A stretch of DNA of 64,000 nucleotides from Lama glama (Eukaryota): positions 60,140,001-60,204,000 of the forward strand of contig CM052823.1 of assembly GCA_028534125.1 (NCBI GenBank). Direction: 5' to 3'. Every line of letters begins with the position of its first letter. The first letter of the stretch is position 1. Below the pieces are notes generated by a model. That model saw nothing but the letters and a program-made list of their open reading frames with translations, did no database searches and was not told the origin of the DNA. The position numbers and the translations under genes were made by a program. This document shows positions 1 through 64,000 of this stretch, one piece after another.

Positions 1-557
1 CAGCCCTGTCCCCTTCATTACACTGCTTCAGTTGTCTGGACCTTGTCTTGGTTCCTCTAATACCCCATGTTCTTTCCTGCCTCGGGCTTTCACAGCTTTG
101 TAAACTTATTTGCTCATTTCTTGACCGAGCTAACTTATCTAATAGGTCTCATTAAACATTCCTATTGTCAGATGCCTTTCCCTGACCTTCTAGACTAGGT
201 TAGCATTATCTTTCACAGGTGCTTTCATAGCACCCTATCACTGTTCACAGCGTTCATCCCACTTTTGATTATTTGGCTAGTGTCTGATTGTTCAATTCCG
301 TTTATTCTGATAGACTTCTAATAAACATCATGAGGGTTGGAATATCATGTTCGATCATTTTATCTCCACACCTAGCTCAGTACATGGCCACAAAAAGTTC
401 ATTGGCTCCNNNNNNNNNNNNNNNNNNNNNNNNNNNNNNNNNNNNNNNNNNNNNNNNNNNNNNNNNNNNNNNNNNNNNNNNNNNNNNNNNNNNNNNNNNN
501 NNNNNNNNNNNNNNNNNNNNNNNNNNNNNNNNNNNNNNNNNNNNNNNNNNNNNNNNN

Positions 558-593
558 AACCCCACAGGCCGCTCTTACACCATCGGCCTCTAG
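558..593 (+). CDS. PRMT5: Protein arginine N-methyltransferase 5, C-terminal end of last coding exon (rest of exon hidden in N-run 410-557)
   Basis: Translates NPTGRSYTIGL*, the recognisable PRMT5 C-terminus. Position directly upstream of RBM23 on the same strand matches known synteny. Confidence 0.93.
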   Translation, partial: NPTGRSYTIGL

Positions 594-959
594 CCTTGTC
601 TGCAAGTGTCCAGAGCTTTAGAAGTTGCTTCAGGTTCTGTTCCTGTAGCACAGAAGATGCAGTACGCTGTGGGTGCTGATTGGCCTTGCCCATCAAGAGA
701 AGAGCGTTTCAGTCTGCTTTCCTACCTTATGGCAAGATGGGCAAAGGATGAGAATTGCAGGGCTCAAGCCACCAATCTGTGAAGACTTCACGCCAGGGCA
801 TGAGGAATTCTTGTTAGACCCGAGGCTACTCCAGCAGGCACTCAGCTTCAGGTGCTCCCTGGGATGGCCCTGAGAACATGTGGATTGAACATATTTTCAG
901 CCCTTTCCCCTTCCCATCTTTGTTCCTGTTTTGATGGCTTTGTGTAAGGAGGAAATACA

Positions 960-965
960 AATAAA
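960..965 (+). terminator. PRMT5: PRMT5 polyadenylation signal AATAAA
   Basis: First AATAAA about 370 nt after the PRMT5 stop, with U/GU-rich sequence downstream. A second AATAAA lies at about 1362. Confidence 0.7.
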
Positions 966-1879
966 GTGAAGTTATGGCCTTTCCTGTTCCAACCCTGCTG
1001 CCCCCTGCCTCTGCTTCTCCACCCATTACTTACACGTGTTCAGATTTGTGTTCTTGTCCAAGACTTGAAGGGGCCTGGAGTTTATTTCCTATTTAAGAAG
1101 CTTAGTGGTAACTCTTGGACTCCTGGGTATAGGCCTTTCTGACCAGCTACAGAGAGGTCTTGTCCATTAGGACCTGTGATTAGACTCTTCTCTGGGGAGA
1201 AGGAGTAGAGTTTGCCACCTTGGAGAAGGATGGGGTAGTGAGTGAAGCCAGCTTCCCTTTCAACTTCCTGAGCTGCTGCACTGCCAGCTCCTTTATTACC
1301 TCTTGGGAGAGAACTGGAAGTCATTCAGGCATGTCCAGCAAGAGGCCCTCTATTTTGTTTGAATAAAATCACAGGGTTAGCATTTGAAGCCCTTAAGAGA
1401 TAATCTAGTCCAATTCAACATTTTACAGAAGAGGAATTTGAAATTGTACGATGATACAAAATTGGTATTCAAATCAGGATTCAACACGGTTTTTCTGACC
1501 CAGTGGCTCTTCATGTTATAACCAGCTACTATATTAAGTAGCATCTATATTAAGTAGCTGAAGTCTCTTAGGGTTCTGGAAGCCCTTGGGACGTGAGGGT
1601 GGGCATAAGTTCCTTCTCTTTCTGATAAAAGGGCCGAGGACTGCTGCACACAAGGAGTCAACTGAGAAACTCCCAAGTTTACCCTTGCAGTGGGAGTGGT
1701 GTGGGGCACCGATTTGAACTGAAGGTAAGTGAGCTGTAAGACCAGGCAGAATGTGGAAGAAGACAAATCTGTGACAAGACCTGTCAGGTCCAAGCGCTGA
1801 GAGCAGGAGGTGTAGAGGCCGCCTGCACAGAATGGGGATGTGGAACCCAGCATCCTTCCCGATGTGGAGCAAATGCAGT

Positions 1880-2840
1880 TACTCTGCATAAAGCTGTGCG
1901 GGAGAAGTCCGACGGGACCCACTCGGCAAATCAGAGTAAAACTGGCCAAGGACGTCAATGGTACCTCCTCGTTGGCTCCGCCCACGCTGTCAGCCTAGTA
2001 TATAGGAGCGCCCGGGAATGGGACAGGAGGGTCCTTCTCTTCTGTTCCCTGCCCGGTTCCCCCGCCTTCCGCAAGTCTTCTAGCCAATGAGAGAGCGACG
2101 GGCGGTTACCTAAGGACGCTCCCACTTTCCCAGAGCCTCGGAAAGGTTAGCCAATCAATGGGAACTTGATGGTTGCTAAGAGACCTTTCAGCTTGGCTCC
2201 ACCCATATTTAGGACTTTAGCCAATGAAAACCTACAGTTTGGCCTGTTGCCGCGAAACCAGTGGCATTAGTTCCACCGCCTGAATGTTTCGGCGCCTGCG
2301 CAGATTGGGGAAGGTTCTGGAAGACAGCGGAGCTGCCGCCATTTTGCGGGAAGGTGAGTAGCTCCAGCTACAGTGCTGCTTTTCCTACTGGGTCTCTGGA
2401 AGAGTCTCGTGCTTCGGGTCCCCCAACACACCCAAAAGATCGGAGGGAACCGGGACCCCCCTGCGGGGACCCGGAACTGGTAAGAAACCCCGAAACTGGG
2501 TCCCCCGCGACGTCACCAATGCGTGACGTTGCCGTACGGCGCCTCCCCCTGACGTCACAGGCAGAAAATGGCGTCAAGAGCAGACTCGGGCAAACTTCAA
2601 ATTAAAAAAAAATTTTTGTTTACTTTGATCCAGAAGTGTTCACTACGTAACTGTAGTCCACTGGCATGGTTTTAGGGATCGGCACCCTAGTGGCTGTATC
2701 CTTTACCGATGAAGATGGTATTTCAAGGGTCCCAGTGACTGGTCTCCTAAAGGCCCCCGCAGCCCTGACGTTAAGGGTCTCCCAGACGGTGGAGGGAGCA
2801 TGGACCCACCGCGATCTCAGAGGTCTCGTGGGATCGGTTT
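1880..2840. promoter_or_regulatory. RBM23: RBM23 CpG-island promoter (CCAAT boxes, YY1, CRE)
   Basis: CpG-rich. TAGCCAAT with CCAAT at 2084, 2151 and 2221; YY1 GCCGCCATTTTG 2335-2346 and AAAATGGCG 2565-2573; CRE TGACGTCA 2550-2557. Confidence 0.85.
2290..2353 (+). other. RBM23: RBM23 non-coding exon 1 (5' end approximate)
   Basis: Strong donor AAG|GTGAGT at 2353/2354 inside the CpG island, just after the YY1 motif. The TSS cannot be determined from sequence. Confidence 0.7.
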
Positions 2841-3175
2841 TCAGTCCCTAGTGCCACCTTTCAGAGAGAGGTGAAGGAGTTGAGATTTCTCCCTCAATCT
2901 TCAGTCTCTGGAAGACTCATGTTCGCTATTTTTGACCACTAAATTTGACCACACATTCTGTGGCGGTGGCGTATAGTGAGGCCACACACGAGGTTTTAGT
3001 ATTGGGACACTGGCCCACGCAGAGATGCTGTCGGTCACTTGTAGGACCGTTTTTTGAAGCGTGGCCTTGGCTTGTTACACAACATGGGGAATGTTTTTTA
3101 TCTTTCTCATTGTTCCTGTTTTTAATTAAGCTGCCTTCAGTTTGGAGCTGTTTGTTCCCAGCTCAGTGACCGGAC

Positions 3176-3190
3176 CCAGGAGATGGCGCT
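3176..3190 (+). promoter_or_regulatory. Candidate CTCF site
   Basis: CCAGGAGATGGCGCT closely matches the CTCF core CCASYAGRKGGCRSY. Confidence 0.45.
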
Positions 3191-4603
3191 ACCATCACTC
3201 CTGGGACTCCAGAGTTTGGTGACTTCTGCCTGAATGAGGCTGACAGTGACAGTGGTTCTTCACTCCCCTTTGCCCCCACAGCAGTGGGCCTAAGTGCTGA
3301 CTTGGGTCTTGATAGTGCTGTGACAAGGTTCAGGCACTCTCATGATTGTGGGCCCTTAATGCAGTTTTTGGAGTAGGGTTGAAACAAAGCACAGTAGTGC
3401 TTTAATGGATGAGATTGAATGGACCATGGCCTGTAAGTTAGGACTTGAGTTTGAAAAGTCCATAGTGTTTGGGACATGACTGCTTTTAGGACATCTAGAA
3501 AGACAGACTAAACCCAAGGAGATCACAGATTTCAAAGTGTGCTGGTATTATACATGTCTGTGCTTAAATAGATTCATTTGTTTCTGAAGTCTGAAAGCTT
3601 TATACCATATGTAGAGGTTCATTTGTCGACTTAGATGAAAAGTTCTGTATGGTTAAGTTATCCCTGCTCTGTACTAGCATCCAACAAAGGGCAATTTTTG
3701 AAACCAGAAGCGTTTCATTTGGAGTTAACCGCAGACTGTAAAAAATAGTGAAGAGCTTTATGACACTTAGAAAATTTGTGTAGATTTGGCAGCCAAAATG
3801 AAAGGAACTGAGTTTGTAGATCAAAAACTTCCTTTTAGAACCATTTTCCCCACGATAGGCCAGATAGCATATATTAAAATCAGCCTTGTTCCTGATATTT
3901 TGAAGCATATACTGTTACATACTGAATATCTAGAAGTCCCACAATAAGGTATGACTAATAAGATTGAATCTTTTTATATACGTATTAGAACATTAATTCT
4001 CTAGACGAGAATATATTGAAAAATAGACATGTTGGTATGCTGGGTACTTTTACAAATTTCCTTTAAAGTTAAGTTATAAACCACATGAGAGAGAGGTAAC
4101 CTGATAGAACATTAATTTTGATCAAGGGTCAGCTCCTCCATTTGAGCTTTGTAACTTCAGGCGGTTCACGGAATCTCAGTTTTTTTGATCTGTGCATTAG
4201 ATCCAAAATCTGCCTATGGCATATGTTACTGTTGATTGCTAAATAAATGTTAGGTGTTAAGAGATTGACTTCAGTGGTTTTTAGGTATACTTATTTGATT
4301 TTGGTTTGATTTCCATTTTAAGCCTTAAATTTGGCTCCAAGTTAATTTTATTGTTTGGCTCTTTCCAAGAATCTTAACCTCTGTAACATGTTCAGCACAG
4401 TGTCTAGCAATAGTAGGTAGTATAAATGTTAGGTATAATGGTTAGTCTTATTAAGTCATCAGAATGGGCTGTGGACTCAGGGCAACCAGGACAGCATGAT
4501 TAGATGATGCATTAGCTGCTTTAAAGGGGACAAAGCTCTTGTGGATATGAAAGTCTGATTACCACTGGCCTCCTTGCATAGAAGTTCTTCAGATTAGTTG
4601 AGG

Positions 4604-4935
4604 TTTTTTTTTTTTTAGCTTTATTGAAGTATAACTGACATAAAATAAAACTGAACACATTGAAGTGTACAGTTTGCTGAGTTTTGATGTGTAAACACCA
4701 TGAAACCATCAAATTTCCAAAATGCCCTTTTGTAATCCTTTCCTCCTAGCCCCTCCCCACCTGTTCCTATCCCTAGGCAACCACTGATCTGCTTTCTGTC
4801 ACTACAGGTTAGTTTGCATTTTCTAGAATTTTATATAAATGAAATCATATAGTATGTGCTTTTTTTTTAATGTTTTCTCACTTGACGTAATTATTTTGAG
4901 ATTCAGCCATGTTACATATATTGATAGTTTCAGAC
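4604..4935 (-). mobile_element. LINE-1 (L1M-type) 3' fragment
   Basis: Poly-T followed by agctttattgaagtataactgaca...ggcaaccactgatctgctttctgtc...ttctagaattttatataaatg, the reverse complement of an old L1 3' UTR. Confidence 0.75.
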
Positions 4936-5705
4936 CAATAATTTTTGAATAATTTATCCTGTTGATTTTCTTTGGTGTCTTCTGTTTTTCTTATTTGACA
5001 GACCTGTGGTGGACAGACTTGGGAAAGACGATTGCTAGATGTGAAAACTTGGGGTAGGCCAGAAGTCTTACCCTGCCTGCCTAGATAGAAAGGCTTCAAA
5101 GTGGAACTGGTTGAGCCTGCCTTAATTACAGTCTTTCTGAGTTATTTAAATTCTAGTTGATACTGTACAAAAAATGCTTAATAATGAATCCCTCATTATT
5201 GATGTTTGGGTGGGGGAAGAACTTAGGGCAAATCTGCATTATTCTGGTGTTGCTTTGTCTTGTTCCTAATTTTTAGTCTTGCATTTTTATTTTTTTATTG
5301 AAAATATGTGCCAGTTTAAATTTAAACCAATTGTTTATTCAGAGTTTTGAACAGTAGAATGGAGGCCAAGTATCCATTGTAAAGTGAATAATACTTTTGA
5401 GTACCAACATTTTCTCTTCACAGGACAGGGTCTATATTGTATTTTGTTTCTACCTAGATACTCAGTTTCCTTCTAGACCCTTGACCTTTTCTAAGCGACA
5501 AAGCAGAACTAGTTCAGATCTGTAAGATGCAAAAATAAACCTAGGGTAAGCAACAGCCGGTAAGATCCCTTTGGAGTTCAAGAAACAGAACTGTATATCC
5601 TGAGGTCTGTTTCTTGGAGGGGGGAGGGGATGTGGGGTGCTGGAAGGGAGGAAAGATATAGATGAGGTTCTTATGTATTGATATCCTCTCCTCAGATCTG
5701 CTACA

Positions 5706-8700
5706 ATGGCATCTGATGACTTTGATATAGTGATTGAGGCCATGCTGGAGGCTCCTTATAAAAAAGAGGAGGTAATGTTCCCCACCTCACTCTTGGAATT
5801 GGGTTAGTAAGAAAAAACAGTTGTGGATCATCAGTTTCAACATTTTGTGAATTTTCTTTCCCTATTCGTTTATTATGTACAGTGGCTATTCGTAAAAGGC
5901 CTAGTCTTTTAGTAAGCTCTGCTGGAGATCCATGCTCAAGGGTGGTGCTTGCAGGGGGGGTCCCTAAAATGGCAGGGAGCAAATAATGTGGTGGGAGTGA
6001 GTGCTTTGCCTAGTTCTCAGTGACACAGTAGAAAGTCAGTGTATCTCAGACCTAACTCCTAAATAGATGTCAGTGGAACACATGTTGGGTAGCTAAAGTT
6101 TTGACTCTGAGCTCTTCTTTTTGGCTAGTTTCCTTCCTTCTCTATTCCCTTTGTTAGGCGATCCAGGTGCTCACAACTGTTTAAAAAATTGAGAGCATTG
6201 ATTTTATGAGCTTTCTTCCTTGTCCACTTTTGTTCTCTGTGCAATGGAATCTGTGTCATCTGGTACCTTATGGTCATTTTCCTGGCGAACCCCTCAGGAT
6301 GAGCAGCAAAGGAAAGAGATTAAAAAGGACAGCCCTAGCAACATCACCAACAGCACCAGCAGCACTGGCAGCAGTGGCAGTGGTACCAGTGGGAGCAGTG
6401 CCAGTGGGGAGGCAAGCAAGTGAGTGTGCGGGGAGGGAAATGGGTTGGCATCTTGGGGAAAGAAACAGCTGTGTCTGTTATAGAAACAGCCAGAACAGGG
6501 AGGTGGTTGCTCGACTTCTGACTTTTAGTAGTGGCACCACTGGGTCATGGGAATAATGGTGACTTGGTTTAATGATCTTCCAGTCTTCCCTTTCCAGTGT
6601 AGATTTGTGGACCGGTCCTAGCATCGATGTATTTCATTTGAATAAAATAGCAAGAGGACCTCTGATTTGGAAACACCAGCTTTTGCTTGGTTTGGTGGGG
6701 AATGACAGCATGTAGCGCTGTGTGTAAAGTGGTGTCGTGCCATTGATAGGGAACTACTGCCAGGTTGTCTTCTAGGTGGGGTGGTCTGTTACTGCTTTCT
6801 GTTTCATCCTGGCCTTTCTGTCATTCCTTTTCCTTATGAGAGATGCTGAAACCTCAGTAAGAAGTGTTTATACTCTCTTTCACAGAAAGAAGAGGAGCCG
6901 GAGCCATAGTAAAAGCAGGGATAGAAAACGCAGGTCAGTCATTCTAGGGACTGTTGGGTTTTGAGAATTATGAATGGAGAGATACCAGGGAAAGCTGTAC
7001 AGTAAAGGCCAGAAGAGGTTGGTTTGTTCTTTAAGAAACTTAATAGTCCTTTCTGGCAATAGTCATAGTCGAGACCGAGACCGGGATCGTCATCGGCGGA
7101 GAAGCAGTCGGAGCCGAAGTCGAGATCGGCAGCGTCATCACCGCAGCCGAAGCTGGGATCGTCGACATAGCAGTGAGTCACGAAGTCGAGACCGGCGTCG
7201 AGAGGATCGTGTGCGCTACAGGAGTCCATCGCTTGCAGCTGGGTATCACTTTTTGCTAATAAGATCACATTTGTGTCATAATCTGGGTAAAACAAACGCA
7301 CTGTGGTCCCTGCCTGCCTGAGGGTGCTTATAACCTGTTGTTGTGATAGGCAGGAGACCCAGTTCCTGGAGGGATGATGGTGAGAATTCACAAGAGAGAT
7401 AAGGTGCTGTAATCTGGTTTTCTCATGGCAGAAGCCCCAGCACTAGGCCAGTGTGAGTAAAGTTGGATAACGTGGTTTTCCATTTTGTTCTCTATTCCGT
7501 AGGCGCAGGTATGGACACAGTAAGAGTCCTCATTTCAGAGAGAAGAGCCCGGTCAGGTGAGTTGATTATGAGCACTCTTCTAGGGATTGTGAAATAGGAA
7601 TAAAAGGAGTTTGAACCAAACCACAAGAATGTGTAGTACTAGAGGGTAGCTGAAGTATGACGACCAAGTATTCGGAAGGAGTCTCAACAGATTCTACTTG
7701 CTCTTCAGGGAGCCTGTTGATAATCTGAGTCCTGAGGAGCGTGATGCCCGCACTGTGTTCTGTATGCAGTTAGCTGCCCGCATTCGGCCTCGAGACCTGG
7801 AGGACTTTTTCTCTGTAGTTGGCAAGGTAACCCTCTTCCCTCCTTAGTTTTCTCTGAGTAGCCTGTGTTCTATCCATCCCCCTTTATGCCCAACTCAGGA
7901 TTTCCTTTTTGCCCTGGATAGGTTCGCGATGTACGTATCATCTCAGATCGAAACTCACGTCGTTCTAAGGGCATTGCTTATGTGGAATTCTGTGAGATGC
8001 AGTCTGTGCCACTAGCCATTGGGTTGACGGGTCAGCGGCTGCTAGGAGTGCCTATCATTGTACAGGCCTCACAGGTGAGCAGGCTGTGAGCTGACATGAG
8101 ACGCTGGATTTGAAGGTGGTTGGTGTGGGACATGACCCATCATTTCCTCCCTCCTCAGGCTGAGAAAAACAGACTGGCAGCCATGGCCAACAACCTGCAA
8201 AAAGGCAGCGCTGGACCGATGCGTCTCTATGTGGGCTCCCTGCACTTCAATATCACCGAGGACATGCTCCGGGGAATCTTTGAGCCCTTTGGCAAAGTGA
8301 GTGGAAAGTGAAGGAAACCTCTGAAGGGAATTAGAAAAAGTGGGGAGGGTGGGTGTACCTCTTCATTCTGTCTGACCATGATTAACCCCCTACATGAGTC
8401 ATGATGGCCCAATTGGTCCATGCTAGGAAAGTTGGGCTCCATCTCGGTATTTATCCTGCTCAGGTGGCAGATTAGGCGCCATGAAATCAAACAGTGGGGT
8501 CCAGATTAAGAATAGTCAGAAAAAGTATTTGGGAAAAAGATGGCCTTTGTCTCTTTTTTTAAAAAAGATTTGGAGAGATGTATGGGTTGGCTGGAAAGTT
8601 AGAGGTACTTAGAACAGTCTGGGTAGGAAGGATCAAAGGTGTGTGTGAACTAAAAGATGACTGATAATTTCTTCTTATTCTGCAGATTGATAATATTGTC

Positions 8701-10937
8701 CTGATGAAGGACTCAGATACAGGCGGCTCTAAAGGTTATGGTTTCATTACGGTGAGTTTCTAGTCTTTTTTTAAATTTTAGTTTGGGTTGGGCCACTTGT
8801 CTGATTTTGCGGCTTAGCTTCNNNNNNNNNNNNNNNNNNNNNNNNNNNNNNNNNNNNNNNNNNNNNNNNNNNNNNNNNNNNNNNNNNNNNNNNNNNNNNN
8901 NNNNNNNNNNNNNNNNNNNNNNNNNNNNNNNNNNNNNNNNNNNNNNNNNNNNNCGGTATGGGGTGTCCAGGAGTTCAACCAGCTTCCCTGGAGCTACAAC
9001 TTGCTCTTTGGGTAATAGTAATGATTCCAGGCTGCAGCTAAGAGGTTGGGGGCATGAGGGAGGTTAGGTATGGGCTTTTATATACACACTTTATAGAATT
9101 GGTGTATTTTCATGGTGGGGTGGGAATTAAAAATTACGTATTTCCCTCTGAGGCTACCCAGTTTGAAGCAGTTTCTCCATTGAGAAATACCTTTTTTATT
9201 TAAATACCACTATGGGGAGAATAGTGTGGCCACCTGATAGTGGGCATGTCTCACCTTTTCCTGACACTCTAACAAAATTGTTTCCAATTCCCATAACTGG
9301 TTCTTCCAGCCTCATGTGACTCCAGGCTGAGGACTGGCTGCCAGACACAAAGTCTGATAGGAGCCAATATTTTCTGGGCTCAATCCAGGCAGCATACACC
9401 CCCACAGTTGCCTGCAGGGCAGAGGGGAGGTAGGTTGTGTTCTACCGTGAGGGTTGCTCATCTTAGAAGTATCCAGTAAAGGCAGGCCACTTACACCACC
9501 TGCCTAGTAACTGTCAGCACCACGTGCCAGGCCCTAGGGCAGGAAATACCAGAGTAAATAAAGCCAGCTGTGGTGTTCATGGTGGCAAGTACCTTTTCTA
9601 GCTCTCCATGTGACTCAGATGCGGAAAGGCTTCTGAGGGCCTTTTGCCCTTGTGTTGCTGCCTTTTAGGTCAACACCCTTGACACTTAAACAGCAGACTG
9701 GGAAGCATCTTTATGCCAAGCTGCTGCTGGGTGCTGCTTATGAAAGGAGCTAGAGAGTAGAGGCCCTGTGGTCAGCACATCAGAGTCAGCAGCACTGGGG
9801 TGGGGTGGGGGAGGAGTCTTGTGCTCTCAATACCAGGGTGTGCGCTGTCCTAAGGCTGGGCTCTGGAGTTCCATGTTCCTAGTTCTTGACTGAGAACTGA
9901 GACTTGCTGGTCCTGAGGGCTGAAGTAAAACGCTCAGGAGCCTTGGATCTCAGCCTGTCTTTCTTCCATTTGATAACACCCATTTGTGAAACAGATGTCA
10001 GGCTAGGCTCCCTACGGATGATAGACTTTTTGCATTGTTAGGTTCCCAGTGGAGCTGGAAGATTGAAAAGAGATCGCTATTGAGTCAGTTGGAAAGGTCC
10101 TGTTCAGAGAACCATTTTGGGAGATGGGGATCTTAGGCCACATTCCCTGGAAAAGAAAAGTTTGAGCCACAGTGAGCATGCAATTTTCCTGGGGTAATAG
10201 GACTAGGGAGTGTTAGTGGGGCTTGGAGAGCACATCTGTGGCCAGGAGGTATGTGATGTGACCTGGGTTTCTTGTAGTTCTCTGACTCTGAGTGTGCCCA
10301 GCGGGCCCTGGAACAGTTGAATGGCTTTNNNNNNNNNNNNNNNNNNNNNNNNNNNNNNNNNNNNNNNNNNNNNNNNNNNNNNNNNNNNNNNNNNNNNNNN
10401 NNNNNNNNNNNNNNNNNNNNNNNNNNNNNNNNNNNNNNNNNNNNNNNNNNNNNNNNNNNNAAATTGGCAGAAGGTAGGATTTCTCTGCAGAGTGAAGAAC
10501 ACAGGATTGAACTTTACATCAAGGGTTGGGATTTATCCCCACCTTTTCTTTCTCTTTAGGGTCTGGAATCCAGCTGCCAACCACGGCGGCTGCTGCTGCC
10601 GCTGCCGCCCAAGCTGCTGCCTTGCAACTGAATGGAGCAGTTCCTCTGGGGGCCCTGAACCCAGCAGCTCTGACTGGTCGACTTGCACTTGGGAAAGGGG
10701 GAGAAGAGTGGGGCCTGGAGGGCAGGAATGCCCTGTGCTCACTAACTCCTCTCTTTGTTTCAGCTCTGAGTCCAGCCCTGAACCTCGCCTCCCAAGCAAT
10801 TGCCTCCCAGTGCTTCCAGCTTTCCAGCCTCTTTACTCCCCAAACCATGTGAGTCTCAGGGCCCAGTTCTTTTCGGTGTTTCTAGTTGTTTTCTTTCCTT
10901 CGGATTCCTGTTGACGTCTTCTCACCACCACAGGTAA
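5706..10937 (+). CDS. RBM23: RNA-binding motif protein 23 (CAPER-beta; RS domain + 2 RRMs), 448 aa
   Basis: Coding exons 5706-5771, 6298-6419, 6886-6933, 7063-7242, 7503-7556, 7709-7826, 7922-8074, 8159-8296, 8686-8751, 10278-10473 (partly N), 10560-10676, 10764-10848, 10934-10937. All GT-AG, 1347 nt in frame. MASDDFDIVIEAMLEAPYKKEE...RS repeats...RTVFCMQLAARIRPRDLEDFF...RLYVGSLHFNITEDMLRGIFEPFGK...QCFQLSSLFTPQTM*. Confidence 0.97.
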
Positions 10938-11794
10938 AATCAGTGGCACAGGCCTCACTGTGCTCTTGGTCCTGCCACTCCCTTCTCCACGTCTTTCATG
11001 GCCCCTTCACTGTTTTATGGACCAAGCCATCCTGAGGGCATGAACATTGATGGCGGGGGAACTGGGGCCCCCCCTTAGACACCAAGAACAGCTCCTGGCC
11101 ACGGCCCCACTGGGAAGGGACTCTGCCGAGCAAAGCTGCTGGTCGAAGAGAACAGCATCTGCACTGGCGTTGGCCATCTGTTTCTCTGTGTACGTCGTCT
11201 CCCGGGATGACCTTTAATGCCCTTTCCTACCACCTCTCGGTGATTCCTCGATTCCTCCCCCATTGGGAAGGCTATAGGGCATTAACCGAAGGAACACTGC
11301 TCTCCTCCTATACCTTTACCCTACAATCTGTCAGGGGAAACCCTGAAGACCTCTGGTCCGCGAGGACTTTGGAGTTTGAGGGGGCGAACCTTGAAGGTGC
11401 TGGCTTGCTGCTACAAGGACCCTGGAAGCTAGCACGGACACGTGCATGGGGATGCCTGCCTTAGACCTCGGGGCCACAGTTAACTGCTGGGGGCTCAGCA
11501 TCCTCCTGGGAGGTGTGGGAGTGATCTGCCCTGCCAGCTGTTTTGAATGTCTTCAGGGCATTCGGGTGTTTAGTGGAAGGTGCGGTACCTTTCCAGTATC
11601 TTCCATCTTCCTTTGTATAGTTGTCCTTCCTTTGGCCCAGGGTTGGGAGGATAGAGGGGAGGCTGTGTCTCTCCACCTCTTCCATGTGCCTCTGTAGACT
11701 GGGCTCAACCCCAGCTGTTAAAGTTGCTCCTGTTCCCTAGCTGGGCACACGTGAGCCCGTCTCACTGGATTTTATACTCTAGCGTCTGTGTACA

Positions 11795-11846
11795 TAAATT
11801 ATATATATGTATATGTATATGTATATATGTATATATATGTATACAT
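11795..11846 (+). repeat. (TA)n/(TATATG)n low-complexity microsatellite in RBM23 3' UTR
   Basis: atatatatgtatatgtatatgtatatatgtatatatatgtatacata. Confidence 0.9.
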
Positions 11847-12172
11847 AAAAACTTTGTACAGAAAACAGGCCCCACTGTTGTGGTGGCTGCTTCCCATGTG
11901 GTCTCAGTCCGTTGGGTGTGTCTGTCTGATGTTAACTTCTCATGAGCCAAAACCATGAGTGGTTCTAGGAATATAAAACATTTGTAATGCCACTGAGTTT
12001 TCTTTCCTTTATTTTATTTTATCTAACCACCTTTAGAAAGAAAAACAGATAAAACACACTCACCTTATCTGTATCTGCTATTCTCCCATGGTTTTGACTA
12101 TCTCCAGACCTACCTGCCCATTGGACAGATGTCTGGGTTCTATCTCTGTGGCTGGGGACAGATCTTGTCTTT

Positions 12173-12188
12173 CCACCAGATGGCAGTG
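12173..12188 (+). promoter_or_regulatory. Candidate CTCF site downstream of RBM23
   Basis: CCACCAGATGGCAGTG is a near-perfect CTCF core. Confidence 0.6.
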
Positions 12189-14079
12189 TGACAGTAGCAC
12201 ACTCTGCACCTTTCTCCAGGGGTGTTTCATGGTCTTGAGGCACTTAAGTACCAGAGAAGCCTCCTAAGCTCACCATTGTTGATCTCTGTCCCTGCCTTTG
12301 GCTTTCTTTGTAGGAGAAATCCCAATCCAATATCCAAAGGGGGTTGGGCATTTTACACAGGGCTCCCAGGCCTCATGTCTGCTATTGTTCCTCCTTTCAG
12401 TCCTTTCATATCTTGCTTTCCAGAAGGCTCACTCTGCCTGGGACAACATAGGCCTAGGACTGATCACTGTATTCCAGGCATGGCCCTGCCAAAGGTGGGG
12501 CACACCTTTCTCCACCTGCTTTGTGAGGCTTAGAACAAGGGGCGAGCCCAGAGCCTGGCTCACCAACTAGGGTCCAACCAAGAAGAGGTCTGAGGTGCAG
12601 GGACAGGCCTCTGTAGGCCTCCTCTGTTCTTTACTGGTCTCTATGGCAACAGAATGTTAAGACTATTGTTATGCTAAAAATATGGATAATTGCTGTTAGG
12701 TTTTAATTTGTCAGCCTAAGTTTCTAAGCAGAGTGATGGTTTTTTAGTGATGTTAGTTCCTGAGGTGGCTTTTCACACTGAAGTGCTGAGTACCTGAAAC
12801 CTGCTTGTGGCATGATAGGCCACTGAGACTCCCTCAGAGGTCTTCCCTGACCCTCTCTTTTGTATTGGGTCACACCGCTTGTGTCCTCCATAATACTGAT
12901 CACAATTTATAATTATAGAAATTGTAAAATTTATAAAATGAGCAACTCTTGTGCCTTCTAGGCTGCTGCAGTGTCAACTGCTGCTGCTGCTGTCATTTCC
13001 TCCGCTGTCACCCCTGCCCCTTCTCTATCCTGGTTTGCTCTCTGGACCTGAGGGAAGGGAAGGAGGCATTATTTTTAGGTGGAAGCAGCTGGCTATGGCC
13101 CAGTCCCCCTATAGTTATTGATTTGGCTGCTAATGCATCCTGAGCTCAGTCAGACCATTTTTATTCGTCATCTTGAGGCTGTGGACCAGGCTTCCTCACA
13201 GCACTCTTGAACTCCAAACTAGAAATGCCCACAGGCCCTGCCCCCCTGCCCGCCTCACATGGGCCCCATAACTGCTGGTTTCCTCACATTCCCCCCCGCC
13301 CCCCGGCTGCTTTGGCCTTCCTGCACTTTGGGTTGTTCCATCTCGATCTTCCTTCTTCCCTGTTACTTCCTCATATAGCCTTTTGCTGGGAGAGAGACAA
13401 GGATGGAAGTAAGGAAACACCTAAGGCAACTTCTGCTCTAGTCTTAACCCATATAAGGTGACAGCGTCTAATGGGTGGCAGCCAGTGTCACTGCGTGTGA
13501 CTCAGTGCCTTCTTGTTACTCACCCCTCTAGAGGGGGTGGTTAGAGTGCAGTTCTAGAAGGGGGCAGTAAACAGCCTCTGGGCCCAGCCTAATGTAAAGA
13601 AATGTCCCTCAACCTCCTACCAGAGCCTGGGGGCTAAGGTGGGAGTAGAGGTGAGACTTACCCAGATCCCTTCCCAGTATGGTTAGACTTTCCCCACCAG
13701 TCCTCACTTCTAAATGGGATTTCCACCTGACTTTTGGCTTGCAGTCTCCTTTTCTGTCTTCTCTAAGGCAGTGGCATTTCCTCCCTGTTCCTTGAACTGT
13801 GTTCTTGACATTGGGTTTCTGCTGACTTCCTTCTTAGGTTCCAACAACCCCCAGATAGGAGCTACCGGTGGAGGCAGCGGTTTGACCTATGAACTTTTAG
13901 TCTTGGGGCATATGAGGAAGGGAAATGTGCTAAAAACTTGAAGGGAGATACTCTATCACAGCCCCTCTTTTCTCTTAAGAGTCTGGTGAGAATCAGGAAG
14001 TATTACTTGGACAGTGACAAGAGGCTGGCCTGGTTTCGAAAGGTGAGGTTGTAGGGGGTGGTTAACAAATAATGAGAAT

Positions 14080-14310
14080 TTACATGTTTGCGGGATTTGA
14101 GTGGGTTAGGCATTGTTCTGATCATTTTATACGTATTGAATCGTTTAATCCTCACAACGACCCTCTGAAGTATATTCTTTTATTATCTTTACTTTGTAAA
14201 TAAGGAAACTGCTACCCAAAGAGGTTAAAAGACTTGTTCCCCGATTACACAGTAAGCAGGTTTGGAATTCCAATCCAGGCAGTCTAGATTCAGACTGTAA
14301 TTTTAACCTT
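14080..14310 (-). mobile_element. MIR SINE fragment
   Basis: tttaatcctcacaacgaccctctgaag...attatctttactttgtaaataaggaaactg...agaggttaaaagacttg is the MIR core. Similar remnants lie at about 1395-1520, 15330-15500, 16330-16480, 35170-35350, 35500-35700, 36900-37050, 38150-38430, 42500-42620 and 58450-58640. Confidence 0.7.
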
Positions 14311-17300
14311 TCTTAAAGACTCTGATGCTTCCTGGTTGGGGTTGACTTTCCCTTTCAGTATTCTTTGTCCTATCATAGGTCTTATTCTGATTTTATTTAC
14401 AGTTCTTTGTGAACTCGTTACTAGATGGTTATAGCCTGATGAAGCCAGCCATAGATGTGTCTTTTTCATTATTGCTTTGCTTTTCACATATTTTGTATCT
14501 GATGAGCTGAATTAATTCCCTCTCTGTTCAAGTCAGCTTTCCAAAAACCAACCCTTCTAGCCTGCTTTCCCTGGCAGCCTTATCCATTTCTTCCTCACCC
14601 CTCCAGGAGGGGAGGCAGCTCTACTCTTTTTGGTGTTACCATGGTAGCCTGTGATGCTTTCTGTCTATAAAGTGCGCTTGCCATCCACCAGAGACTGATG
14701 TTTCCATGGCAGCCAGGTGAAGTCAATAGTCATGAGCTGGATGCAAGAAAGGAATTCTGGTCTGAGAAGCTGTGTGTCTGAATCTTCTGGCTGCAAACAT
14801 TCCTCCCCTCCCAACTTTTGCACTCTATATACAGAACTGATTGCTCTCAAAGTGTGTTCTTTGTTGAGAGAGTTCTGTGTGTGAGGTGAAGCAAACCAAT
14901 CATCTTGTGTGGGAAGATGGAGGCAAGGAAAGAGCTGATCAAAGATCACTTTTAAAAGTTGGATGAGTTCTGTTAGCTCTCCCAGATGATCTGTTTTCAA
15001 GAGCCCTTAAGGAGTTGGCTGGAGTTACTGGAGAGCCATTAAGCAGTTGTTTTTGAGGGCAGTGGGTGGATGAGGTGCCTGAAGGTTGGAAAGGAGCCAG
15101 TCAGGGCTGGATTTCAGAAAGGGGGAAACAGTGACCTTGGAAGTCAGAGACGCGTCAAGCTCTTGCCAATGTTCCAGAGAGGGTGGGAGCTTCAGTCAGC
15201 TTTCAAGCGTCCTGAAGCCCACTTGTTCAGAATGAGTGGTGCTGAGAATTAGCCTCCTTCTCCCATCTCCTGGGCCCGACCAAGCCTGGAGACCTCACCC
15301 TAGAACAGAAAGGGCCTGCTGTGGAGCGACAGCACCTAGTTCGGATCTCTTCGGCCACAGACAAGCTGAGTAAGCTTGGGTGATGCTTTGCTTCTCTAAC
15401 TCTCACCTATAGAAAGGAAGCAATAGCAGAATATCTGCCTCAGGGATGTTGTAAAGATTAAATGAAATGGCACGGGTAGAGGGCTTAGAACTTGTTTGCT
15501 TGTCATTACTACCGCCATCATCACTCCCATTCCTCAGGATGCATACACACTTTCTGCCTGACCTCATTGTCCTCCCCAGCTTCAGAGAATGTTCGAGGTT
15601 TACAGGGGCAGAAGTGAGGGTAAGGCAATGGTGAAAATAAACCTTAATTATTCCTGGGCTAAAGTCGTAGGCTCGCAAGGTCCTGGGTCACACACACAAT
15701 CAGCCTAAGTCTCAGGAAAACAAACCCCACTGGCCCAATCTCTCTTTATGCTTGAAACTCTGTATAATCAGATTACGACCAGATGGCTTTAGAAAATCAA
15801 GGTGAGCCCCTCAGGTACTTTCAGGATACCTAGTGCTCTTTGCTTGGTCTGCCTGGGGAAGAGCCCAGAGCATTCTCCGTTACAGTGCTCGTCCATTGCA
15901 AGCACCCCTCCCAACCTCCCACACAATCTCCTGTAGCACCTGCCTTTGTTGGTCTCCAGAGTCCCATCCTACCTAATCTGGCAATTTCCTTTCAGAATAA
16001 GCATTTTAAATGTGCACAGGTCCTCTCCCTAAAGTTATAATTTGAACTAAAAAAAATGGGAAACTGTAGTATAATACCATCCTTAGGCTTCAGTTGCCAA
16101 TCTTCCCCCTAATCCTCCCCAAACAACAAATCCCGTAATGGGTTACCTGCGAGTCCTGTGGGAGATGTGTTGGACCTCGCGGACCACAACTTAAATTTGT
16201 ACCTTTAGAGTGGTACTGTGTTTTGAGAGGTTAGCAAGCTGCCTGGTTGTCTGAATGAGGGACCAGACACAGGTTGCAAAAAAAAACCATTACTTCCACT
16301 GCTTATTTGTATAATTACAAAGATATTTGCAGTTTTATCTAGTCCTCACAACAAGGTAGGTACTAGTATCCTCATTTTATAACTGGAAGGGCTGAGGTTC
16401 AGAAAGACGAGAGGTTAAGAGTGACTTCCTCCATAGACTTCCATCCAGTAAATAGTGGGCCTGAGTGTTAGCTAAAACGTTTGCAGGACCCCACTGAATT
16501 TGTATTCATCTTGTGTTTACCAGGCTACCAAGCTATGGAGGCACAACAGCAAGATTCAAATCCCTTGAGTATATCCATCAGACAGCCGCCTACGTGGTAA
16601 AGGTCTAAGAAGCGGGATGCTCTGCTCTGGTTTTTGGGCCCTTGACAACTTGGCTGAACAATCCCCCCAAATTCTGCTGCCTGCGATACAGGGAGTCTTC
16701 ACCTCATCATGTGGCAGGCTGCCTGCCATTTCTCCTGTGCGGTTGCTCATGTAGTTTCAGTACAAGGCGTTTTTCCCCTTCTTCCCCCCATCTATCTACA
16801 GCCCACCTAAAACCTCCAAGGCCCAGTTCCTAAAAATACGTCTTCCAAATTTTGTTTCTTCCATTCAGACATAGAGTGCATGATGTAGCTTGCAGTCAGA
16901 GTTAGAATGTGGTATAGTTTGCCTCTGTTTTGGCCATATAGTGCCTTGTCCTGTCTCTCCAGCTCAGTTATAAGCTACTTGAGGGCAGGAGTAGTATCTT
17001 ACCTGTATTTGTTTCCTGCATAAGCCCAGCACAGTGACTGGCATATGGCAGTACTTGAGTGGAACAGGCCCTTGTGGATGAAAGGTTAAAATATCCAGGA
17101 AGAATTCACTTAGACTTATGTGGATTGGAACTATGTTAGATTAATAAAAAGAGGTATGTATGAGTGGGCTTGCTGGGAGTGACGGTTTAACCCAGAAGAC
17201 TTGTGGAGTGTCCTTTCATGATTCTCACAGCCTTTCAGAAGAGGACAGCCCCTGCTCCAGCTTTTCTAGAAAGGGTTAGATGCAGCAGGGCAGAAAGGGC

Positions 17301-18559
17301 CAATTGTGAGCAGAGGCCCACAGCAGAGGGATACCTTCTAAGACAGGACTGGCCTCACCTTTGGGATCTCAAGGGAGAGAACACCTGGTCTATGCTCTTG
17401 GCCAATGAGAGGGCCTTGTGGGTTAGTAGGGGTTGGGCAGGGGCTGGGCTGATAAGGGAGCATAGACCCCAAGACCAAATTGCAGAGGTTAAGAGGAGCA
17501 CGAGGGCAGAGGACCTTACCTGGCACAGGCAGCTCAGGCCCCAGTCCCTTTACTGATCTCTCACACTAGCCCAGATCAGTAGCCGGCCCTACCTTGCCTT
17601 GATCAGAGGGTGGGAAAAGAATGGCCAGTCTCTCGGAGAAGACCCCATCTCTCCCAAGTCTGGCGGGAGAAGGGCTTCAGCTTCCGTCTGTTCTGAGCTC
17701 TTTCCTGTAGGCGGCTGGAGGGAACACACAGATGGGTCGGGCTGATGGAATTGGCTGAGTTGAGGGGAGGGAAGCTTGTGGCGTGTGTGGCTCCCCTCGT
17801 GAGGGAGGTCCTGCTGTCATCATCTTCAGACTTCTGCCACGTGAAAGGCACTGCCTTCTTGTTCCTCATCCTTCCCTCTTGGCACGTTTGACCATTGGTG
17901 ATACCCTTCCACTAGAAAGCCCTCCTCCCTGGGCAGTAGCCACGGTAAGCTCAATCCTAGTTCTTTCATTACCTCTTTGGCGGCTGCATCTCCGCCTTCT
18001 CACCTGCCTATCCCCGGGACTCTCTCTTTTGTCCCTCTTCTTTCTCTGGAACACCAAACTTTGATTTGTTTTAAATTATTTACTTTTTGAACAGGTAGGG
18101 TATACCATAGTTAACAACTCAAAAGGTAGGAGAAAGGCATACAATGAAAAGTAAACCTCCCATACCTGTCCTCCACGCACCCGATTCCCCTTCTCAGCAG
18201 CAATCAGTACCATCCTGATTCGTGATCTGTTGGGTCACAGACCCCTTTGGAAGTCTGATGGGATTTGTGAACCTATTCTCAGACAAATGCGTGACTGCAC
18301 AAACACATCAGATTGTACCATTTCACAGAAATCACAGACCCCTATAGCCCATGTGTGGTTTGAGGCTAAGGATCCAGCCTATATATTACACCCTCCCCCT
18401 TAGTATCTCCCTTAGTGTAATTTGTGGGTCCCTGGGCAAAATGAAATTGCAGGGCTCCTTGTTAAAGGGAGAGCAGAGCATTAATCTAAGCAGAGGGACT
18501 TGTGTGACTGCCCTGCATCTCATTCTTTTCTCTGGTTTTCTACTACCATTCTTCTGGCG

Positions 18560-19140
18560 ACTATTCTCATATTTGTGTCTCTTGTCCTAACTTGTTCGGA
18601 ATTTCAGACTCAGTTATCCAGGGAGCTGCTGAAACTCTCCATATGGATGTTTTTCTAAGCATCTCAAACTCGAGGTTCTCCAGGATAGAGCCACTCACCG
18701 GCTACCTCCTCTGCCCCCTATTCCCAGTTCCTCACCATCCTCTTACCACCTGCAACTCCTCCCTCTCTTTATACCCAGCTACTCAGTTGCCAAGTCTCAT
18801 AAATTCTGACTCTAAAATCTGTGCCACCTCTCCTTTCCTGCTGCCATCTCCCTCGGGTGGTCCTTCATTACCCTCCGTATGTATTACTGTGATTGCACCC
18901 TAAGTGCAGCTCCTCAGGCCTTGCCTCTGCTGCTCCAGTCCATGCATACCTCTCCCAGCCTTCTCTTCCCAAAGGACCAGCCTCGTCATGTCACACACTC
19001 AGAGACCGTCACTGATTCTCACTGCCTACAGAGTTGGGCACAAACTCCTTTGCCTGGCATTTAAGGTCCTTTGCAATAGGGCTCCAGCCCTTTTTTTCAG
19101 TGTTGTCTCTTACCCCTCCTCCTCATGTCCCTGAGGTTTC
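18560..19140. mobile_element. LINE-2 fragment
   Basis: Pyrimidine-rich degenerate L2-like sequence (ctccatatggatgtt...agcatctcaaactc...caaactcctttgcctggcatttaaggtcct). Confidence 0.55.
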
Positions 19141-20342
19141 AACCCAACTGTAGAACCATCTGGTCTCTTAATGGGTCCAGTGTGTTTTCCTGCATTTTCT
19201 AACTTGAACTGCCTGTGTTCCTGGTCCCCAGAGTTTAGAGCTGGCTTACTCCACTATAGGCATGTCATTTCTCTGGCCCTTTTACCACAGCCACTGTCCA
19301 TGGCTCTGCCCATAGTGTCCCCTGCATTTCTTCTATAGTCCCTCTCCCTCTTCTTCCCATCCTTACTGGAAGAGGAACCTCAGCTGCAAAGCTGGATAAA
19401 ACCCCCATTAAGTAAGCAGACATGAGTGGACGCCTACCTCTATTGCTTATTGACCTCTAGCAAGCTATTTAAACCTTCTGCTGCTTCCACAGTAAAAAAA
19501 AAGGCAATAACACCTTATATAGTCATTAAAGAATTAATAGCTTAAGTGAATAAAGTCCTAAGGATAGTATCATTATTCATATTATCATCTCACCACCCCT
19601 GCCCACTAGTCCTTGTTGGCTCCTCTCCAGCAGTAAGGACTCAGCAGACATCTCATCTCTCCATCGAGTTGAGTTCTGGGTTGGGTGGAGTGGGGGCCTG
19701 GTCCTCAGGTGCTCGGGTAGCTTTATTGTGTGTCTAGGGGTGAGGGGAGCTGCTGCCTCTGCTCCTTTTGTTCAAACTCGTGGCTCAGGCAGCAGCAAGC
19801 GTGGGTGTCCTCAGGGGAGGCACTGACAGCTTCAGTTCTCACACGGGCCTTGCAGGTGACAGCTGGGGTGGTGGGGCCCTGCCAGGGGTGGTGCAGGCCA
19901 ACCCCATCACACCCCAGCTGATGGGCCTCCCTTGTGGTTGTGGGCCCCACCTTGAACCAGCCCAGGCCACAGCTCAGTGTAGCTCTGGACACAAAATGTA
20001 GCCTCCAGGCTGCTCCTTGCAAAATAAGAGTGGGGTAAGGAGATGGGGACTTGATCCACTGTGTCACTGAGTTACTAAATTACTTCTAGGAGGTCCCTGT
20101 TCCTCTCCAGGCCTGTTTTTTCCGCTGGCAGAGGGCAACTGAACCCGTGGTATCTTTAGGGCCTTTTGCCCCGTCCTAGACTACTCCAGGACTAAGTCAG
20201 TTCTGGAGCCTCTCTAGAGATCTAGGTTCCTTAGTCTTCTGAGCCTGAGTTTTCTTGTCTGTAACAGTTTCCATCTACATTCATCCCTTCCATGGGGGCT
20301 TTGAGAACAGAGTCAGAGTAAGCAAGTGAAGTAGAAAAATTC

Positions 20343-20348
20343 TTTATT
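20343..20348 (-). terminator. REM2: REM2 polyadenylation signal AATAAA
   Basis: tttatt on the + strand about 750 nt after the REM2 stop. Confidence 0.7.
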
Positions 20349-20759
20349 GAAAAGGAAAAGGTGGTCCCCTGGCTGGTGCCTCCTGGGCCCCGGCCAAATG
20401 GGAGCTGCCACCGCTCAGCTCTCCACGCTGGCAGCTGAAGGCAAAAGTCTGCACATCTTACCTTTAATAACCTTAAAGGGGAAGTGCGGTGGTGAGTCGG
20501 TAAACCACAGAATTAATTCTGGAGAACTGCGCTTCCAGGCCCTTGCCTTTAAGAACTTCTTAAAGGCAAAGTGGACAAGTGCAGCTTAAGAGCCAGAACG
20601 CTTAAGGAAAGTCTCAAAAGAAGCAGCTCCGTGTCTTTACCTTTAAGAATCTCTTAAAGTTGAGGCATATTCGCGCAGAGTACAAAGGTGGAAAACTGTA
20701 AAGGAGTCTACAAAGCACTTTTCCAGTTCTTGCTTTTTAGGATCTCTTTACAGGGGAGA

Positions 20760-21440
20760 TAGTCAAGCGCGAATTAATAAAAACAGAACATCTTGCAGAA
20801 CTACCTTTCTCCCCTCCCACCGGCCACGGCGCACCCCCGCAGGTCGGCGTCCTCGCCTTCCAGGAGCCCTGGGGATGGGAGGTAACCGGAGAGCGCGCGG
20901 AACGGGTGGGGGCGACGCCCGCAGGGGCCTGGGGGCGGGGGGGGCGCCTCCCGCGGTCACTCCAGGGCGTCCCGAGAGTTTTTGGTTTCCTCCTAGACGG
21001 TCTTCGCAAGGGAAGCCGGTCGGACCGGGGAGGGGCGGGGCGAGGGGGCGAGCGGAGGGTGCGGTTAGCATGGCAACCGCGGTGACCATGGCGACCGCGG
21101 CTCAGAGCACAGAGAGGTCGTGACACGACCTGGAGCGCTGCTTGAAGAACTTGGCGTTACGCGGCACCAGGTTGGCAAGGAAGCGCTTGGCCTTCTTGGT
21201 GAGGCTCTCGCGGCGCGCGGGCGGCGGTGGTCCCTCGGGGCTGCCCCACTCCGGCCGAGGGCCCCCGGCGCGGTTCCGCCCGCGCCGCAGCCGGATCTGG
21301 CGCACCGCGCCTTCGAAGAGCTCCCGCGTGTTGTGGTGCAGCGCGGCCGACGTCTCAATGTGCTTGCAGCTCAGTGTCCCTGCCAAATGGCGGCCCTCTG
21401 CAGGAAGGGACCTGTTCAGGCGCTCGCCCGCTGCGGGGTG
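20760..21440. promoter_or_regulatory. 3' CpG island overlapping REM2 last exon and 3' UTR
   Basis: Very CpG/GC-rich, with a GC box GGGGCGGGGC at about 21032 and tandem X-box-like palindromes at 21061-21100. Confidence 0.8.
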
Positions 21441-24400
21441 GGATGGGGGGAGCCTGAGGGGATCCCGGGCGGGCAGTGGAAAGGGACTGGGGCGAGTGAC
21501 TCTCTCCCAACTGAGAGAACAAGGCAGGGATCAAGTGGAGGGCGGTGGTGGTGCGGAGGGGAAGGAGAAAGAGCCTTGAGAAGAGGCGAGGTCAAGGGGT
21601 GTGAAGAGGAGGGAGTCTCAGGGCCCTAGGGTCAGGAGCGTAGAAGGGCCTTATAGAGAAGAGTTGATCTGGCAGGGAGAGGATTCCCTGAGAATGCAAG
21701 TAGGGATGAGATTCAGGATACCCACCCTCCAGAGAGACCTCCCGGGAGCGGGCCAGGTCACTCTTGTTTCCAACGAGGATGACAGGTAGGTCGTGGTGGG
21801 GCCTCCCAGCCCTGAGCCGTAGCAGGGTCTCTGGAACTTTGGAGAAGCTTCGTCGGTCGGTGACTGAGAAGACGATGAGAAAGGCATCCCCGGTCTGAAG
21901 GCAGTGGTCCCGCAGCCACCCTCCTGCATCCTCCTGCAGATGGGCAGAGAGTGGTGGAATGTCAGGGCTGGAGGCATGGGAGAACCTATCCAGCACCTGC
22001 ACCTCAAGGATAAGGAACCAGGATGTGAGGGAGAAGCCACCTGCTTAGGACAGCAGAGCTAGTTAATGGCAGAATCTCCATACCCAGAGTGTGTTTGTGG
22101 AGAAGAGAGGAGTTTGTAATGCGAGCTCTTCATGGGCAAATGGGGAACATAGGATCCTTGACTAGGGTGGCCCATCCTACTTTCTTATGCTTAAGCTCTT
22201 AAAAAATGAATACTATTCAAGTGTATGTAATCTGGCCTCTCATTTCTGCATAGTAATCATTTATGTCCAAATATTCACAAGTCCTCACTTTTTTCCCCCT
22301 TCTGTGACATTTCAGAGCCCTGAGCTCTTGTCTTGTCTAATCAGACTCTTCCAGGCTGAAAAATGTATGGAGGGGGTCAGTTTTAGGGTGTTCAGCCTGG
22401 CTTGCAGCTGCAGGGTTTGCCAAATTCAGATCCTAACTTTCCTGTGGGTTAGAAGATCCTGGAAATCAGACAGCGGCTCTCAGTGCCACCGTATGCACAC
22501 TTGTGTGGGCCTTTGCTCTCTGAGACAATACATGTGAAAGGTCAGGTCCCATTACATGTTAAAACCAGGGCCTGCCGTCCCACCAGCCTTCAGCCAGACT
22601 TTGCCCCTCCTCAACTCTCCCAGGTTTCATCACCTACTTGCAGCCACATCTTAGTTCTCACCTGTTCCCAGATGTCATAAACAACCAGAGTCACTTCTTC
22701 CTTATCCACCATGATGCGTCTCTCATAGGTGTCCTCTGTTGGGAAATAAGGACATGTAATAGAGCACATTAGGAGGCTCCCCAACACCTGTAAGACGTGG
22801 TAACCAGGGATGCCTGAGGTCCCAGCACCAGGGAGCCCCCTCCAGGGAGGTAACTGCAGAAAGCATTGGGACAGCTTCTCTTAGGTTCTAGCCTCCAGGA
22901 CTGCTCATGCCTTGAGCTCGTCCGTCCCTCACTAGGGCTCCAGAGGTGCCCTCAACCCTTGCAGGGCTCCCCCAAATACCTGGATTCTCCAGCTCGTGAG
23001 CACTGTCTCCCTGGAGACCACCGAAAGTGCCTGCTAGGGTGCTCTTGCCCACGCCGCTCTCCCCCACCAGCATGACTTTGAAGATGCCGTCCTTTTGGGT
23101 AGGGGCTGCTTCCCCTGAGCCCAGGGAGTCAGAGGAGCCAGAGGATGAGGCGTGAGGTGGCCAGTCAAGTTCATCTACAGCCTGGGCCCGCCGCAGCTGG
23201 TGCTTGTAGGGGACAGGCATACTGCCTCTTCGTCTGGGGGCCCCCGGGGCAGGGGGTGGCCCGCCACGGTCCAGCCCTGCCAACAGTTTCTCTGGCTTCT
23301 TTAGCAGAGTGGCATCTGCTTTGGGGGGGTTTGGGCAAAGAGAAGGAAGCTATGAGTGGGGTAGGCCCAGCCATCTGCAGAGGACTCAGTCCTGGCTGCT
23401 CCAGCTTCAGAGGACCAGTCAAGACCATGACCCAGAAGGAGCTGAGAATCTTTGGTCTAACCTCTTCCACTGAACTCCCCCAGAAGCCTGAGCTGCTGGG
23501 GGTCCAAAATGCCGAGCTGAAGACTGGTTCCAGTATGGTTCCAGCCACAGCCTGTTCAAAACATACCCCATGCAGGGGAGGCACCTGTGCACTGGCTTGC
23601 ACACCCACTCACACTCCACACTGACACACAGGCACACCCCCCAGACTAGGCCTCTGGCCCCGGGGCTGCTCTTGCTAACACAGAGAGGCCTTTCCCTCTC
23701 CTGGTTCCTGCACTGGTGATCCCCACACTGGGGAGGGCCCCAGGGGATGAGAAGCTGAAGCTGCTGCCCAGGTTCATAGAGTCAAAAACTTTGTGGAGTG
23801 CCTGTTCCTGGGAAGGGCCTTCGCTCTTTGAAATGTGTGTGTTGGGTCTCCATGGGTGTGTGAGAGGGGCTGCCTCTTCCCAAGGCCCTGCAGGTAAGCA
23901 TCCCCCAGTGCACAGTTGTGTGTGGGAATCCTTCTGCACCCCTGGCTGCTTCTGTGAGTCCGAGAGAATATTGTGTTCATGGTGAGGCTGAGAGAATACT
24001 GTGTTCATGGTGAGGCTGAGGGAGAGAAGGAGGGAGGGAGAGAGAGAACAAGAGAGCAGGAGCAAGAGGGAGAGTGACAATGCATGGGTCAGGGTAACTG
24101 GAGGAGGAACGACAGACACAACACAGGGGGATGGAGAGAGGCTGGAAATAGCCCAGGATCAATACTTGGCTGGCAGCCACGGCGTCCAGGAGCCAGAGAA
24201 ACCCTTACAACAGGTCCCCAGAGTAGCCCCCTGCCTGTGATTCCCAGGCTTGTGGGCTGCCCTTTCTTCCCCCCTTCCCTCCTGCGCATCCCAGCCTCTT
24301 GGGAATGAGGCAGACCTTGGGGCTAAGCACCAGTTTCCCCAGTGAAGCCCTGGGTGACGGGTGGGTAAGGGGATATTTAGGCAGTCCCCAGCTGCCCCCT

Positions 24401-24695
24401 ACCCCTACCTCAGCCCAGCCCCAGTCCTAGTGTGGACAGGAGGCTTCCCTACTTCCTGAGTTGCTCTTTCCTCTTGCTGTTTGGGTTCAAGCTTCTTCAA
24501 CCCCTAGTTCTGACCTTCCCATCAAAGCTTCAGCTCCCACCCCCATAGATTCAGCGAGAACCTGCCAGCTTAGCCCTCACCTGGTGTGGGCGTCCCTGGA
24601 GGGGAGGCCTGGTGGCTGCCAGAGGGGCAGAGTGCTGTGGTTTCCGTGTCCGTGCCCGTGTCCATGTCCATGTCGGTGTCGAGGTCCGTGTGCAT
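21102..24695 (-). CDS. REM2: GTP-binding protein REM2 (RGK family), about 343 aa
   Basis: Exons 24695-24581, 23318(or 23315)-22980, 22735-22662, 21933-21726, 21397-21102. MHTDLDTDMDMDT..., P-loop GESGVGKS, RGK G3 DIWEQ, NKSD, ETSA, polybasic C-terminus KQRSRSCHDLSVL*. Confidence 0.97.
23962..24020. repeat. 28-bp tandem duplication in REM2 intron 1
   Basis: gagagaata(t/c)tgtgttcatggtgaggct x2, one mismatch. Confidence 0.9.
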
Positions 24696-24769
24696 CGGTG
24701 TGCGTGTGTGTGTGCAGCCTGGCGGCTCGCAGCACCCGCTCCCTCTCAGCCGCACAGTCAGCTTTTCCC

Positions 24770-24864
24770 TTTAAATACCACCCCTCCAGCCCTCCCCACC
24801 CGACACCTGGGGAAATAGTCCCACCCCCTGATGAGGTCACACATGCTAATGAGCAGTGATGTCA
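24770..24864 (-). promoter_or_regulatory. REM2: REM2 proximal promoter: TATA-like box, CRE/AP-1-like sites, POU-like site
   Basis: TATTTAAA (-) 24770-24777; TGAGGTCA 24832-24839; ATGCTAAT 24843-24850; TGATGTCA 24857-24864. All within 170 nt upstream of the ATG. Confidence 0.55.
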
Positions 24865-27800
24865 GCGGGATTCCCTCCTTTCTGCACCCCCTTCCTTTGT
24901 GTCGCTTTCCTCTGGGAGCACACACACTGTGGAGTCTGCTTAAGACATGAACAGGACAAAGTCAGAAGGGCAGAAGAGATGGGTTCAAAGAAGTGGGGTG
25001 AGGGGTCAGTGGATAAGGGAGCTGAGGATGGCAGGAGGCCAGGACCCAGGGCCTGGGCGGTCTTTCTCCAGGAGCTAGGACTGTGTCATTTGTCTCTGCA
25101 TCCCAGCCCTCCAGCCCAGTGTCCAGCCCAGACTGGGTGCTCTGTGGCTAAATGGAAGGGCTAGAGGCAGAAACCAAAAGAGATGCAGGGACAGGAGGAC
25201 AGCCACCCTGCCCACCACCAAGCTTCCCTACTACCTTCTTCTTCCCAGTACTACCCCTTCTGGGCTAAGACCCACGAAAGTCCCCATTTCCCCGGCCCCT
25301 AGGGAGACAGGAGTGATGGCTGCTTTGTTTGGGCAGCTTCATTCTTTTAATAGGTTCTGGTGGGTACAAACCACTGTGGGGACTTTCTCCCCATCTCCCT
25401 CCCTGCCAGGCCCACCCACCTTGTGTTAATCAGAGCAGGAAAAAGGGGAGAGACAACTAGCCCTCTAGAAGATGTTCCCAATCCCAGGGGGCACCAGCCC
25501 CACTCTCAGTGCTCTCTGGGGCTGCCCCGGGCCTCCTGGGCTGCACAGGGCAGACACAAGACGATGCCTATGCCTTAGTGGGAAGCTAGGATGTCTGGGC
25601 TTCTTTACTGCTCCTTTTCTGCCTCGTCCCTTTTGCTTCAGGCTCCCATTTGTCTTCCTTCCTGACACCCCCAAGCATCCACACACACATTTCTGATTTC
25701 CTGGCCCCTTCTTGCTCCATTTTTGCCAGGTGCTGTGCTACGCACCTTCCTGCATTATCTCCTTTCATCCTCATGACCCTGATGCTCAGAGTGACAGGTG
25801 GGTGGCCTGTGCCCCAAATCAATCATGCAGCTGGAAAATGGGGACACCAGGATTCCCACCCAGAGCATTCCAATGCTAAGCATTCTATGCTATGCTGCCT
25901 TCCTTGTCTTAAATATTCCAACTGTATCCTATTATTGAGAACATATTTCGATTTTCAGTGGGCTTTTCCAATCAAAGAAGCAAACAGTGATCTTGGGATC
26001 ACTTGTGCAGTGACACTTCGCTTATCTGGATGTCAGCTGCAGGGCAGCATTGTGGGGTCTAGAAGGAGCAGAAAGAACTCTTAAACAGCTACAATCCTCA
26101 TGCACTTCACACATTGGACAGGCTCTCTAGTCCTCAGTCACAGCCCACTTGTCCTTACTTTATTCACAGTTTTAATGTGTCCATGTGTGTTCCTGTGCTC
26201 AAAGATTAGAAGCCCACTTACAGCAGCGAGTGACCACTGATAGCCCGACAGCAAGGAGGCAACAACATCACAGAAGACTTTCAAAGCAGTCATAAGCATT
26301 TAAAAAGTGGTCTAAGGTCATCTGGTATTAAGACATACAGCTTCCCTGACACTGTTACAGCTTCTGAAAACACTGCTGTAAAGAAGTCATTGGTTTCTAT
26401 GAATGACCCTCAGCTATCCAGAAAGATTAATATTTTATTGCAGATGTGCTAAAGATGAGTGTTAGGTTTGACTTCCTTCCAAAATGAGTTTTTAAAGTCT
26501 TAAGTTGTAAAGGAGTGAACTTTGTGTGTCTGGAATACTTATTTAGGGGGTAGGATTCCTTTCTAGGGTACCAGATAAGTGTCAGGTGTGCTGCAGACCC
26601 CAGCGAGGATTCTTGACCGTGACTTTGGCCTGCCCTCAATCCAGCCTTAGGCCAAAGAAGCAGGCTGGGTTTCACCCTGAACCACCAGGTCTCTTTCCAC
26701 TGATAAGACGCTGTGAACTTGCCCACATCCAGGCTCCCTCAGGAATGGGAGGTCCTGTGGAAAAATGGGACAGGGTGAGATTTGGAACCGAGGTGATCCA
26801 GGTTTAATTCTGCCTCTCAGTAGAGACTGGGCCAGTCTCATAATTCCTCCGAAGCTGCTCCTGAGCCTGTGAATTGGGGCCGTGATGCCCATGGCACAGT
26901 CTTGTGAGGTAAAGGGTCTGGCACTCAACAGGTTGCCTGACCACTGGGTGCTCCAACAGCCTCAGGCCATGTGACTAGGGGTCCCCCTCTTCTCCCAGAG
27001 TGGCTTGGAGCTTGGAGCAGGCCCAGATTCTGCTCCTTAAGGACTGACTTCTGGTATCTGCTCAGATTATCGCAGATTTGCAGCTTGATTCCCATCTCAT
27101 AAGTGAGATCGCCTCCTTCCTCCCCATCAAGGGACTTGACAGGAGTTCCACACCCCTGATACTGGGCACCTTGGATAGTGGTGTCTATCCTGATTTGAAG
27201 TCATCTCATTTCATTTTCCATGGTGAATATAAACTTGGGTGACAGCTCCACAATGCTCCACCCTTGCCTAGGTGGGACCCTCTGAGTTTCTCCATTCTGC
27301 CTGTACAAGGTCAGTCCCCTCTCCCCGCCAACCTGGGGCTTCACTGAGGCTGACATAGTGTTACTGCTTGTACCTCCTGGAGCATGACCCAGCACCCGGG
27401 TGAGCGTCTTTCAGGCCCATGAACCTATGTGCACAGGCCTCCCTAGTGAACTCTTCCCTCAAGTCCTCCCTCCAGCATTCTGAAGCATTCCACCATGAGG
27501 GGCATTCTTTTACCTTAAATCTTTGTCCACTTTCAAATTCCAAATACCCCTGGGAGGTGAAAGGTCTGGAGCAGGACAAGGGATGAGGATGTGAGGTAGA
27601 AGAGAGGAGCACAGGAGGGGAGGTGGTGGAGGACACAGGAGAGGAAATCAACATTCCCTGCTTCACTGTTCTCACTGGGCCTGACACTAGTGGGACCCAG
27701 GGATTGTTTACACCGTGGAAGGCAGGTCCAAAGGGAGAACAGCCAGCAAGGATGAAGACCTCTGGAGCCCCTTCCCCAATCTCTGGAGAGGGTGTGGAAT

Positions 27801-29028
27801 GAAAGGAGCTTGAGTCTTCCCGGAGCCAAGATGCCAGTGTCCCAGGACTGCCCCGGATCCCCTCTCTACCATTTCCCTAGGCTCTTGCTCACTGGGAGAG
27901 GAAACACGCAATTAGTGCTGGCGTGAGGATGTTGACAGGGTGTAATCCACAGGGCCCCTCCACCAGAGGGGCAGGGACAGGCCAGGCTAGGCAGGAAAGG
28001 TAAGGGCGAGCGTAAGGGGGAACCCGCTTCTCTGGGGATTGGTTCTGTAAGGGAATGGCTCAGTGCTGTTCTTGGGGGCACACCCACCCTCTGGACTTTT
28101 TCTAAATTCTTTGTCTTGACTGATTTTCCTTTCTTTCATTTTTGTTTGTTTTTCTGATTTTCCTTTTAAACTCCAGGACAACGGTTACTGTCCTTACCAG
28201 AGGCTGGGTCCCAGCATTTCCCAGAGATCATTCCCTCCTCTTCCATCACCCTCTCCCGTTCTTCGGCTCTGGCCGCTGCTTACACACCTGGCCCCTTCTC
28301 AGGAAGCCCAGGTCCCTCCTACAGCTCTAGCCGTCACTGTCTGCTTAGTTTACTTATCCCGTGAACTCTCACCCTGCCTACAATTCACAATTCTATTCCA
28401 CCTCGGACAGCATTCTTTAAGGTCCAGTTTGGGCTCTCTTCCAGGAGGACCTCTTGGATTTGGCCAGGGTGATGCTAGCGTCTTTACACCCTGAATGTTT
28501 ATGCATTTTCTCTGGACACATCTTTGCCGCTTTGAGGCATCCTGGCTGAGAGTTCATCTGTCTTGCCTAGGACAGACTGAAAACGCATGGTGGGGTGGAG
28601 GATGGAGGGCAGGAGTCATGGCTCCTGCGTTCCATCAGGGACAGCCCACTTCTGTGACATGTGCTCTGCGAATACTCTGTAAATGGGAAGCTTCCCAGCT
28701 GCAGTGCCCAGCTGGCTCACAAATTCCTGCCTGGCAGTGAGGGCAAAGGCTTAGTGCTCAGCCCCGGGGTCAGTCACTGTAGAGATGGGCCCCAGGCAGT
28801 GAGTGGAGGTAGAGAGGGTTAGTCTTAGGTTCCTAGAATTTTTTCACCCTCTGAGTGCCCCACCAGGGCAGGGTGGTTGGACGATAAGCAGGAAGAGGAC
28901 AGGAGGTGGAGGGCAGAACCAAGGCCTTCACAGGGAGGAGCAAGGTGAGGGGAGCATAAGCTGAGATGGGTAGAGAGGCAGGACTCAGGCTCACAGCTCA
29001 TTTACAAAAATCTTAAATTTCTGATTCC

Positions 29029-29034
29029 TTTATT
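29029..29034 (-). terminator. LRP10: LRP10 polyadenylation signal AATAAA
   Basis: tttatt on the + strand about 500 nt after the LRP10 stop. Confidence 0.7.
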
Positions 29035-29538
29035 TTCAACCTTGGCTTCCTGGGCAATGATTTAGCTATGGAATAAAAGCATTTGTTGTGCTCTTTTTAT
29101 GAGCCAGGACTTGTAGACGGGATTACCGTTGGCAAAACCTCAGACCCTGCCCAAATCCTCCCCTTGGAAGCTGGACGTCTCCAGCCAGTTGGCATCCTGG
29201 TGCTTAAGGCCACTTTTGGATGGGGCTTTGGCAAGGATGGAGTATCCAGGCCTATGACCCTTTAAGAACTTTACTTTTTAAAAACAGCCACCCAAGTGGT
29301 GGTGGTGTGGGGTGGGGGTGGCGGTGGGCTGTGGTCTCTGGCGTGCACAGAGGGGGCTCTGTGTGACCCCTCTCCCTGCCTGAGGGACACCTAACTTTAC
29401 AGTAGCTACATGGGATCAGTGGGAGGCCCATCAAGTGCCCTCAGACTGAGGGACAGGAGGGAAGTAGTGGAAGGGAAGCTGATCTGCTCTCTAAAGGGTT
29501 GTCACTGTGAATAGAGCCCCCAGGGAAGCCGGGTCACC

Positions 29539-32500
29539 TCAGGCAAGCAGTGGCTCATCCTCCGCTTCGACCACCCAGACCCCTGGCTCAGCCAGTGGCA
29601 CCAACAGCACATCGTCCTCATCCTCTGGGGACAGGACTGTTGTGTGGGGTCCGGGTGGGGTCCGGGTTGGTCCTGGGGGCCGCAGGCTGGGCAGGAGGCG
29701 GCCTCGCAGGGCCTGCACCACTCCAGACAGCAGTGATGGCTCCAGGGGTGCCACAGGCAGTGGTGCCGGGGCCTCGGGGACAGTAGGGAAGGCTGGAGAC
29801 GTGCTGGCAGGTGGCAGTGGAGCCTTGACAGGCAGCGGGGGTGCCTGTTCCCCATCTTGCCCACCCACCGCTCCACCCTCACGGGCTGGACCCGTGCTGC
29901 CGTCTACGGTCTCGAGGGAAGCAGCAGAAGGTGTGACCTGAGATCTGGTCTCAGGAGTCCGGGCTGGGGGGTTGGTCCGAGGAAGCAGGCCCCAGCGGCG
30001 GAGACGGCGCACCAGGCGGCGCATAGAGCGGCCCCGCTGGCGGCGGCGGGCACCTGGGGCACCCCCTGGAGTCATGTCCTGGCGTAAGATCTGTAGCAGA
30101 GAACGCAGGTTGCCCAGCACTGAGTTCTGCAAGGAGAGGAGGAAGACAGTGGGGTCAAAGGGGGTCGGGACGGCCAGAAGCCTGAAAGGAGGGTGCAGCG
30201 GCAGGACCACAGGGGGCTGGGAGCGGGAAGTGGTCAGGTTGGGGAGGATGACTTACATCATTAGGGTTCTCTGTAGGGAAGTCCTCTACAGGTGGGATGG
30301 CACCCTGGGCAATGAGCTGTCCATATGAGGGGGGCGCCTGCTGCTGCACAATCTCAGCCTCCATCCGGGAGAGGGGGGCGAAGATGCTGGAAGGGATGAG
30401 GGCTGCTCTGTCACAGGTGCTTCCGGCCAGAGCCGCCTGTCTCAGCATGGACAGGCCTCTTCGCTCCATACCCAGACCAGGACTTCCCAGAGTCTGAGGT
30501 CCCCCACCTTCCTTGAGATTGCTTTCAGGATCTAGACCTGTCCCTCCCTTGGTGAAGCACCCCTGCCCCCAAGCCCGACAACACCAGGAGCCAACCCATA
30601 AGCTGGTCACTGGAACCTGTCCCCAGCGTGGGCACCCTCAGGTCTCCTGTGGCTGCATAGGCCTTCTTGCCCTGGGTCCCCACTCCGCCACAGCCAGTTG
30701 CACTCCCACTGACCTGTACTCCTGGGTGCGAATGGCATAGAGCTTGCAGGTGCAGCCCAGGGCAATGACCAGCAGCAAGCCACACACCAGGCTGCCGATG
30801 ACTGCGGCGGTGATGACCTTGCGGGGCAGGGCATAGGAGCAGTCCCACTCATCGCTGCCGTCCGCACAGTCTGGCTGCCCGTCACACACCCAAGTCTCGT
30901 ACACGCACTTCTCATCCCGGCATCGGAAGTTCCCGGGCTGGCAGTGCCGACAGCGTCTCTCGTCCGCTCCGTCAGCACAGAAGGTCTGGTAGTTGCAGCG
31001 GTCAGCAGGCAGGTAGCAGGCTGTGGCGCCGGGGCTGCCGGCGGCCCCACAGGGGTAGTGTCCAGGCGGGCAGCTGGGGCAGTTCTCCTCATCCGTGCCA
31101 TCCGCACAGTCCCACGAGCCGTCGCAGCGCTGAGCCTCGCTGTAGCAGCGCTCACCTAGGCCCTCACTAGCCCCCAAGCCAGAGCCTAGGCCGCAAGGTC
31201 GGTCCCAAGGCAAGCAGTAGCCCCGCACATGGTAGGTGGCATTGAAGCCCCGACCACTGCTCCAAGCAACTGTGTGGTAGTCGACGGTGGCCTGGCCGGA
31301 CAGCGTCTCCACAGTGACGGCCTTACCGTTGCTGAAGTGGGTGAGGCTGCGCAGCAGCCGGAGGGTCTTGGGGGGCCCGGCGCCATCATACACGTGCACT
31401 GCATCTCCATAGCCCAGGTCTAGGGCCGTGAAGCGCACTGCCAGGCGCCGGCCGTCATGGGGGTCCAACAGCCAGAGGCAGGACTGGGGGTGGGAGACTG
31501 AGGCCAGGTGCGAGTACCCGAGGGAGGAGAAGACCCCATAGAAGTCTTCTAAGGTGTGATTGCAGGGTGGGGTGGGGTCAGGGACTGAGGTCAGGTCAGG
31601 GAAGGGGTCTGAGCTGCAACCTGCCTCATCAGAGCCATCGCCACAGTCATCAATCCCATCGCAGCGCTGGATGAAGGGCACACAGCGGTGGCTGAGGCAC
31701 TGGAACTCATCCTGCAGGCACATCAGCCAATCTGCAGAGGCACCATGGAGAGGGGCTGTGAAGCACTGGAGCTGGCGGGATCCTTCCCTCCTCCCTGGGG
31801 CTTCCACTGCCTGTTCTAACATCCCACGGACAGCCTTGTCCAGCCTACCTTGGCTGTAGGAGAGCAAGAAGCCCTGGCCCATGGGTGCTCTGGCCCCGGC
31901 ATAGCTGTAGGTGATGGTGACGTTGCCTCCAGGCAGCTGCAGGGGGCTGGCAGGGGCCTCGCATAGAGAGATCTGTGGCTGGATGGGGGAGCGCAGAATT
32001 AAGCGCTCTGAGCCACAGGCCAGGTGCAGTTTTTGGAACCTACAGGGGTGGAAGAGAGCAGGAAGTAAGATATTCTTGACCACTGCCAGCGCCCCCCCCT
32101 CACAGTGTTGTCAGGCCCCTTCTACCCCAGGAAGCACAAACACCTGCTTATCCACAAGCCAGACAGCCAAATGAAAACAGTCCAATTCCTTTGTAAGCAA
32201 TGGCAATAGCCCTAACAGAGGCCTATGGCACCATGAGACCACAAGTACATCCTAGAACCTTTGGGGAAAACTGATTTGTGTTCCGGACTGAGTCAGGACA
32301 GATTTATTGCTTTCCTGGTGTTGCAGCTCTGTCACCCAAGTATGGTGTGAGCAGTGACCGGCAGGTACCGTACAGTTAATTAACCAGAACTCACCATCCC
32401 CTCCCAGTGCCCAGTGGTGAAACCTGAGATCACCATGGCAGTCTGATCCCTCCACCCCAACAACCTCTCCCCAGATTGCCCTCTCCCTTCTCCTACCCTT

Positions 32501-34116
32501 TTCTGGATAAACTCATGGGAAGTGAACTGTGTGAAGCAAACACCCAGGTACTTAACATGGGCCACAACCCCACAGCCCAACGTCAGAGGGGCCCAGTGAG
32601 ACCTAGACTGTTTAAAAGATCTGGGGAGGCTGAGGAAGGTTCTAAGCTAATGAAGGAACAGCTCTGACTGCCAGGTAAGGATGTGTAATGGATTGAAGGA
32701 CCTCTCAGGACAGCCACATTCGAGCCCAAGGACTGTTTCTAGAGTGACTATCGTCCTTCAGGGATGACAGGACCCGAGCTAGATGTCCACTCCAGCCCAG
32801 CCCCAATTCACTGTGTCTGGTCCAGAATAAGCCAGGCTGTTAGGGCAGACTAGGCCAAATCTAATTCTACTCTTCCCCCTGTTGACAGGAATGGAAATTC
32901 CATGGAGCAGTGATCCCTGAAGGCTTTTCCATGGCAGAGGAGGCGGCGTGGGGCAAAGGAATAGGGTCTTGCCCTTCTTCTCACCTGACTGTTACAGTCT
33001 GCTCCTTGCTGCCCAGGATGAGCCAGGTGCAGTTGGCAGGGGAGCTGCGGCTGTCCCGGCCCACTGGCCTCTGTAAGGTGCCCTGCACTTCCAAGAGCAC
33101 CGCCGGGGGGTCCTCACAGGCTGGAGAGAGAGGAAGGTAGGGACACTGGTCGACAGCCTCTTAACCATCCCACCCTTCCTCAGGCTTGAGGCCTCCAAGG
33201 GATTGGACTCTTCCAGAAGGAGCAGAGAAGCTCCCCTGCCCCAGCCACACACACTCTAGAGGCACAATCTTCAATGGGCCCCCTCCTCTCCACACTCATC
33301 ATAGTTCCACCTGAAGTATCAACACCACAAACAATATGAGGTCTGCTTTGTGCCAGTCACTAGGCCAAGAGGAACAGGAAATACTGCTTCTTCCCTCAAG
33401 GAGACTACATTTTGGCTAGACAGATCAAGCAAGGATATTTGGGTGGGGGGCGGTTGTTGAACATAACTACCAGGAGAGGGCTCCTGCTGGCTGTTTCCCC
33501 ATCTGTAAAATAAAGGGTGGATGATCTCCACTCTAAAACTATGGTACCAGAAGAATTCAAGGACGAGAGAGTCTTCCCCTTGGGTCCTCCCTCATTACCA
33601 AGCCCGTGAGACCCCAGGGGCATCCTCGACTCACCAGGATTTGGGAAAATGATCCGATCTGGGTGGGCCAGAGCGCCTCCTAGAGGAAGAGCCAGAAAGG
33701 GCAAGAGTCACGCTTTGGAATTTTCTTCACCTGAGCAACTCAAGGAGGAAAGGGAGCTGAGACTTCCGGGTAGTTTACGGAAGGGGTGGTGGGGAGCAGA
33801 GGAAGGCAACGGCGTGTGACCTCGAAGGAAAGTCGGCAGCACGGCCTGTTGGGGTGGGTACAGTGATCTGCGGAGGCCAGAGGGAGGATGAGGGCTGAGG
33901 GAAGCGGGTGGAAATTTCCGAGGGGTTGGGGCAGGCAGCGCCGGGGGCAGTGGCAGAGGGTGGGGGACACGGGCAGACACGGTAGGGTGAGGGGCCGCGT
34001 AGGAAGAAGGGAGCTAGAGCCCCTAGGCCCGGTAACAGCCCCGGGAGCGGGGTGCCGGGCGAGTAGTCTCGTTTCGGTTTCTTACCCAGGAGTAAGAGGA
34101 GGAAGGCCGGCAGCAT
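29539..34116 (-). CDS. LRP10: LDL receptor-related protein 10 (2 CUB, LDLa repeats, TM, acidic dileucine tail), 712 aa
   Basis: Exons 34116-34086, 33679-33635, 33120-32985, 32039-31849, 31731-30714, 30386-30257, 30126-29539; 2139 nt in frame. Signal peptide MLPAFLLLLLGGALA, LDLa motifs (CDGIDDCGDGSDE), TM VITAAVIGSLVCGLLLVIALG, PPSY, and DXXLL motifs DDVLL and DEPLL. Confidence 0.97.
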
Positions 34117-34830
34117 CGTGAGCCGTCCAGAGGTGCGGGAAGAGTCCCAGAGCTTCGGTCGTCTAGCCAGTGGGGAGGCGGCGCCGCTCCGGGCGTCCAG
34201 GCCCCCGAGTGCCGCCTCCCCTAGGGGGCTCCATGGCCCGGGCTCCTCGACCGAAGCTCTGGATGCCAGGGCTGGGGGCGAGTGGGAGGTGGCGGCGTCC
34301 CGGGAGCAGGGGCGGTGCCTCTCGCCAACTTCAGAGTTGTTTTCTCCGGCCGCCGCCGCGCTCTCTCCCGAGGCTGGCCCCCAAAGCCCTGGGAGTCGGC
34401 TCGAGGCCCCGCGCTGGGGTGCGCCCTCGCCTAGAGCCCGCCCGCAGGCCGCGAGCGATCCGGTCCAGGCCTGTCCGCCACCTGCCGAGGCTTGAGGCCA
34501 CTTCCTCTTTGGGCCAAACTTTGCCGACTGTCAGCCCCCAGGGCCGGCCCGGGCGCAGCTCAACTTCTCCAGCGCGTCCAGCCCGCGGAATGCGGCAGGG
34601 GAGCGGGGAGGGGGACTGGCGACTCAGCCCAGCTCCCCGGCCCTTGCCCAGGCGGTACCCCAGGCCAGCCCAGGGGTTGGAGGAGCCGGGGCGGAGGGAG
34701 GGGGCGGGTGACAAGTCTTGCCCCACCCCTGCCAATCAACGCGCTTGCCCCGCCCACCTACCCGCCTTAACCCCTTTCCGGTCCTACCGGCTCTAGTCAC
34801 ACGGGCTCTTACGGCGCTCAGCCGCCACTT
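33900..34830. promoter_or_regulatory. LRP10: LRP10 CpG-island promoter and 5' UTR
   Basis: CpG-rich, with GC boxes at about 34688-34707 and CCAAT at about 34732. Confidence 0.8.
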
Positions 34831-36724
34831 TTAACTCTGCTTTGTTTAGTCCTTTCCGTGTAACCCATTTGTTACAGGACACGTTTGTCAAAGGGCAACT
34901 GCTTATTCTGTAACTGCCATGTTTTTCCTTTGTATCCTTAAGCTCTCAGTACTTATCTTGTCCCAGTGTCTGAGATCGGTAGCACTTTTTGTCGTGCGCC
35001 TCTATTACAGAAATTACCACACGGTGTTATAACAATTTGTTTACTTGTCTTTCCCGCCCCCGCCCCGCCCCTTCTCTGGAAACTGAAACTTCCTGTAGGT
35101 TGGGGCCTAGACTGTTTACCTTTGTACCCACAAGGCTTCTCTCCTGACAAGACACAGTAATTCAGGAAGCGAATAGAGTAATTGTGCCTTAGCCACTTGC
35201 TGGCTATGTGACCTTGAGAAAATTGCTTAACCTCTCTGTGCTTCTCAATTGTAAAATAGGGTTAATAATAGTACAACTCTCTCGTAAGGTTGTTGTCAAC
35301 ATTTAGGGAGATAATGCAAGTTGAGCATCTAGGAAGTGCTCCATACCTGCTAACAATTATTATTACTAGTCACAGGAGATACTTCTAATTTATGTGAGCT
35401 TGGGGTTACCAATTTTCTGTGGCACTTACAGATAATAGTAAACGATAACAATAGCAAATACTTTTGGGGCTTTTTTTTTTTTTCACACTTCAGGCACAGA
35501 TCTAAGCACTTTTCAAGTATTTACTCTTTTAATCGTCTCCATAGACTTGTGAGGTAAATATTATTGTTACTCCCATGTTACAGATAAGGAAACTCAGGCA
35601 CAGGGGTTAAGTATTTTGCTCAAGATTATGGACCTAGTAAATGCTGAAACAAGGGTTTGAACCTAGGCTGTCTGGCTCTGGACAGAGTGTACATTCAGGT
35701 CCATACTACTCCCTCCTGTCTACAAATGTTACAGTTTTCTGTTCATGACATTTGTTGTTGACATCAGTTTTGATGTATTCAAAACTGGGACCTCAGCAGG
35801 GCCTGAAGCTATAGACTTGGCCATAAAAAGGCCCTTCTTCCACTTGGACCTTGGTCCCATGCCAAGGAAACTTGGTCCCTTGGTCTCTCTACACACCCCA
35901 CTGCACCCTTAGGATGAATGAGGGATGAAATAGAACCGTAAATGTGGGAGGAAGATGCTGAGTAAAGGGAAGCAGGGCAAAGAGGTTGGGGAAATTAATA
36001 ACACTTAATCCTAATGGCGATCATGGAGGTTTTAGTGGAGTGTTGACTGTTCTCTATGCTGAGTACTTGGTGGATGCCCAGAACTCTTAAGACTTCACTT
36101 TAACTTCAAGGAGCCTACAGTCTAGTTGGAAAGAGATACATGAATAAAGAGACAGTCATGGGAGGTACCCATGGGAATGAGCTTGTGGGGAATTTAGAAA
36201 TGAATTTAGAAATGAAGCAGGAAAAGTGTTGGTTAGATGGAAAGAGTTGTAGGGGGCAGGAGGAGGAGGAAGGGAACCTGCGGTCCGGGATGCTGAATAA
36301 ACGTAAGATTTGCAAAAAAACAAAAGCGAAAAAACAAAGAAAAAAATTAGATCTAGGTTGCTGGGAGCAATCATATCATTGGGAAGAAATGGGTAGAGCA
36401 AACTTTTGTCCTCTACATGTTTATTAGAGTGCCTTCCAAGTGCAAGGCACTATGCAAGACACTGGGAATTAATATTTAAGAGTGAATTCAAGCCAAAAGA
36501 AGATAGGAAAAAATTAAAGAGGACCTAGGTTCTTATAATGAGTTTAAGCTTTATCTAGTTTAGTGAGTTTAAATTCCAGGCTTATATAAATCACACCCTA
36601 GATCATCAAGTATATTGAGAAATGGGTCTGTGGAGATATTCTTGGAAATCTTTGAGGAATTTGTGAAAAATAGTGGAAGGAGTGGAAAATGGGAAGATAT
36701 TTGATCTTCAAAATGACAGTATGT

Positions 36725-36870
36725 GTGGGAGGTTATAGCTTAGTGGTAGAGTGTGTGCTTAGTTAGCATGCATGAGGTCCTGGGTTCAATCCTCAGTACC
36801 TCCATTAAAATAAATAAATAAGCCTTAACACCCCCCCAAAAAAAGTTAAAAAATTAAAACTTAAAAAAGA
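36725..36870 (+). mobile_element. Camelid tRNA-derived SINE (Vic-1-like)
   Basis: gggaggttatagcttagtggtagag (A box)...ctgggttcaatcctcagtacctccattaaaataaata (B box, tail). Degenerate TSD aaatgacagtat / aaaagacaatat. Confidence 0.85.
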
Positions 36871-37064
36871 AAAGACAATATCTAAGTTTTATAGAGTACT
36901 CACCATATGTAGGCACTCTTCTAAGCATTGCACATCTCATTTAATCCTCATCACACATCCAGGAAGTAGGTGTTGTTTTTGTCCTCATTTTGTAATTGAA
37001 GAAACTGAGTCATAGATAGGTTAGATCACTTGCTCAAGATCAAACTACTACCATGTGCAGCAGC

Positions 37065-37925
37065 ATGTTTGTGTCGCCCTCCCCACTCTCCCCCCGCCCC
37101 CCAAATTCACATGTCGATTTTCCAACCTCCAAAGATGATCGTATTAGGAGGTAGGCCTTTGGGAGACGCGTAAGTCATAAAGTGGAGCCCTGAGAATGAG
37201 ACTGGTGCCTAATAAAAAAGGGTCCAGGAAGACGGCCCTCACNNNNNNNNNNNNNNNNNNNNNNNNNNNNNNNNNNNNNNNNNNNNNNNNNNNNNNNNNN
37301 NNNNNNNNNNNNNNNNNNNNNNNNNNNNNNNNNNNNNNNNNNNNNNNNNNNNNNNNNNNNNNNNNNNNNNNNNNNNNNNNNNNNNAGAGAAGTTGGGATG
37401 CTGCTGTAACAAATGCATAAAAATGTGGAAGCAGCTTTAAAACTGGGCAATGGGCAGAAGCTGGAAGACTTTGGAGGTGCATGCTAGAGAAAGGCCACAT
37501 TGCCGTGAATGGACTGTTAAGGGTGATTCTTGTGAGGGCTCAGAAGAGGAGAGCGACAGGGAGAACCTCAGTCTCTCACAGAATACCTAAGTGAACAGGT
37601 TGTTGGTGGAAATATGGATGGCAAAGTTTATTCTGATGAGGTCTCAGATGGAGATGAAGAATGTGTTGTTGGAAACTGGAGGAAAGGCGATCTTTGTTCT
37701 AAAGGGACAAAGAGCTTGGTTGAATTGTGTTCTTTTCCTAGTGTTTGGTGGAAGGTAGAACTTCTGAGGAATGAAATTGGACATTTGGCTGAAGAAACTT
37801 CTAAGCAAAGTGTTGAGGAAGCAGCCTGATTTCTCTTGAGTGCTTATAGTAAAGGAGAAAAATAATTTAAAGGTGGAATTGTTCATCAAAAAGGATGCAG
37901 AGCTTAAAAATCTGGAAAATTCTTA
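37065..37925 (+). mobile_element. ERVL-MaLR (MLT1A-like) LTR plus 5' part of internal sequence
   Basis: ccccaaattcacatg...tattaggaggtaggcctttgggag...ggagccctgagaatgagactggtgcc is an MLT1-type LTR. After the N-run, gctgctgtaacaaat...aaaatgtggaagcagcttt...gaggtctcagatggagatga is MLT1-int-like. Confidence 0.8.
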
Positions 37926-38202
37926 TCCCTATCTAACATACTCTATTTTACTCATTTATTGTGTTTATTCCCTGCTCCATTCACAAGAATATAAGTTCCA
38001 CGGGGGCAAGAATATAAGTTCCTAGATCTATATTGGTTTACTGGTGAATCCCCATTGCCAAAAGCAATGTCTGACAAAAAGCAGGTAGGTACTCAGTAAA
38101 TGTTGAATGAATGAATCAGTCAGTGACTGCCAGTCACAGGCATCACATGGATTATATCTCTTAATCTACTCAACTGCTCTTTGAATTATTAGTCCCACTT
38201 TA

Positions 38203-38289
38203 TTTATTTTTAATGGAGGTACTGGGGATTGAACCCAGAACCTTGTACATGCTAAGCAGGCACTCTACCTCTGAGCTATACCCTCCCGA
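38203..38289 (-). mobile_element. Camelid tRNA-derived SINE (Vic-1-like) inserted into a MIR
   Basis: taatggaggtactggggattgaaccc...ctgagctataccctccc. TSD tagtcccacttta (38190) / tagccccgcttta (38290). Confidence 0.85.
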
Positions 38290-40122
38290 TAGCCCCGCTT
38301 TAAAGATGAGGAAAATAAAGCTCAGGGAGGATACAGAACTTGCCGAAGGTCATCCCACCAGCAAGGCGTAAAGGCTAGGGCCAAACCCAGGTTGTGTAAC
38401 TCCAGAGTCCTTGTCCTAACCACGGTGTGATACTGCTTCTCTGTGTACGGGAAGCACTGTTTTAAAAGACTGAGAAAATAATTTAATCCAGAGGAGGGTG
38501 ATAGGAATGGTTAGGGGGTTTCTAAGCCAAGTTGTATGAGAAACTGTTTATGGAATGAGAAAGGAACTGGAATGAAGCAAAAAAAGCTTAATTTTCATGA
38601 GGGATTGTATACATGAAAACTAGATCCAAGTATTTGAAGAGCTGTAGTGTGGAACAAGAATTTGTTTATTCTATACAGTCTGAAGGGCAGAAACTGGAAT
38701 TAACGGGATGAATAAAGACAGTCTCTGCTTGGTACAGAAACTGAGGGTGGGTAGTGTTGATGCAGGGGACGCCAGTCCTAGGCCATCAAGGCTCCTTGAC
38801 AAACCTGAGACTTGTGGATTTTAGGATGGCAGAACTTCCCAGAAGACGGGCAAAGGAGCTTCTCAAAGCGAGTTGTGTTAGATGCTAATATGAGGCCAAA
38901 GAAAGTGAAAGCAGAGAAAAGGCCTGGGGTGGGAAGAGAGCAGTCACGAAGGATTTTTGGGGAGAAGTTTCAGTAAATGCCTGGTTGGGATGCACATGTG
39001 GAGGCTGGGTTAAAAAGAAATGGCTGGGGAAGGAATGCAGACAGCTTTTGAAAAACCTTGGCTTGAGAGAAAAGAGGAAAATGAGAAAAATCATTCAAGA
39101 CTGCAGCAGTATCCAGGAGAGCTTTTCAAGATGGGGAAACCTCTAGGTTTGAAGGGAATGGAGATTGAAGACTCTACCATATGGTGACAGGAGCAAGGTG
39201 CCTTGTGCTTTGGAAAGAATGAGATGCAGGGTTGGGGACACCCCTTGGAGGATTGAGAGCGACCTCAATTGTGTCCATTTGGGGGGCCTCTGACATATTG
39301 AAAAATTAAACACTAAGGCGGTTTTGGAAATGTTGGCTGTATTTTAAATGTTTATATTTAACAAATGAAAACTTTTAGCACAAAGAAGGTAATAACATAG
39401 TGATAGTCACAAAACACCTACAGGCATTTTTTTTAAACTACAAAATGTCAGAGCTTTATAAATGTGAGGTGGGGATTAAAGGAGTCCCCAAGCCTCAAGG
39501 CGCAGATGAGGTTAGGAGGGTGAGTGCACATTAGAGGCCCCCCCAAGAGGCTTGGGCATACTTCCAAAGGCCTGAGAGAAGTGGCACAGAAATGTCCCAC
39601 TCTCAGATAAAGGAGTCCCAGAGTCCCGCTTGCCTTGGTCAGAGGGCGTTCTGCCCTAGCATTCTGAGGCCCAGGAGTGCAGACTCACCTGGACGCTGAC
39701 CTTGAAGAGCTCAGGGGACAGGCATCCTAGAGGGATCGGCATCTGAGGTGTCCACAGGAGGGCAGTGTGGCAACTCCAAGGAGCTCTGGGGACAAGGCAC
39801 CAGCACCTCCCTTGCTTTCTCAGACCCTCAGTCCTGCACCCTCTCCACTCCCTCTTCCTGGAGTTGTTCAAGGGCTGTTCACCAACCCCCCGCAGAGGGA
39901 CAGCCCACGGAAACTCTGACTTTTCTTTCTCTGCTGCTGGAAGATGAAGGCTTGTCATCCTGTATCACCCTAGTCCCACCCCTTTAAGTACAGGTGTCCT
40001 GGACGGAAGCATGGAAAGTGGAAAGGGGGTTGGGACAGGCGGATGGTATTGTAGCCCTGGTTGTTGTTGGCTTTGCCCTGGCCTCTCAGTTCTTCGGGCT
40101 TGGTTTGCAGTGCCAACACCCA

Positions 40123-40137
40123 GCACAAGGGGGCGCT
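40123..40137 (+). promoter_or_regulatory. Candidate CTCF site between LRP10 and MMP14
   Basis: GCACAAGGGGGCGCT. Confidence 0.5.
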
Positions 40138-40583
40138 ACCACCCTGCAAACCCTGTCCAGATGGTCTCTGCTGCAGAGGGGCTGCGCCCAGCCAGAGGGA
40201 ATGGGGGTGGGTGTTCCTCCAGGCCCCTTCGCCAGCTTTCCTCCACCCAGAGCTTGTGTGCAGTTTCATGCAGGCCTGGGGTGCAGGGTATCTCTGGAGC
40301 ACAGGCGAGTAGACTGGAGGAGAGACTTCAGGGACACCTGGCACGGAGCTTGAGGGTGCAAGGAAGGAGGCCTTCCTGCTGGGTGCTCCAGGGTCCAGGT
40401 GCAGGCTGCTCTGGGAGTGCAGTCTGAAAGACTGGTGTTTCCAGAAGAGCTGGGCCAACACAGCCCAATTAGGGACCGTTCCTAGGTTAAGTGCAGGCTG
40501 TGGGGGAGGGGTGGCACATAAGGGGGAGACCGATAGGGATGAAGCAGTCGTTCTGGAGTTATGAACCTCTTTACTTCGATAGA

Positions 40584-40586
40584 TTT

Positions 40587-40642
<56 letters not shown>

Positions 40643-40644
40643 TC
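40584..40644. repeat. (TTTC)n tetranucleotide microsatellite next to an L1 3' remnant
   Basis: About 14 TTTC units, followed by an L1M-like tail ttgaggtgaaattac...ttaagtgtacagc. Confidence 0.92.
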
Positions 40645-43600
40645 AATCTTTTAAAGATTGAGGTGAAATTACAGTAAAATTCAAAGAATGTAATGAACTT
40701 AAGTGTACAGCTTAATGCTTTTAAACCCTATATATTCTCTATTTATGTATACACATACATATGTCCATACGTATACAAAACTTATGTGTTCACAGCTGCA
40801 GTTATTTACGTATGTTTATCACAGCTCTCACTGGCAAATAAAGTCAAAAACTTTTATCAAACTCCCATGAGCCCAATACCATCCTTCTCTTTTGTAAGGA
40901 AGTGAGTGAGGACAGAACATGTGTCTGGTGGCCGTGATGGGGTCAGTATTATTATGAATCATAGTCATTCCTCGACAGAACTATACCACCAGTGACTCGG
41001 AGGGCAGCAGCCGGCTGTGCGATCTACCTGCAGTGGCCATATTTTTGGAATCCAAAGTGGGATGAGTTGTCTGCCGGGTCTGATCTGAACCTCAGGAAGA
41101 TATTATTGGATCCAGGCTATTCGGTCAGGGCAGCCGCGTTCCGAGCACAGAGCCAGGCACGAGCGGCCAAGGAGAGCGTTTCTGGGAACTGATCTTGCTC
41201 TCTGGCCTGGTGCTACATGTCTCTGGAAGCTGCACGAAGGGTGACGTCTTTGACCACAGGCTGGATCAAAATGAGCTGGAGCCTGTCGCGTGCGTGTGAA
41301 TCTGCTGGTCCCTTCGGAGGCACCCGTCTTTTCCCTGCTTTGTGGTCAACCTGGCCTTGCCCCACCCAGACCCCATCCTGTCCCAAATCAGGGAAGTGCC
41401 CCTAGCGGGAAATGAAGTGAGTGGGCAGGATGTGACCCATGGTGAGGCAGCTACCAGACCTGGCCTGGTCCCTGAGTCAATGAGCTACTTCAGGTTCTCT
41501 CAGGAAGCCCTTCCGCCAATTCACTACAGTGGGGACACCTCTTCTTTCCCTCCACTGCCCCTCCCTATCCAGGTGTGAGTCTTTGGGGGCAGGAAGCTGG
41601 TCTCCTCCTCTTCTAAGCTACGAAGGGCCCATGAAGGAATAGGGGAAACTGGGAAGATGCAGCCTCAGCCTGGAGGCAGTGGGGGCTGCTCCCTTGGGGT
41701 GTAGTGACTGCCTGGCCTGGGGTGTCTGATCCTGTTGTGGAACCCCGGGGTCCAGGCCTGGTGAGGGACAGAGGAGGACAGAGGGGGCTGGGCCTGCCCA
41801 GGGAAGGCTGGCCTGGAAGGCACCCAGCCACCGGCCCGGGGCCAGCCGGGGTGGAAAGTATGTGTGTGAGCTCATTTGGAAGGTGGCTTCTGGCCAGTCA
41901 GGCCTGCCTCCCTTCCAGGCCCTGGCTGCCCAGCCCCCTTGAAGGCTGCCTCTGGGTCTCTCTAGTCTCCCAAGACTGTCTGAGGGAGGACAGAAACCCC
42001 CAGGCTAGATGACTGGAGTTGGTCTCCTAAAGGAGGTGAATTCAGATTTGGAGCGGGTGGGTTGGAAGGGGTTCCAGGGATTGCAGAACATGGAGCAAGC
42101 TTGCCTGGGGTTTCCCTGGGACCTTAGGGAATGGAAATCACCCCAAAGGCCTCCCCTCCTCATTGGCCCCTGCCTCAGACATTCCCCACCCCCACCCCTC
42201 CCTTAACTGCTGCCATTGTCCCATTCAGTTCCTCTGACTTTTCAGTCCTGCTACCTCCTCCCTTGCCTCAAATACCTGTTCCTGCCCCTAAGAAGTAAGG
42301 TGACTCCTGGCCAAGCAGATTTCTGAGGAAAAGCCCTGCTCCTCTGCGCTCCTGCTACATGGCACCACAGGCAGGCACACGTCTGCTGAGATTCCACAGA
42401 ACACACACTGCCACACAGACAGCCCGCTCCACGGGGGCCTACACTGGAAGAGACCCCAGGAGACATGGTCAGAATCTGCCTGTATAGAAACAAAAAATCA
42501 GACAGACCTGGGTTTTCATTTTGGACTAATGAGCTGTGAGACTGAGCAAGTTTTATTAGGGCCTCAATTTTTGCATCTGTAAAATGGGGGCAGTTAGTGC
42601 TATGTCCTTGAGTGCTGTGAGGACCTCAGGAGATGTTGGTGTCCCCTTAGCTGGAAAAGGAAGCAGGGATACAGAAGGTAGAGAGGACTGGGAAGTCTGT
42701 TAGATTGTGGGGGAGAAGGGGCCTGGAGGAGGGGCAGTGAAGGACCCGAAGAGCTAGCCAGATTGTGAGGGGTTGCTCTGCTGAGTCCCCTCTCCTTTAG
42801 AGGGCCCAGTCCTTCTTAGATCTTCCCTTCCCGTCCCATCCCACTGACCCAGCGCCTGGCTGGCAGCATTGGAAGCTTGGGCCCCAGAGAAAAGAGGTGT
42901 GACTCCCCCTCAAAATGTGTGGGGTACAGTGGTGGGCAGAGTACAGCCTCTGCTCGATGCTTGCCCCCAGTACAGTCTCCTTAGAGCTTGCTTCCCTGGG
43001 TTCTGCCCAAACCTCCTCACAGATTCCCCTTGGCTCCCTTCTGGCTGCTCTAACTCACATGTGCTGCTTTCGAATAAAGGAACTTGGAACCATAGAAACT
43101 GGGTCAGGCCCAATGGACAAAGCAGGGTAGGGCCAGTGAAAGCAGTGTTTGCAGGGCTCTCGGGAGCCACAGGACCCTCTGCTCTCCCCTAACCCCAGCC
43201 TGACCTGGTGGCTCACTCAGCTGGGGCCCGGTGGGGTCCCTGAGCAGCCTCACTGGGCTGGATCCCTCAGACCCAAGGCGCGTCAGAAGCACGGGACCTT
43301 GCAGCCTCCACCCTGGAATTCTCCCTGCTCGTGAAGCCTCTTCCACCTCTTCCCCCTTTGTCTCTGGTCCTCCATTCCCATCTCTCCCCCTTGGCTTCAG
43401 AGAGCATCTTGTGATTCCAGAATCAGGGCCAAACAATTTCCTCGTGATGGGGAAACCACACTCCAGCCGCGCGGGAGCCCTAGGCTCCCCCTCCTCTTCC
43501 CTCTGGCAGTCCCCCNNNNNNNNNNNNNNNNNNNNNNNNNNNNNNNNNNNNNNNNNNNNNNNNNNNNNNNNNNNNNNNNNNNNNNNNNNNNNNNNNNNNN

Positions 43601-44763
43601 NNNNNNNNNNNNNNNNNNNNNNNNNNNNNNNNNNNNNNNNNNNNNNNCGCACGGGCCCCACCACCCCCAGACGCCCGCCCCTGACTTCCCTGAGCCAGCT
43701 TCTCAGGGTCCCCATCCCCTCTGGTGAGGGTGGCAGGGAGGTGGTGTCCAACTCCACTGAGACACACGGGCCTTGCCAAACAGCTGTTGGCAGGAGAGGC
43801 ACAGGAGGCCAGGCATAGGGTCAAGGTTGCTGGCTGGCAGGAAGGTGGGGTACCCCTTCTGCCAAAGCAATCACACCAGCCAGCCCTGAATAGCAGCTGG
43901 ATAGAAGGCCTGGCTTAGGTGGGGCCGGGACTCCTGGAGGCAGGCCGGGGAGAGGGCCTGGGCTGGAGCCTGGGGAGGGCTGGGCTGAGGCAGGAAGGGA
44001 AGGAGGGAAGAAAGAGGGCTGCTCCCCTCCAGCTGAGCTGACTCAGCAACTGAGCGATTCCTCCCTCCAGGCTGGTTTGGAAGAAGGGTGGGTCGATAGC
44101 CTGGGAACCCTGTCTAGGGCAGCAATTTCTAAGGAAAGGGGAAGACAGAGCCATGTCATTCTGTCCTTCCGACCTGATCACCCTGCCTTTCCTGGGCAGT
44201 TGTGGTGAGACCCGTTTGGCTAGAGGCAAGCTGCTCCTAACTGGCCCGTGGGGCAACCTCTTCCTTTCCCCTCTGTTCTTTCTGCCCCTGAAAGGGAGCC
44301 CCAGGCCTGGGAGAGGGCTGGGGAGAAGTGCCTGCCCCCTGAGCCCGAGGCTGATGGTGATGGGGGATTTCCCCAGCAGCCAGCACGAGGCCTGAGGAAC
44401 TGGAGCATCTGCGGCTGGATCACACGACAGGGTAACGCAATTTAGGAAGATTTTCCGAGTGGCCCCAGCTTGGCCACTTCCTCTTGCCTTTGCAGTCCTG
44501 GGCCTCAAAGGTAGCCTCTTAGGCCAGGTTGAGAGAGAGCAGCTAGCTGGGCTCTGTGGACCACTCTTCTGCCCCCAGGAAGGATGCCCTCCTCCCCAAC
44601 TCTGGACTATGGATCCCTTTCATCCACCAATAAATACATTTCTTTACGAAAAATACCAAAATCCTACCTCACTGAAAACCCTGCATGGCCCTCCTGCTTT
44701 CCATCCCCCTTGTAGCCACATCCCAGGCACACAAACTGCAGCCACACAAAGAATGTGAAACGG

Positions 44764-44769
44764 TTTATT
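44764..44769 (-). terminator. MMP14: MMP14 polyadenylation signal AATAAA
   Basis: tttatt on the + strand about 1.7 kb after the MMP14 stop, with a GU-rich element downstream on the - strand. Confidence 0.75.
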
Positions 44770-46484
44770 CTTCGTGGAAAGGTTGAACAAGGTCAAAAAT
44801 GTCCTTAGNNNNNNNNNNNNNNNNNNNNNNNNNNNNNNNNNNNNNNNNNNNNNNNNNNNNNNNNNNNNNNNNNNNNNNNNNNNNNNNNNNNNNNNNNNNN
44901 NNNNNNNNNNNNNNNNNNNNNNNNNNNNNNNNNNNNNNNNNNNNNNNNNNNNNNNNNNNNNNNNNNNNNNNNNNNNNNNNNNNNNNNNNNNNNNNNNNNN
45001 NNNNNNNNNNNNNNNNNNNNNNNNNNNNNCCTGCCCCCCCACCCCTGACATCCCTCTCCTCTCACTGCCCCCCCCAGGGTGTCTCACTCTCCCAAGTCTC
45101 CGGTACCATGACCACCTTCAGTGGCCGAAGGAGACTACAAATGTGTGGGCTGGGGGAGGGGGGAGGGTGGGGGGCAGGACACCTGTAGGCTGGGCTGAGG
45201 GGCAGGGGGCATCAGGAAGTGAGGGGCTAACCTGACAAGAGATGCCCAGGCACCTGCCCCTTCTCAGAGGCTGGCTGAGGCAGGCTGATCCTCAGCTCCC
45301 TAACTAGGTGGCCGCTCCCATTAAGGTCCCAAGTCTCCAGTCCCCAGATGTGTGTGCCCTCTCTGCTCCTTTCTTGGGCTCCCTGTCTTCCCCTCTCTGC
45401 TGTCTGATTGAAGCAAGGGCACCAAGGAGGAGCAGGTGTGCCTTTCTCAGGCCCTTCCTGAGAGCTCCAATAAAATGTGCCCTCCCCTGGGTACCACAGC
45501 CCACCCTGTGGTGTCCCTGGTGGCTTAGCCTGCCAGGCTCCCAGCTGTGCACTCCTGCTTCCCCTCCCTGGTTTGCCTTTTGGTCCTGTCCTGTCCCTTC
45601 TGACTGCTCTGCCCATGGGTCCCTACCCCAGCTGCCTGCATTTGAGCAAGTTTCTTTCTCTGGGGCCTCCAGGCTCACCCCCAGGGCTCCGGGCCAAGTC
45701 TCTCTCCTTGGCCCCACCCCACCTCGTAGCTGCACCCCCTGGTCTCAGCTCTAGAAACCCTGACCTCCCCATTCGAGGCTAACGTTTGGGAGGGCGGGGC
45801 TGTCAAGGGTTTCTGCAGCCCCAGGTTAGTCCTTAATGGCTCAGGCTCCTTCTGTGGATGTTCTCGGGGGCAGGTGGGGCAGAGGCAGACCTGTGGGGAG
45901 AGGACTCACCCTCTCTGAGCTTTCCTCCCAAGGTCTTAGGGCGGCTGTGCAGCTCCCACCCCCTCACTCTCTCAGGGTCTCCCCGCCACAACAAGATTAG
46001 ATTTCTTTTAGCAGGAAAGAGTTGTGGGAGGCTGCCAATTGGGTACACCTGGGGGCTTGCGGGGCTGGAGAGCCCAGAGCCTCCTGAGGTCAGAGTTCAG
46101 AGGTTAAAGGTATGTCAGGGAATGGAAAAGGAGCAGATGACCCCATTTGACCTTTACCAGCGAGGTCTGAGGTTCCTGCCTTCAAGTGCAGAGCCAAGAC
46201 ATTCAGATGGGGCTGAACGTACATCAAGCCACGGGGGCCCCTGAGGGGCAGGGGTTGGAAAGGCGGCCCCTGCTCAGCCCCCAGGGGACCCGTCTAGGGA
46301 AGAAGCAATGCCAGCGTGGAGGGTGGGAGAGGCCAGTCACGGGACTGAGAAGAAGGGAGGTGGGGGGTGGGAGTGGGGGGAGGGGGCTCGGGACGGGTGG
46401 GAACAGCCCACCCACCACCACCTGCTGCCACTGGCTTTCAGAGGCAAAGTCCTCGTGGTAGGAGTGGGCGGGCGGCAGTGGGGG

Positions 46485-54905
<8,421 letters not shown>

Positions 54906-55049
54906 TCAGCTTGGAGATGAAGGGGTTGTTCTTGAAAGCGCCTGTTTGCTCGTACCCTCTTTTCCGTTTTTTGATCTTTCTTCTGCTTAGTCGGCGAACT
55001 GCATCGCGAGCCCTCTCGCTCTCTTTCTGGTCCCTCCCTTCTCCCACAG

Positions 55050-55116
55050 CCTCCCTCCGCCCCCGCCCCAATGCCCTCCTTTCCCGGTGCGGACGTGGTT
55101 GTTTCTGAATCCAATT
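55050..55116 (-). promoter_or_regulatory. MMP14: MMP14 TATA-less promoter: overlapping Egr-1/Sp1 site, CCAAT boxes, RCGTG
   Basis: CGCCCCCGC 55058-55066 overlaps CCCCGCCCC; CCAAT at 55068 and 55111; ACGTG 55093-55097. CpG island at about 53720-54880 over exon 1 and intron 1. Confidence 0.7.
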
Positions 55117-56991
55117 ACAGCCAAAGAGCCGGGAAAAAAAAAAAAAAACCTAAGTTGCCTTTCTGTGGTGGAGGCTGCCATCTGCAGGGTTGAGGCCACA
55201 GCTGAGAGCGGGGGGCTGTGGGGGGACTCAGGGGACGGGATGTGGGAGACTTTCTCCCACTAAGCATATTTTGAGTGGCTTAATTCCTCTGGGATTCAGC
55301 GTTTGTCTCACCTCCGTGGGAAGTACTGTGAGGTTCAGTGGCTGGTGCAAATAAGGAGCTCAGAGTCTGGGATGGTGGTGGGGGCTCTTCCCTGTCTAGA
55401 AACCCGCTTTGAGGGGTCATCTGCTGGGACCTGCGGCTCAACCATATTGAAATTTTGGCCCCTATTCTTGACAATCACCTCTGTCTCTCTCCCGCCAAAG
55501 AAGTGTAACAGTAACAAAACCCAACCACCCACCGACAAATCCCACCACCACACTGGATCTGGGACTCCTGTTCTTGGAGAAATACAAATGTGCTCCCTTT
55601 ATTGTTGTCACTTACAATCTGCTGCTCCTTAAACTAGAACTCCCTGGGGAGGAACGGAGTGTGAAGCCATGGAATCTGGCAAAAGGCAAATCAAGTTTGG
55701 TGAAATTGCTAAAAAAACAGAGAATGGGAGTTAGGACTGTGGAGCTTAGTTCCCCTCAACACCGGAAAAGGAGGCAATCTCTTAAAGAGTATAATCTCCT
55801 CCTTCAGGGACTGACTAGACTCTGAGAACAAAAGGTGGAGGTATGCAGGGAAGGGGGAGGGCAGGCTAGAGCTGGCATGGCAGTGGGAAAGGGAGACAGA
55901 TAAGAGGCTGAGGGCTAGATCTGGAAAAGCAACACAACAGAAGCAGGAAAAGTGTGGGAGACAGAAAACTCGACCATCAGCGAAATCTAAGATCCAAGAA
56001 TTGCACTGGTCAGCGAGAGAGGAAGGCGGTAGTGGGGGGAAGAAGGGAGGGAAAGAAACAAGGGAAGGAATAAAGGAGGCTGGACAGAAATTAGGTGAGG
56101 CAGAAAGTTACAGAAATCCTAGAGATCTAGGAACTATCACTTATCTGTGGCAGAAGAATGCAAGAAAAGTCTGTTGCTCTGTATTGTAATGGGAGCAAAG
56201 GTCCTTTCCCCCCACTAGAATCCATGGGAGGAGCCATGATCAATAAAATGGAAGATTTCCCCAGGGCCTGTGCGGCTATCGGGTTTGTGGGAGGTATATG
56301 GTGGCTATTAGATAACTCTTCCACAGTGACTGTTTGGGGGCTGAGCACCTCAGGGCTCCCCTACACAAATGGGGGTCGGGAAGTGCAGGCCTCTCTCCAA
56401 CCAACCTCTGGAATTCAGTCAGAACCACAGAAACCGCAGGATCCAACTCTGTAGCAGAACATGCAACACCCAAGTCTGGTTCTTCTCATGTTAGCCTTCC
56501 CAGTGGGGGTATCCTCCTGGGCCACATATGGGAAGTTTAGGAAAACTGGTATCAGTTGCTTGCCAAGAAGTGGATCTCAGTTGGAAAAGCTTTTTCATCA
56601 AAACATTTATTAAATACATAGCTGCATGTGGCCTGAGCTGTGCATGGGCTGTTAAAGGCTTGGGTGCCTGGCTAAAACCAGGAAACCTGTTGCCCCCTTT
56701 TCATGTTCGCAGAGCAGCTCCTGCTCATAGCTGGGCCAGTCCTATGGCCTACAAAAGAGGGGATAAATATCCCAGAGCAAGATTTCGCTGAACTGGAATA
56801 GAGCCAGGGGTGAGAGCACTGAGCCAACCGTTCCAGGCAGTGATCTTACAGGCTGTTCTTCCTGGTGTCCATCCTTTTTGCTCTGAAGACAGATGGGGCA
56901 CATTAAGGCTTTCTTCTGGCTGGGATGATGCATCTAGGTGATAGAAAAGAAAGCCAGAGAGAAGCTGCAGAAGGGAGACAAGAGCTGCTTT

Positions 56992-59944
56992 TTACTGACT
57001 TGGTTGTGGCTTCTGCAGTAGAGCCCCTTTCGGTTTAAGAGCATTCTTCTGCTTCCTTTCTTCTTCCTGCAACTTCTCCTGCTGCCTGCGCTGCCATGCC
57101 TGTAATCCAGCATCCATTTCCTGTGACAGCAGTACAACTCGTCTCTGAAACAGACAGGAAAACAGTGTGGATAACATCTGGGGCTTGGGCGCTGCACCAT
57201 ATATCCTTTCATTCACAGATCAAAGCCAGAGGTTTCAGCTGGAAAATGACACTGTTGACTGGGGAAGAGGTGGGACCAGGTCCGGGGCTAGGAAGCGGGA
57301 GGAAGGCAGCAAAATGTGTGTCTACTCCTGGTTCCTGCCCTAGGAGTGCCACGCTCTATCCTCCCTTCTCACAGGACTGTTAAAACCTTTGCCTGGGAGC
57401 GAGGGGTATGCATTAGTTCAGGTGCCAACATAGCTCAAGACAAATTACGATTTAATTTTCTCCCCCTAATTATACACAGGTTGCCCTGGGTGAGGCTCTA
57501 GCCACTCACTGCAAACTTTTCCCTTTGGGCTTTCCTTCGAAGCTGGCCTTTCATTGGAGGAGCGGGGCGGCCATCTGCACATAGAAATGAGAGAAAAGGC
57601 AAGTGTTAGAGAGGGCCTGCAGTGTCCTGGGAAAGCGGCTTCCATTTCACACTTACTGTAGCTTAATTTAGAATACTTCCCTCATCTTCAAAGGTGAGGT
57701 ATGCCAGAACCACCAAGAATAAGCCCCTAGGTATGTTCCTACTCTATTTTACTTGTCCCTCATTAGCCCGGAATTCCAGGTCCTTTGCAATGCTGAATCG
57801 CCTGTATTATCTTCAGAAACCCTCCACTCAAGCAATCTGATTACTGTTCTGCTCACCAGTAAGCCCTTGCTAAATTCCATCTCACTCCATAATGAAACAC
57901 CCTCTTTTCCTTTCCTTCCAGCCAAATTCTCATCCTTAGGCCCACCTCAAGGCCTGTCCCAGAAATTCTTCTCTAACCTCTTAACTGTCAGTTCTCTTTT
58001 CTGAAAGAAGCACATATCCATCATTTACTATTCGTCTATTTGCTTTGGGACATTTATTGTACTGTTGGTTGTTTTTAGCCATATTTAGCCACCTCAAATC
58101 CTTCTGGAAAGGGGCAGAGCACTGAATTATTATTTTATTTTTAAAAATGTCCATGCTTTGTTTTTCCAGCTAGACTTTAAGTTCTTTGGGATCAGGGACT
58201 GTATCCCTTGCTTTCACTGTTGTGCAGTGTAGACACATAACAAAAATTCAATAAATATCTGCTGACTAGCTGAAAAGATGCAGTACCTGACCTAAAGTAG
58301 TTTATAATGGAGACAAAAAGAACACTTACTTTCTACAAAGAAAGAAAAAAACCCCCAAAAAACAAAAAAACAAAAAAAAGAGGGAAAACTCTGCCCCAAA
58401 TTTTGAAAGCAAGACAAAATAAGATTACTTATCAGGAAAGGGAACCAATACTGTGTGTATCAGGGGCTTTACACTGGTCATTTCATTTTATCCTTACAAG
58501 AACCAAACAAGATAGGTATTGTTCTTTTACAAATGTGGAAACTAAGAGATACAATTAAGGAACTTGTCCAAGACCACAAAGTTAGCAAGTAGGGAAGCCT
58601 AGATTAAGAATCAATTCCAGAGTCTTTCCACTATTTCTGTACTACTTCAAGGAGAATCAAGGCTTCCTACAGGAAGTAACAAGTAGAAAAAAATCTTCAC
58701 CATCCTCCTCAGCCACCAAGTATCTGATTAAGCAGGGTCATACTCATAGAATCTAATACTGGGGGAGGTATAGATCAATGGCAGAGTGCACGCCTAGCAT
58801 GTATGAGGTCCTGGGTTCAATCCCCAGTATCTCCATTAAATAAATAAACAAACAAATAAATAATGTAACGCACCCCCCACCCCACCCCGGCAAAGAAAGA
58901 ATCCAACATTCAGGTCTCTGTGTTGTTGAGGGTGGCTTGGACTCTGCTCAATTCTAGTCTTGGCTTTGCCATTACCTAGCTGTGTGCTCCCAGGCAATTC
59001 ACTTCTGTAGGCCTCAATTTTCCCATCTGTGAACCCGAGTCCCATTGTTGTGAGGCGTGGCTTCAAGTTTTCTAATATCTTTCCTTTCTAGGGGGAACAT
59101 TTTCTGTTTTTTTCCCCCTTTTTTCTTTTTTTTTAAAGTAGAGGAAGAGACTTTTCTGAAGGGAGGCCGCCATCCTCAGTACTCACTCTTCTATGCCTCT
59201 CTCTGAGACGCTCATTTAGGCAGCCTTTCGAAGAGCTCTCCCTGCGCTTAGCAACAAAATCTCAACGATGTACTTACTTACCATAAAGTAGGGTGGTTCT
59301 CCCTAACTTAAAAAAACCCCAACGTCTCTCTTCGAGAAACGTAAAGTCTTGTCCCTCCCAGGACACCCCAAATGAGGATTATCTTCTGCGTATCCCCACA
59401 AGCCAAGAAGATCCTGTCTAGCTTTACTTTCCATAGGCGTAGTTTAATTTACAAAATAAACAACAGGATTTCTTCCTCCCAACTCCAAATATACAGTTCA
59501 ACACGTTGTCCACTCAGACACACCCCCACCATGACACCATCCCCCTACTCCGTCCAGGGGCGTTCCCTCTAGGTGAAAATCTCCGAAGTTAACTGTCAGA
59601 TCAGCGCTCACCCGCGTAAGACCAGTCTGGGAGTTCCGTAAGGGGCCCGTAGCCGGAGGGGTTGGCGGCAAGGCCCTGCCTGGACGGAGAAAAAGTCTGG
59701 TGAGGATTCAGCCCAGCTTCTGACCACCCAAATCCCCCCAGACCGGCACTCACTGGAGTCGCCACTGGCCGCCAGCCCGAGCCGCGGCGCCGCAATGCAG
59801 CCTCCGAACTCCTGCTGCGAAAACAGGGCAGAGTTGGGAAAGAGGCCGTGCCGCCAGCTCAGGGGTCCCGGGCGAGCCCCCCACGAGCTCCCTACGCCGA
59901 CCCTACACCCACTTACCGGAGAGGAATATACCCAAAGCTTCCAT
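56992..59944 (-). CDS. MRPL52: Mitochondrial ribosomal protein L52 (mL52), 124 aa
   Basis: Exons 59944-59917, 59814-59754, 59679-59612, 57574-57510, 57144-56992; 375 nt in frame. [17 protein letters not shown]...[37 protein letters not shown]...[17 protein letters not shown]...PSQ*. Confidence 0.95.
58761..58897 (+). mobile_element. Camelid tRNA-derived SINE (Vic-1-like) in MRPL52 intron 3
   Basis: gggggaggtatagatcaatggcagag...ctgggttcaatccccagtatctccattaaataaa. TSD agaatctaatact / agaatccaacatt. Confidence 0.85.
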
Positions 59945-60230
59945 GCTGAGGCGGAGAAGCCGGAAGTGGGCGTGGCCTTTAGGGCCACGCGCGACGCTGC
60001 GGGGGAAGCCGGAAGCTGCCATCTTGAATGTAATTTTCAATCAGGGGCCCCGCCATCTTGGCTTGTCGTACGGAATAGACGGACAAAACTGCTTACCGGG
60101 TTTTTTTGGGCGAGGACGGTTGTTCAGCGTTTGCATGTTCATTGGTCCTTACAACCTGGGTGGAAGTCGCGTCCTCCCAGACTAAACTGTTTTAAACGGT
60201 CTCCCCCTCTCTCTTCCGGATCACCCCGCA
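59600..60230. promoter_or_regulatory. MRPL52: MRPL52 CpG-island promoter (ETS/GABP, YY1, SP/KLF), possibly bidirectional
   Basis: CCGGAAGTG at 59960, CCGGAAG at 60009, GCCATCTTG at 60018 and 60052, GGGCGTGGC at about 59968. This is typical of nuclear-encoded mitochondrial genes. Confidence 0.8.
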
Positions 60231-60792
60231 CTGGTCTCTAGTCCTTTTAAATTTATTTCTAACTTTTATCTCAGTTGAGTAACATCCACGTGACCTCATT
60301 CTGTCTTCTGGCATCACTGTAATTTTTTTTTTTTTTTACCAGCCTGAGTCAAATCTAGAGTGAATTAGAATATTTGGATTTCAGTTCTCACACTGATGTA
60401 TCTACCAAAATTGAAGAGCTTATATGTGACAAGCACTGTATTCTGTGCAGGAGGTTCTGTGGAGACAAAGTAGACAGCAATTAGGATAGAGCTCCCAATC
60501 TAAAGAGATATGACAATAATCAAATAATCACATACATTACTGTAATAATAATACAGCTGGGAAGGGAAGTAGGGGTTGTTTGGGAGCATATAATAGGAAC
60601 TTGATCTGGAATAGGCCGTCAAAGAAGGCCTTCCTGAGGAAGAGATATTGGAGTTAAGATCACATTCCATTTTTATAAGAGCTATCACCATACATTGTCT
60701 ACTATAACCCTTGCAAAAACTTTGTGAGGTAGGTACTAGTCAGTGGCAAACCCAGATCCATGGCTGTTTCCCTCTTTTTTTTTAATCACTCA

Positions 60793-61242
60793 CAGACATA
60801 CTTTGTTTAATTGCACTTTGCAGGTACGGCATTTTTTACAAATTGAAGGTTTGTAGCAACCTTACACGGAGGAAGTTTATCAGTGCCAATTTTTTAAGCA
60901 GCATTTGCTCACTTGGTTTCTCTGTCACACTTTGATAATTCTCAAAATATTTCAAGCTTTGGCAATATTATTGNNNNNNNNNNNNNNNNNNNNNNNNNNN
61001 NNNNNNNNNNNNNNNNNNNNNNNNNNNNNNNNNNNNNNNNNNNNNNNNNNNNNNNNNNNNNNNNNNNNNNNNNNNNNNNNNNNNNNNNNNNNNNNNNNNN
61101 NNNNNNNNNNNNNNNNNNNNNNNNNNNNNNNNNNNNNNNNNNNNNNNNNNNNNNNNNNNNNNNNNNAGGCTTACTTTATTGCAGTATTTACTTTATTGCA
61201 GTGGTCTGGAACCCAACCTGCAGTATCTCCGAGGTATGCCTG
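60793..61242 (+). mobile_element. Internally deleted Tigger1-like Tc1/mariner DNA transposon
   Basis: TIRs cagacatac... / ...gaggtatgcctg followed by TA. Tigger1-type ttttttacaaattgaaggtttgtagcaacc and ctttattgcagtggtctggaacc. Confidence 0.8.
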
Positions 61243-61299
61243 TACTTGCTTTGGGGAAGTAATTTATCCAAAATTTCTTTATTTTTCTTTAATTTTAAA

Positions 61300-61440
61300 T
61301 TTTAATTTTTTTCAGTTTTTTGGGGGGGAGGGGAGGTAGTTTTATTTATTTATTTGTTTATGAGCCTGTACTGGGGATTGAACCCAGGACCCCGTGCATG
61401 CTAAACATGCGCTCTACTACTTGAGCTATACCCTCGCCCC
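61300..61440 (-). mobile_element. Camelid tRNA-derived SINE (Vic-1-like)
   Basis: gtactggggattgaacccaggac...ttgagctataccctc with a tttatttat tail. Confidence 0.85.
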
Positions 61441-63674
61441 TTATCCTTAATTTCTTCATTAAAAAAAAAGCTTAGTATATCACATTTATGAAAACATTTC
61501 AAGAATGATAAGGTAAGTGAAAGTGTTTTATATGAAGCTCCTACAAAAGTAGCCATTACTGTGTGCCAGGCTAGACACTTAAACATATGCTGACTGGGGG
61601 AACCTGAGGGAGGCGTGTAATGGCCTATCTGGAAGTTTATCATTTCCTTCGGCAAGTTTTTCCACAGGAGGTGGCTCTGAGCTGTGCTTTGAAAGAGGGG
61701 AAGGGTGGATCCTGGTTTAAGAAGTAAAAGCAGCTGTTTCGAAAACAATAAGAATGGTACAGGCAAGGGCTGAAATAGAAGGGATGAGAATAAGAGTCTT
61801 GGCTATAAGCCAACAGATGGACCCAAAAAACTAAGCAAGGGAAGTAAGACCGAAAGAGTACTATTACCATTTTACACTTGTACACTTAATTTCCACTTAT
61901 CAAAACACTTCTGTATAAATGATACAAAACACTTCTGTATAAATTTTCATAATAAACCTGTAAAGTAGGTAAGACAGTCCAGGAAGCAATCACTGTACAG
62001 ATTGCTTGCAGTTTTCAGAGATCAGGACATTGAATCAAAATATAGCTGTGGATTTATTACTTTACAGTTGCAATAACAACTGAGTGACACTTTTCCCAAG
62101 GGAGGCTCCGTGTGCCTTTGGCTGGTTCTGAGATAGACAGCTAAAGTAGACAGCACTGCAATCCCGTTACATAATTTACAGTTGGAGGATCAAGAAGTAA
62201 AAGCCAAGGGCTGGAAAAATAACCTCATTGTCAACATTCAAGATTGACAGCAAAGATGACAGGCTGGCACTACCACCACCACTACATAGAGGAGTTAAGC
62301 CAGCAACTCTCCTGTCTTCTAGTAGCTCACACACTGTGGGAGCAAAATCATAAAAAAGGCCACTTGCATTAAGGTGAACTAGTTATGTGGACAATGTGAA
62401 CTCCACACGCAGAAGTGAACACATGCACTAATTTAATAGCTGTGGGAGTCAAGGAGCCAGAGCTGGGGGACTTTGAGGCAGGATGGGAAGCTTGATCTGG
62501 AACACTGGGAAATCTGGGAGGGGAAAGGTCTTTGGAAGGAAGACAAGTTCAGCCTTTGACGTGGTTAGAGTGATGTGGCAGGGGGACAATCCAAGGGTCG
62601 TAAATAGCAGGAAATACGGGTTAGGGTTTTGAGAGGGAGAGAGAAAGAGAACACTAGTGCTGACAGCTAACATCATCAGCATTCTCAGGGACCTCATGGA
62701 ACACTGTTGTGGGGGAGGGGGTCTGGCACTTGGACAGCCCTCCTCAATGACTTCATCAGATTCTGAGCCACAGGAAAGTGGCCTCATAATCTCCTAACTA
62801 AATGTCTTTCAGTCTCTGGACTGCATCTGGCAAAGGCTGGAGTTAAGAACGGTGGGAAGCATCAGGAATCTGAGCTTCATGTCTTTTCCCTCTTACTTAA
62901 ACTCTTTTGCCTCTCAAGGGCATCGTGGCCTGTATTTGGCTTTAACGTTTTGTTAGTCACTCATGTTTGGGTCCAACATATTTATTCAAATACCCTTCTG
63001 TTAGGTCTGTATATAGTAATTTTTGTACAAGTGCACTGGGAAATTTATGCTTTTTAAACTGTTGTGGTGAATAATGATGAGGTTGGAGAAACAACGTTAG
63101 TGAAACTGACTCTGGGTAGCTAATTCTACCTCATTTTGCAACCTTTCCCCCTTTTTGCATATTTTGAATAAACTTTAAGACTGAAGTAGAGCAAACTATT
63201 TGGGAAGTGTCTTCTTTCACATTCCTTCATTACTTTCCACCTTAGGATAGCTCACTGATCAAGTGACTGTCACCTCAAATCACTGTCACTCCATGCAAGA
63301 ACTGTGGGAACTGACCACTATAAACCACCCACTCACACGATACATTGCTTTGGATATTATTTCCTTATTACTTGCATCATTTATTGTAACATATTCCTTT
63401 TCTTTTCCCATGGCTGTCAAATCCCTGCTCAATCAGTACAGGTTAAATTCTGTGTTAAATGACCCAGCTTCAAGATGGGTAAATTATGACCTCAGGCTAT
63501 ACTCTTTTCTTGTCTGGCAGCTGGGAAGTCTCTTAAACTGTGTGCCTTTCCACCAGACTGGTCTTGAAGGTGGGTGGTTCTTTGTGAATCTCTGCAGAGT
63601 GGCTTTAAAAGATGCCAAAGGTGGACTGTTCATAAGGTATACAAAAGGAAATTGTATTACAAATCATCTTTTAG

Positions 63675-63749
63675 TTTTTTTTTAAATTGAAGTATAGTCA
63701 GTTTACAATGTGTCAATTTCTGGTGTACAGCATAATAGTTCAGTCATCT
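63675..63749 (-). mobile_element. Extremely 5'-truncated lineage-specific L1 3' end with target-site duplication
   Basis: tttttttttaaattgaagtatagtcagtttacaatgtgtcaatttctggtgtacagca, flanked by tcttttagtttt at 63667-63678 and 63750-63761. An L1-EN site TTTT/AA lies at the right flank. Confidence 0.75.
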
Positions 63750-64000
63750 TCTTTTAGTTTTAAAATGTGGTGAAACATTTCCAGATCCCTTTTGAATTAG
63801 CTCAGCAACGCTCTCTTTTGTTGGGCCCAAGCTGCCACTAAGATTCTTCAGATGGAAGGTGCTTTGGGGACTCCAGCCTCCCGGGCACCCTCAGCCTGGA
63901 CATTTTTGGTTAAGTGCTGCCTCCTGGCGGCGGCTCTACTGCACGACAGCTTCCTGGCCCGGTGGAGACCACTTTCTTTAATTTGGCTTTCGAAGCTGAT

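Follow-up and report, generated by a model that had tools for sequence, protein, structure and literature searches.

A stop-introducing alternative 3' splice site within RBM23 intron 10, a candidate for unproductive splicing

Unproductive-splicing feedback is documented for RBM39, the paralogue of RBM23, where exon 2b is subject to an unproductive 3' splice-site choice and a local stem-loop affects splicing (PMC10477243). In another splicing-factor gene, SNRNP70 (U1-70K), an acceptor in the middle of intron 7 adds a stop while the rest of the intron stays unspliced, and the product is cleared by NMD (PMC3798272). The third system lies in RBM23 itself: at human chr14:22904172-22904260, splicing links the exon 10 donor with an acceptor 89 nt further along, giving a product that reads EL... 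(Table S3 of PMC8091538). This junction was seen only in pre-translation EJC libraries, with 1, 9, and 4 reads, its six RNA-seq columns showing 0, and it is filed under conserved unannotated junctions (PMC8091538). The acceptor described here, at position 9669, resembles all three. It is a mid-intron, stop-adding site in a splicing-factor gene as in SNRNP70, would offer an unproductive 3' splice-site choice as in RBM39, and is a stop-giving acceptor served by the same donor and located in the same intron as the human junction.

The full-text literature searches listed no paper on unproductive-splicing feedback for RBM23 and no account of its intron 10; large supplements or the genome annotation may list the human site. 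Where RBM23 splicing is described in PMC6093180, PMC4402522, PMC12324277, and PMC8980049, the exons described in the available parts of these sources are upstream ones or go unnamed. The supplement of PMC8980049 holds 8 RBM23 rows (7 splicing events plus GO rows), with all events upstream and none in intron 10. There were no intron 10 matches in the readable supplementary files of PMC10477243, none in the smaller supplementary files of PMC8052449 (its large ones may hold the full conserved-pairing list), and no information on this intron in the supplements of PMC8233366 other than its splicing tables. The accessible portions of PMC13561874 and PMC12443969 added nothing on RBM23 intron 10.

The alternative acceptor and its gene setting

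RBM23 is encoded on the + strand of the window, that is, the whole 64,000-nucleotide stretch of Lama glama DNA that was analyzed, and one of its upstream exons matches RBM23 proteins with 94-100% identity. Intron 10 spans 8752-10277. The exon model agrees with the original prediction in ending exon 10 at 8751 in phase 0, and the main features of this region are as follows.

8686..8751, + strand: RBM23 exon 10, part of RRM2, ending ...GYGFIT, with the phase-0 donor ACG/gtgagt; placed by homologous proteins
9557..9562, + strand: AATAAA, located 5' of 9669 and 3' of the 9310 and 9491 sites
9640..9668, + strand: alternative acceptor, comprising the pyrimidine tract and the AG, with the top score of 115 visible AGs and a 29-nt AG-free zone
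9669..9689, + strand: alternative exon start encoding VNTLDT, with the stop at 9687-9689; tail identical in bowhead whale model P0133
10246..10254, + strand: strong donor-like GAG/gtatgt, 29 nt before the exon 11 acceptor, with a putative role as a decoy
10255..10277, + strand: productive exon 11 acceptor, second weakest among 13 acceptors scored in RBM23

The AG of the alternative acceptor is present at 9667-9668, and translation of the join confirmed that exon 10 spliced to 9669 reads VNTLDT followed by a stop. With a rough frequency matrix, 9669 scores 3.93, the highest value among the visible AGs of intron 10 and within the range of the real acceptors of RBM23, compared with -1.35 for the exon 11 acceptor. 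No GT donor scoring above 1.1 was found from 9669 to 10249, which bears out the earlier remark that a strong downstream donor is absent. We regard 9669 as a credible alternative 3' splice site that introduces a stop; in its most plausible mode of use, the rest of intron 10 is retained. With such retention assumed, the stop lies 589 nt 5' of exon 11 and is followed by later junctions. Nonsense-mediated decay follows the 50-55 nt rule, and a credible splice site that gives a premature stop at more than this distance from a later junction is what AS-NMD calls for. Decay of the 9669 transcript would therefore be expected. The word content of 9450-9900 (45 sampled) was 0.22 in 14 RNA-type runs of other organisms and 0.64-0.71 in 6 runs of a closer organism, values that say nothing on junction use.

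Several other observations were made in this region. The donor-like site at 10246-10254 lies too near the weak exon 11 acceptor to pair with it and may act as a decoy for it. Within exon 10, RRM2 reads TGGSKG, with Gly in place of Arg just 5' of the RNP1 motif; this variant is shared only with three alpaca proteins among 327 records, of which 319 carry Arg and three, all from chimpanzee, carry His. Intron 10 holds two copies of the 10-mer CATGTGACTC, at 9313 and 9607, the only ones in the window. A repeat relation between these two copies was discarded, given that the broader resemblance does not reach significance (p about 0.16). Elsewhere in the window there are four similar tRNA-like matches (36729-36804, 38214-38285, 58764-58835, and 61368-61431), which are probably copies of a tRNA-derived SINE.

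Folding of the segment around the acceptor

The original prediction placed the acceptor inside a four-way junction, in which a closing stem encloses three hairpins (A, B, and C) and hairpin B buries the AG. All eight stem arms lie where they had been placed and match as perfect reverse complements. When isolated, the 164-mer folds at -59.4 kcal/mol with a z of -2.36, a stability equaled by 4 of 200 shuffles. In this isolated piece, the mean pair probabilities are 1.0 for the closing stem, 0.97 for hairpin B, and 0.80 for hairpin C. Hairpin A reaches only 0.01 and the inner stem drawn for hairpin C 0.12; the junction as drawn is therefore not the predicted fold, and forcing all of its helices gives -54.5 versus -59.4 kcal/mol. 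The helices that form in the isolated piece are the following.

9595-9605 with 9746-9756, + strand: closing stem, context-dependent and at chance level
9652..9676, + strand: hairpin B, over the AG, with a hairpin at 9669-9673/9679-9683 and pairing to 9787-9795 as rivals
9691..9726, + strand: hairpin C, the sole helix to survive in most contexts (0.52-0.97), 3' of the stop

The closing stem falls to 0.17 when 9550-9800 is folded and to at most 0.03 in four larger contexts, and hairpin B falls to 0.20 in 9550-9800 and ranges from 0.02 to 0.25 across contexts. Both are mostly lost once about 45 downstream bases are included. Forcing the closing stem with B and C carries a penalty of only 1.3-2.9 kcal/mol, which indicates that this fold is possible, although not preferred.

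Since the boundaries of the element were chosen at a stem, the proper control is provided by stem-bounded windows of shuffled intron. When the visible part of intron 10 was dinucleotide-shuffled 2000 times, 29% of the shuffles contained a closing stem of this kind. The 218 stem-bounded windows obtained from shuffled introns have a mean z of -2.06, and 39% of them reach -2.36. In a blind scan of the gene region, 6 of 265 windows reach this value. The favorable folding energy thus holds for the isolated piece and becomes ordinary against stem-bounded controls: the four-way structure is at chance level. Burial of the AG fared similarly. The acceptor does lie in a paired region, but its -20..+2 segment is 20% unpaired, inside the 17-62% found for 10 real RBM23 acceptors. 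A structure-gated switch calls for a fold stabler than chance and robust in its context, and the fold found here is neither. Gating of 9669 by a four-way junction is thus left unsupported by the pair probabilities, the stem-bounded shuffles, and the context tests. The lowest folding z of the scanned region (-2.3 to -4.1) belongs to 11670-11956, in or near the RBM23 3' UTR, and is stronger than that of the flagged element.

The proposal that the element is an intronic structured ncRNA, snoRNA-like or a U1/U11-like cloverleaf released from the intron, could draw on its 11-12 bp terminal stem enclosing about 160 nt and on the z of the isolated piece. Against this, no Rfam family matched at gathering score (four weak matches, with E of 2.6-9.5, fell far under threshold), the segment is single-copy in its own genome, where no retrocopy carries it, the z is at chance level, and canonical C/D or H/ACA boxes are absent by inspection. 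This inspection and the Rfam search also led us to drop box C/D, H/ACA, K-turn, and U1/U11 mimicry, and we regard an ncRNA as highly improbable. No homologous DNA for a covariation comparison was found in the animal's own genome or in a metagenome pattern scan. The single match from that scan does not align along its length, marking it as a chance hit in unrelated sequence.

A reduced form of the gate would do without the junction. Hairpin B would form over the AG co-transcriptionally, in competition with the hairpin at 9669-9683, and binding of a stem-loop through the RRM1 of RBM23 or RBM39 would tip the balance. In short prefixes resembling nascent RNA, with starts at 9550 or 9594 and ends at 9680-9690, hairpin B does reach 0.92-0.99. 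It drops to 0.22-0.80, however, when the prefix begins upstream of these starts, and to 0-0.23 when the 3' flank extends to 9800 or further. Both competing hairpins draw on bases of the segment matched in the whale, and the low cost of forcing the closing stem with B and C is compatible with such a switch; the chance-level z and an AG burial resembling that of real acceptors argue against it. In favor, stem-loops are recognized by RRM1 of RBM39, and the RBM39 poison exon has its donor concealed by a stem-loop (PMC10477243). Against, RBM23 is described as having no structural preference in vitro (bioRxiv 10.1101/201996). Strict RBM39 RRM2 motifs occur at 9004 and 10026, away from the 9669 acceptor, which has none. 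On balance this reduced gate appears unlikely.

Truncated RBM23 tails in other mammals

To the 450 proteins collected, a motif filter was applied that kept 336 as RBM23-like, and the exon 10 motif was present in 328. No odd tail after GYGFIT appeared among the first 120 homologues. The truncated forms surfaced through a search restricted to 123-394 residues, together with cluster listings, and the searches favored proteins that reach exon 10. In 21 of the 328 records the continuation after exon 10 is noncanonical. Stop tails from new acceptors account for 11 of these, intron retention for 6, and exon 11 skipping for 2; the last 2 are nonmammalian and were set aside. The 11 stop tails comprise four of ELS type, four reading LHPPPLGTV, two reading PHVTPG, and one reading VNTLDT. 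At three upstream junctions (308, 321, and 327 records) only retention-type or cut-off tails were seen, a comparison to be read in light of the short upstream introns, the much longer intron 10, and searches that favored exon 10. The protein records and the human junction row support the view that intron 10 gives rise to truncated isoforms across mammals.

The VNTLDT tail comes from bowhead whale model bmy_13937T0 (P0133), which ends in GFIT-VNTLDT, exactly the predicted tail. Bowhead gene models were produced with MAKER2, which blends ab initio, homology, and RNA evidence (PMC4536333), so this record speaks for conserved sequence and not for a junction. The tail is present in 1 of the 328 records, and of the 833 matches to a tail-targeted search, the 120 listed include no further case. 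Neutral retention of the AG, the six residues, and the stop has an estimated probability of 0.015-0.076 at assumed distances of 0.25-0.15. The match to one whale is therefore suggestive only as a sign of conservation.

Two of the other tail types can be placed in the window.

9308..9429, + strand: second stop-giving acceptor, PHVTPG-stop, with AG at 9308-9309; exact match to horse P0269 and pig-like P0280
9491..9515, + strand: probable decayed counterpart of the LHPPPLGTV acceptor, without a preceding AG

The PHVTPG-stop is exact in the window, and none of 100 shuffles came within 2 edits of it. Judging from the donor score, the 9310 acceptor combined with a donor at 9430 would define a 120-nt poison cassette. 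The LHPPPLGTV tail, found in horse, donkey, and two sloth isoforms, has a best fit in the window of 4 edits, which 3 of 100 shuffles equal. Its acceptor has probably been lost in this lineage, and a site left without an AG suggests that intron 10 acceptors turn over. The ELS-type tails, from gray whale and three other records, fit the human +89 junction; at the corresponding position, the window has N.

Splicing noise is the main rival explanation of these tails: 9669 and the other AGs would be cryptic sites used at a low rate because the exon 11 acceptor is weak and occasionally recorded by annotation pipelines, with no regulation involved. This would explain why 9669 appears in one record only and why the sites differ between species, and it agrees with a neutral retention of up to 0.076 and with the few reads for the human junction (PMC8091538). 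RBM23 is also absent from the 23,090 human NMD events in the readable supplements of PMC7347940, and in the supplement of a second catalogue it is entered only as a paralogue, not as an event (PMC10123112). Noise accounts less readily for the recurrence across distant mammals of PHVTPG and its stop in horse, the pig-like record, and the window, for that of LHPPPLGTV in horse, donkey, and sloth, and for the classification of the +89 junction as conserved (PMC8091538). We consider noise possible, at distinctly less than even chances.

Some of these acceptors could instead define alternative last exons, yielding a stable short protein with RRM1 and a broken RRM2. The truncated forms of horse, donkey, sloth, and gray whale are indeed filed as proteins, and the AATAAA at 9557 lies 3' of the 9310 and 9491 sites. 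A hexamer scan, however, revealed neither AATAAA nor ATTAAA between 9669 and exon 11, and the human +89 junction has no RNA-seq reads (PMC8091538), making this outcome very unlikely.

Related variation was observed in the paralogue and at later junctions of RBM23. In the RBM39 records P0153, P0156, and P0159, the tail following GFIT is likewise truncated at this junction, hinting that the intron at this place may be splicing-labile in both genes. Intron 12 (87 nt, 10677-10763) has the weak donor CTG/gtcgac, and records from camel, alpaca, marmot, and human keep this intron in frame, adding about 29 residues; retention-type tails at this intron occur in 10 of 281 records. At the exon 11/12 junction (approximately 10460-10560), carnivore isoforms and the horse X3 isoform are without about 12 linker residues, which points to an alternative donor within exon 11.

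A possible unproductive-splicing brake and known systems

The acceptor at 9669 is real and gives a stop, and intron 10 is rich in sites of this kind. The reading we favor, with our confidence evenly balanced, is that intron 10 acts as an unproductive-splicing brake on RBM23 and that 9669 is one, probably minor, of several spare acceptors. In this mechanism, the strong exon 10 donor could be spliced either to the weak exon 11 acceptor or to one of several AGs upstream of it; a strong donor facing a weak acceptor is what would let these AGs compete. Each spare acceptor would put a stop inside RRM2 and send some RBM23 messages to decay. Use of 9669 in this animal would keep the rest of intron 10, leaving three junctions downstream of a stop that lies 589 nt before exon 11. 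Local hairpins may dampen 9669, and no fixed four-way junction is required. On this evidence, the intron is a candidate for regulated AS-NMD, and feedback by RBM23 would be a further step.

If this brake operates, competing stop-giving acceptors in one intron provide a concrete and testable control point for RBM23. The surprise is modest, since this kind of mechanism is common, and the exotic part, the four-way junction, failed its controls. RBM23 is reportedly degraded by the same anticancer sulfonamides as RBM39. A bolder extension, which we hold to be improbable, would see a placental-wide array of poison acceptors in which the strongest, 9669, is opened or shut by two competing hairpins that form co-transcriptionally and are sensed by the stem-loop-binding RRM1 of RBM23 or RBM39, giving a sulfonamide-responsive cross-regulation of the paralogues. 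Such cross-regulation, equally improbable, would be distinct from the RBM39 exon 2b loop.

The comparison with the known systems defines what would be particular to RBM23. SNRNP70 has a shown regulator (U1C), a required nearby donor cluster, and conservation to zebrafish (PMC3798272). For RBM23, in contrast, the regulator is only hypothetical, the nearest 580 nt contain no strong donor, the intron holds several acceptors, and decay, established for the SNRNP70 product, would be expected from the position of the stop. RBM39 exon 2b is a cassette near the 5' end of its gene, in which CUCUUUG adjoins the AG and a stem covers the donor (PMC10477243), whereas the RBM23 site lies in the RRM2 intron and its closest comparable motif, CCUUUUG, stops 20 nt short of the AG. 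Finally, the human junction uses the acceptor at +89 (PMC8091538), while 9669 corresponds to +917 and is a different acceptor of the same intron.
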